Source: a virus
Lineage: Duplodnaviria > Heunggongvirae > Uroviricota > Caudoviricetes
Reading direction: 5' to 3' (one strand)
Length of the DNA stretch: 51,200 bases
IMG/VR virus record: IMGVR_UViG_3300042363_000209
The position numbers and the translations under genes are program-made. Below, one piece after another: positions 1 through 51,200 of this stretch; position 1 is the first letter of the stretch; each line of letters opens with the position of its first letter. The notes beneath the pieces are model-generated. The model saw only the letters and a list, made by a program, of their open reading frames with translations, had not been told where the DNA came from and ran no database searches.

Positions 1-782
1 TTAAGTGGGAACCATTTATTGAGTTCTGGATGCGTAAGTCTATGTTAGAATTAAAAGTTAAGCGTATGATCTGGGCTAAGCCTGGTACCGTGAAGACTAA
101 TGGTTCTAAGCAAGAATTAAAGCGTACATCTGCTGGTGTTTACCACAGAATGCGTAATAACGGTAACTTAGTACAATACAACCGTGGTGAGTTCACTGCA
201 AACTTGATTCGTTCAGTGTTTGGTGACTTGTTCTACAGACGTGTTGATGTTAAGGATCGTAGAGTTAAAATGTACACTAACGAAGCTGGTTTTGACGTGT
301 TCCAACAAGCTTTAAAGAATGATGCATTGAATTCAGGTTTAACTTTCATGGCTGATTCTGGTAACAGATATTTACAAGGAGAAGGTCAACACATTACTTA
401 CAACTTTGCATTTGATGCAATGGTTACACGTGAGACTGGTCGTGTTGAATTGATCCACTTGAAAGAATTAGATCTTCCTCAAACAAACTTAGAATTTGGT
501 CAGAATAAGAAGTCAACTCCAGTATTTATGGTGTTTGATGTATCTCCAATGTCTGATGGTTCTATGATCAACAACATTCGTGAAGTACGTATGAAGGGTG
601 CTCCTTCTATGACTTGGGGTTATATTGATGGTACTCGTCACCACTTAGGCTTTGCTAAGTCTCAAGGTATGAGTTCTGCAAATAAATTCCCAGGATACGA
701 AATCTGGATGAAAGATCGTTGTGATGTATTCATTGAAGATTTATCTAGAACAGTATTGATTGAAGAAATTCCTCAATTCTAA
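1..782 (+). CDS. Major capsid protein, C-terminal part (5'-truncated by window edge), crAss-like HK97 fold
   Basis: Frame is open upstream of the track's ATG at 30 (codons from position 3: K-W-E-P-F-I-E-F-W-M), so the gene starts before the window. C-terminus GYEIWMKDRCDVFIEDLSRTVLIEE resembles crAss-like MCP ends; position upstream of ring/auxiliary capsid genes fits. Confidence 0.75.
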   Translation, partial: KWEPFIEFWMRKSMLELKVKRMIWAKPGTVKTNGSKQELKRTSAGVYHRMRNNGNLVQYNRGEFTANLIRSVFGDLFYRRVDVKDRRVKMYTNEAGFDVFQQALKNDALNSGLTFMADSGNRYLQGEGQHITYNFAFDAMVTRETGRVELIHLKELDLPQTNLEFGQNKKSTPVFMVFDVSPMSDGSMINNIREVRMKGAPSMTWGYIDGTRHHLGFAKSQGMSSANKFPGYEIWMKDRCDVFIEDLSRTVLIEEIPQF

Positions 783-790
783 TAAAAGAG

Positions 791-922
791 TTAAGGGTTA
801 AAATCCTTAAAACTACACAGAGAAGATGTTCCCCCCTCCCTCAACGAGGGGGAATCTTCTTACACAGATGGATGGGTTTGGGCTCCATGCCCCACCGCAT
901 TCCCTTCAATGGGAACCATCTG
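791..922 (+). other. Structured intergenic element (three stem-loop units) after the capsid gene
   Basis: TTAAGG 791-796/CCTTAA 805-810; long hairpin 821-860; closing stem CAGATGG 865-871/CCATCTG 916-922 enclosing two hairpins (GGGC-TCCAT-GCCC 880-892, TTCCC-TTCAAT-GGGAA 900-915). Clearly GC-richer than flanks. Confidence 0.55.
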
Positions 923-950
923 CAAATAAACCAATAAAAAACAACTACAT

Positions 951-1919
951 ATGGGTAAGATAGGAAAAATCTCTACGTTAAAAAAAGAGTATAACAATTC
1001 TCAGTTACAAACGATGCAGGCTGGTCTTGCACAGAAAGGCTTAACAAGAATTCCTGGTACAGGTGTTTTCAAGTATCCTTATAAAGAACTTGATGGACAG
1101 TACAGAACAGGTCTTGATCCAAATGCTGCTTACATTAGACGCATTAGTGATAATCTTGAAAGAGAGTTAGAAGTTGAAAGAGTTACAGCATTGAAAGCTA
1201 AACTTGAAGCTGCTATGGGTGATATTGACTTAGGTCCTCGTTCTAAATTTTGGAACTATGGATTGTCTACATCTACAGATGATGTACTACATGTACAAGC
1301 TGTTAAGTTAATGGATGGTGATAACTTCTTTGATTTTAGTAATCCATCTCAAGAGTTAGCTTTTGCATGGTTAAGAGTTCATCCAACAATTGCTTCTAGC
1401 TATCAAGCATGGGAGCGTGGTGAATATTCAGCAGATATACAATTTTATGTTGCTGATGATGAGATTGAAAACCAAGTGATTTTCAAGAAGAAACAATTGA
1501 TCAACAAGGCTATTGTTAAGTTTGATGCAATGACTCCTGAAAAGAAACGTAAGGTAGCAAGATTATTAGGTTTACCAGTTAGTGAAGATTCTAAAGAAGA
1601 GTCTGTATATAACCAAGTAGACAACCTATTAAAACAAACTGAATTCAAAAATGGTAAACACGCTGGTTTAAATCCTGTAGAAGTGTTTAACAGATTTGCA
1701 GACATGAGTGAAAACTTACTCCATATTAAAGATTTAGTAAAACAAGCAGTTGCACATTCTATTTATAGAATAAAAGCAAATGACAAAGTATATGAAGGTG
1801 AACATGCTATTGCAAAAGATGAAGATGATTTAATCAGATTCTTAGCAGATGAAGATAATCAAGATGCATTGATCACTTTGGAACAAAAATTGAAACTTAA
1901 AAAACTAGCCTCTGTATGA
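951..1919 (+). CDS. Conserved crAss-like protein downstream of MCP (gene 75-like), function unknown
   Basis: 322-aa ORF with A-rich start context; synteny directly after MCP; overlaps next gene (ATGA). Confidence 0.6.
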   Translation: MGKIGKISTLKKEYNNSQLQTMQAGLAQKGLTRIPGTGVFKYPYKELDGQYRTGLDPNAAYIRRISDNLERELEVERVTALKAKLEAAMGDIDLGPRSKFWNYGLSTSTDDVLHVQAVKLMDGDNFFDFSNPSQELAFAWLRVHPTIASSYQAWERGEYSADIQFYVADDEIENQVIFKKKQLINKAIVKFDAMTPEKKRKVARLLGLPVSEDSKEESVYNQVDNLLKQTEFKNGKHAGLNPVEVFNRFADMSENLLHIKDLVKQAVAHSIYRIKANDKVYEGEHAIAKDEDDLIRFLADEDNQDALITLEQKLKLKKLASV

Positions 1920-2647
1920 TCCCTGTAGATAGTTTATTATATAAGATAGACCAGAAACTAAATAAACTATCAACTAACGAGCATCAACAAATTAACCTAG
2001 AAGACAAAATTTTAGCTTTAAATGAAGCTCAGATAAAGCTTATAAAGCAAAAGGTTGATGGGTTTAGTACAGTTTCAGGTATGGGCTTTGACTCTTTTAA
2101 AAAGCGTTACGAAGACCTACAAAGATTGGTAGTGAACTATATTGATGGTGAACTATCTCTAACTTTAAAAAACACAGAGTTAAATCAATGGTCTGCTGAT
2201 TTAGATTTATTAGTTCCTAAATATATGTTCTATGTAGACTCATATGTTTTGGCTAATAAAGGAAGATGTACTGATAGAAAGATATGGATTAATAAGGATT
2301 TGGCAAAGCATGGTGATTTATCTGTGCTTTTAAACAATACTCATTATAGACCTTCTTTTGAATATCAAGAGACATTCAACTTTATATCTTCTGATGAGAT
2401 AAGTATATTTACAGATGGTACATTTACACCAAGTAAGATGTACATATCTTATATGAGATACCCAGTGTATATTGATTCAGTAGGGTATACTGACTTTGAT
2501 GGACAACCATCAATTAACCAAAATTGCGAACTTGAATTATACTTAGAAGATGAATTAGTAGATTTAACAGTTCAAAATTTAGCAATGTACACAGAAAACA
2601 TGTCTGCAGTTCAATCAGCTCAGATGAGGATTCAAACAAACGAGTAA
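1916..2647 (+). CDS. Head-tail ring/connector protein (crAss gene 74-like)
   Basis: 243-aa ORF; N-terminal helical region with LNEAQ and FDSFKKRYEDLQRLV resembles crAss-like ring proteins; synteny. Confidence 0.55.
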   Translation: MIPVDSLLYKIDQKLNKLSTNEHQQINLEDKILALNEAQIKLIKQKVDGFSTVSGMGFDSFKKRYEDLQRLVVNYIDGELSLTLKNTELNQWSADLDLLVPKYMFYVDSYVLANKGRCTDRKIWINKDLAKHGDLSVLLNNTHYRPSFEYQETFNFISSDEISIFTDGTFTPSKMYISYMRYPVYIDSVGYTDFDGQPSINQNCELELYLEDELVDLTVQNLAMYTENMSAVQSAQMRIQTNE

Positions 2648-2673
2648 TTTTTCATAATTTAAAATAAAACAAA

Positions 2674-3813
2674 ATGGCGGATTTTTCATTAACCACCCTC
2701 TTTGTTGTACCAGTAGGAAATTCATTACCTAGCTCTGGATCAACACAAGACTTAACAGCTGGTCAGTTTGGTATTTATACCAATAACTATGCTGTTGCAA
2801 CTGTAGGTAACATTGCAGCTGCTCCTTATTTCTATTTAGCTCAAGGTAGAGTAAACACGTATTTACAAGGTTCTAAGCGTTCTGACAAGATTTCTGCAGA
2901 CAATGTATCTGAATGGTACAAAGTTACAGGTAATCCAGTTGCTGCTAACCAAGTAACAGAAGTTGGTGATTTCACTGTAAAACCAGGTGAAGTTGTAACT
3001 TTAACATTACGTGCTTTCTCTAGTTACATTGACACATTGTATTTCAACGGTTTCACTCGTAGTGTAACTGTAAACGCTCCATGTTTAGAATGTGGTGGTG
3101 ATCCTTGTACAGATGTTGATGTACCTGCTTTAATTGATGAATTAATCATCAAGTTACGTCAAAAAGCTCCAGGTAACAACCCTGACAACATTAGCTTTGA
3201 CACTTTCTATCAATTCCAAAGAGTTGGTAATAATGCAAGTGCTAAGTTAGTTATTAGCGGTAAGCCTTTGACTATCTATGGACAACCATGTGATGTGGCT
3301 GCATTCCCTTGGGAGTATGACCGTATGTATTTCCGTACATTCATCTTCTCTGGTCCAGCTACAACTGCTGACTTCATTGTTGATGATCCTTGTAACCAAG
3401 TAGCTCAAGCTGTAATTACTCAACGTAGTTCTTATGTTTCTGGTACTTCTGGAGAGATTCAACAATTAGAGAAAAACTTCTATAGCTACCAAGCTGGTTA
3501 TTTGAAGCATTTGTACAGAATGGTTGGTTACAACGAGAACTTTGAGTCTTGGGTAACTGATGGTACTACTTACGATACTTTGTATATCAAGTTTAATGAG
3601 TATGACAAATCTGCTTACAAGTGGGGTGATTATATCATTGAAGATTCTCAAGTAATCATTGCTGCTCCACAAGCGTTAACTCAAGACATCTTAGATGTAT
3701 TAGAGGCTGCTTTGGGTGTTGTATCTGATGAAAGTGGTGATATCACTTCTACAACTAGTACTACAACTACTATTTGGCCTAGTACTTCAACAACAACTAC
3801 TTTGATTCCTTAA
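2674..3813 (+). CDS. Auxiliary capsid/structural protein (crAss gene 73-like) with Thr-rich C-terminal tail
   Basis: 379-aa beta-rich ORF, followed by a terminator; ends TSTTSTTTTIWPSTSTTTTLIP; synteny. Confidence 0.55.
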   Translation: MADFSLTTLFVVPVGNSLPSSGSTQDLTAGQFGIYTNNYAVATVGNIAAAPYFYLAQGRVNTYLQGSKRSDKISADNVSEWYKVTGNPVAANQVTEVGDFTVKPGEVVTLTLRAFSSYIDTLYFNGFTRSVTVNAPCLECGGDPCTDVDVPALIDELIIKLRQKAPGNNPDNISFDTFYQFQRVGNNASAKLVISGKPLTIYGQPCDVAAFPWEYDRMYFRTFIFSGPATTADFIVDDPCNQVAQAVITQRSSYVSGTSGEIQQLEKNFYSYQAGYLKHLYRMVGYNENFESWVTDGTTYDTLYIKFNEYDKSAYKWGDYIIEDSQVIIAAPQALTQDILDVLEAALGVVSDESGDITSTTSTTTTIWPSTSTTTTLIP

Positions 3814-3839
3814 GAATAAAAGTAGAATCATATTAACCT

Positions 3840-3883
3840 ATGCCAGAGGGTGAGAGGATAATCTCAAGTCCTCTGGCATTTTT
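3840..3883 (+). terminator. Rho-independent terminator-like hairpin
   Basis: ATGCCAGAGGG 3840-3850 pairs with TCCTCTGGCAT 3869-3879, inner stem TGAGA/TCTCA with GGATAA loop, followed by T-run. Confidence 0.75.
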
Positions 3884-3894
3884 ATTTTAAAGAC

Positions 3895-4455
3895 ATGACT
3901 CTAGATTTTTTAGTAATAAATACTTTCAATACAAAAACACTAGGTGTTGCTGATATATCAGTTTATGATACACAGCCTCCTAATGTTGTTGCTCCAACTA
4001 TGGAGATTACTATTCCTGGATATACTGTTCCTGTGTCTATTCCTTTTATACCTCAAGATTTTAATGTTTATAATTCTATTATATTAGGACTTAATACTCT
4101 TGCAGGAGGTATGCAACCTCTTCCAGATGGTGTATACTTTATGAAATATTCTGTTGCTCCTGCATATTTAAACTTTGTAGAAAAGAACATAATGCGTACT
4201 GAAAGAATTCAAGAAAAATTTGATAATGCTTTCATGAAGCTTGATATGATGGAATGTGATAGTGCAATTAGAACACAAGCAAAAGTGAATCTAAATAGTA
4301 TATATTATATGATTCAAGGCTCTATTGCTGCTGCTAATAACTGTGCAATAGATACAGCTAACAGATTATATTTACAGGCAGATAGACAATTAGATAATTT
4401 TATTAGGAACAACTGTGGTTGTTCTGGAAACAACTATATAAATAACTTCTATTGA
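3895..4455 (+). CDS. Putative tail hub/adaptor structural protein
   Basis: 186-aa ORF; beta-rich N-half with LPDGVY motif, helical Cys-containing C-half; lies between capsid and fibre genes. Confidence 0.4.
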   Translation: MTLDFLVINTFNTKTLGVADISVYDTQPPNVVAPTMEITIPGYTVPVSIPFIPQDFNVYNSIILGLNTLAGGMQPLPDGVYFMKYSVAPAYLNFVEKNIMRTERIQEKFDNAFMKLDMMECDSAIRTQAKVNLNSIYYMIQGSIAAANNCAIDTANRLYLQADRQLDNFIRNNCGCSGNNYINNFY

Positions 4456-4456
4456 T

Positions 4457-4600
4457 ATGGCAAACTGTAGAGATTGTGGCCTTAAAGTAGGCTGCGGATG
4501 TCAATTAATTAATGGCTTGTGTTCAGCATGTAATAACAAGCTGAAACAAATTAATCAAAGAATAAGAAATGTTATCACCAAGATTAACGGACTGTATTGA
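4457..4600 (+). CDS. Small Cys-rich protein (47 aa), not in ORF track
   Basis: ATG at 4457 just after the TGA of the previous gene; MANCRDCGLKVGCGCQLINGLCSACNNKLKQINQRIRNVITKINGLY*; CxxC-x5-CxC-x6-CxxC; fills an otherwise empty 113-nt gap. Confidence 0.7.
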   Translation: MANCRDCGLKVGCGCQLINGLCSACNNKLKQINQRIRNVITKINGLY

Positions 4601-4835
4601 GTGTGCTAGCATACCTGCACTATTAACTGATATTGATCTTAGACTAACTGCGTTAGCTAATGATCAGTATAATAATATTGTATACTCCTTGAATTATTTT
4701 ATTCCAGGACAGGTAATTGGTGACTTACTACACTATAAACAAATATTAACTTACAAACTTTGTAATCCAGAATACTGTGCACCTTTTACAGTGGAGATGA
4801 TTGCAAGTAGAGTAATATTGTTAATAAATAAATAA
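4569..4835 (+). CDS. Small structural/hypothetical protein with CxxC and Cx4C
   Basis: 88-aa ORF in the structural operon, overlapping the 4457 ORF by 32 nt. Confidence 0.55.
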   Translation: MLSPRLTDCIECASIPALLTDIDLRLTALANDQYNNIVYSLNYFIPGQVIGDLLHYKQILTYKLCNPEYCAPFTVEMIASRVILLINK

Positions 4836-4843
4836 ATTATAAA

Positions 4844-5947
4844 ATGTCTTGTACAAGTTGTTTTAATGGATGTGTTGAGACTGTATCTGATCAATGTGTT
4901 AGATATACAGGTCCAACTATCCCTGCTCTAAATATTACTACAGGAGATACATTGCTTCATGTAGAAGAAATGATTACAACTAAACTTGTTCCGTTATTAA
5001 CTGGTACAGGTGATGTTATAACTATTGCTTCTGGTGATAAATGTGCTCTTATAAATGGATTCTTAATAGGAATCACTTCTCCTAATTCTACTCAATTATT
5101 CACAGCGTTAGTTAAATCTGTTTGTAGTTTACAAGCTCAGGTGACTGCAGTTGCTGCTGATATTGCTGTATTAAATGCAGATTATACAATAGATTGTCTT
5201 ACAGGTGTAACAGCCTCTTCTGACACACATGCTATCTTACAAGCTGTTATTACAAGACTTTGTGTTGTAGTGGCAGATTTAGCAGCATTAGATTTAGATG
5301 TAAGCACAAACTATGTAAAGCTGTCTGACCTAGATGCATTAATAGCTGCTTACATAGCTGGTCAATCAGGTAATGTAACTCAGAACTATTTAAAGATGGT
5401 TCCTTTTACAGTAGTTGAATACTATGGTCCTCTTACAAACTTTGATGGTACAGGTGCTGGTATAGGAACATTAGGATGGGATAAAATCTATTTATGTAAT
5501 GGTTCTAACGGCACTCCTGATAAAAGAGGTAGAGTTGGTGTAGGAGCTATTCTTAATGTTCCTGGTGGACCATTAACCGCTGCTGTAGATCCTGTTTATG
5601 CTGGTAATCCAAATTATGATCTTGAAGATATTGCTGGTGCAAACACAGTGGCTATAAATGTTAATCAACTTCCTAGTCACACACACACTGCAACAGCAAG
5701 TGCTTCATCCACTGTAACAGATCCTGGGCATAGTCATTATGTTGGTAATACACCAGAAGGTTGGGATAGTTCAGGTAGTATTGGTATTGTAAATAGAACA
5801 CCAAAGAATGTTCAAACTACAACTTCTACAACAGGTATCACTGTAGCAACAACTGTAAATGTAAGCAACACAAACACTGGTAGTAATCAAGGTCATCCAA
5901 ACATTCAACCTGTAATTGCTTCTTATTACATCATGTATATTCCTTAA
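4844..5947 (+). CDS. Short tail fibre / tail-collar domain protein
   Basis: C-terminal YLCNGSNGTPDKRGRVGVGA...QLPSHTH...DPGHSH...HPNIQPVIASYYIM is the phage tail-collar/His-rich tip pattern; Cys-rich N-terminal anchor. Confidence 0.75.
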   Translation: MSCTSCFNGCVETVSDQCVRYTGPTIPALNITTGDTLLHVEEMITTKLVPLLTGTGDVITIASGDKCALINGFLIGITSPNSTQLFTALVKSVCSLQAQVTAVAADIAVLNADYTIDCLTGVTASSDTHAILQAVITRLCVVVADLAALDLDVSTNYVKLSDLDALIAAYIAGQSGNVTQNYLKMVPFTVVEYYGPLTNFDGTGAGIGTLGWDKIYLCNGSNGTPDKRGRVGVGAILNVPGGPLTAAVDPVYAGNPNYDLEDIAGANTVAINVNQLPSHTHTATASASSTVTDPGHSHYVGNTPEGWDSSGSIGIVNRTPKNVQTTTSTTGITVATTVNVSNTNTGSNQGHPNIQPVIASYYIMYIP

Positions 5948-5966
5948 TATTCTAAATCAACTATAA

Positions 5967-7829
5967 ATGTCTTGTTTACCTGGTACACCTTGCTATAACG
6001 CTTATTATCATCCTAGTGAAAACTGTGGATGTGCTGAGTGCATTAGCAATTCAAATAATGTAATATACGTTGGTCCTAATTTACCAAACTCAGGAGTTCA
6101 AAACGGAAACTGCTTAACTCTTGCTATAGAAAAATTAGATGATGCCATTGGTACAGGTGGTGGAGGAACAGGTACTTCAGGTACGTCTGGTTCTTCTGGC
6201 ACTCGTGGTACAAGTGGAACATCAGGAACTTCTGGTATTAACGGTACACCAGGAGCTTCTGGTACATCTGGAACATCTGGTGCCAATGGTACTTCTGGTG
6301 GTAACGGTACTTCTGGTACCTCTGGTGTAAGTGGTACAAACGGTGCTTCAGGAACCAGTGGAACATCTGGTGGAAGAGGTGCTGATGGAACAAGTGGTAT
6401 TAATGGAACTAGTGGTGCAAACGGTACAAGTGGTCTTACAGGTACATCTGGTACTGCTGGAACAAGTGGTGAAGATGGAACTTCTGGTACAAGTGGTACA
6501 GATGGTACTCATGGAACAACTGGTACGTCTGGAACTTCAGGAACAACAGGTACTAGTGGTACAACTGGAACTTCTGGAACTACTGGCACAAGTGGAACAA
6601 CTGGTACTTCTGGTACCACTGGTACTTCAGGAACAACTGGAACCAGTGGAACAACTGGCACATCTGGTACATCAGGCTTTGAAGGAGGTCTTGCACAATG
6701 GAGATTTAATCCTAGTACAAACACAGACATTAATCCTGGTGCTACATATTTCACTTTAAATGATGCAAGTTGGTTAGCCTCTGCTTCTCAAATTGCTATC
6801 AGTGATTTATCATATAATCCTAGTGCTGACTTCTCAGCATATCTAGATGCACTGAACCCTTTCTCAGCACTTAAGCTAGTTAGTACGGTTGATTCTTCTA
6901 GATTTAAAATATTAGAAATTGTATCCACTTCTCCTTTTGAAGTGGGTTTTGAACGATTTATAGTTACTCAAACTGCAGCTCAGGGTACAAATCCTGCTAG
7001 TGGTGAAGTATTTATGTTAGTTCCTGTAGGTGCTGCTGGTAGTTCAGGAACATCTGGAACAGCTGGTTCTAGCGGTACCACTGGCACATCAGGCACATCT
7101 GGAACCACTGGTACATCTGGTACGAGTGGAACGTCAGGGACTTCTGGTACGTCTGGAACTTCAGGTACAAGCGGTACAAGTGGAACTACTGGCACAAGTG
7201 GAACAACTGGCACAAGTGGAACAACAGGTACTTCTGGTACAACTGGAACCAGTGGATCTTCAGGTCAAAGTACAGGTGGTACATCTGGTACCTCAGGGTC
7301 TTCAGGTCAAAGTACTGGAGGAACTTCAGGTACATCTGGAGCTAGCACTGGGGGTACTTCTGGTACTTCTGGTTCTTCAGGAGCTAGTACAGGAGGTACA
7401 TCTGGAACTTCTGGAACTAGTGGAGCTAATGGAGCAGGATTTAATTCCATTTCTCCTACAACATCAGGAGCTGTTCTTACAGCAAATGGTACATCAAACA
7501 GTGCAACAGCAAATACAGGAGTTACAATTAGTGGTTCTCAATTAAATGCTGGTTCATTCTATGAAACATCAGATATCAGATTTAAAAATGTATTAGAAAC
7601 AAATCCTAATATTGATGTATTAGGAATACAAGTGATTAAATTTACTCGTACAGATGAAGAGTCTAATCAAATTAGATATGGATATTCTGCACAACAGGTA
7701 CAAGCAATTTTACCAGATGTTGTATCAGGAGAAGATAAACTAGTAGTTAACTATTCAGATGTACATACATTAAAAATAGCACAATTAGAAAAACGCATAG
7801 CAGAATTAGAAGCTAAATTAAACCAATAA
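5967..7829 (+). CDS. Tail fibre with Gly-X-Y (GTS) repeats and C-terminal intramolecular chaperone (peptidase S74-like)
   Basis: Two GTS repeat tracts around a globular domain; C-terminus TSDIRFK...RYGYSAQQVQAILPDVV...VNYSD...IAQLEKRIAELE matches the S74 chaperone pattern with terminal coiled coil. Confidence 0.8.
   Translation: MSCLPGTPCYNAYYHPSENCGCAECISNSNNVIYVGPNLPNSGVQNGNCLTLAIEKLDDAIGTGGGGTGTSGTSGSSGTRGTSGTSGTSGINGTPGASGTSGTSGANGTSGGNGTSGTSGVSGTNGASGTSGTSGGRGADGTSGINGTSGANGTSGLTGTSGTAGTSGEDGTSGTSGTDGTHGTTGTSGTSGTTGTSGTTGTSGTTGTSGTTGTSGTTGTSGTTGTSGTTGTSGTSGFEGGLAQWRFNPSTNTDINPGATYFTLNDASWLASASQIAISDLSYNPSADFSAYLDALNPFSALKLVSTVDSSRFKILEIVSTSPFEVGFERFIVTQTAAQGTNPASGEVFMLVPVGAAGSSGTSGTAGSSGTTGTSGTSGTTGTSGTSGTSGTSGTSGTSGTSGTSGTTGTSGTTGTSGTTGTSGTTGTSGSSGQSTGGTSGTSGSSGQSTGGTSGTSGASTGGTSGTSGSSGASTGGTSGTSGTSGANGAGFNSISPTTSGAVLTANGTSNSATANTGVTISGSQLNAGSFYETSDIRFKNVLETNPNIDVLGIQVIKFTRTDEESNQIRYGYSAQQVQAILPDVVSGEDKLVVNYSDVHTLKIAQLEKRIAELEAKLNQ
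6157..6680 (+). repeat. Coding triplet repeat (G-T-S/T/N)n, tract 1 of 5967 fibre
   Basis: Gly every third residue; synonymous codons scrambled; boundaries approximate. Confidence 0.9.
7027..7440 (+). repeat. Coding triplet repeat (GTS)n with GQSTG/GASTG units, tract 2 of 5967 fibre
   Basis: Visible in translation and DNA (e.g. ggcacaagtggaacaact repeated near 7192-7226); boundaries approximate. Confidence 0.9.
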
Positions 7830-8692
7830 TGAAAGTTAGTAATTTTTTAGTAACAGGAGCAGATCTTGCTACAATGGGATATATACAGAAGCCTGGGACA
7901 ACTCCTCCTCTTGATGGTAGTATTATGAGCAAAGGAGAAGCTAGTACTAACTACTATATAGATGGTACAGTTAGCCCTTGGTCTACTTATCCTGATACAC
8001 GAGCTCCTAAATATCAAGACTATCCATGTCCTTGTGTATCAGGTGTTGAAGTATATAATCAAATGTCAGATGGATTTAGTCAAACTATATCATATCAAGA
8101 TTGTTCTGGAAATACATATTATTATTATCTTCCTTACGGTGGGTCTATAGGAATTATTGCATGTTCATCTGGAGGAGAAGGTGGACCTGTAACAGGTTGT
8201 GGAATTTTAAGAGGTTCAGTTGTTGGTGTTCGTTTATCTTCTGTGAATTATTCAGGATGTTGTTATGCAAACTATCCATGCACTACAACTAGTACAACTA
8301 CTATACCTCAATGTAATTACAATGGACTCACTGTAGTTTGTAACACTGCTTCAACTGCGAACTTATCTTGGACTTTTAATGAAAGTGGTTCAGGTGTTAT
8401 TGGTAATATGGATTTATATGTAAATGGTTCAGTTGTTGAAAGTAGAAGTACAAATGCAAGTGGTATATATGCTGTTTCTATGGGTGATTCAATTAATGTT
8501 GAAGTCACTACATATGGATGTACTAATCCTGACGATAAAGCAAACGCATACACATCTGGTATTATAGCAGATGCTTCATGCGGTAATGGTTCTACTACTT
8601 TATTTTCAGCAACATATATTGTTACAAGTGGAGATATTGGAAACACATTAACGTTAAACGTATTTTCAAGATGTGATGGTGGGTGTATATAA
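7829..8692 (+). CDS. Cys-rich virion decoration/fibre-associated protein
   Basis: 287 aa; TAATG-coupled to the fibre gene; contains YxDCxG module, Thr linker and a beta-sandwich-like C-terminal domain. Confidence 0.55.
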   Translation: MKVSNFLVTGADLATMGYIQKPGTTPPLDGSIMSKGEASTNYYIDGTVSPWSTYPDTRAPKYQDYPCPCVSGVEVYNQMSDGFSQTISYQDCSGNTYYYYLPYGGSIGIIACSSGGEGGPVTGCGILRGSVVGVRLSSVNYSGCCYANYPCTTTSTTTIPQCNYNGLTVVCNTASTANLSWTFNESGSGVIGNMDLYVNGSVVESRSTNASGIYAVSMGDSINVEVTTYGCTNPDDKANAYTSGIIADASCGNGSTTLFSATYIVTSGDIGNTLTLNVFSRCDGGCI

Positions 8693-8705
8693 AATAAAAT
8701 AAAAA

Positions 8706-9971
8706 ATGGCAATAAATATAACATTAACATTAGGAGCTGGGTTAGGTGCTAACTTAGGACCAAACTTTAATCTTACAGCAGATGTTGGAAGTGTAAGTCC
8801 ATCAACTGCTACAAAAGCAGAACTGCTTGCAGGTAAAACTGTTGATGTAGATAATGCTGCTAGTCAAGTGACAGTAACATCTACTGGAGCTTGTACAAAT
8901 GTAATAGCACAAGCTATTCCATGTGCTAGTACTACAACTACAACCACTACAATTAATCCAACTAACAATCTTTATTTTACTAGTGTTGCTGTAAGTAGAG
9001 ATGATGTTACTAGCTCAAATGATGGTAAATACGTAGCTGTAATATGTTCAACAAATAATAAGTTATATATTTCTAATGACTACGGACTTACATATAGATC
9101 AGTTTTTGTAGCTGCTGCAGCAAATTTAATAAAACGAGTTGCAATAAGTGGAACAGGTCAATATATATATTGCACTGTACAACAATCAGGACAACCATCT
9201 ACTATTGTAAGATCTACAGACTATGGGGTTAATTGGAATGCTACAGGGGGTACAGGTAATGCATATTCTTCAATCACTACAAATAGAACAGGACAATATG
9301 TAATAGTTGGTTCAATGAATTCAGGTGAAGCAATAAACGAGCCATACTTAAATCAAGTTTGGAGATCTTCAGACTATGGAGTATCTTTTGTAAGAGTGGA
9401 GTTTTCAATTAATGCAGGTATTGATGTTCTTCCTCAATTAGTATATGATGTTGCAATAAATAGTTCAGGTGATCGTCAATATGCTGCTAGTCCCAATTTT
9501 TCTATAGCACCACTTAGAGGTAGTGTAGGAAGAACAACAAGTGCCTCAAGTATTTTTACACCTAAAGCACTTGATGAAGATCAAACATATTTTGCAGTGA
9601 GTACAAATGCAGATGGATCAAAGGTGGTTGTTGCTAATCAAGGTGGAGTTTATGGATTTAGTCCTGGAGCTGTTCAATTAAAAAGAAGTATAGACTATGG
9701 AGAAACATACGCAAATTTTGGTGGAGTTTCTACTCAATGGGGTGATATAACTATAGATGGAAGCGGTACAAATATTATAGCTATGCAATTTCTTACAGGT
9801 ACAAGTAGATTATATAAATCAGTTTCATTTGGTACGCTTTCTCCAGTGACAAGTTCTCAACTTTGGAATAGTGTATCAATTTCTTATAATTCATTTGTAG
9901 CAATTGCTTCAGAAACAACTGGACTTTGGAGATCTACAAATTCTGGATCTGATTGGATAAAATTACCTTAA
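8706..9971 (+). CDS. Decoration/receptor-binding protein with Asp-box (BNR-like) beta-propeller
   Basis: Six Asp-box-like repeats (YISNDYG, VRSTDYG, WRSSDYG, KRSIDYG, YKSVSFG, WRSTNSG) after an N-terminal module and Thr linker. Confidence 0.65.
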   Translation: MAINITLTLGAGLGANLGPNFNLTADVGSVSPSTATKAELLAGKTVDVDNAASQVTVTSTGACTNVIAQAIPCASTTTTTTTINPTNNLYFTSVAVSRDDVTSSNDGKYVAVICSTNNKLYISNDYGLTYRSVFVAAAANLIKRVAISGTGQYIYCTVQQSGQPSTIVRSTDYGVNWNATGGTGNAYSSITTNRTGQYVIVGSMNSGEAINEPYLNQVWRSSDYGVSFVRVEFSINAGIDVLPQLVYDVAINSSGDRQYAASPNFSIAPLRGSVGRTTSASSIFTPKALDEDQTYFAVSTNADGSKVVVANQGGVYGFSPGAVQLKRSIDYGETYANFGGVSTQWGDITIDGSGTNIIAMQFLTGTSRLYKSVSFGTLSPVTSSQLWNSVSISYNSFVAIASETTGLWRSTNSGSDWIKLP

Positions 9972-9985
9972 TTAAATAAACCAAC

Positions 9986-10468
9986 ATGACAGTATTAATA
10001 ACTTTGACAACAGCTGGTTCTGATACAGGACCTTTTAACATATACTCAAATGCAGATGGGTTTTCAACAATAATCATCTCTGGTGTATCTAGAGCATCTT
10101 TGGTAGCTGGCTATAACGCAACTGTTCCTGATGGAACTACAGAAGTTTTAGTTAGGTCTACAGGAGCTTGTCAAAGAGATCTTTATTTAGATGTATCAGG
10201 TGCTCCTGCTACAACAACTAGTACTACTAGCACAACTAGTTCAAGTACAACTTTAATACCTCCTATTGAATGTTATGGTTATGAGGTTTGTGCAAATGAT
10301 GGTACAGGAGATAGAGATGCTTTTCCTTTTACTTACATAAGTTGTAATGGAACATCTATAGAGTCAAGTGTAGTAAATACGCAATGTAGAGAAATTTGTG
10401 CTGCAAGAGATTCTGTAGATTCAAGTTCTGAAGCTATTTCAATAACAGAAATTGGGCCTTGTTTATAA
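9986..10468 (+). CDS. Small decoration protein (TGPFNIY module + Thr linker + Cys module)
   Basis: 160 aa; N-terminus MTVLITLTTAGSDTGPFNIYS paralogous to the 8706, 18750 and 19481 ORFs. Confidence 0.6.
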   Translation: MTVLITLTTAGSDTGPFNIYSNADGFSTIIISGVSRASLVAGYNATVPDGTTEVLVRSTGACQRDLYLDVSGAPATTTSTTSTTSSSTTLIPPIECYGYEVCANDGTGDRDAFPFTYISCNGTSIESSVVNTQCREICAARDSVDSSSEAISITEIGPCL

Positions 10469-10507
10469 TAAATTATTAAAAACCCTGTTTGTTGGTTTAC
10501 AGGGCAT

Positions 10508-10541
10508 CCCCTGGGGTTTCTACCCTGGGGGTTTTTTTTTT
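10508..10541 (+). terminator. Strong Rho-independent terminator
   Basis: CCCCTGGGGT-TTCT-ACCCTGGGGG (10-bp stem including two G-U pairs) followed by 10 T; a second hairpin CCCTGT/ACAGGG lies just upstream. Confidence 0.9.
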
Positions 10542-10590
10542 GAACTCTAATCAAATTGATTAAACTATATAATTAAATTAGTTAACTAAA

Positions 10591-10623
10591 TTTGGAAAAT
10601 ATCAAAAAAGTTTCATACCTTTA
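10591..10623 (+). promoter_or_regulatory. Bacteroidota-type promoter candidate
   Basis: TTTG 10591-10594, 21-nt spacer, TACCTTTA 10616-10623 (one mismatch to TAnnTTTG); preceded by perfect palindrome TTAGTTAACTAA 10578-10589. Confidence 0.5.
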
Positions 10624-10652
10624 CTTTAATTTTAACCAAACTTAAAACCTAT

Positions 10653-11894
10653 ATGTCTGGAAACCAACCCCTTTTGGAGCAGCTACAGCAGATGTTACAC
10701 TGGAAAAAATCAAAGAAATATTACGCTGACAAGCTAGGAGTGACAGAATTAGAGATTGATGAGTTATTAACAGATATTAGAAAGAGAGAAGAAGAGGCCA
10801 TCACTGGCAACTATATATCTGATCTAGAGGACACTGTAGTTAAGTTTACAGAAGACCTAGTGAAAGGAACTGGAGAGATTGTAGCCAATGTCTCAGAAGA
10901 GATTAAAAGCCTTGATGAGCTTATTGAGAAGTGTAAGATAGACACAGATAAGTGGGAGATAACTAAATACGTACAAAACTATTGGGGAAACGGAGATAAT
11001 CCACACTGGCAAGTAAAAGCCTGGTTAGGAAAGAAGTCTGCAGAGCAAGTGTTTCAAGATAGCTTTGTGGACTTTTTAGCTTCATATGAGCCTGTTAGTC
11101 AGGACATTATGAGTCCTAAGTTTATAAATGGTAAGAGTAACGGTATGTTAATTATCAACAAACAAGACTCTCATTTAAACAAATATGATATTGATGGCAA
11201 CAATGATATAGTTGATAGGCTTTCTAACATCATGTACAAGGTAGAGTTGATTGCTAATCAAGCACAGCTTTCCAACAACTTAGAACAAATTACATACATC
11301 ATTGGTTCTGATGAGTTTAACAGTGAGTTTACAGGAATGACCACAAAGGGTACTCCTCAAACAAACACTCATACATATCAAACATCTTTTGAATACATCT
11401 GTGGACATGAGGTGTTAATGATTACAATGTTATTACAATATGCTGAGAATGTGAATGTTGTGTACGTAGCAGGTAATCATGATGAGTTTGTAGGATGGCA
11501 TATGGTTAACTGGTTACAAACGTATTTTAGAAACACAGACAGATTAACTTTTGACTGCTCTCCTAAGTATAGAAAGTACATAAGCTATGGTGGTTCAGCA
11601 ATGATGTTTAACCATGGAGATGCAATTAAGCCTGCTAAGTTAGCAGCACTATTCCCAATAGAATTTAGAGAAGGATGGTCTTTCCATAACAACTTCTACA
11701 TATTCACAGGAGACAAACACCATGAGGTTAGTCACGACTTCAATGGTATTAAATTTTACCAAATACCAGCATTTTCTAATGCTAAAAGCCTTTGGGATGA
11801 TAAGAACGGTCATACAATGTCTAAAGCAGAAGTGACTGGATTCTTAATAGAACAAGGGTCAGGAATGACAAATATATTTAAACAGTATTTATAA
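10653..11894 (+). CDS. Calcineurin-like metallophosphoesterase with N-terminal HTH-like segment
   Basis: Metal-binding motifs D-S-H, GSD, GNHD (11472-11483), NHGD, GDKHH; N-terminal KKYYADKLGVTELEIDELL resembles a helix-turn-helix. Confidence 0.8.
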   Translation: MSGNQPLLEQLQQMLHWKKSKKYYADKLGVTELEIDELLTDIRKREEEAITGNYISDLEDTVVKFTEDLVKGTGEIVANVSEEIKSLDELIEKCKIDTDKWEITKYVQNYWGNGDNPHWQVKAWLGKKSAEQVFQDSFVDFLASYEPVSQDIMSPKFINGKSNGMLIINKQDSHLNKYDIDGNNDIVDRLSNIMYKVELIANQAQLSNNLEQITYIIGSDEFNSEFTGMTTKGTPQTNTHTYQTSFEYICGHEVLMITMLLQYAENVNVVYVAGNHDEFVGWHMVNWLQTYFRNTDRLTFDCSPKYRKYISYGGSAMMFNHGDAIKPAKLAALFPIEFREGWSFHNNFYIFTGDKHHEVSHDFNGIKFYQIPAFSNAKSLWDDKNGHTMSKAEVTGFLIEQGSGMTNIFKQYL

Positions 11895-12628
11895 TGGCAA
11901 CATTACGTAAGTTAGTTTCAGATGTGCGTGGAATGCATAAGCTTATATCCACAGATAACGTTATCACAGATAGGGTTATAGCATCAGAGATTAGAAACAA
12001 CACACAGTTATTAGTTAAACGTGAGACAAATCTCAGAAAGCTTTGGGCTACTGATACTGTCTTTAATACCATCCAATGTTTGGAAATGGTAGAAGTTCCT
12101 ATTTCTGACTGTTGTAATTACGTAGATCCATGTACTGTTTCTAGAAGTAAATATAAACTTCCTAGGATTACAGAAGGAAATTATCAATATTTAATACAAG
12201 GTGTTTATTCTATAAACGCTATGGGAGGAATGGGTACAAAGTTTAAAGAGATTACAATCAATAGATATTTAAACTTACTGGGACTTCCTATTATTAAAAA
12301 ACAAACATACTATTGGATAGCAAATGAAGGTTACTTATATTTGAGTAATCCAAATTTAAAATCAGTTAGGATATCAGCATTCTTTGAAGAAGATATTCCT
12401 AATGATATTGCGTATCCAGAATGTGGTTGTGGAACTGGTCCTGAGGTTACTAATGAAGAATACTGCAAAAATCCTTTGGATAAAGAATATGGTTGTCCAG
12501 GATATCTTGAGAAACAAGTATTAGAGCTTACGTCTCAAAAATTATTATCTACATATTTTAGTATTAAAACAGATATGGCAGATAACGGTGTTGATGGGCA
12601 AGCTCCTAATGCACAACCAACCCAGTAA
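11894..12628 (+). CDS. Tail ring protein (crAss-like)
   Basis: 244 aa, TAATG-coupled on both sides; precedes IHF-like and tail tubular genes as in crAss-like phages. Confidence 0.5.
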   Translation: MATLRKLVSDVRGMHKLISTDNVITDRVIASEIRNNTQLLVKRETNLRKLWATDTVFNTIQCLEMVEVPISDCCNYVDPCTVSRSKYKLPRITEGNYQYLIQGVYSINAMGGMGTKFKEITINRYLNLLGLPIIKKQTYYWIANEGYLYLSNPNLKSVRISAFFEEDIPNDIAYPECGCGTGPEVTNEEYCKNPLDKEYGCPGYLEKQVLELTSQKLLSTYFSIKTDMADNGVDGQAPNAQPTQ

Positions 12629-13104
12629 TGAGGATAAAAATTGATTGGAGAAGCTCCAGTAAAGAAAACTACAATAACTTTTGCAAGAAGCATCCCACAA
12701 TTAAAATTACATTTGATGAGTGGAGAAACATTTTATATTCTTATAATGAGAATTTTAAAAGTTATATACTAGAAACTGGAGAAAAAGCAAAGCTACCTTT
12801 TGGGTTTGGTGAGTTCTCAATCAATAAAAAGAAAAGAAAGAAGGTTAAGGATATCAATGGTAAGGAGTACATTAACTTACCAGTAGACTGGCAAAAGTCT
12901 AAAGAGAAGGGAAAAATTATATACAACTTTAATTATCACACAGAGGGTTACTTTTTTGGCTGGGTATGGTTTAAAGAAACTGCCAGACTAAGAAACATAG
13001 ACTTGTGGTATTTTAAACCTTCAAGAGTTACATCAAGATTGCTCTCACATTATATAAAAACAAACGATACGTATCAACACATCTATCGTGAGTGGAAAAA
13101 ATAA
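12628..13104 (+). CDS. IHF/HU-like DNA-binding protein (crAss tail-module type)
   Basis: Basic 158-aa protein with KLPFGFGEFSINKK (HU/IHF beta-arm-like) and VDWQKSKEKGK...NYHTEGY segment recalled from crAss-like IHF homologues. Confidence 0.65.
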   Translation: MRIKIDWRSSSKENYNNFCKKHPTIKITFDEWRNILYSYNENFKSYILETGEKAKLPFGFGEFSINKKKRKKVKDINGKEYINLPVDWQKSKEKGKIIYNFNYHTEGYFFGWVWFKETARLRNIDLWYFKPSRVTSRLLSHYIKTNDTYQHIYREWKK

Positions 13105-13107
13105 ATT

Positions 13108-14076
13108 ATGTCATACTATTATAAGTACAGATTTGTATCTCCTGAACCAGTTTATGCAACTGTTAAAGAAGAATTAAAAAGCTATTTTGACACAGGAGCT
13201 GTGGATGATTTGCTTTTCCCTACTTATTTAAACAAGTGTTTAAACAAGTTAGGTAGGACAACTTATGCTATTGCTGAGCAAGTTCTTTATATTGAAGACT
13301 TCCAAGCTAGGCTTCCTGATAACTTTTATGCTGCTAGAGAAGCTTGGATGTGTACTGAGATTCCAGGGTATCCTTATCAATCAGCTAACTCATTCTATTC
13401 ACAAGCTGCATCTCAAACAACTATTCAGATAGCACCTATCATTAGTGGAACAGTACCCTGTACCAATCCTCAATGTACAACAGGTTGTCCTACATGTATG
13501 CCTGAGCTTATACAAGCTGTATACAAAACAAACAATGCAATAGCTAGATCTTATAGACAAGAATATTTATTAAAACCAGGTAACATTTCTGCAAGAAACA
13601 ACTGTGAGGTTGAATACAGTAATGCTTGGGAGTTTTATGCTCCCCCTCCAACAGTGCATGAGTTTACTCCTGGTTCTGCTGGCTATGATTCATTTGACAT
13701 TAGAGATAACAAATTTGTTACTAACTTCAGAAATGGTGTAGTACATTTATTATTTTATGCTACAGAGTATGATAATATAGGTAATCAATTGATTCCTGAT
13801 AACTATCGTATTAGAGAGTTTGTAGAAGCATTCATTAAATATAAAGTGTTTGAAACTCTTTCAAATCAAATTAATGATGAGACCTTCCAACAAATACAAC
13901 AAAAGCTAGCTTATTACAAACAGTTACATGATGAAGCATTTATCATGGCTGATATTGAGATTAAGAAACAAACTCCTTGGGAGAAGCAAAGAAGAATTAA
14001 AAATGATTTGCAAAGGTTTGCTCAATATGAACTACCTAATAGAACTAACAGATACGGCAGGAGAAGAAATAATTAA
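13108..14076 (+). CDS. Tail tubular protein (P22 gp4/T7 gp11-like ring)
   Basis: 322 aa; position between IHF-like and tail stabilisation genes; helical N- and C-termini flanking a beta region. Confidence 0.6.
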   Translation: MSYYYKYRFVSPEPVYATVKEELKSYFDTGAVDDLLFPTYLNKCLNKLGRTTYAIAEQVLYIEDFQARLPDNFYAAREAWMCTEIPGYPYQSANSFYSQAASQTTIQIAPIISGTVPCTNPQCTTGCPTCMPELIQAVYKTNNAIARSYRQEYLLKPGNISARNNCEVEYSNAWEFYAPPPTVHEFTPGSAGYDSFDIRDNKFVTNFRNGVVHLLFYATEYDNIGNQLIPDNYRIREFVEAFIKYKVFETLSNQINDETFQQIQQKLAYYKQLHDEAFIMADIEIKKQTPWEKQRRIKNDLQRFAQYELPNRTNRYGRRRNN

Positions 14077-14081
14077 TAATT

Positions 14082-17000
14082 ATGGCAGATCAAGAACAAG
14101 GAAATATTAGACAGGAATTTAGTTTAGGTAGAACTGGACTAAATATGGACTCATCTGTAAACCAGGTTGAGAAGGGTAAGCTTACTTATGCCTTAAATGC
14201 ATCTGTTGAGAATTTTAGTGCCACTGCTGTAAACTACCAAAATGAACCAGGTAATGAGTTATGTCTAAACTTTCCTGAGAACTTTCTTCTTATTGGAACA
14301 CATTTTATTCAAGAGAGGAATCAACATATATTCTTTCTAACTAATCCTGAAACTGGGGCTTCTCAGATTGGATACATGGATAACAACGATTGTATCTATC
14401 ACATGTACGTAGAAGGACTTTGTTTAAACTTTAATATTAACTATCCAATACAAAAAGCTGTACACAAGATTTCAAACTGTAGTACAGAGATTTATTGGAC
14501 AGATGGATTAAACCCTAGAAGATATTTAGATCTTGATAATATTCCATATATTACAACTTTTGCAGATGATGTTATTTGTGATCCTATTGTAACACCAATA
14601 CTTGATTGTAATAAATTAAAGATACAACCTAATTTTAATATTCCAGGTTTAAGTGTTAATAGTATTATTAATGGGGGAGATTTAAGAGCTGGTACATATC
14701 AATTTGCTATTCAATATTGTAGTGCACAAGGAGATGCATACACATCTTACTATTCAGTAACTAATCCAACTCCTATTGCAAATCCAAAGCTTACAACACT
14801 TGATTTTAACTATCCTGTTGGAAGATCTATTGTAGTGGATATAAGCAACATTGATTTAACAGGATATTTTGAATATTACAATTTGGCTGTAATTAAAACA
14901 ATAAATGATATTACCTCTGTTCAATTAGTAGGTACATATTTTATTGATGGTGCTACAAATCAAATTACTTATACAGGGCAATATGAAGAAGCAATTAATT
15001 TAACAGTTGCTGAAATATTTGAAAAGTTTCCATATTATGATATTGCACAAGATGTAACAGCTGTACAAGATATTCTTGTATGGGATCAACTTACATCTAT
15101 TGATAAAATTAACTATCAAAGTATTGCTAGTAAGATTGATCTTCAATGGCAAACTTATAAGATTCCTGCTGGAGAAACTTACGCTGATGAATTAAATGCT
15201 ACTAACTTACGTGGGTATCTGCGTGATGAAATATATGCATTTGAAATTGTTTTCTTATTAAGAAACGGCAAACAAACAAGTGGTTTTCATATCCCTGGTA
15301 GAGTTGCTACAGCTGATGATTTGGTGGTTGTTGATAAATCTACAAATGCTGATTTTATTGGTACAGGAACAACTGCTCCTTATTGGAAAATATACAACAC
15401 TGCAACTGTAGTTGGAGATGCTTTAGGACCTAATATTGGAAATGCTACACCATATAAATTTGGTGATTTTGCATATTGGGAATCTAATGAAGAATATCCA
15501 TGTAACACTCTTTTATATGGAGCTTTAGCTGGACAAAAGATTCGTCATCATAAGTTTCCTGATATTCTAGTTAGTCCAATGTTTGAGTCACAGGCTCCAA
15601 ACTATAATCTTCCAGAATTGCAGAAAGCAAATGCTTTATACCCTATTGGTGTTAAAATAAATACACAACAGGTAATATCGTTAATTGATAATTCTAATTT
15701 AACAGCTGATCAAAAAGCTGATATAGTTGCATATAAAATTGTAAGAGGTGATAGAGCTACAAACAAATCTATTGTAGCAAAAGGTATGTTAAGAAATGTA
15801 GGTAAGTATACAAGAGAGGACCCAACTAGTCCTACTGCTACTTACTATTACTATCCTAACTATCCTTATAATGACATTAAAACTGATCCATTCTTACTTG
15901 AACAGAATAATGCATATAACTCTCAGTGTCAAACATTTAAAGTTGTAGTAACTACGGCTGGCACATTACAATATACTGATTGTTATTCAGGAGAAGTACT
16001 AGCAATTAATATGCCACTTGGTATGACAGAAATATGTTCTGTTACACTTCCTTTAGTAATTACAGGAGTTGCTACATTTACTAACGTTACAGCTATTTCT
16101 TATACATTAACTGCTTATGGATCGTCTACAGCATTTATATACACTGATCCAGTTTCATTAGTAAGTGTCAATATAACTGTTGTACCAAATAATCCTACTA
16201 CTGTAAGTTCTACAACTGTTCCTAGTCGTGTAAGTGGATCTGATAAATATACGATATTAGAAACAACTAATAATAAAAATACAAACTGTTTTCCAAATAA
16301 CTTAAGTGGATTTGATAATAGTTCTAAATATAGAATGGTGTTTAATTCACCAGAGACTTCTTTTGGACAACCTTTTTTAGGTAATGTGCTTAAGTTAGAA
16401 AGTGCTGTATTTGGAGGAGGTAGAGCCCATTTTGTACAAGTTAAAAATCATGCATTATATAAGTTAATTACTAAACAAGCACAAGTAGATGCTTTGAATT
16501 CAAGTTATAACATTGCTAGAATTACAGGTACATTAGATGCTACAGCGATGTTTACTGCTTACCAAGCATATTTAACAATTTATATTAATGGTATTAGCAG
16601 AAGAAACTTTACATACTCATTTAATTCCACTGCTCAATATGATTATAATGCAGATGTTCAAAACGCTGCTCCTGATGCATTTGGTAATATAGGTGTTAAA
16701 CAAAGAGAACTTGATTTATATCAATATCTTATTCCTGGTTTTCAGTCTGTTGGTGATACTTATAATATAAATAACTTTCAAAGAGAATCTTCTGTTTATT
16801 TAAAAACACCAAACGGTGTAACCCCATTACCATTTGCTGAACAAACTCCATCTTTAGTAGTTGCTGGGAACAGTTTAATTACTGATGATTCAAGATTTAC
16901 AATTTCTCAAAGAGATGCTTGTGCATCTCCAGAAACACAAGAACCTATTAAAGTGGTTTCTTATTATGGATCTATTAAGAATATAAACATTAATCAGTGG

Positions 17001-18734
17001 GGTCAATTATATTCTTATAATACAATTGATACAGGTTTCCAAAAACAATTAAGTGATGTATCAGGAATTCAAACTGTGTTTGGTGGAGATACTTTTATTG
17101 GCAGATTTGCTTATAAAACTAAACTTCCTTTCTTTATTGATAATAGAGTGGGAGCTCCTGATGATAGTGATATATTCTACGATGAATTAGGTAATGTTGC
17201 CTATCCACAATACTGGTACTCTGCTAGATCTGTACTAAGCAATTACATGGCTGGTACAACATTAATGAAAAATATTATATCTGTTAAGGCAAACTATCTT
17301 GATTGTCCTAATGATTATACTATTATAAGTAATACTACCACTACCACATCTACTACAGCTGCTCCAGGTAGTACAGCTTTAAGTAGTACAGCTTATTCAT
17401 ATGAGGGCAAGATGTATCTATTTGCTTATGGTATTCCTTATTATTATGTAGAAAGTTCTATAAATGTAGACTTACGTCAAGCATTTAATAATTTTGAAGG
17501 AGACTTCTACCCCCACGTGAGTTCTGGTATTCCTGATAACTGGTTACAACAATCTGTTGTTCCAATTCAATTTGACAATACATATACATATAATGTAACA
17601 TATTCAAAACAGAATAAAGAAAATTTCTTTTCTCACTTACCTGTAGATTTTGATAACAACCAGTGTTATACAAACTTTCCATTCAGAGCAATCTATTCTG
17701 AGGCACAAGCTAATAATCCAAGCGTAAGAGTAAATAGCTGGTTAAATTATGCTCCTGTAGCATTCTTTGACTTTCCTCAAAACTTTGGCAATTTAACTTC
17801 ATTGGACGGTATTCAGAACAAAGCTGTATTAGCTAGATTTGAGAACAAGTCATTGTTATATAATACATTGTTAACAATAAATACAAGTAATCCTCAAGCT
17901 GCTTATTTAGGCAATCCTTCACTATTTAGATCTGCTCCTCCAATTGATTTTGCTGAGACAGACCTTGGATATGTAGGAAGTCAAAATAAGTTCTTATTGA
18001 AGATTCCTAATGGACAAGTAACTATAGATGCTAAAAGAGGACAAGTGTTTCTTATTAATGGAATGGGTGGTCAAATACAAGACTTGTCTGCATTTGGTTC
18101 AGGGCTTAATAAGTTCTTTACAGACCACTTAGCATTTGAGATATTACGTTATTTTCCTAATGCTGATACAGATAATCACTTCAATGCTTGTGGTTTACAT
18201 GGTGTATATGATAGTAAGTATGATAGAATAATTATATCTAAACTTGACTACATTCCTCAACAAGAGTATGTAGATGTTATCCAATATGATGAATTAACAG
18301 GTGAGTACTATATTGATAAAGCTTATGGTGATTTATCTTTAAGAAAGGTAGTTAGTTTAACAGACAGACAATACTTCTGTAACAAGTCGTGGACTCTATC
18401 ATACAGTGTAAATATACAAAGCTGGGTTAGTTTCCATAGTTATATTCCTAACTATTACATAGCTGAAAACAACTTCTTCTATTCAGGATTGAATGAGGGA
18501 TGTGATTTAGAAGCTATTGCTGTTATGGAGATTCCTAGTCCAACTACTACAACTACAACAACAGTTATATTAAATTGTAACTTAGGTGGTACAGCAGAAT
18601 ATGTTATACCAGTAACAACTACTAGTACAACAACTCCTACTCCTCCTGTTTATGATTGTACATTAACTGCAGGAAGTGCTGTTGTAGTAACATATGATTG
18701 TACATTAACTGCTGGAACAGCTATTCTTCAATAA
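14082..18734 (+). CDS. Tail stabilisation / muzzle protein, N-terminal major part, with decoration insertions
   Basis: 1550 aa; N-terminal GLNMDSS...YALNA...NEPGNELC, DELGNV/GYVGSQ/DAKRG and WVSFHSYIPN motifs of crAss-like Tstab (P22 gp10-like); ends in Thr linkers and a duplicated Cys motif. Confidence 0.7.
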   Translation: MADQEQGNIRQEFSLGRTGLNMDSSVNQVEKGKLTYALNASVENFSATAVNYQNEPGNELCLNFPENFLLIGTHFIQERNQHIFFLTNPETGASQIGYMDNNDCIYHMYVEGLCLNFNINYPIQKAVHKISNCSTEIYWTDGLNPRRYLDLDNIPYITTFADDVICDPIVTPILDCNKLKIQPNFNIPGLSVNSIINGGDLRAGTYQFAIQYCSAQGDAYTSYYSVTNPTPIANPKLTTLDFNYPVGRSIVVDISNIDLTGYFEYYNLAVIKTINDITSVQLVGTYFIDGATNQITYTGQYEEAINLTVAEIFEKFPYYDIAQDVTAVQDILVWDQLTSIDKINYQSIASKIDLQWQTYKIPAGETYADELNATNLRGYLRDEIYAFEIVFLLRNGKQTSGFHIPGRVATADDLVVVDKSTNADFIGTGTTAPYWKIYNTATVVGDALGPNIGNATPYKFGDFAYWESNEEYPCNTLLYGALAGQKIRHHKFPDILVSPMFESQAPNYNLPELQKANALYPIGVKINTQQVISLIDNSNLTADQKADIVAYKIVRGDRATNKSIVAKGMLRNVGKYTREDPTSPTATYYYYPNYPYNDIKTDPFLLEQNNAYNSQCQTFKVVVTTAGTLQYTDCYSGEVLAINMPLGMTEICSVTLPLVITGVATFTNVTAISYTLTAYGSSTAFIYTDPVSLVSVNITVVPNNPTTVSSTTVPSRVSGSDKYTILETTNNKNTNCFPNNLSGFDNSSKYRMVFNSPETSFGQPFLGNVLKLESAVFGGGRAHFVQVKNHALYKLITKQAQVDALNSSYNIARITGTLDATAMFTAYQAYLTIYINGISRRNFTYSFNSTAQYDYNADVQNAAPDAFGNIGVKQRELDLYQYLIPGFQSVGDTYNINNFQRESSVYLKTPNGVTPLPFAEQTPSLVVAGNSLITDDSRFTISQRDACASPETQEPIKVVSYYGSIKNININQWGQLYSYNTIDTGFQKQLSDVSGIQTVFGGDTFIGRFAYKTKLPFFIDNRVGAPDDSDIFYDELGNVAYPQYWYSARSVLSNYMAGTTLMKNIISVKANYLDCPNDYTIISNTTTTTSTTAAPGSTALSSTAYSYEGKMYLFAYGIPYYYVESSINVDLRQAFNNFEGDFYPHVSSGIPDNWLQQSVVPIQFDNTYTYNVTYSKQNKENFFSHLPVDFDNNQCYTNFPFRAIYSEAQANNPSVRVNSWLNYAPVAFFDFPQNFGNLTSLDGIQNKAVLARFENKSLLYNTLLTINTSNPQAAYLGNPSLFRSAPPIDFAETDLGYVGSQNKFLLKIPNGQVTIDAKRGQVFLINGMGGQIQDLSAFGSGLNKFFTDHLAFEILRYFPNADTDNHFNACGLHGVYDSKYDRIIISKLDYIPQQEYVDVIQYDELTGEYYIDKAYGDLSLRKVVSLTDRQYFCNKSWTLSYSVNIQSWVSFHSYIPNYYIAENNFFYSGLNEGCDLEAIAVMEIPSPTTTTTTTVILNCNLGGTAEYVIPVTTTSTTTPTPPVYDCTLTAGSAVVVTYDCTLTAGTAILQ
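18651..18712 (+). repeat. Direct repeat TATGATTGTACATTAACTGC x2 (42-nt period)
   Basis: Identical 20-mers at 18651-18670 and 18693-18712 encoding YDCTLTA. Confidence 0.9.
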
Positions 18735-18749
18735 ATAAATTAACGATAT

Positions 18750-19466
18750 ATGTCACAAACAGTAATTATAACAATCGCAGCAGCAGGAACTGATACAGGT
18801 CCATTTAATCTTTTTTCAGATGCAGATGCATACGTTACTGCATTTGCTACAGGAATAGCAAAATCAGCTTTGTTAGCTGGATACACTTCAACCGTGGTGC
18901 CAGATGCTGCTACTATAGTTAGAGTAAAATCTAATAGTGTTGGTTGTACAAATTATGTAGATATGGAAATAACTAGCATAACAACTTATTGTGAATCAAT
19001 TGGTGCAGGAGCTGGTTGTTTTAATTGGGACTTTACAGCAGGTTCAGAAGGTGCAATAGTACAGTGGACAGATTGTGATGGTAATAATCAAAGTAGAGTA
19101 TTAACTGATGGTGAATCAGGAAATGCATGTTTATGTGATAATGCAACACCTAATGTTTTAGAAGGCAGTTTAGCTATTATAAGTCAAGTTGGTCAATGTT
19201 CTCCTCCTCCTGAGGAGTATCAAATTGATAATTCAGCTACTGGAACTTCAGGTGATGCTTGTACAAGTTCAACAACAACAAGTATTGTTTGGGCTGAATC
19301 TGGAAATACAGTACCTATGGTAGGGTTAATTTTATACACCACTACTAATCCTTTAGCAAATCCATTTGTTGGTTCAGTAGGTTGGCGTAAATTAACAGGA
19401 CCATTAGACACATATGCTGTAGAAATTAATACAAGTGGAGAGATTACAAATTATGTAACTTGTTAA
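18750..19466 (+). CDS. Decoration protein built from three shared modules
   Basis: 238 aa; TGPFNLF N-module, WTDCDG module, C-terminal AC...LY...C module; own A-rich start context. Confidence 0.6.
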   Translation: MSQTVIITIAAAGTDTGPFNLFSDADAYVTAFATGIAKSALLAGYTSTVVPDAATIVRVKSNSVGCTNYVDMEITSITTYCESIGAGAGCFNWDFTAGSEGAIVQWTDCDGNNQSRVLTDGESGNACLCDNATPNVLEGSLAIISQVGQCSPPPEEYQIDNSATGTSGDACTSSTTTSIVWAESGNTVPMVGLILYTTTNPLANPFVGSVGWRKLTGPLDTYAVEINTSGEITNYVTC

Positions 19467-19480
19467 AATACTTACAATAA

Positions 19481-20347
19481 ATGGCTAAGATAGTAATAAT
19501 AAAATTAACAGGAGCTGGTAACAGAACAGGACCGTTCAATATCTATGATAACTTAGGTACTGTTTTGGGTATAGCTGTGTCCAAAGATAACCTTATTGAT
19601 GGTTACACAGTTAGTGTTGCTGATGCTGTTACTTCAATTATTATAGAATCTACAGGAAGGTGTAAGACTATTATTGATGTAGACATTACAACAATGACTG
19701 TTGAACAAATAGCTGCTGTTGTATACACTCCAATTAATACAGCTTCTTTATGGAGACATCTTGCTAACACAACTATTTATAATAAGTATTATGATATTAT
19801 AGAACCTTACATTATTGAATACCCATTCTCATATCAATCATATGATGAGATTCTTCAGAATGTAAAAGACTATACAAAGGCTTATAAATATCTTCCTATA
19901 GCAGATGGTGTGTTTAATGATAATGCTCAGATAGAAACTGACAACCATTGGTTCAATAAGGCAGTGTTATATAACGGTCAACAGTCTACAGGTGTATTAG
20001 AATTGGTACCAAAACCAATTAATAACCTAAAAGCTTATTTACAATATCCTATATACAATGCTGAGAGTAAAACTATCATGTATACTAAATCTGATAATTT
20101 TTATCAGTATAATACATTTTGGAGTTTAGTTAAAAATAAAGCCGTACCTTTGTTTACGGTGAGCTGTGAGTCATTATCAATAGACAAGATTGTAAATCAA
20201 GCTAATATGGATTACGGAAAAAGATCATATAAGAAAGAACCTTTAAGAGCTAAAGAACTTAAGGTGAGGCATATTCTTGATAATACATCAGAAGCCAATT
20301 TAGTATCTCAATTCATTATTACACCATCGCAAATTTCTTACAAGTAA
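19481..20347 (+). CDS. Probable C-terminal part of tail stabilisation/muzzle protein fused to a TGPFNIY module
   Basis: From residue 89 SLWRH...YNKYY..IEPYIIEYP...FNKAVLYNGQQSTGVLEL...LRAKELKVRHILDN resembles the C-terminal region of crAss-like Tstab. Confidence 0.55.
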   Translation: MAKIVIIKLTGAGNRTGPFNIYDNLGTVLGIAVSKDNLIDGYTVSVADAVTSIIIESTGRCKTIIDVDITTMTVEQIAAVVYTPINTASLWRHLANTTIYNKYYDIIEPYIIEYPFSYQSYDEILQNVKDYTKAYKYLPIADGVFNDNAQIETDNHWFNKAVLYNGQQSTGVLELVPKPINNLKAYLQYPIYNAESKTIMYTKSDNFYQYNTFWSLVKNKAVPLFTVSCESLSIDKIVNQANMDYGKRSYKKEPLRAKELKVRHILDNTSEANLVSQFIITPSQISYK

Positions 20348-22920
20348 TGGCTAAGTGGTTAAATAAATACGAGCAAGGAGGAATGGTCTTAAAGAAAAAG
20401 ACTAAAGATAACTATGACCTAAAGTTTAATCCTAATGATGTAGAAGTATCTGTAGGTCCTGGTTACGTAGGAGATGGTTATGATACAACAGGTAGAAACT
20501 ATTCTCCTGCATGGGGAGGTCAGTTTGCTATGGGTGGTAGCTTACCAGGTGCTGTAGGGTTCACGTACGCACGTGTAGCTGGCTCAGCTCCTGCTAATGG
20601 TAAGTATACTAAGAAGACTAAAGCAAGTGCTCAGAATGGTAAAGATATTCAAAAAGAAAGATATAATGAATTATATGCTCCAATAGAAAATAAAGTATTT
20701 GATGCTATAGGAACACAAGATAGTTATGATAAACTTCCATATTCAACTAAAGATTTTCTTAATAAAACTATAGCAGGATTTTCTGTTGCTTCTAATAGAA
20801 ACATACCTCCTATGGACCCAATTATTAAAGAGGTTCAGAATAAAGTACAGGAATTACCTAAAGAAGAACTTACTAAATTATTAAATACTAATTGGTCTAA
20901 GATAGGTCTTGCAGGTGCTATGAAAAATACACCATCAAGTGTTAGTTATTTAGATATGTTAAAGTATATAAACCACTTTAACAAATTAAAGAAAAAAGGA
21001 CATACATTACAGAATGGTGGTGAGATGGAGTTTTATCAGAATGGACTTGATTGGAAACCTAACAATATAAGTAAAGATGGTTCTGTTATTAAAGATGACA
21101 GAGGACAATGGGCTCACCCAGGTGAGATTACAGAGATAGGTTCTAATGAAATAACAATGCAGGGAGTTGACTATCCTGTTCTTGGTGTATCTGATACAGG
21201 TGATACAAAGATGATGCAACCTGGAGAAGATTACAAGTTTGATGGTGATAAGGTTACAGAATATCCAATGATGCAAGGTGGTGGTTGGTTAGATAAATAT
21301 CCTGAACCAATGCGTCAAGATGCTACAAGAGTTGCTGCTCCTATAAGACCTCTTACAAAGAAAGAACAAGAAGAGAATGCTAGAATAAATAAAGAAACTC
21401 AAAAAAGAACCAAAGAACGTGATGAAAAAATTATAGCTGAAAGAGCAGCTAAAAGAAAAACAAAAGGAGATGTAAATGTTCCTGGTAGTTTTAATATAGC
21501 AGAAAAAGCTAGATTGTTTCCTGAGAGTGTTGGTGGAGTGGGAGAAATGTTTGATGATTACTTAAATCCAGCTACATATGTAGGTGTCTTAGCAGATGCT
21601 TTAGGAGAATCAATTGCAGCAAGAGACCCAAAAGCTATTGCAACATCTTTGGCATTAGCTGCTGGTACAGGAGCATTAGGAATAGATCCTTTAGGAAGTG
21701 CTTTGAAAGTTCCAGGAAAAGTTGCTCAATCAATGGAGTCTGGATTACTTTCTAATGCATATAAACTAAATCCTTATGCATTTAAACCTACAGAAGGAAT
21801 GATGTATAGAGGGCTTGGAAAAGAAGGAATGGAAGATGCAGTACAGAGTGGTCTGTTTAGAGCTAAACAAAATGTAACTCCCACTAGTATAGGTAACTTT
21901 AATACTACTAGACAATTTAGTAAAGCTTACTATAGTCCTAGATTTGATATAGCAGATCAGTATGGACAAGGATTTATTGCTGAGGTACCAAGAGCAGCTT
22001 CTGACTGGGGAAAAAGATATGGTAAAAAAGAATGGAGTCAAATAGCTCAAAGAGATATACCTACAACTGAAGGTAAGATATTAAAGAAAGATTGGTTAAA
22101 AGGATATAAAGAAGTTTCTAAAAATAAATCAACAAAAGTATCTGAAATAGACTGGGCTAAATGGAATCCTGAAATTCCTAAGAATAAAAAGTTAATGGAG
22201 GAGTATATTAATATAGAAAACTCTACTAAAGCCAATGATGTATGGATGAAAAATCCTGATGGTAGTGAATTTAAAGGAACTCCTGAACAGTTTGTACAAC
22301 AGCAAAGTCAAAACTTTAAAAAGGCATTTGGTAACTCTAAGTTAGTAAATCCAGATGGTTCTCCAATTATGTTATACCATGGAGCTCCAGAAAGGTTTAA
22401 TGTTTTTGACCCTGCATTATTTCAAAGAGGAGATGCTGGATATTCAGGAGTTGGAATATATACAACACCATCAAAAACAGTTGCTGATAGTTATGCTTAT
22501 TCTTCACGTTCATTTATAGGAGGAAAAGAACATACTCCTACTGTTTATGAATTATATGGTCAAGCTAATAATCCAATTAGTTCTGAACAATTAGTTAATG
22601 AAGGAGGTAAAAGAGATTTGTTTAATTTTAATAGAACAGCAAATTGGAAAGGAGAAATACCTATTGAAGAAAGATTGACTGGATATGATGCTGCTATTGC
22701 TAATAAACACCCTAATGTAACAAACGTTAGACCTTGGAATGACGCATATGAAATAGTGTTTCCAACAAATAAACAACTTAAATCAGCTGTAGGTAACAAT
22801 GGAATGTTTGATATGAACAATCCAAATATATATAAAGCTCTTCTTCCTGCAGTAGGAGTTGCTGGAATAGAAAGAGCTTCACAAAAGAAAAATGGTGGCT
22901 GGCTAAGTAAATATAAATAA
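20347..22920 (+). CDS. Virion cargo protein with ADP-ribosyltransferase-like domain(s)
   Basis: WMKNPDG...FKKAFGNSKLVNPDGSPIMLYHG...GVGIYTT...ADSYA...YEIVF...QLKSAVGNNGMFD is the ART-PolyVal-type pattern; repeated xxxGG motifs. Confidence 0.65.
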   Translation: MAKWLNKYEQGGMVLKKKTKDNYDLKFNPNDVEVSVGPGYVGDGYDTTGRNYSPAWGGQFAMGGSLPGAVGFTYARVAGSAPANGKYTKKTKASAQNGKDIQKERYNELYAPIENKVFDAIGTQDSYDKLPYSTKDFLNKTIAGFSVASNRNIPPMDPIIKEVQNKVQELPKEELTKLLNTNWSKIGLAGAMKNTPSSVSYLDMLKYINHFNKLKKKGHTLQNGGEMEFYQNGLDWKPNNISKDGSVIKDDRGQWAHPGEITEIGSNEITMQGVDYPVLGVSDTGDTKMMQPGEDYKFDGDKVTEYPMMQGGGWLDKYPEPMRQDATRVAAPIRPLTKKEQEENARINKETQKRTKERDEKIIAERAAKRKTKGDVNVPGSFNIAEKARLFPESVGGVGEMFDDYLNPATYVGVLADALGESIAARDPKAIATSLALAAGTGALGIDPLGSALKVPGKVAQSMESGLLSNAYKLNPYAFKPTEGMMYRGLGKEGMEDAVQSGLFRAKQNVTPTSIGNFNTTRQFSKAYYSPRFDIADQYGQGFIAEVPRAASDWGKRYGKKEWSQIAQRDIPTTEGKILKKDWLKGYKEVSKNKSTKVSEIDWAKWNPEIPKNKKLMEEYINIENSTKANDVWMKNPDGSEFKGTPEQFVQQQSQNFKKAFGNSKLVNPDGSPIMLYHGAPERFNVFDPALFQRGDAGYSGVGIYTTPSKTVADSYAYSSRSFIGGKEHTPTVYELYGQANNPISSEQLVNEGGKRDLFNFNRTANWKGEIPIEERLTGYDAAIANKHPNVTNVRPWNDAYEIVFPTNKQLKSAVGNNGMFDMNNPNIYKALLPAVGVAGIERASQKKNGGWLSKYK

Positions 22921-22940
22921 ATCATACAATAGATTATAAT

Positions 22941-25900
22941 ATGAAAGATCAAATCTTAAAGATCGCTAAAGTAAAGTCTGAAAAGGAATTCTACAAGAAG
23001 TTTCCTACAGAAGAAGCATTTATGGCTAAGCATGGTAAACAGCTTAAGAAAGCTGCTATGGGTGCCAAGATGGTTGACACTCAATTGACCCAGCTTACAG
23101 ACTTTGCTAATCCTCCTCAAGCTCAAGCAGGCTTTAATTTTGATGATGCACTAGTTGGAGCACAAGCTACCAATTTAGGTATGAGTAAGAATCAATATAT
23201 GACTCAGCAAAAGATGATGGCTGATGAAGCAAATGCTCAAACTATTGCTGCTGGTAAATCTGATGGTACACAAGAAGCATTAGGTGGACTTAAGAATATT
23301 GCAGCTTTGTTTGGTGAAGGTGGAGGAGATATGACTAGTGTTGAAGAAGCTCAATTTGGTAAGTTTCTTAAAGGTATAGGTAGCAAGGTTGGAGGTTTTG
23401 CAAAGACTGCTGGTAAGAATCTTATGGATAAGAAGCAGGATAACTGGATGTCTGGTCCAAGAGGTTTATTTGGTAATACAAAAAAAGCATCATCTCCTAT
23501 AGACTCACCTTTTACAACAGGTATTTTTGGACAAGGAAAAAAGAGCACAGCTACTTTTAATACAAAGACTGGTATGGTTGATAATGCTTCTGGCAGTGTT
23601 AGTAAGGCTGATACAGATGCTTTAGGATTAAGTGAGGGTGTTCCTAGTGGTGAAGGATTTGATTGGGCTGGTGCTGCTGGTAGTGCATTACAAGCTGCTC
23701 CAGATATTATAAATGGCATTGGTCAAATTAAACAACAAAAGGCAGCAATTAAACAAGCTGATCAATCAGCTCAAATCTCAGGACTTACAGCACAAGCAGC
23801 TGAGTCAAGTCCAGTGGGTATACAGAAAAATAAGTTTTTGAGACCAGAAGATCAAAAGTTTGGTCCTAATCAAATGTCTCCTAGTTATGGTACAGGCAGT
23901 AATGTATTAAATGCACAATATGGTGCAGAGATTCAAAACACATATGCTCCTAGCAATTTATATATGGATCTTGGATATGAACCATTAGATGATAGCAATC
24001 CTAAACAATATGCTTATGGTGGCGGCATTCCTACTGCAGAGTTTGGAGATTACTTCCAAGACTCAGGTCAAGCATCTATTGGTAAAGGTGTAGGATCTGC
24101 AATTGGTTCTGCATTCTTTGGTCCTCTTGGTGGACAAGTGGGTGGGTTCTTAGGAAAGGTTGCTGGTAACTTACTTGGTGGTGCAGATGATGCTAATAAG
24201 CTTGCTGGTTTTCAAGATCAAACTGAAAAGAATGTAGAAAGATCTGCTTGGGCTCAAGGTGCTAAATCTATTCAGTCTCAGTATTCTAGTAACATGGAAA
24301 ATGGTGGATGGGTAAGTAATGATTGGCAACCACAAGTGATTGCTTCATTTGGTGACTATAGAATGAAAAATCTATTAGCACCTCCTAATGATGCTGATAT
24401 GTTACGTGCTGGTGGCCACTTAAGAGAATACACTCCTCCTAGTGCTGCAGCTATGTATACAGATAGAGCTCAGTATGGTAAATGGATGAAGAGAACAAAT
24501 GAACCAGGTGTAGAAGTTGCACCTACTGGTGGTGCTATGGCAAATCCACGATTGAGCAATATTAAAGCTTATACACAAATGAATACTACTGATACAAATA
24601 GAAATGGTAGAAGTAATTATAATCAAGACTTTACAAGTGCTCAATACACTAAAGACTATTATGATAACCAACCATCTCAGGAAGTTTATTCATATGGTAG
24701 AGATAATGGTAATAAGTTTTCAGAGTTTACAAGAATGGCTACAGAAGGGCAACCTGCTGTAAATGAACTTCGTAGAACAGAAGAGCGTAGACCATTCCTT
24801 AACTTGATTGGTAAAAAACAAATCATGGATAGATATGATATGTTAAATGAGAAGAAGGCTCAAGGATACATGCAACAAATGAATGATACTATGCCTGGTG
24901 GATTACCAGGATATACAGCACCTAATATGGAGTATGGTGGACAAATGGCTTACGGTGGTGATTTGAAAACATTATGGGGCGGTAAGCTTAATACAGTTTC
25001 TCACAATGAATACTTAGGAGATAGTGTAGAAGCTGAAGGTAACTCTCATGAGAAATCTAATGGTAAAGGACAAACAGGAATTGGTGTTCAATATGGTGAT
25101 AATGTTGTAGAGGTAGAGAATGAACCAATTCAGAAGTTTAATAATGGTGGTGAGTCTGATGATGTAGTTGTTTATGGAGACATCCATATTCCTGACTATG
25201 TAGCTAAGTCTGCTGGAGATGAGAAGTTGAAAGGAGTTAAGTTTAAGAAAGCTGTATTTGGTTTAAATAAGGAAGAAATAAAATTAAACAAAATACAACA
25301 GAAGGCTTCAGATTTAGCGTTGATTTCTGATGATGGATCTATTGGTGGTCAATTGGGAATGAACTCTGCATTAGCTAATAATTTTGGAGCTGATCTAGGT
25401 AAGAAGATTATTGCTGATAAGAAAAAGAAATTAGCTGCTGGACAGAACGCTATTCTTGACACAGCAAACGAATATGGATATGAAGACCCTAAAAAGTTTT
25501 CTGAAGACGTATTAAAAGGAAACTTAAAACTTAAAAAAGATAACGTGAACTCAAACCAAGCAAAATATGGTGCTGCCATAGAAAAGGCACAAGCTGGATT
25601 CCATATGGATTTTGAAGGAGAAGATCCATTTGCTCCTACACAAGATCCTACAAATGCACCAGCTGCTCCAGGTCTTCCTACAGTAGATGAGGACAAGTAC
25701 GCAATGATTAAAGAGTTATATGCAAAAGCTGAAAAGACTAAGAAAGGAACAGATGTTAAAAAGTTTCAACAAGAATATCATAAGTTATTCCCTGAATATG
25801 CAAAAGCTGTTATAGGCAAAGAACCTCTTACTGCTTATGCAAAAAAGAATAAATATAAACTTGATGACTTACGTGGGAATGAAGATTCTATCTTTGGTAA

Positions 25901-26831
25901 GAGAACTAAACAATACATGGCTGCATTAGATAATGCTGCTAAGACTACTAAAACTAAAATCCCTCTTCCTCCAAGAACAGTAATTCCTCCTAGTGAAACT
26001 CCTATTGACCCTGTAGTGCCACCAGGCACATCCCCAACTCCTCCTAAACAAAAGTTTCCTTGGGAAGTTGTGGTTAATGAGGGGTTAAACTATTTAAGAC
26101 CGTTTACTAAGAACCCTTTTGATTATAGACAAACATTAGGAGAACAATACGCTCTGGCTAATAACCAACTTGAACCTGTACAAGCTCAATTGTACAACCC
26201 AATGTTAGACACTCCGTATGATGTTTCTTTCCAGGATCAGTTAAATGCTAATCAGTCTGATTTCAACGCAATGTTAAGACAGGCTAATGGAAATCCTGAA
26301 GCAATGGCTGCCTTGGCTGCACAAAAATACGGTGCTAACTCTAGTGTATTAGCTAATCAATTTAGAGTGAATCAAGCTAATAAAGCTGCTATATATAGCA
26401 AGAACAGAGATATTATGAATGATGCTCAGCTTAAGAACTTAGCAATTCTTGATAATCAATATGAAAGACAATCTAAAGCTAAGAGCAATACTAAAGCTCA
26501 AGCAATTACGGCTCTTAATTCTATTAGTGCTAAGATGCTTCAGAATGAACTTGCTACCAAACAATTGAATACTTATGAGAACTTATATAACTACAGATTT
26601 GGTAAAGATATGAGAGCTAGAAATTTGAATGGTCTTGCTAACATAAATATGCCAGTTGTATACAATTCAGAAACAGAAGGTACCCAAAGTGTTCCAGATA
26701 CAGGTATTAAGTTACCAACTTGGGATGACTATACTAAATTTGTAGAACAAGCTAAAGCTGCCAAGAAACCTAAGACAACCAAGACAACTGCTAGAAATGG
26801 TGCTATAGTAAAAGCACTCAAAAATCTATAA
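22941..26831 (+). CDS. Large virion cargo/ejection protein
   Basis: 1296 aa, Gly/Ala/Gln-rich with low predicted structure, glycine-zipper segment, VEVENE domain, Gln/Asn-rich helical C-terminus; lies just before the RNAP cluster. Confidence 0.55.
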   Translation: MKDQILKIAKVKSEKEFYKKFPTEEAFMAKHGKQLKKAAMGAKMVDTQLTQLTDFANPPQAQAGFNFDDALVGAQATNLGMSKNQYMTQQKMMADEANAQTIAAGKSDGTQEALGGLKNIAALFGEGGGDMTSVEEAQFGKFLKGIGSKVGGFAKTAGKNLMDKKQDNWMSGPRGLFGNTKKASSPIDSPFTTGIFGQGKKSTATFNTKTGMVDNASGSVSKADTDALGLSEGVPSGEGFDWAGAAGSALQAAPDIINGIGQIKQQKAAIKQADQSAQISGLTAQAAESSPVGIQKNKFLRPEDQKFGPNQMSPSYGTGSNVLNAQYGAEIQNTYAPSNLYMDLGYEPLDDSNPKQYAYGGGIPTAEFGDYFQDSGQASIGKGVGSAIGSAFFGPLGGQVGGFLGKVAGNLLGGADDANKLAGFQDQTEKNVERSAWAQGAKSIQSQYSSNMENGGWVSNDWQPQVIASFGDYRMKNLLAPPNDADMLRAGGHLREYTPPSAAAMYTDRAQYGKWMKRTNEPGVEVAPTGGAMANPRLSNIKAYTQMNTTDTNRNGRSNYNQDFTSAQYTKDYYDNQPSQEVYSYGRDNGNKFSEFTRMATEGQPAVNELRRTEERRPFLNLIGKKQIMDRYDMLNEKKAQGYMQQMNDTMPGGLPGYTAPNMEYGGQMAYGGDLKTLWGGKLNTVSHNEYLGDSVEAEGNSHEKSNGKGQTGIGVQYGDNVVEVENEPIQKFNNGGESDDVVVYGDIHIPDYVAKSAGDEKLKGVKFKKAVFGLNKEEIKLNKIQQKASDLALISDDGSIGGQLGMNSALANNFGADLGKKIIADKKKKLAAGQNAILDTANEYGYEDPKKFSEDVLKGNLKLKKDNVNSNQAKYGAAIEKAQAGFHMDFEGEDPFAPTQDPTNAPAAPGLPTVDEDKYAMIKELYAKAEKTKKGTDVKKFQQEYHKLFPEYAKAVIGKEPLTAYAKKNKYKLDDLRGNEDSIFGKRTKQYMAALDNAAKTTKTKIPLPPRTVIPPSETPIDPVVPPGTSPTPPKQKFPWEVVVNEGLNYLRPFTKNPFDYRQTLGEQYALANNQLEPVQAQLYNPMLDTPYDVSFQDQLNANQSDFNAMLRQANGNPEAMAALAAQKYGANSSVLANQFRVNQANKAAIYSKNRDIMNDAQLKNLAILDNQYERQSKAKSNTKAQAITALNSISAKMLQNELATKQLNTYENLYNYRFGKDMRARNLNGLANINMPVVYNSETEGTQSVPDTGIKLPTWDDYTKFVEQAKAAKKPKTTKTTARNGAIVKALKNL

Positions 26832-26841
26832 CTAATTCAGT

Positions 26842-26903
26842 TATACCAAGTTAACCAAAACTGTTATTTCTCTTGGTATATATAATATTTTAAATTACAT
26901 TTG
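26842..26903 (+). promoter_or_regulatory. Inverted repeat overlapping Bacteroidota-type promoter
   Basis: TATACCAAG 26842-26850 / CTTGGTATA 26872-26880; TTG 26873-26875, 20-nt spacer, TACATTTG 26896-26903 (perfect TAnnTTTG). Confidence 0.65.
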
Positions 26904-26917
26904 CTAATTCATACATT

Positions 26918-29791
26918 ATGGCTTCATTTACAGACCAGATATCATCCTTTAATCCCTACATTGCCCAGCTTCCAGTTGAGGCAATGGTTCAAGTTGGCAT
27001 GCAAAAGCAGGCTCAATATGACGCAGGTGTGCAAAAAATCCAAGCCTATGTGGATGAGATAGGTGGACTACCTGTAGCTACAGATGCTGATAGAAAGTAT
27101 TTACAGTCTTCTCTTAATCAATTAGGAAACAACTTAAAGTATGTTGCTGCTGGGGATTTCTCTAACCAGCAATTAGTTAATTCTGTTGGTGGAATGGCTA
27201 CTAAAATAGTTAAAGATCCAGTTGTTAGAAATGCTGTTTCTTCTGCTAATTGGTATAGAGAGCAAAATGAGAAAATGCAAAAGGCTATTGATGAAGGTAA
27301 ATCTAATCCTGCTAACGTAGACTTATTTAATTCTGAAGTACAAAAGTGGTTAACTTCTGGTAAAGCTGGATATAAGTTTAATTCTAGCTACACTCCATTC
27401 TTTGATGTAGATAAATACGCAAAAGAAACATTTGATGCTATCAAGCCAGGTGGATATACATTTGATGAATTATATCAAACTAATGCAGATGGTTCGTATG
27501 CAAGAGACAAGCAAGGTAATTACATTGCTTCTCCAGTGATGATGAGAATGAAAAAGGAAGGTAGACTTCCTCAAGAAGTAGAAGGAGCTATTAACCAAAT
27601 CATGGCTGACCCTAGAGTGGGACAACAGTTACAAATTAGTGGTAGATATAATTATAAAAGTTATACTCCTAAAGCATTAGTTGATATGCTTTATGATCAA
27701 AGAGATGCTACACTTGGAGGATATTTAGATAAACTAGCTGACTTAAATCTAGATAAAAAACTAGGTAAAAATGTACAAACAGAAATAGATGCTGTTAAAG
27801 GTAATGTTGACACAATTACATCTAGTTATGATAAATTAGCTCAACAAGCTATTGATAGTCCAGATGCCCTAAAAGGATATTTATATAAGCAAGGAGTTGT
27901 AAGTAATTACAAATCTATATATGGATCTGTTAGAAGTAGTGTAGAAGCTCATGAGAATCCTTTATGGAATTCTAATTTTAAAATGATGCAAGAAGCAAAT
28001 GAGCAATCTAGATTTGCTCAGAGGTTACAATGGGATATAAACAATGCTAGAGAGACTAGAGCATTTACAGCAAATGAAAATAAACTTAACCGTGAGAATG
28101 CAAAACAGATTGCAATGATGGGTAAAGGGAAAGGTTTGTCTAATAATATGTTTCCAGGCTTTAATATGGGTGGTGATGGTAATGGACCTACACGTGATGA
28201 GAATCCATCAGATGTTGATATAATAGCAGAAGCTGAAAAACAAAAAGCTGAAGTGGGAGCAAAGTTTTTAAACTCTTCTTATGAATTTGTTTGGGATAGT
28301 ATGTTTAGTGGAGACCCTGCAAACGATGCTGTTCTTACAGCTGATATGAAGAAAAAGGGAGGATCTGGTTTTACTAGATTAGAATCTATTCAAAGAATCT
28401 TAGCGGCTAATGCAAAAAAAGCTAAGTTACCTCTTGAAGATTATATAACTCAAATAGGAGGAAGTGCTGTTCAAAGAGTTACTAAAAATTTATCTACTGC
28501 TTCTCCAACTTTAATAAACCGTCTTAATTCATATAAAGAAGCACAGAAAGAATATAGTGGTCTTTTAGATGAAGAGAAAACAATAAACATAAAAGCTTCA
28601 AATGAAGCTGGTGGAGTAGATTTAGGTAATTTACTTAAAGATGCTGATATTAAAAATGTTGATGTTAATTATAATGGTAAAAAATATACATTAGATAAAC
28701 AAGATTTTAATGATGCTGCTATTTATTTAGCTGGTCATAAATCAGTAGTTGGAGATTATACTTCAGATGCAGAAGTCAATGCTGCTAAAGCTGCAGAAGC
28801 AAGATTAGCTAGTAGAGGTAAAGCCTTTATTTTACCTACAGTTCTTGATAGATATGGAACTGGTACAACTAAAACTTTAGATGTACCAACTGCTATAGTT
28901 AGAGAGTTTAAAGATCTTACTAATAATATTTACAGCTTTCTTGGTGGTGGAGATACATATTTAAGGAATGATCAAGGATATGGTCTTGGTGTTTCAAAGA
29001 TGGCACCTGGTTTTGCAGATGCTACTAGTTTAGCATTTAAAGGTTCATTAGATAAGGCATATAATTTAATTAATAATGAGAAGGTTACAAAAGCACTTGC
29101 TAAAAAAGCAGAGCTTTTAAAAGAAAGTACTTACTTTAAACCTGCTATGAAACTAGATATTCTTATAGGGGATGCTGAAACAGATAGAAAAACATATCTT
29201 GATTTAAAAACAATGGCTGGTAGCTATATTGAAAGCGGTAAAAACTATGCAGACAAAAGTGAAGTTAAAAACTTTGCTACAGCAATTAGTCAAAAAGATC
29301 CAGATGTTGTACAAGCAAAAACATTTAGAGATCCTAATAATGGTAACATTCTTACACAACTTGTATCATATAATACTAATGGGGAGGTATCAGGAAGAAT
29401 GGTGATATCAGACGAAGAAGCTAATAATAGAGGAATCAATATGGCTTCATTGTATGAATCAAATTCTATTGCTGCTATTAGAAGAAAGGTTTCATTAAAT
29501 GCAAATCAAAGAACTTCTACATTAGATCCTAATGATGTAAATACATATTATAATAATGATTCGTATTTTGACAAATCTGATTTTCCAAGAATGATGAAAA
29601 CCCCTCAAGGAATAGACATTAAAGCTAACTTTAAATTTCAAAATGGTTTATGGTTTCCTATTGTTTATGCAAAAGATATAAACGGTAGGTCTTCTGTACA
29701 AGAACTAGAGGGTGAGGTGGATTTAAATATAGCAGTACAAAGATTAAAAAGCTTGGGCCCTGAAGCAATTCCATTAATTGTAAACAAATAA
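26918..29791 (+). CDS. Virion cargo protein adjacent to RNAP (crAss-like)
   Basis: 957 aa; N-terminus MASFTD...FNPYIAQLPVEAMVQVGMQKQAQYD recalled from crAss-like genes upstream of the virion RNAP. Confidence 0.55.
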   Translation: MASFTDQISSFNPYIAQLPVEAMVQVGMQKQAQYDAGVQKIQAYVDEIGGLPVATDADRKYLQSSLNQLGNNLKYVAAGDFSNQQLVNSVGGMATKIVKDPVVRNAVSSANWYREQNEKMQKAIDEGKSNPANVDLFNSEVQKWLTSGKAGYKFNSSYTPFFDVDKYAKETFDAIKPGGYTFDELYQTNADGSYARDKQGNYIASPVMMRMKKEGRLPQEVEGAINQIMADPRVGQQLQISGRYNYKSYTPKALVDMLYDQRDATLGGYLDKLADLNLDKKLGKNVQTEIDAVKGNVDTITSSYDKLAQQAIDSPDALKGYLYKQGVVSNYKSIYGSVRSSVEAHENPLWNSNFKMMQEANEQSRFAQRLQWDINNARETRAFTANENKLNRENAKQIAMMGKGKGLSNNMFPGFNMGGDGNGPTRDENPSDVDIIAEAEKQKAEVGAKFLNSSYEFVWDSMFSGDPANDAVLTADMKKKGGSGFTRLESIQRILAANAKKAKLPLEDYITQIGGSAVQRVTKNLSTASPTLINRLNSYKEAQKEYSGLLDEEKTINIKASNEAGGVDLGNLLKDADIKNVDVNYNGKKYTLDKQDFNDAAIYLAGHKSVVGDYTSDAEVNAAKAAEARLASRGKAFILPTVLDRYGTGTTKTLDVPTAIVREFKDLTNNIYSFLGGGDTYLRNDQGYGLGVSKMAPGFADATSLAFKGSLDKAYNLINNEKVTKALAKKAELLKESTYFKPAMKLDILIGDAETDRKTYLDLKTMAGSYIESGKNYADKSEVKNFATAISQKDPDVVQAKTFRDPNNGNILTQLVSYNTNGEVSGRMVISDEEANNRGINMASLYESNSIAAIRRKVSLNANQRTSTLDPNDVNTYYNNDSYFDKSDFPRMMKTPQGIDIKANFKFQNGLWFPIVYAKDINGRSSVQELEGEVDLNIAVQRLKSLGPEAIPLIVNK

Positions 29792-29793
29792 AG

Positions 29794-32700
29794 ATGCCAG
29801 ATAACGTAAATAAATCACTTACGGAACAATCACTTGATAGAGATAGACCACTTAATCTAGGCGGAGTTATTCAAGGTTTTCCAACAACTCCTATTGTAGA
29901 AGGTAACTTTCAAATGGCACCTCAACAAGGAACAGGTGGTAAAATAACTCTTCAAGATTTATGGAATAATACACCTGTAAGTTTTCCTGGTGGAAGAGTT
30001 CCTGTTGCTCAATTACCTTATTCTTCTATTTATATAGGAGATAGATATAAGAGTAGTAGACCTTATGAGGATTCAGAAGAATTATACGCACGTGGTCAAT
30101 CTACTGCTAGCAAGTTTGCTAACGGTATTATGAAGATGGTAGGTACTGGTAGTACAGCATTTTTATCTGGTACTGCAGGATTAGTATATGGTGCTGGTGA
30201 TGCAATATTTAATACGCATAAGTTTTCTTCTGTGTGGAATAACCAACTGAATCAAGGTCTTGATGAAGTTAATAAAAAGCTAGAGGATGCTCTACCTAAC
30301 TATTATACACATGTTGAACAAGATTCTGAATGGTGGCAATCTTCTAACCTATTAACAGCTAACTTTTTCTCAGATAAACTTATAAAAAACTTTGGTTATA
30401 GCTTAGGAGCTTTAGCTGGTGGTATGGCTTGGTCTAAAGTATTAAGCGGTATTGGTGCAATAAATGGTGTGGTTAAAGCAGGTAAAGGTTTAGAAGCTGT
30501 TCAAGCTGTTGAGTCTGCTATGTCTCAAGTTCCTAAATTACAAAAACTTGGAGCATTTGAAAATGCATTAAGTTCACTAGCACAAAAGTATGTTAAAAGT
30601 CCTATTGCATCAGTTATAAATAATGGTGAAAGAGTTACTACAGCATTCATGGGAACCATGGGTGAGGCTAGTATGGAGGCTTTGCAAAATGCAAACTCAT
30701 TTAGAAAAAATGCAATTGATGATTATATAAAACAAAATGGATATGGTCCTTCAGGTGCAGATCTTGAAAAGATAGAAGAGTTCACTGAAAGAGTAGGTAA
30801 CTTCTCTTGGGGTATGAACGTAGCTTTATTGACTGGTACTAACTATATTCAACTTCCTAAAATTCTTGGTTCTTCTAGAAAAGCAGATAAGTTGCTAATC
30901 AATGAGATAACTAAAGATGCTGAAACAGGATTATTTTCTGCGTACAAGCCTACTACAAAAGTAGGTAGAATTTTATCTGGAACTAAAGGTGTAGCTGGTT
31001 TATTGTTTTCTCCTTCAGAAGCATTTGAAGAAGGATCTCAATTTGCTATTCAAACAGGTACACAAGACTTCTTTAACAGAGCGTACAGAGATCCTAAAAG
31101 TACAAGTGATTTTATGTCTGACCTTACTGGGGCATTAGGTAATATAAGTACATATGGTATAGAGCAAGCATTTAATACTAAAGAAGGTATTGAAAATATG
31201 TTAATTGGTGGCTTGTCTGGAGGATTACAACAAGCTGGTTTTGTTGGTACATATAAAGATAAAGAGGGTAAGACAAAATTTGGTATTGGTAAGTCTGGAG
31301 AGATTGGTGAAAGAGGTGTGTTTGGAACTGGTGGAGAAAGAGCAGCTAACACTGATATTGCTGTAAGAGCTCTTAATCAAACAAAGTTATCAGATATATT
31401 AAAAGATAGAATTAAATATGTAGGTATTGCACTTAACTCTCAAAAGTTAAGACAAGAAGCAATTCGTGCAAATGATACATTAGCAGAGAAAGACTTTGAG
31501 CATGACTTTGTATTATCATATGTTATGCCTAGAACTAAGTACGGTAGAGAGGCATCTGTTCAACAAGAGCTTTCTCTTTATCAATCTCAAGCAACTACAA
31601 CTGAAGGATATAATGAATTAATTACATCTGGTATTGCTAATGGTAATGAGAGCAAAGAGCAATTTATAAATAGAATTGAAAACTTAAAAAAGATTTCTAA
31701 GTCAGTTAGTAATTTATATGAAAGTTTAAATGATAGATATGAAAATGCTGTAGATGAACAGGGTAAGAAGAAATACTCTGACTATGCTATTGATAAGATG
31801 GTATATGCTGCTGCTAAAATAAATAACTACGATGAGCGTATTCCATTAGTGAATGCTAAATTAGTTCAGAATGGTATTAATACATTAGCTGTATTACAAA
31901 GCATGATTGGTGAACAAGCTCCTAATGCAGAAGCAACAAAGAATGCATTAGATCAAATCAACAATTTAAAAAGTCCTGAAGGATTAGATGTCCCTAAAGA
32001 ACTTAAAGATACATTGAAAGGTGACTTGATTGATGTAATGGAACTTGCTGAAAGAAGAAGAAAGTTCATTAATGAATATGATGCAATTAAAGAATCTCCA
32101 GATGATTACGAAGATCTTATTGATGAAGAGGAAGATGATAACGTTGCATTAATTAAACAATTAGAAAAGAATCAAGGAGATAAGAGAGCTAGGACTATAA
32201 GTAAAGAAGTGGAAGTGGGTAAAGAATACTCACTAATAGATCCATTTAGAAGAGAAGGTTCTCAATTACAGCTTGCTCCTAAGATGACTGTGCTATCTAA
32301 AACATTAGGTGGTGAGTATGAGGTGAAGCTTCCTAACGGAGAAACTACATTCTTAACTCCTAATGAGTTTAAGGATTATAAAGTTACTGATTCAGACAAT
32401 ACAGATCAAGGATATGCTGACATCTTAGATACAGCAATTGATAAAGTGCTTAGCAAAGCTAAGTATAATGGCATCACTATACCTGAAGGAGAAGATAAAA
32501 TAGCTTACATTAACTCATTGAACAACAGTGATTTAGCTAGAGATATTCAAAAAGAATTCAATACTCAGTCTGAAGCTTATACAAAAATTAAGGCTGAAGA
32601 GAATGCTGCATTAGAAGATGAAAATCTTGCTGATGAGTTAATTGAAATCACTAATCCAGATAATACAGAAGAGATTGCAGATAATGAAAATGAAGCTGGA

Positions 32701-35700
32701 GATGATTCAAGAAAACCAGACAGAGTTGTTATTAGTGGAAGTATTGCATCTAAGAAGATTCCTGGATATCAACGTTCAGTAGAGTTTGCTAATAAGTTCT
32801 ATAACATTCCTGAGAATGTTAGAAAGAACTTGTATGCTGTATTTGTTACAGCTAAGAACCAAGCTAAGCTTATTCCTGGATTAGTAGAATATTTAGCTGG
32901 AGAAAATGCTGCAGATGCTACTAAAATAGCTGATGTAGAAAAAAGAAGAGAGTATTCTTTTTCTGAAGAGCTTGGTGTAAAGAAAAAAGAAGATGGAAAA
33001 ATTGCAGGTTTATATGTTCCTAATCAAGGAGAACCAGAAAGAATTGTAGGAAGTTCTATTGAAGATGTTACAAAAAAAATTAATGCTAAATATAATGCAG
33101 AACTAGCTAAGTTAGGTAAATCAAAAGTAGATATTAATACTACCATAGCTGCTGTTATTGTTGAGAAGCAACCAGATGGTACATCAAGATTAGTTGGTGC
33201 AGATGGTAAGATTCTTGAAGCAGGACAAAACCCATTAGAGAATGCTATATTCCAAGTAATGCCTTTAGAGGGATTGAAATGGAGTGGAGAGTTCAATGAT
33301 GAGACAATGTTCAGAGATGATACTAATAAAGAACAATATAAAGCCATTTATGCTAAGAGAAGAGAAAAGATACTAGCTAACGAAGATCTTGTACAAAGAG
33401 GCTTTGATGTTTCTTTTGGTATTGTTCAAGATAAGATTGATAATACAACACCTGTAAAAGCTGCTGGATTTGTTACTGATTCACAACTTGAAGATGGGGC
33501 GGTATTAACTATTCCTACTACAGGAGTGGATGTATTAGCTAAAGGTACAACCAGTTTTAATAAACCACAAGGTATGGTGTTCTTAGACCAACCTAATGGT
33601 TATGTTAGATTATACACATCTAAGCTTACAAACAAGCAAGCTAATGCTATTTACGATGTTCTATTAAGTTTGTCACAAAGCATGATGAAGAACAAAGGAA
33701 TTACAGATGAAGCTGAATCAATGATTAACTGGTTAAGAACCACATTACAATGGGGTAGTCCTAAAGAAGGAAAGCAACCAGGTAAGAATAGTGTTTGGTT
33801 TGCTAAAGATGCTGAAAGAAAAACAGATAGACTTAGATTGAATTTTGGTGCAGCTAAGATAGATATGTCATTTAAACCATCTGTATTAAAGCAACAAAAA
33901 GATTCTATCATTGAAGAGTTGTTGAAACTTAATCATAACGTTAACAAGAAACAAACTGAAGATGTTAATGAAACATACACTGAAATCACTGGTGTTTCTA
34001 CTGATGGTAAGTTAGAAACTAAAGAGTGGCAGAACTATCAAACATATTTATTATCTAGCGAAGGTAGAAGTGAGGAAGATATTCCTTTAACTACTAAAGC
34101 TGATGCTATTGCTGATTCTGAAAATGGTATCAATAGAGATGGTAACTACTTCATTATGAAGGACTTTGAAGATGATGAAGAGTTTGCTCCAACTCCTAAG
34201 AAGACTGTTAAGAAGACTGCAGCCCCTGCAGCTCGTAAAAGTGGATTAGATACATTTGGTTTTAAAATAGCATCTACAGGTGATGTAGAGAATGTTGATT
34301 ATAGAATTAATACTGATCAATCAGTAACAATCACTGACTCTGAATCTAATAACACCGTATTTGAAAAATTAGCTAATGATGAATTAACTCTTGAGAAGTT
34401 CAAAGCTAAGTATGATGAGTTATATGAAGAAGGTAAATTTGCTGTAACGTCTGATGAATTAGAAAATGTAGATATTGTTAAGCAAGTTGCTCAAGAAAGA
34501 ATTGAGGATAGTTTGGCACAGAAGGCTGCAATAGAAGAACAGGAAGCTAAACAACAAAGAGCATTAGCTATGTTACAAGCTATGGATGCTGATCGTGGGT
34601 TAGGTGAGGAGGAAGAAGCTCCTGAAGAAGAAGTTGTTCCTGAAGTTGCAGATAAATCTGCAGCTAGAGCATTAAGAAATAAAATGCTTAGAGGTAACAA
34701 GAACTATGATGCTCGTGTAAGACTTAATGAGTTAATTAAAAACTTCAAAGGAGAAGATTGGGCTAAGGTAGAAGAATGGTTAAATACTAATCTTCCTGGT
34801 CTTCCTGTAACTAGAGTTAAAACTATTCTTAGAAATACTAATGGTAAACAATTCTGGGGAGCTTACAAAGATGGTGCCATCTATGTATATAACAATGCTG
34901 AATCTGGTACTGTGTACCATGAGGTGTTCCATGCTGTGTTTGAAATGATGACCTCTCCTAAAGAAAGAGCAACATTACGTGATGAGTTTAGACGTAGAAA
35001 AGGTAGTTTTGTTGATAGACCTACAGGTGAAACTATTAAGTATTCAGAAGCTACAGATGATCAAATCAAAGAACAATTACCAGAAGAATTCAAAGAGTAT
35101 ATTGAAGATGGTACTGTTCCTCCAAAACCTACTGAAGGTAGATCAGGTATCTTGGGAGTATTCCAAGACTTGATTGATATAATAAAAAAGTTCTTTAGTA
35201 GAAAAGATGTTAATTTTTACACAGAAGAATTATTTAAAAAGATAAACACTGGTGGATTTAGAACATTTAGTCCTAATGCTAATACATTAAGTTTAGCAAC
35301 TAAAGGTATAACAGATATTGATGAGCTTGTTCTAACTGGGGAATATGATCCTAGTTTAGTTACTGCTGGATTAACTCCAGATGTAATTAATGACATCATG
35401 CAAGAAATGACTTACGGTACACTTGGTACATTAAGTGCAGAAGGTAAAGACTTATTTGAGATTGAGAATCTTGATAAAAAAGATTTATTCCAAAAGCTTA
35501 AAGCAAATCTTGATAAGATAATATACGATGACTTAGTTGAAATGGCTAACGCTAGTGTAGAAGATGGTACATACACACAAGATGATGTAGATCCTATTCT
35601 TGCTGATGCTAAGGCATTAAGAGACATTATTACTAATAAGTGGGATGTTATCACTAAGAAATTTGAAGAAGAATACCTAAGTTCTTACTCAGTTAAGTTT

Positions 35701-38700
35701 GATCAAAATGATGAGGATGAAATTAGGAACGAAGAGAAAACTGGTAAAGAAGGCACTTATTCAAGTCCTGATAAAGTAGATTCATTTAGAAAGGCTAGTG
35801 CAGCTGTTAAGTTATTCTTAGCAACTGTACCTGTTAAAAATCCAGATGGAAGTAACAGAGCATCATCTATTGGTGGTGTAAACTTAGTTCCAATGGGTAA
35901 GGTGTATATTGATATTCTTAACAATGTTAGTGGAGCTGTAGGTATTGATGATATGTTAGAGAAGTTCCGTTTGTTCACTCAAGACAATCCTCAATATAAG
36001 ATATTGTATTCAAGACTTACTAATAAGTTAGATAACAATCTTAAGCTAAACCCTTTCCAAAATATTAAGACTGATGGTCAATTAAGAATGATTGACGCAT
36101 TCTTTAAAACATTTAACTTACAAAAGCCAGATGTAAAAACTACATACATCTTAGCTAATGGTGAGGTGAGCGTAGGTGATACATCTTTAGCTAGTGTTGC
36201 AGATCAAGTGGCTTCTCAGATAGAAGATAACATCATTGATGCTATTAAAGATGGTAAGTTTTTTGGGTTTAACGGTAAATCTTTTGTGCAAAAGCGTAAA
36301 GATTTAATGAATGTACCTACAGGTAGATTAGAAGATAACATTGATTTCATGGCAGATCTTGGTGTTATATTTGATGCAGATGAAATAAAGAAAAGAAACC
36401 TTGATGCTAGATTTATTGTAATCACTACAGGTATCAGAGATAGTTTATTAGAGGTGACTGCCACTAAAGAATTGAACGGTAAGACTTTAGGGATTAACGG
36501 TAGACTTAGAGAGTTAGGAGAAATTCAAGCAATGATTGAAAACCCTGACTTCCAAACAACATATTTTAATATTGATGGTGACCAAGTACAATCTTACATT
36601 GGTCAAAACTTGATGAGTGATTTCTACAATGTTATCAATAGTGTTACTAATAAAGAACAATTAAGAAGCACTAAGTTTAGCTATTTACTAACTGATAAGT
36701 TCTCAGGATTTTCTGTATTAATGGATAGAATCTTTAATAGTAAAACAGGAGATAAAAAACAAGGAGCTAATAAGTTATTGAAGGTAGGATATACAGGTGG
36801 AGTTATTAACGAGATGACTGGTAAAGATAGAGCATCTGGAAGTTTATTGTATAGTGAGCGTTTAGTTGAAGAACTTAACCTTAACTTAAAAGGATTCTAC
36901 ATGAACCTTGTTCCTGGAGATTCTTCTTTAGGATGGACACTTGCTTTAGGTAATTCTATTTCTTATGCTGAAGTTTTAAAAGGTAACAGCAAAATTCAAT
37001 CAATATTTAAAGGATATTTAGATGCTGAAATTGCTGTATCTAGAGAAAAGCGTAAAGGTCTTCCTGATGTTAAAGGTAGAAAATCTACAGACTTACGTTT
37101 CTTTAAAGGTATATTAGGACAAGATCTTCATGATAAAGTGGTTAAGCTTATTCAAGATAACAAGAATCTTACTATTGATGAAGTGTATGACTACTTCACA
37201 AATGAAGATACTAATGTTAATTCTATTGAAGTTGCAATTGATAAGTATATTGAAACTGATATCAATGCTAGAATTAAGAATTATACAACTCAGGGATTAA
37301 TCTCAGAGAGACAAAAGGGTGTATACTTCATTAAGAACATTGAGTTTAAGAATAAAACTAATTTAAACTTAGATCAATTAAAAAATAACATTAAGATGTT
37401 AAGTGTTAACTATATGATTAATAACATAGAGTTACACAAATTAATCTACTCAGATCCATACTTATATGAAGATGAGTTGAAGCGTCTTAAAAACTTTAGT
37501 TCTCCAGCTCAAGACTTAATCAGTGGATCTAAAGATTACAACAACGCTCAGAACAAAATTTCTAACGAGGATTACATGAAAGGTGACATTGGTTACACTG
37601 ATGAAACTAAAGACTCATTGTCTTCTGTAGTGTTTGATGACGTAGATGTTGTTGAAGGTCTTCCAGGTTACAAAGGTCACGTTGAGACTGATGGTGGTGG
37701 TATCATTATGATGAAAGCTAACCGTAGAGTGAGGAAGCGTGCTGGTAACTGGAATAAGTATGAAGAGAAACAATATAGATATGATGTTGCTTGGGAGAAG
37801 AGAGATAAAGGTTTAGACCTATCTGATAAGGAAGAAGCTTTATTAGAAGGTGATAATCCTAAAGTGGCTAGTGCTTACACTCCACTTAAACCTATTGCTA
37901 GAGGTAGAAAAGCTAACAACAAGAAGTATAACGACATCATGTTGGATAAGTTTGCCTTGTACGTATACTCTTATAGAATCTTAAAACAAATCAACCCTAC
38001 ATCTAATGCACTTAAAATGTATGATAAGATGCAGAAGGGTAATGTAGACTATGGTGTATTCAGATCTGGTAGAAAGGTTGGTGCTGAAAAGACTATTGCT
38101 TTGTACAATGCAAATGGTACATTTAACTCAACTCCAGTTGCTAAGAATGAAATCACAGAAGTTCCATTTGGCATATTAGCTATTCAATCAGACGTTCCTT
38201 CTAAGGATGATGAGAAGGTTAGAAGAGGTACACAGGTTACTAAATTGGTTACATTAGACTTCTTAGATGCTGGTCTTCCATCTGACTTCATGCCAGATGA
38301 CACTCTTGAAGAGCGTGTTGCTGCATGGAAAGAAATGACTGAGGAGCAAAAGATGAAGAACCCTACATACAGAATGGTGCGTCATAATGATAACTTAGTT
38401 AAGCAAATTACAGATAATAAGTATCAATCTTTATTAAAACAAATTGGTTACAAGGATGGTAAGTTAAATTTACAAAGTCTAGGTAAGTATCTACGTAAGC
38501 AAGTTATTAAAGGTAATACTAACGAGAATATATTAAAAGCTGTTGATAGCTTAATAGCTGGTAATCAAGACATTGAAGCAACTCCAGCATATCAACAAAT
38601 CGTAAATACATTATACTCTATTGCACAGAACACTTTTGCAGCTCCTAAGATGACAGGTGGTATGAAGGTGCAAATCAGCTCAGCAATGTTAGAATCAGTT

Positions 38701-41700
38701 AGAGCTGAGGTTAAAGAGATTAATGGTAAGAAAACATATGCATCTAGTGTATTAAAGTTCTATAGAAATGCAGAGGGAGAGCGTGTGTGTGAGGTGATGG
38801 TACGTAAATGGTTTAAGACTGACATGTCTGATGAGGAATTGTTGAAATATTTAAACACTACAGATGAGGGTAAGAAGCTTTTATCTGGTGTAGGTTTCCG
38901 TATCCCAACTCAGAAACAAAACTCTATTGATAGATTTGTAGTGGCTAAGTTCCTTCCACAGGAGTTTGGTGACTCTATCGTAGTACCTTCAGCATTAGTT
39001 GAGAAGGCTGGATCTGACTTTGATATAGATAAGCTATCCATCTACTTAAAGAATGTATATATTGATAAAGATGGTATGCCTAGGTATATCCCTTATTTTG
39101 GTGAGAATGAAGCTGAAGCTAAAAGAGCTATTAGTAAGTTCTTGATTGCCAATAAGTTATCTAAAATAGGCACTGTTGAAGTTGGTGAAGATGTTGATGA
39201 AGATGAAGAGTTTTATGGTTCTGATGTAGATAAGTTCTACACTAAGTCTATTGAGAATGAATACATTGCTTCAATGGAAGATTTAATCTCTAGTGAGCAA
39301 AACTTTGCTAGATTGATTAAACCTAACTCAGCAAAATTGTTAAAAGACTTATCTAAGAAGATTGTAATTAAGAAGTTTGGTAAGGAGTTTGATTACACTA
39401 ATACATCTAACTTACTAAACCAAACATTCATGTCTACAATTAGAGATGCGTTTGTACGTGGTAAGTATGCAATTGGTATTGCTGCACAAGCACAAACTAA
39501 CCATGCTCTTAACCAACGTGATGTTGTTATTGTAGATCATAGAAAATATGTTGTTCCTGAAGATGCTTCTTGGTTAGGTGATAAGAAAGTTAAATTTAGT
39601 AAGTATAATAAGTTTAAAATTGGTAATGATGTATTCCCATTATTATCTAGAGTGAAAGATGCAAACAATGAGCATGACATCTCTGACATCATTGGTATGT
39701 TTATTGATGGTTATGTGGATATTGCAAAAGGTCCTTGGATTATGGAGTTGGGTGCTAACCCTACAGTTGCTCCTACTTGGTTATTCCTAGTTAAGATAGG
39801 TGTACCTATTGAAGAAGTGGCTAACTTTATGAACCAACCTATCATCAATGACTACTTAAAAGAGTTACAAAATTTAGGTTCTGCGTTCTTGTTCTCAAGA
39901 GAAGCAATTAATAAGGTGAGAATTAATGCTAAATATAGAGTGGGTGATTCTGGTTATACAATTAAAGATGGTATAATTCCTTCTGGTAAAGAATTATCTG
40001 CACTAGTTGGGAAGACTGCACTTAATGATAAAGAAAAGTTACAACAAGCATTCATGTTAAATGAATTCTTGAAATACTCTAAGATGGCGGAACATTTATT
40101 TAGAGTGACACAAGCTACTAAGTTTGACACTGCTAATATAAACAACCCATACACTATATATAGAATGGATGATGCTATCATAACAAACTCACCTAGTGAA
40201 TATAGCACTAACTTAATTGGTTCAGCTACAGGAAACATATTAGAAAATTCTTTCATTGGAGATTTACGCAATAAGTATAGTGGTATTAAAGACGTATATG
40301 CTCAAGCTATTGTATCTGAAAAGAAAGAAAATGCACAAGCTATACAAGAGTTATTGTTTAATAGATACAAGAGGTTAGGAGATAGAAAGTTCTCTAAGCT
40401 TGCTAGAAGAATTGTTAATAACATATTTGATTTCTCTGTTCAAACATTAGATGAATACAATATGGCTATTGGTGATTCATTAGTAAATGTAAATAATACA
40501 GCTAAACAAATTGCTGAATTTGTTAAACAAGTTAGAGATAATGAAAACCATGACTTACATAACAACTTGATTATCAACTCTTTCCAATATCAACCATCTC
40601 AACTTGAAGGTGGAGCTGATTCAATTAAGCTTACAGGTAAAGACAATAAGACTTATGATCAAAACCAAATCATATATGCATTTGCTCAATTAAAAGATTA
40701 TTTAAAAGCAAATAATAATTATGACTTGTACAAAGGGTTGATTACATTATCTATTGTACAATCAGGATTGAATAACTCAGCTATATCTTTCACAGGGTTC
40801 ATTCCTTATGAAGATTTTAGAGAGAGATATTCTGAACCAATGTCAAGATTAAACACTACAACTATTGGAAAGTTTGCAGAAGTTGATGCGTTTGAAAGAA
40901 ACAACTGGAACAATCCTGATGTGGTTAGTTTCAAGAGACCTAAGATGGTGTATAACGAAGATGGGTTTGCATTCAGTGACCTAAAAGGTACAATCACTAT
41001 ACAACATGAAGAGCTACAAGCTGCTATGGAAAGAGGTGAGTTTCCTCAAATGCTTAACATTCCTGTAAAAGATAGAGCAGCAAGAAAAGACTTTCTTGTT
41101 TACACTTGGGAAGTTGGTACAGCAGAAGAGAAACAAAAGTTAAAGGAGGCAGGAGATTTCTCTTATATTAAGAAAGGATTGTTCAAAAAGGTTTATGATG
41201 AGCAAGCTAGTCCTAGTGTTCCTTTAAGATATGGTAAGGCTAAGAACTTTATATATAAACAAATCAATGCTTGGGGTGATGGTCAAAGAGCTAATGAGTT
41301 CTATGATCATGCTAGAGTGTCTCAAATTAACAACGGATTTGATCCAGTGGAGTTTGAGAAGGCTGATTACGAGATTGCAGGATATATCAATGAAGACAAA
41401 ATCCAAAAGGAGATTAGACAAGGTTATCAAACTGACCCTACAGAGGAAGAGTTACAAGCTAACTTTGAAAATAGTTTAATGGAAGATGAAGATAACTTTA
41501 CATATGAAGAGGAAATTCCAGAAGAAATTGTACCTTCGCAAGGAGTTCAAACGTCTGACATGACTCCACAAGCTATCTACAAATTAGTAAATAGAATGGA
41601 TGATGCTACAGATGCAACTGGATTAGCTCTTAGATATATTGCTGGTGGTGGTAAGATTGGAGAAGAATCTTTATATAAAGAAGTTACTGCTAAACGTGAT

Positions 41701-42279
41701 AGTAGACTTGTTCCAGGTAAACAAACTAAACAAGAATCTACACTTAGAGATTTTGTAACTAAAGATGGTCCTTCAATTAGTGAGGTGGCTCATTCTATTT
41801 GGGAAGGTTTAGATGAAACATTACAATCTAAAATTGATGACCAAGATATTAGAAATGAATTAAATGATGTAATTAGTTCTACCATCAAACGTTTAGAAGC
41901 TGCTAAAACTTATGTTGATAGATATGCTACACCAGACGATTTCTTTAGAGTGGCTGCTCCAGTAAAAGTTGCTGAGAAGAAACTTGAAGAGAGGAAGATT
42001 GTTATTAATGGTCAGGCTTATACAGAAAGAGGTGACAACTTATATAAGAATAATGAACTGGTTAAGAACCAAAGAGTTATGGAGATATATGCTGTTAGAA
42101 AAGAAATTCAATCTGGTAAGATTAAGATCACTACATACGGTGATGCTAACTATTTTGTTCTTTCAGACAATAAGATTGTATCTAGTGCAAAAGCTACATT
42201 AGGTCAAGAGGCTAAGTTGTCAGAAGAAATTAAAAAAATGATTTTAGATAAAGCTGTTAAATATAAGAAAACCTGTTAA
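29794..42279 (+). CDS. Giant virion-associated DNA-dependent RNA polymerase (phi14:2 gp66-like) with zincin-like domain
   Basis: 4161 aa; catalytic GSDFDIDK (DFDID at 39016-39030, D3075-D3079), upstream GFRIPTQ and ETDGGG motifs; HEVFH at 34918-34932. Confidence 0.88.
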   Translation: MPDNVNKSLTEQSLDRDRPLNLGGVIQGFPTTPIVEGNFQMAPQQGTGGKITLQDLWNNTPVSFPGGRVPVAQLPYSSIYIGDRYKSSRPYEDSEELYARGQSTASKFANGIMKMVGTGSTAFLSGTAGLVYGAGDAIFNTHKFSSVWNNQLNQGLDEVNKKLEDALPNYYTHVEQDSEWWQSSNLLTANFFSDKLIKNFGYSLGALAGGMAWSKVLSGIGAINGVVKAGKGLEAVQAVESAMSQVPKLQKLGAFENALSSLAQKYVKSPIASVINNGERVTTAFMGTMGEASMEALQNANSFRKNAIDDYIKQNGYGPSGADLEKIEEFTERVGNFSWGMNVALLTGTNYIQLPKILGSSRKADKLLINEITKDAETGLFSAYKPTTKVGRILSGTKGVAGLLFSPSEAFEEGSQFAIQTGTQDFFNRAYRDPKSTSDFMSDLTGALGNISTYGIEQAFNTKEGIENMLIGGLSGGLQQAGFVGTYKDKEGKTKFGIGKSGEIGERGVFGTGGERAANTDIAVRALNQTKLSDILKDRIKYVGIALNSQKLRQEAIRANDTLAEKDFEHDFVLSYVMPRTKYGREASVQQELSLYQSQATTTEGYNELITSGIANGNESKEQFINRIENLKKISKSVSNLYESLNDRYENAVDEQGKKKYSDYAIDKMVYAAAKINNYDERIPLVNAKLVQNGINTLAVLQSMIGEQAPNAEATKNALDQINNLKSPEGLDVPKELKDTLKGDLIDVMELAERRRKFINEYDAIKESPDDYEDLIDEEEDDNVALIKQLEKNQGDKRARTISKEVEVGKEYSLIDPFRREGSQLQLAPKMTVLSKTLGGEYEVKLPNGETTFLTPNEFKDYKVTDSDNTDQGYADILDTAIDKVLSKAKYNGITIPEGEDKIAYINSLNNSDLARDIQKEFNTQSEAYTKIKAEENAALEDENLADELIEITNPDNTEEIADNENEAGDDSRKPDRVVISGSIASKKIPGYQRSVEFANKFYNIPENVRKNLYAVFVTAKNQAKLIPGLVEYLAGENAADATKIADVEKRREYSFSEELGVKKKEDGKIAGLYVPNQGEPERIVGSSIEDVTKKINAKYNAELAKLGKSKVDINTTIAAVIVEKQPDGTSRLVGADGKILEAGQNPLENAIFQVMPLEGLKWSGEFNDETMFRDDTNKEQYKAIYAKRREKILANEDLVQRGFDVSFGIVQDKIDNTTPVKAAGFVTDSQLEDGAVLTIPTTGVDVLAKGTTSFNKPQGMVFLDQPNGYVRLYTSKLTNKQANAIYDVLLSLSQSMMKNKGITDEAESMINWLRTTLQWGSPKEGKQPGKNSVWFAKDAERKTDRLRLNFGAAKIDMSFKPSVLKQQKDSIIEELLKLNHNVNKKQTEDVNETYTEITGVSTDGKLETKEWQNYQTYLLSSEGRSEEDIPLTTKADAIADSENGINRDGNYFIMKDFEDDEEFAPTPKKTVKKTAAPAARKSGLDTFGFKIASTGDVENVDYRINTDQSVTITDSESNNTVFEKLANDELTLEKFKAKYDELYEEGKFAVTSDELENVDIVKQVAQERIEDSLAQKAAIEEQEAKQQRALAMLQAMDADRGLGEEEEAPEEEVVPEVADKSAARALRNKMLRGNKNYDARVRLNELIKNFKGEDWAKVEEWLNTNLPGLPVTRVKTILRNTNGKQFWGAYKDGAIYVYNNAESGTVYHEVFHAVFEMMTSPKERATLRDEFRRRKGSFVDRPTGETIKYSEATDDQIKEQLPEEFKEYIEDGTVPPKPTEGRSGILGVFQDLIDIIKKFFSRKDVNFYTEELFKKINTGGFRTFSPNANTLSLATKGITDIDELVLTGEYDPSLVTAGLTPDVINDIMQEMTYGTLGTLSAEGKDLFEIENLDKKDLFQKLKANLDKIIYDDLVEMANASVEDGTYTQDDVDPILADAKALRDIITNKWDVITKKFEEEYLSSYSVKFDQNDEDEIRNEEKTGKEGTYSSPDKVDSFRKASAAVKLFLATVPVKNPDGSNRASSIGGVNLVPMGKVYIDILNNVSGAVGIDDMLEKFRLFTQDNPQYKILYSRLTNKLDNNLKLNPFQNIKTDGQLRMIDAFFKTFNLQKPDVKTTYILANGEVSVGDTSLASVADQVASQIEDNIIDAIKDGKFFGFNGKSFVQKRKDLMNVPTGRLEDNIDFMADLGVIFDADEIKKRNLDARFIVITTGIRDSLLEVTATKELNGKTLGINGRLRELGEIQAMIENPDFQTTYFNIDGDQVQSYIGQNLMSDFYNVINSVTNKEQLRSTKFSYLLTDKFSGFSVLMDRIFNSKTGDKKQGANKLLKVGYTGGVINEMTGKDRASGSLLYSERLVEELNLNLKGFYMNLVPGDSSLGWTLALGNSISYAEVLKGNSKIQSIFKGYLDAEIAVSREKRKGLPDVKGRKSTDLRFFKGILGQDLHDKVVKLIQDNKNLTIDEVYDYFTNEDTNVNSIEVAIDKYIETDINARIKNYTTQGLISERQKGVYFIKNIEFKNKTNLNLDQLKNNIKMLSVNYMINNIELHKLIYSDPYLYEDELKRLKNFSSPAQDLISGSKDYNNAQNKISNEDYMKGDIGYTDETKDSLSSVVFDDVDVVEGLPGYKGHVETDGGGIIMMKANRRVRKRAGNWNKYEEKQYRYDVAWEKRDKGLDLSDKEEALLEGDNPKVASAYTPLKPIARGRKANNKKYNDIMLDKFALYVYSYRILKQINPTSNALKMYDKMQKGNVDYGVFRSGRKVGAEKTIALYNANGTFNSTPVAKNEITEVPFGILAIQSDVPSKDDEKVRRGTQVTKLVTLDFLDAGLPSDFMPDDTLEERVAAWKEMTEEQKMKNPTYRMVRHNDNLVKQITDNKYQSLLKQIGYKDGKLNLQSLGKYLRKQVIKGNTNENILKAVDSLIAGNQDIEATPAYQQIVNTLYSIAQNTFAAPKMTGGMKVQISSAMLESVRAEVKEINGKKTYASSVLKFYRNAEGERVCEVMVRKWFKTDMSDEELLKYLNTTDEGKKLLSGVGFRIPTQKQNSIDRFVVAKFLPQEFGDSIVVPSALVEKAGSDFDIDKLSIYLKNVYIDKDGMPRYIPYFGENEAEAKRAISKFLIANKLSKIGTVEVGEDVDEDEEFYGSDVDKFYTKSIENEYIASMEDLISSEQNFARLIKPNSAKLLKDLSKKIVIKKFGKEFDYTNTSNLLNQTFMSTIRDAFVRGKYAIGIAAQAQTNHALNQRDVVIVDHRKYVVPEDASWLGDKKVKFSKYNKFKIGNDVFPLLSRVKDANNEHDISDIIGMFIDGYVDIAKGPWIMELGANPTVAPTWLFLVKIGVPIEEVANFMNQPIINDYLKELQNLGSAFLFSREAINKVRINAKYRVGDSGYTIKDGIIPSGKELSALVGKTALNDKEKLQQAFMLNEFLKYSKMAEHLFRVTQATKFDTANINNPYTIYRMDDAIITNSPSEYSTNLIGSATGNILENSFIGDLRNKYSGIKDVYAQAIVSEKKENAQAIQELLFNRYKRLGDRKFSKLARRIVNNIFDFSVQTLDEYNMAIGDSLVNVNNTAKQIAEFVKQVRDNENHDLHNNLIINSFQYQPSQLEGGADSIKLTGKDNKTYDQNQIIYAFAQLKDYLKANNNYDLYKGLITLSIVQSGLNNSAISFTGFIPYEDFRERYSEPMSRLNTTTIGKFAEVDAFERNNWNNPDVVSFKRPKMVYNEDGFAFSDLKGTITIQHEELQAAMERGEFPQMLNIPVKDRAARKDFLVYTWEVGTAEEKQKLKEAGDFSYIKKGLFKKVYDEQASPSVPLRYGKAKNFIYKQINAWGDGQRANEFYDHARVSQINNGFDPVEFEKADYEIAGYINEDKIQKEIRQGYQTDPTEEELQANFENSLMEDEDNFTYEEEIPEEIVPSQGVQTSDMTPQAIYKLVNRMDDATDATGLALRYIAGGGKIGEESLYKEVTAKRDSRLVPGKQTKQESTLRDFVTKDGPSISEVAHSIWEGLDETLQSKIDDQDIRNELNDVISSTIKRLEAAKTYVDRYATPDDFFRVAAPVKVAEKKLEERKIVINGQAYTERGDNLYKNNELVKNQRVMEIYAVRKEIQSGKIKITTYGDANYFVLSDNKIVSSAKATLGQEAKLSEEIKKMILDKAVKYKKTC

Positions 42280-42280
42280 T

Positions 42281-45200
42281 ATGCCTTGTAAAATAGAGAT
42301 TAGAAAAACAATTGATAATAGTATCGCTGTTAAAACAGATAACAACTTTCAGGGATTTTCTGAAAAGTCAGCAAGAGCTATTGCAGTATCATTAAATAAA
42401 CTATGGGGTAGTATTGCTACTATTGCACAAAGTACAGGTAGGGGTAGTTACATGGTGATTACTTCTAGATTACAAGAAGCTGTTGATAGAGAATTTGACA
42501 GACAACAAAAAGCTGAGGCAGAGTTTGAAAGAGACTTGTCATTCTTTAATGATGATAGAGCTTTATATGAACAGGAAGAAAAAGAAACTCAATTTCAAAA
42601 GCAATCTAAAGAAGGTATACTAGCTTCTGAAAAGACTCTTAGATATTTATCTAGTAAACTTTCTAATAGAATAGGTGTACCTGTTAAGATTATTTTTGAT
42701 GAGTCTCAAGATTTTAAAGGTAAACTTACAGACAATGTTGCTGTAGTTAACTTAGCTTATGCTACATTAGATACACCTGTGCATGAAATTATTGCACATC
42801 CTGTTATTAGAGCAATTAGAACTACTAACCCTACATTATACAAGAACCTTCTTAAAGAATTAAATAGTGGTACAGGAAAAGAAGTATTAAATAGAATCAA
42901 AGAATCATATGGTGAAGATAGTGGATATGATTTAGAAGATCAACAAGAAGAAGCTATTGTAGAATTGTTAGGTATGCAAACTGCTGATAAACTTGATGGT
43001 AAAAAAGATCAAGGATTGATAGCGTCATTGCAAAAACTACTTAATGAAATAAAAGAATTCTTAAAAAGTTTACTTGGAGTTGATGGGGTGTATGTAGAGA
43101 ACTTAGATGAGAATGCTACTATTGGAGATTTAGTTGACTTAATTGCAAATAATGAAAGTAAGATTAAGATTCCTAAATATGATTCATTATTTGCTCCAGG
43201 AGAAGAAGTGTTGCAACAAAATCAAAGTAGTATTAGTCAATATACTCCTGCTCAAGCAGCTATTGCAAATAAGATTAGTGTAGATGATGAATCTTTAACT
43301 AAGGTGGACAGAAAGTCTGTAGACAGTAAAGGTAAAGAAATCATCAAGCAAATCTATGTAAGAACTACTGGTGAAGGAAAGAAAGATGTAGCTAACAGGG
43401 TTACGGATATTGTTAGACAAAGATCTAAAGATAAAGGCTTTGATGAAGAGAACCTCACTACAGAAGAAAGAAACTATAATGCTTTTAAAAGAGATGTAGG
43501 TATTGACAAACACCAAGTGTTTGAAGATATCCATGGTAGATACTATGATGAGAATGGTGTAAAAAGAACAGCACCTTTATCACGTCCTGAATTTACAAGC
43601 AAAGAAGAAGAAGAGGTTTATATTAAATTAGAAACATACTTTGTAGAAAAGACTGATAGATTCCCTGAGGGTACAATCTTTTTAGCAGAGAAGAAACTAT
43701 ACGATCCTACTACAGACACTGCAGGTACAACTGACTTAATTGCTATTGAACCTGATGGTACAACCAGCATCCTTGACTGGAAGTTTGGTACTGTAAGTAA
43801 AGATGCTGAAGATATTGCATGGTATAAGCAAGATGCATATAATGTTCAATTGGGACAATATAAAAGCATGCTTAGTAATATATACGGAGTTACAAAGTTC
43901 CGTGAACTAAAAGCTATTCCTATTCTTCTTAGAATTAAATCTCAAAATAAGAGGGATGGTAGTGTTGCACACAAACTAACTGGTATTAATATTGGTTCTG
44001 CAGACCCTACCAAAATTACTAGTCTTCTACTAACTCCTATTTCTGAGCAAACAGAATCTACTGGAGATGCTGTAGTTGATGAACAGATTGCTAAATTAAA
44101 CAGTCTTGCTGAACGTATTAGCGATGAGAATAGTGATGAAGAAAACTATGAACTTAAAGTAGAAAGACTTAATGTAATTAGAAAAGCAGTTAGACTTATT
44201 CAAGGACAGAATAACCTGTCTGGTATTATTGATGTTATTCAAACATTAAGAAACCAAGGAGCTAGAATCTTAGATGATTATAATGCAATCTATAAAGATA
44301 GACCTGCAGATAGCGAAGATTCTACAAATAAAGAGCTATCTGAATTCTCTAGACAAATGAGAGAGTACATAGATGCTGCAGACATGTTTGATAGAATTGA
44401 AGTGCAACTTGGTGATCGTATCTATTCAGATGAATTAGCAGAAGATATAGAAGAAGATGATGAGGAAGGACAAGCATATCTTCAAGAGTTAAGAGATGTA
44501 TTGTCTGACTTAACTAAACAATCTGGTGAAATCTATTTAGCTAAAACTGAAATTAAGAAGATTATATTAGAGTTTGCTGATAAGCATATTGGAGAAAGAA
44601 ACTTAGTGCTTGGGTTAACTGAACCAGAAGCTATTCCTAAAGGACTTGCTGCAGGATTTAAAGAAGCTGTAAATTTTGGTGTTAGATCAATTAACATTAT
44701 GGCTAAACTTAATACAACTGCTAGAACAGCTGCTAAAGCTGCTGCTGAAGCAGGGGTTGATAAGTTGATGAACATTAGAAAAAGACTGGTAGCTAGAGGT
44801 GATACAGAGCAAATTATAAAAAAGATATTTAAGAAAGATCAAAAAGGTGATACAGTTAACAAGTTAGTTAATAAGTATGACCCTGCATTTAGAGAAGCAT
44901 TTAGAGATAATGCTGCTTCTGAAAACAAAAAATGGTTAGAAGAAAACATTGATCTTGATAGAGTTAGAAAAGAATCTGAACCAATTTTAAATAGAAAGAT
45001 TGCTCGTATTGAGAACTTTTATAAAAATGATGAAGAGAAAAAAGAGAATGCTATTTTAAGAGTTGAGCGTATTTGGGATGTAGATAATCCTGAGTTCAAT
45101 GGTTGGAAACAAAACTATTTGTTACAGAAGTATCCTCAAGCTAAATGGTACTCACAAGAATATAAAGCTGTCCTAGCTGACCCAGAATTAAAAGAACTAT

Positions 45201-47380
45201 ATGAATATGTAGAACAATTAAACCAAGAAGCAGGGGCTGTAGGATTTATTGAGAAGAGAATAATGGATAGCTTCTTACCATTTGTAAGAAAGTCAGTTGC
45301 TGAAAAGGTGATTGAGGGTAATGTATTTGCCCCTGTTCAAAATTTCTACAACAGTCTTCAAATGAATCCAGATGATGTAGGGTATGGTAAGTTTGATGAA
45401 ATCACTGGTAAACTAGTGAACGCTATTCCTAAATACTATACATACGACTTTACTAGAAAAGCAGATGGTCCTAATGATTACTCTGATGTAAGCTTTGATT
45501 TGTTTGCTAACTTAATCTTGTATACGCAAGAGGTTGAGAAGTATAAGTATTTAACTGAGATTGAAGATCAGATTAGTATGTTAAGAACCGTAGAAGAGTT
45601 CAAGACACACCACATTGCTACAGGTAGAGCTGGTAATATCATCATGGAGAATAATCAACCTAAGTTGGTTAGAGGTAATGAAGACATTATTAAAGACTTT
45701 GACTTGTTTACAAGATCATTATTCTATGAACAAAAGTATGTAATGTCAGATGTTGATACTCCTGTGGGTATAAACAAAGCTGTAGTTAACATTAAGAAAC
45801 TAATTAACAAGGTTGCTGGTAAAGAAATTGTATCTATTAACGAAGGAGATGACAGACCTACATCATTAGTTAAACTAATGGATGCTGCCAACAGAGCTTT
45901 TGTGTTAAAGACATTATCATTAGATCCATTACCTGGTGTTGTGAACTTATTAGGTTCTCAATTTCAAATCTCTGCACAGTCTGGAAACTACTTCACTGCA
46001 AGAGAGGTTCTTAAGAATGAAGGTATATTATTAGGACATAGATTGTTTAAGTCTAAGGATGACAGAGAAATGTTTGCTCAATTAATCAATGCTTTTGTTC
46101 CAATGAAAGAAGACCCTTCTTATGAAAAGTTTAAGAAGTCAAGTGTAGTTAAAGGAGGAATGCTTTTAAATGGAAATAACATTGGTGATTTCTTAATGAT
46201 TGCTTTTAGAAAACCAGAACAATTGGTTGAGAAGTCTATCTTTTTAACATTGTTAGACAATTCAATGATAGAGAATGGAAAAATAGTTAACATTAGAAAG
46301 TTCGTTAAGGCTAAATATAATGATCGTTATGATAGTTCTGGAAATTGGGAAAAGTCAAAAGGTAAAATAGATGCTGAGATTGAACAATTGAAGAAGACTC
46401 GTTCTATCACAAACACTATGAAACTTGAGAATGGTAAGTTAGTTATCCCTGGTCTTGATTTAAATAACAAAAAAGAGTTAGATAGACTAAGTAGATTGAC
46501 TAAGAATACTACCAACAGAGCTATAGGTAGCGTATCACAAGAAAGTATTACCAAGATGGACATGTCTATTTGGACTAAAAGCATGATGGTATTTAAGAAG
46601 TGGATTTATCCATTGCTTGAAACACGTTTCTCTGGTATACATAAATTAGGAGCTGATGACTTTGATATAACAATTGATAGTAGCGGAACCTTAGAAGGAG
46701 AGCAATATGATTTAGGTAGAGCTAATTTATTCCTTGGATTAATGTATGATTCAATTAAAGAGGGACAATTAAACATTAAAAATATATTACAAGTAAATGA
46801 ATCTGGTGTTAAAAAACTAGATGATTTATATGAGTATTATACTCAACAATACTATAAAAAGACTGGACAGAAACTAAACATGAACAAAGATGACTTCAAA
46901 GACATGATTAGACAAAACGTCCAAAGCTCTCTTAAGGAGATTAGTTACATAATAGCTTTAACAGCTGCTGCGTTTGCTTTAGGTATGTTTGCTCCAGATG
47001 ATGATGAAGATAAAGCTACTAAGAACAGACATAGATATTACTTAAGAACACTAGATAAGATTAAAGATGAGATTACATTCTTCTATAATCCTAATGAAAT
47101 TAGAAACTTAGCAGCAGGTGGTATCTTCCCAGCAATTGCTGTGGTTACTGATGCTTTAAAATTCTTCACCCATTTATCTGAACAAATTACAGGTATGCCT
47201 ATTTCAGGTAAGAAGGATAGAACTCGTGAACAGGTTAGAAAAGATGCTATGCCAGTTAAGGATTTCTTAAAGAGTTTTGTTCCAGGAGGTAAAACTGTAT
47301 TAACCTTTGGAGCCGTCCTTAGTGAAGACTGGGCTAAAGAATTTGACATCACTGTTCAACCTAAAAATACCGTAAGATAA
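42281..47380 (+). CDS. Large virion cargo protein with zincin-like and PD-(D/E)xK (RecB/Cas4-like) nuclease domains
   Basis: 1699 aa; HEIIAH 42782-42799 with downstream EEAIVE; GTTD...ILDWK (43733-43783) plus QLGQY; hydrophobic segment near C-terminus. Confidence 0.65.
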   Translation: MPCKIEIRKTIDNSIAVKTDNNFQGFSEKSARAIAVSLNKLWGSIATIAQSTGRGSYMVITSRLQEAVDREFDRQQKAEAEFERDLSFFNDDRALYEQEEKETQFQKQSKEGILASEKTLRYLSSKLSNRIGVPVKIIFDESQDFKGKLTDNVAVVNLAYATLDTPVHEIIAHPVIRAIRTTNPTLYKNLLKELNSGTGKEVLNRIKESYGEDSGYDLEDQQEEAIVELLGMQTADKLDGKKDQGLIASLQKLLNEIKEFLKSLLGVDGVYVENLDENATIGDLVDLIANNESKIKIPKYDSLFAPGEEVLQQNQSSISQYTPAQAAIANKISVDDESLTKVDRKSVDSKGKEIIKQIYVRTTGEGKKDVANRVTDIVRQRSKDKGFDEENLTTEERNYNAFKRDVGIDKHQVFEDIHGRYYDENGVKRTAPLSRPEFTSKEEEEVYIKLETYFVEKTDRFPEGTIFLAEKKLYDPTTDTAGTTDLIAIEPDGTTSILDWKFGTVSKDAEDIAWYKQDAYNVQLGQYKSMLSNIYGVTKFRELKAIPILLRIKSQNKRDGSVAHKLTGINIGSADPTKITSLLLTPISEQTESTGDAVVDEQIAKLNSLAERISDENSDEENYELKVERLNVIRKAVRLIQGQNNLSGIIDVIQTLRNQGARILDDYNAIYKDRPADSEDSTNKELSEFSRQMREYIDAADMFDRIEVQLGDRIYSDELAEDIEEDDEEGQAYLQELRDVLSDLTKQSGEIYLAKTEIKKIILEFADKHIGERNLVLGLTEPEAIPKGLAAGFKEAVNFGVRSINIMAKLNTTARTAAKAAAEAGVDKLMNIRKRLVARGDTEQIIKKIFKKDQKGDTVNKLVNKYDPAFREAFRDNAASENKKWLEENIDLDRVRKESEPILNRKIARIENFYKNDEEKKENAILRVERIWDVDNPEFNGWKQNYLLQKYPQAKWYSQEYKAVLADPELKELYEYVEQLNQEAGAVGFIEKRIMDSFLPFVRKSVAEKVIEGNVFAPVQNFYNSLQMNPDDVGYGKFDEITGKLVNAIPKYYTYDFTRKADGPNDYSDVSFDLFANLILYTQEVEKYKYLTEIEDQISMLRTVEEFKTHHIATGRAGNIIMENNQPKLVRGNEDIIKDFDLFTRSLFYEQKYVMSDVDTPVGINKAVVNIKKLINKVAGKEIVSINEGDDRPTSLVKLMDAANRAFVLKTLSLDPLPGVVNLLGSQFQISAQSGNYFTAREVLKNEGILLGHRLFKSKDDREMFAQLINAFVPMKEDPSYEKFKKSSVVKGGMLLNGNNIGDFLMIAFRKPEQLVEKSIFLTLLDNSMIENGKIVNIRKFVKAKYNDRYDSSGNWEKSKGKIDAEIEQLKKTRSITNTMKLENGKLVIPGLDLNNKKELDRLSRLTKNTTNRAIGSVSQESITKMDMSIWTKSMMVFKKWIYPLLETRFSGIHKLGADDFDITIDSSGTLEGEQYDLGRANLFLGLMYDSIKEGQLNIKNILQVNESGVKKLDDLYEYYTQQYYKKTGQKLNMNKDDFKDMIRQNVQSSLKEISYIIALTAAAFALGMFAPDDDEDKATKNRHRYYLRTLDKIKDEITFFYNPNEIRNLAAGGIFPAIAVVTDALKFFTHLSEQITGMPISGKKDRTREQVRKDAMPVKDFLKSFVPGGKTVLTFGAVLSEDWAKEFDITVQPKNTVR

Positions 47381-47407
47381 ATGCTATATTATATAGCATA
47401 GTTTTTT
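47381..47407 (+). terminator. Terminator-like palindrome after the cargo cluster
   Basis: ATGCTATAT-T-ATATAGCAT 47381-47399 then AGTTTTTT; AT-rich so weak. Confidence 0.5.
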
Positions 47408-47415
47408 ACAACTCA

Positions 47416-47444
47416 TTGAAATTAAATAATTTTAGCTATTTTTG
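47416..47444 (+). promoter_or_regulatory. Bacteroidota-type promoter candidate for second fibre cluster
   Basis: TTG 47416-47418, 18-nt spacer, TATTTTTG 47437-47444 (perfect TAnnTTTG). Confidence 0.55.
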
Positions 47445-47520
47445 TACCTATAGGCACAAGCTATTTCAAAGCTATGTGCCTATTTGTATATCAATAGATT
47501 ACACATAATACAACTTTACT

Positions 47521-50500
47521 ATGAACGTTACATGTTCTGCAACTCCTTGCCCAGTCATACTTAACAGCACCTGCGTATTTTACGAGGGTGCTAATCTTGT
47601 TTATACAGGTATCAACACTAATGATTCCATTCAGACAGCTTTACAAAAAATTGATGAAGCTATTGGTAATGGAGGAGGTGGTAGTGGTTCAGCTGGTACT
47701 TCAGGTACTAGTGGAACCTCTGGTATTGATGGTACAAATGGTATCAATGGAACCTCTGGTACAAGTGGGGTTTCTGGAACCTCAGGAACACGTGGTACAT
47801 CAGGTACTAGTGGTTTAACTGGTACTTCAGGTACAAGTGGTGTAGATGGTACGTCTGGTACACGTGGTACTTCTGGTACTTCTGGTGTCTCAGGATCAAG
47901 TGGAACAACTGGAACAAGTGGAACTACAGGTACTAGTGGTACATCAGGAACACGTGGTACCTCTGGTACGTCAGGTATTAATGGAACAAATGGTGTAAAT
48001 GGATCAGCAGGTTCTTCAGGAACTGCTGGAAGCTCAGGCACATCTGGTATTGATGGTACAAGTGGAACTGATGGTACAAGTGGAACTAGTGGTTCATCTG
48101 CAACTAGTGGAACCTCTGGAACCAGTGGTACTTCAGGTATAGATGGTACATCAGGAACATCAGGCACTACAGGAACCAGTGGCACTTCAGGTGTAGATGG
48201 AACTAGTGGAACTTCTGCAACTAGTGGAACTGCTGGAACAAGTGGATCTTCAGGTGAAGATGGTACCTCTGGTACAAGTGGAGTAGATGGAACAAGTGGT
48301 ACGTCTGGAACATCTGCAACAAGTGGTACATCAGGTACAAGTGGATCTACAGGTACAAGCGGTACTTCAGGAACAACAGGTACATCTGGATCATCTGGTA
48401 CCACTGGAACAAGTGGTGTTGATGGAACATCTGGTACATCAGGGTCTGACGGTACTAGTGGAACTAGTGGTGAATCAGGAACTTCAGGTACGACTGGTAC
48501 ATCTGGAACCAGTGGAACACATGGTACAAGCGGTACATCTGCAACAAGTGGATCTTCTGGAACTAGTGGGTCTTCTGGAGTTGATGGAACAAGTGGTACT
48601 AGTGGTACTACAGGCACAAGTGGTAGTTCAGGAACCTCAGGAAGTGATGGTAGTAACGGAACTTCTGGAACTACTGGAACAAGTGGTACTAGTGGTGAAT
48701 CAGGATCTAGTGGTACTACTGGTACTTCTGGAACTAGTGGAACAAGTGGTACAGACGGTAGCCATGGAACATCAGGATCTGCAGGAACTTCAGGGTCATC
48801 TGGAATAGATGGCACCAGTGGTACAAGTGGTACTTCTGGAGCACAAGGTGATAAATATAGAACTACATCTACTGATAGCTTTACATTAGGTAACTCTGGT
48901 ACATTAACAGTTGCTACAGGTTTAGCATACTCAGTGGCTCAATCAATAATTGTGGTTTATGACGCTAATAACTTCCAAGAGTGTGAGGTTACAGCTTATA
49001 ATCCATCAACAGGTGAATTAAGTTTTGGTGCCCCTTTTAGAACAGTGGGTTCAGGCACATATACAAGTTGGATAGTAAACCTTGATGGTGCATCAGGTGG
49101 TGATGGTAGCTCAGGTACAAGTGGTACATCTGGAATAGATGGCACTTCTGGCACTTCTGGAACTACAGGCACATCTGGTACTTCTGGTAATGATGGCTCA
49201 TCAGGTACAACTGGAACTTCTGGAACAAGCGGTACATCAGGATCTAGTGGAACAACTGGAACTAGTGGTTCTAGTGGAACTTCTGGAACTTCTGGCATTG
49301 ATGGTACAAACGGAACAAGTGGTACAAGTGGAAGCACTGGTACTTCAGGCACAAGTGGTACATCAGGCTCTAGTGGTATTGATGGCACTTCAGGAACTTC
49401 TGGTTCAAGTGGTACTTCTGGTACAGACGGAACATCAGGTACTGATGGAACATCTGGTACTGACGGTACTTCTGGCATAGATGGAACTTCAGGAACAAGT
49501 GGAGTTGACGGAACTAGTGGTACTGATGGTACAAGTGGTACAGATGGAACATCTGGAATTGACGGAACTTCTGGCACTTCAGGTTCATCTGGTACTAGTG
49601 GTACAACAGGAACAAGTGGTACCTCAGCAACTAGTGGCACCTCAGGAACTTCTGGTTCTTCAGGAACTACTGGCACATCAGGTACAAGTGGAACTGATGG
49701 AACATCTGGAACTACAGGTGTAGACGGAACATCAGGTACTAGTGGGTCTTCTGGAACAACAGGAACGTCTGGTATAGACGGTACATCAGGCTCAAGTGGT
49801 ACAGCTGGTTCATCTGGCACATCTGGAACAAGTGCAATAGATGGTACTAGTGGAACCTCAGGTACATCAGGCACTAGTGGCACAAGTGGAACTAGTGGTA
49901 CTTCTGGTACCAGTGGAACGTCAGGAACCTCTGGTAGCTCTACATTATTATATGGTACAAGTTCTAATACAATATCTTTTCCTTTAAATCAAAATGGTAT
50001 TGAAGTTACGGCTAGTGGTGTTAGCCCAAGTCTTTTTGGTCCTTTTAGTCCTTGTAGTGGTGGTATTCTTGCTCCATTATATGTAGAATCATTACCTATT
50101 CAAGTAGGAACACAATTGTATGATGATCAATATTTAACAGATCCTTTTACATTTTCAAATCCTCCAGGCACATATTATATAGGTCTTGATGGTGATCCAT
50201 TTGGAATTGCTGAATCTGGTATAATAACAAGTATAGAAAGTTGTATAACTACAACAACAACAACTACAACAGCACCTGTCTATAATACTATAAATTTAGC
50301 GTTTGCTGATCCTAGTTATCCAAGTAATGTAGGGCCTATTGTAGCATGTGGTAATGCAGATAATCCTTCATTATTAGTTCCAATTTATTATGAATTTGGT
50401 ACTACTATTACAGCAACTGTCACATTTTTATATTATGATACAGCACTTACAAATTCAGTTAGTTCAGGATATTATTCTGATGGAACTAATTGGTATGCTG

Positions 50501-50796
50501 TAAACATATATGGATTAGTTCAAGTGAGTGGTTCATGTACAACTCCAAGTTCTCCAACATTATATGTAGATTCTATTAGTTCAATGGCTTGTGCAGGTAC
50601 AGCTACTAGCCTTCCAACATATGCATACACAGGTACAGCAACTCTTTGTGGATGTGGTGCTTTAAATGCAGCTAATGCTACATCATTGAGTGCAGGAACC
50701 TATTATGTTTCTGATGGAACCAATACTAGACCATTTACTTCTGCAGGTGGTGGTTCAACATTGTTAACTCAAGCAGGTAGTTGTGTACCTTGTTAA
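47521..50796 (+). CDS. Very long Gly-X-Y (GTS/GID) repeat fibre with three C-terminal Cys-bounded modules
   Basis: 1091 aa; N-terminal anchor like the 4844/5967 ORFs; two repeat tracts around a small beta domain; Thr linker; three AC...C modules. Confidence 0.75.
47670..48846 (+). repeat. Coding triplet repeat tract 1 of 47521 fibre (about 390 aa)
   Basis: Gly (occasionally Ala) every third residue; boundaries approximate. Confidence 0.9.
49087..49940 (+). repeat. Coding triplet repeat tract 2 of 47521 fibre (about 285 aa)
   Basis: Same [15 protein letters not shown] units; boundaries approximate. Confidence 0.9.
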
Positions 50797-50822
50797 AATT
50801 ATAAAATATAAAATCAATATAA

Positions 50823-51200
50823 ATGGCTTATTCTAACATAACAATAACCACTCAAACAGGTCTATCTTTTATCACTGGACAATTTATCCAGCTAATAGCA
50901 GATAGTACTGACTATATTTTTGGTCAGGTTGTTTCTTACAATCCTGCTACAGGAGAGTTGGTTTTTACACCAACTAAAGCTGTAGGTAGTGGTAGTTACA
51001 ACCTTTGGGAAGTAATTGCCTCTGGTTCTGCTGGTGAAGATGGTACATCTGGAAGTGCAGGTACTTCAGGCACGTCAGGTACTGCTGGTACATCTGGAAC
51101 TAGTGGTAGTTCAGGTATTGATGGTGCTGGTGGTAGTGGAGGTACATCTGGTACAAGTGGAACATCAGGTTCAAGTGGAACAAGTGCAACAGACGGTACT
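50823..51200 (+). CDS. Third GTS-repeat fibre, 3'-truncated by window edge (not in ORF track)
   Basis: ATG 50823 after A-rich spacer; MAYSNITITTQTGLSFITGQFIQLIADSTDYIFGQVVSYNPATGELVFTPTKAVGSGSYNLWEVIASGSAGEDGTSG... open for 126 codons to the window end. Confidence 0.8.
   Translation, partial: MAYSNITITTQTGLSFITGQFIQLIADSTDYIFGQVVSYNPATGELVFTPTKAVGSGSYNLWEVIASGSAGEDGTSGSAGTSGTSGTAGTSGTSGSSGIDGAGGSGGTSGTSGTSGSSGTSATDGT

Follow-up and report, generated by a model that had tools for sequence, protein, structure and literature searches.

The muzzle (Tstab) is encoded by two genes rather than one in an uncultured crAss-like phage and in about 180 related contigs. This large protein, which caps and gates the tail tip, is a hallmark gatekeeper of crAss-like phages and has hitherto been treated as a single conserved chain. 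In the window, meaning the whole stretch of 51,200 nucleotides of phage DNA analysed here, it is divided between an open reading frame (ORF) of 1550 aa at positions 14082-18734 and one of 288 aa at 19481-20347, both on the plus strand. An earlier note on this DNA had proposed a split of Tstab over these two ORFs; it proved correct to the base, and all its coordinates were verified. At a probability of about 80%, we consider that fission divided the muzzle gene at a single hairpin loop, close to where the beta-propeller ends, and that the virion protein therefore consists of two separately translated chains.

The genes occupy the position in the tail module that is typical of a crAss muzzle, with ring proteins on the 5′ side and an ART-PolyVal-domain protein from 20347 on the 3′ side. 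Tail ring protein 2 (11894-12628, plus strand; Pfam CrAss_Ring_2, E 7.5e-17) and tail ring protein 1 (13108-14076, plus strand; Pfam CrAss_Ring_1, E 6.9e-10), the latter immediately upstream of the muzzle, are separated by a 158-aa ORF on the same strand (within 11894-14076), a crAss-type synteny. The conserved core of the N fragment (14082-18488, plus strand; residues 1-1469) is recognized by Pfam crAss_MUZ and PHROGs 37948 and 15100 and ends in the motif WVSFHSYIPNYYIAENNFFYSG (...NNFFYSG), which finishes at base 18488. A new C-terminal extension of 81 aa follows (18489-18734, plus strand; residues 1470-1550 plus TAA), consisting of poly-Thr linkers and repeats that contain Cys. It includes the post-break segment LNEGCDLEAIAVMEIPSP, which is conserved, a pair of poly-Thr linkers and another three CxLxGTA units (C1499, C1526 and C1540). 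The stop codon, TAA at 18732, is backed by a second in-frame TAA at 18741. A middle gene of 238 aa (18750-19466, plus strand) then shares the frame of the big ORF, and the C fragment lies in another frame. The latter comprises a TGPFN head (approximately residues 1-80) and a conserved linker to residue 88 (19481-19744, plus strand), followed by the muzzle C-terminal part (19745-20347, plus strand; residues 89-288 plus stop), which opens at S89 with SLWRH...FNKAVLYNGQQSTG...LRAKELKVRHILDN and corresponds to the portion of PhiCrAss001 gp44 that starts at about residue 1237 and runs to its C-terminus. Scans for promoters and terminators between the genes gave results at chance level.

By sequence comparison, the homology of both ORFs to the muzzle family is far beyond chance. 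Pfam crAss_MUZ matches the 1550-aa ORF in three stretches (117.6 bits against a cut-off of 27, E 7e-34), and a single profile, PHROG 15100 (1783 positions), matches both: the big ORF covers its positions 11-557, and residues 88-286 of the 288-aa ORF cover 1588-1781 (E 7e-13). The single-chain relatives include Leptolyngbya phage Lbo-JY46, Flavobacterium phage FpV4 and more than 100 metagenomic proteins. In tblastn, both ORFs fall within one annotated CDS in Lbo-JY46, and likewise in FpV4; residues 36-1472 of the big ORF are 34% identical to the Lbo-JY46 protein, and the C part is 66-73% identical to the C-termini of fused proteins of approximately 1644 aa. The C-terminal region of the 19481 ORF thus aligns, as had been anticipated, to the C-termini of single-chain Tstab proteins, in which the two stretches are separated by a gap of only 5-17 residues, and the distance from the PNYY motif to WxH is 14-28 residues in 71 fused relatives. 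In the suggested HMM comparison with gp44, hhalign places the junction at gp44 1232-1239 (probability 89%, E 2e-6), a mapping that consists of one profile-profile alignment together with fold matches from a relative rather than from the window's own protein. The break coincides with the boundary between the Pfam domains crAss_MUZ and crAss_MUZ_C (gp44 1235/1244). With HMMER, PF25729 (crAss_MUZ_C) matched neither the 288-aa protein nor its fused relatives, and does match gp44 1244-1333; a phmmer search of both ORFs against PDB sequences returned chance matches only.

The split is a conserved, clade-wide state of a large environmental clade. It is found in 178 of the 185 related loci that were fetched, so it is not a peculiarity of this genome, and the C part is intact and adjacent in all 178. 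The split contigs come from many samples, at 53-97% identity. The idea that relatives routinely encode the C-terminal region separately accordingly holds inside the clade, but not in the wider family. A misassembly or gene-calling error in this contig might be suspected from its origin in a metagenomic assembly and from the short low-complexity repeats within the extension, but the junction has no long near-identical flanking repeats, and the public record Virus NIOZ-UU157 contains a 287-aa orthologue of the 288-aa protein (57% identity). Since 178 independent contigs share the same architecture, an assembly artefact, an objection that the earlier note had itself set out, is excluded, and an artefact of any kind in this contig is exceedingly improbable.

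A second alternative is that the two ORFs yield one polypeptide after all, by readthrough, frameshifting, ribosomal bypass, RNA splicing or protein trans-splicing across 18489-19744. Introns and inteins are well known in crAss-like phages, as are reassigned stop codons (PMC7886860), and the big ORF and the middle gene share a frame. Nevertheless, as had been argued for readthrough, two in-frame TAA codons intervene and the C gene uses a different frame; moreover, the relative frame is 2, 1 or 0 in 20, 12 and 6, respectively, of the 38 distinct junctions without a middle gene, and the insert ranges from 109 to 1630 aa-equivalents. The spacer from N stop to C ATG is 2-34 nt long, every relative frame is seen and no frame relation is conserved. 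Elsewhere in the window, frames read open with table 11 and usually stop at TAA. Splicing, too, finds no support, in that Rfam at E values up to 1 gave one sub-threshold chance match and no intron model at the break; a Pfam scan found no Hint/intein domain, and some N-fragment extensions are only 14-26 aa long and therefore cannot be an N-intein. Each gene has independent translation signals: the head always stands at the start of its ORF with a conserved Met, and the start context of the C gene resembles that of the next gene. Production of a single chain is, therefore, very unlikely, and separate translation is the preferred reading.

Both parts are under purifying selection: dN/dS is ~0.31 in the head and ~0.11 in the C part. 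No stretch of the locus is better conserved than the C part, in which 43 sequences share 61 invariant columns from residue 89 onwards. The AlphaFold2 (AF2) model of a fused relative (P0016) aligns over residues 67-612 with residues 295-1371 of the PhiCrAss001 muzzle (7qol_P), reaching its C-terminus (Z 16.9, rmsd 3.0, 327 aligned), and also matches the P22 gp10 and T7 gp12 nozzles to their C-termini (Z 8-11); the fold is taken from this relative and not from the chains of the window. Modelled alone, the C part reaches a pLDDT of 30-60, against 80-90 for the equivalent region in a fused chain, a contrast that may partly stem from the shallower alignment of the 288-aa protein. The 288-aa protein is a putative virion component, and this poor prediction could mark it as a decaying remnant, or as a protein with an unrelated job, beside a muzzle that functions without its C-terminal domain. 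The invariant columns and low dN/dS of the C part, the intact and adjacent gene in every split locus and the retention of the equivalent region, to the extreme C-terminus, in every nozzle or muzzle structure matched all argue against such a remnant, which we regard as unlikely.

The history of the split appears to be one of gain and loss. Fused groups sit inside the split clade (SH-aLRT 99-100), and an AU test rejects monophyly of the split forms (p 0.00024). Because fused forms are nested in the split clade, the split state has reverted at least twice, which amends the fission proposed earlier. A first tree had placed the fused forms outside a single origin of the split, a topology overturned by denser sampling. 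The insert (extension, optional genes and head) could alternatively be a recombining cassette, swapped by homologous exchange between co-infecting phages, in which case the split did not arise once and then revert by deletion. The nested position of the fused groups would fit such exchange, as would the modules shared by distant loci at 83% identity and the shift, in one lineage, of the break site relative to the CxLxGTA units. We hold the cassette to be a possible but less probable account; it is compatible with fission rather than opposed to it, and bears only on how the split state is gained and lost. The earlier note had further suggested that an array was inserted into a loop and that fission followed. 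The loop break and the array are both present, and this order is plausible, with weak hints from a long-loop fused form (P0013) and from one lineage with CxLxGTA units on both sides of the break.

The extension of the N fragment has no counterpart in fused relatives. Its opening ~25 aa are common to all split loci, after which it becomes hypervariable, with lengths of 14-804 aa and a content of poly-Thr linkers, CxLxGTA units and Cys-rich modules. A separate observation concerns cysteines at the two new ends: a 'CC' after ...YSG in the N fragment co-occurs perfectly with a Cys two residues before the W of WxH in the C fragment (both in 37 rows, neither in 97 and no discordant row). This pattern goes back to only two changes on the tree, and neither feature is present in the lineage of the window.

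The TGPFN head, approximately 75 aa long and Ig-like, is carried by the C gene in all 178 split loci. It is predicted to form an Ig/FN3-like beta-sandwich (AF2 pLDDT 85-92), and its fold matches are generic Ig/FN3-like and T9SS-CTD-like ones with Z 5-6, all below 6. The middle gene, described earlier as a decoration gene between the two parts, is indeed there and is TGPFN-headed, but it is optional, occurring in 43 of the 178 split loci with the head at its start every time, and is not what breaks the muzzle gene. In the window, it comprises the head (residues 1-74; head HMM E 9e-13), a Cys-rich module (79-150) that is 83% identical to part of the N-fragment extension of another locus (L028), and a C-terminal domain (160-237) matched by PHROG 21885, whose function is not assigned in PHROG. 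As judged from such sequence matches, the middle gene and the N-fragment extension exchange modules. In the ESM Atlas the TGPFN head had no usable match and those of the middle gene were all unnamed viral clusters, and a tblastn search of cultured phage genomes with the middle gene's head (18750-18980) gave no match. Two paralogous TGPFN-headed genes lie upstream on the plus strand and are considered here as context only: one of 421 aa in the tail-fibre cluster (8706-9971; head HMM E 6e-8), with weak BNR/sortilin-type matches in its payload, and one of 160 aa (9986-10468; head HMM E 3.5e-15). Three fused loci (L113-L115), which are without the upstream fibre cluster, have no TGPFN-headed genes. 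Across 43 loci, the number of CxLxGTA units correlates with the number of TGPFN-headed ORFs (Spearman 0.42, p 0.0045), a value that ignores the relatedness of the loci and is only a hint.

Under the fission reading, the 1550-aa chain would supply the N-terminal bulk of the muzzle core, and its C-terminus, freed by the break, would bear a hypervariable, Thr-linked array of small modules that most likely project outside the tail tip for adhesion or decoration. The 288-aa chain would supply the last propeller strand or strands and the C-terminal domain, with the small Ig-like TGPFN head in front. By analogy with Pseudomonas phage A1002 and its split nozzle, strand complementation where the hairpin is broken most likely allows the two chains to regain the canonical fold. 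The head, found also on the ORFs starting at 8706, 9986 and 18750, is probably a common N-terminal mounting module. More speculatively, and with low confidence, the opened hairpin might serve as a docking platform, offering two free ends for plug-in, with the Thr-linked CxLxGTA 'rope' as a rail for Ig-headed proteins. Its clients may be the C fragment and the products of the middle genes, where present, and of the two fibre-cluster genes further upstream, and disulfides may staple the rail in basal lineages, a device analogous to the fibre-binding rope of A1002 though of independent origin. Receptor-binding payloads could then be mounted either covalently, in the extension, or non-covalently, behind the head, and re-fusion could remove the whole device again.

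A large environmental clade thus encodes its muzzle in two genes, cut exactly at a domain boundary, and would offer a case of natural, reversible protein fission in a virion machine. The hypervariable array on the broken loop points to a site of varied host-contact specificity in uncultured phages. Annotations should treat the '1550-aa Tstab' and the 288-aa gene as two parts of one component; as Tstab length and C-terminus differ, this matters for Tstab phylogenies and marker-gene screens.

The muzzle, PhiCrAss001 gp44, is the crAss-like homologue of the podovirus nozzle; muzzles of this type are characterized by a hexameric state at the tail tip and by a gating loop, located in propeller blade 4. 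The proteins described here resemble gp44 (references PF25731 crAss_MUZ, PF25729 crAss_MUZ_C and PDB 7QOK/7QOL) in their crAss_MUZ match, in synteny (ring proteins 2 and 1 precede, cargo genes follow) and in the fold of the fused relative. However, sequence identity is low and gp44 is one chain of 1371 aa, whereas here the region from about residue 1237 onwards has a gene of its own, fronted by an extra Ig-like head, and the N part ends in a variable array. Gp44 itself is known to carry Ig-like domains inserted into its propeller loops (PMC10172136). The closest cultured relatives, Lbo-JY46 (XAI97387, 1654 aa) and FpV4 (gp29, 1961 aa), have an unsplit muzzle that lacks the TGPFN head and bridges the junction with about 10 residues. 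The T7 gp12, P22 gp10 and Sf6 gp8 nozzles, whose propeller and C-terminal part match the model of the fused relative at Z 8-11, each consist of a single, much smaller chain that lacks the crass domain.

The closest precedent comes from the Pseudomonas podophage A1002, whose split nozzle is composed of the nozzle-base gp42 and the nozzle-rope gp39 (PLoS Biol 2026, PMC13730344). Its second protein carries C-terminal propeller strands and part of the platform, and at its other end an Ig-like domain and mounting elements; completion of the nozzle fold by strand augmentation has been shown structurally (PMC13730344). The likeness lies in a nozzle homologue made in two chains with the C-terminal propeller and platform on the second, here at the level of genes. 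A1002 belongs to an unrelated phage lineage, and its gp39 and gp42 are numbered in reverse order, the C-part protein first, with gp40 and gp41 between, whereas the genes described here are colinear, lie next to each other and have sister forms that are fused. The A1002 rope is on the C-part protein, while the long variable array is here on the N-part protein; A1002 has a structure, and the present case, known from genes alone, stands beside it as a second, independent one.

Three co-directional genes were called at the locus under translation table 11, namely a large ORF encoding the N fragment (14082-18734, plus strand, 1550 aa), a middle gene (18750-19466, plus strand, 238 aa) and a C gene (19481-20347, plus strand, 288 aa); no sizeable ORF was found by this calling on the opposite strand of the locus. 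The large ORF reaches the end of ...WVSFHSYIPNYYIAENNFFYSG at base 18488 and runs for 81 residues more, in which LNEGCDLEAIAVMEIPSP, a seven-Thr run, NCNLGGTAEYV, a second Thr/Pro linker and two copies of YDCTLTAG follow in order, and it stops at TAA 18732, with a second TAA in the same frame at 18741. The middle gene keeps the frame of the large ORF, while the C gene lies in a different one, and residue S89 of its protein, the start of SLWRH..., falls at 19745. The coordinates given in the earlier note are exact. The starts of the C gene (19465-19489) and of the next gene (20331-20355) have in common a 25-nt context, ...CTTACAAnnAATGGCTAAG, with 84% identity, which looks like a common translation-start signal.

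The large ORF is matched by Pfam crAss_MUZ (117.6 bits, cut-off 27) and by positions 11-557 of PHROG 15100, a virion structural family of 1783 positions, and residues 88-286 of the 288-aa ORF match positions 1588-1781, the extreme end of the same profile. Tstab, the P22 gp10-like tail stabilization protein of Yutin et al. (PMC7886860), was renamed the muzzle protein (gp44 in PhiCrAss001) by Bayfield et al. (PMC10172136). CrAss_Ring_2 (11894) and CrAss_Ring_1 (13108) lie upstream of the muzzle genes, directly after which comes an 857-aa protein with an ART-PolyVal ADP-ribosyltransferase domain (20347-22920; Pfam E 7e-14), probably cargo destined for ejection, and beyond it very large ORFs; this arrangement is a crAss-type tail module. 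Elsewhere in the window, a 620-aa collagen-repeat fibre protein (5967-7829; Pfam Collagen E 2e-30) ends in a region that falls just short of the cut-off for Peptidase_S74, an intramolecular chaperone domain (E 4e-4; 21 bits, cut-off 22), and a 413-aa ORF (10653-11894) matching PHROG 704 'DNA repair exonuclease' (E 1.6e-41) separates the fibre cluster from the ring-protein genes, an unusual site for a nuclease.

In single-chain relatives, the counterparts of the large ORF and of the C-terminal region of the C gene share one chain, as the earlier note had stated for crAss-like Tstab. In the Leptolyngbya phage Lbo-JY46, tblastn matches to residues 36-1472 of the large ORF (34% identity, E 2e-87) and residues 132-288 of the 288-aa ORF (31%, E 4e-13) adjoin within a single annotated 1654-aa CDS, and both ORFs likewise fall in a single CDS, gp29 (1961 aa), of Flavobacterium phage FpV4. 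A length-restricted search with residues 89-288 returned 165 longer proteins, many of ~1644 aa, with up to 73% identity across these 200 residues. At the junction in such fused forms (for example, ...NNFYYSGKVGVGMWRHL...), the PNYY motif and WxH are 14-28 residues apart (71 proteins); in the window, what lies between them is 81 aa, a stop codon, the entire middle gene and a further 88 aa.

The split is genuine, and it is conserved. Related DNA was gathered in three scans, with the 288-aa protein against IMG/VR and with the fused relatives P0009 and P0012 against IMG/VR and JGI metagenome contigs, and three HMMs (core end, C part and head) classified the resulting 185 loci, window included, as 178 split, 3 fused and 4 incomplete. 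The head opens the C gene in all 178 split loci, of which 43 carry one or two middle genes each, and the N-fragment extension varies from 14 to 804 aa (median 185). Across 38 distinct junctions lacking a middle gene, the spacer from the N stop to the C gene is 2-34 nt, mostly 11, and relative to the large ORF the C gene is in frame 2 at 20 junctions, frame 1 at 12 and frame 0 at 6; this variability argues against a conserved recoding signal and, with the two in-frame TAAs, upholds the earlier view that readthrough is unlikely. No Rfam intron model gave a match, and no long repeats able to mislead an assembler flank the junction. The C part has a dN/dS of ~0.11 and the head one of ~0.31 (Nei-Gojobori, 263 pairs), rough values because dS is near 1. 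When 1.84 billion representatives were searched exhaustively with HMMER, head-plus-C-part proteins of 281-290 aa formed about seven 50%-identity clusters, with identity as low as 40%, the remainder of the family being long single chains or fragments of them; a 287-aa orthologue of the C fragment is present in the public record of Virus NIOZ-UU157. A BFVD match, the 142-aa UniProt entry A0A8S5LXY9 of CrAss-like virus sp. ctRQZ5, bears the name 'Crassvirus muzzle protein C-terminal domain-containing protein'; it may reflect either a separate split, in a crAss-like virus of the gut, or an artefact of gene calling.

The position of the break in the fold was read from an AF2 model covering 615 aa of a fused relative (mean pLDDT 72; 80-90 across the last 370 residues). 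The model aligns with the PhiCrAss001 muzzle chain 7qol_P (Z 16.9, rmsd 3.0, 327 aligned, reaching chain residue 1371) and with the nozzles P22 gp10, Sf6 gp8 and T7 gp12 (Z 8-11), each to the nozzle C-terminal end, while alignment with unrelated WD40-type propellers stops near model residue 433. The junction, at model residues 413-417, is a turn joining two predicted strands. Profile-profile alignment (probability 89%, E 2e-6) sets YSG and xxW opposite A1232-K1234 and K1237-W1239 of gp44, within ...SEFYAFKDGKMWEQF..., and independently Pfam ends crAss_MUZ at 1235 and starts crAss_MUZ_C at 1244 of gp44, so that the gene appears broken at a curated domain boundary, inside the last propeller hairpin. 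As modelled in the fused relative and aligned here, the C fragment comprises the last propeller strand(s) and the C-terminal domain. In a model of the 288-aa protein alone, the C part reaches only pLDDT 30-60 and the head 85-92, which fits a C part that requires its partner, although its alignment was also shallower.

The head is a predicted beta-sandwich of ~75 aa with generic matches to T9SS C-terminal domains and FN3 modules (Z 5-6). It is confined to ORF starts, namely those of the C genes (178), of every middle gene (45 in 43 loci, two of which have two) and of upstream fibre-cluster genes, and was not found inside the large ORF in the related loci surveyed. These loci have 0-3 headed genes in the fibre cluster, 4-6 kb upstream; in the tail-fibre-like cluster of the window there are two (8706-9971 and 9986-10468), each with a poly-Thr linker after the head. 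The first ~25 residues of the N-fragment extension are constant in every split locus, and the rest is freely variable, with poly-Thr linkers, 0-8 CxLxGTA units and assorted Cys-rich modules. The middle gene's Cys-rich module, at residues 79-150, shares 83% identity with part of the extension in a related locus (L028), so that one payload can either follow a head or belong to the N chain. The C gene of one lineage (L089, L116, L133 and L136) starts ~22 aa further upstream, a pair of CxLxGTA units preceding its head, and the stop/start point therefore varies relative to the modules. This arrangement hints that array and head were formerly contiguous within an unbroken insert, and lends weak support to the earlier, plausible proposal that array insertion came first and fission followed. 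The head could dock onto CxLxGTA units. The number of these units correlates weakly with the number of headed ORFs per locus, uncorrected for relatedness. Among 134 split rows, a 'CC' right behind ...YSG-x-N-x in the N fragment and a Cys two before the W of WxH in the C fragment occur only together (for example, L072-L083, L103, L176 and L180), a perfect co-variation resting on just two changes on the tree, and the long-loop fused form P0013 has a Cys at each loop base; the Cys residues flanking the break may be stapled by a disulfide.

A single state change sufficed in a FastTree built on the last ~700 residues and including 59 split rows, and the fused forms nearest to these had the longest loops (P0013, P0021 and P0022). 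Once sampling rose to 134 split and 122 fused rows, the tree required three changes, and a 19-member ~1644-aa fused group and the P0021/P0022 pair were both nested in the split clade. IQ-TREE agreed on this nesting with 46 representatives (SH-aLRT 99-100), and an AU test, its hypothesis framed post hoc from the tree, rejected split monophyly (delta lnL 189, p 0.00024). Because the head and post-break segment are common to all split forms, one fission and at least two re-fusions, or gain and loss of a cassette by recombination, is more economical than many independent fissions.

Between the N and C genes, promoter and terminator signals did not exceed chance. We propose that a single transcript yields two chains, each translated independently, which would pair strands at the broken hairpin and so restore both the propeller and the C-terminal domain. 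On the tail-tip exterior, array and head would exit side by side, because the channel would have no room for an insert reaching 800 aa. The propeller loops of gp44 carry inserted Ig-like domains, and variation in length changes surface properties (Bayfield et al., PMC10172136). The structure of the Pseudomonas podophage A1002 shows a nozzle (gp42 and gp39) divided like the one described here, with the C-terminal propeller/platform piece borne by a second protein, which also mounts fibres by beta-augmentation.
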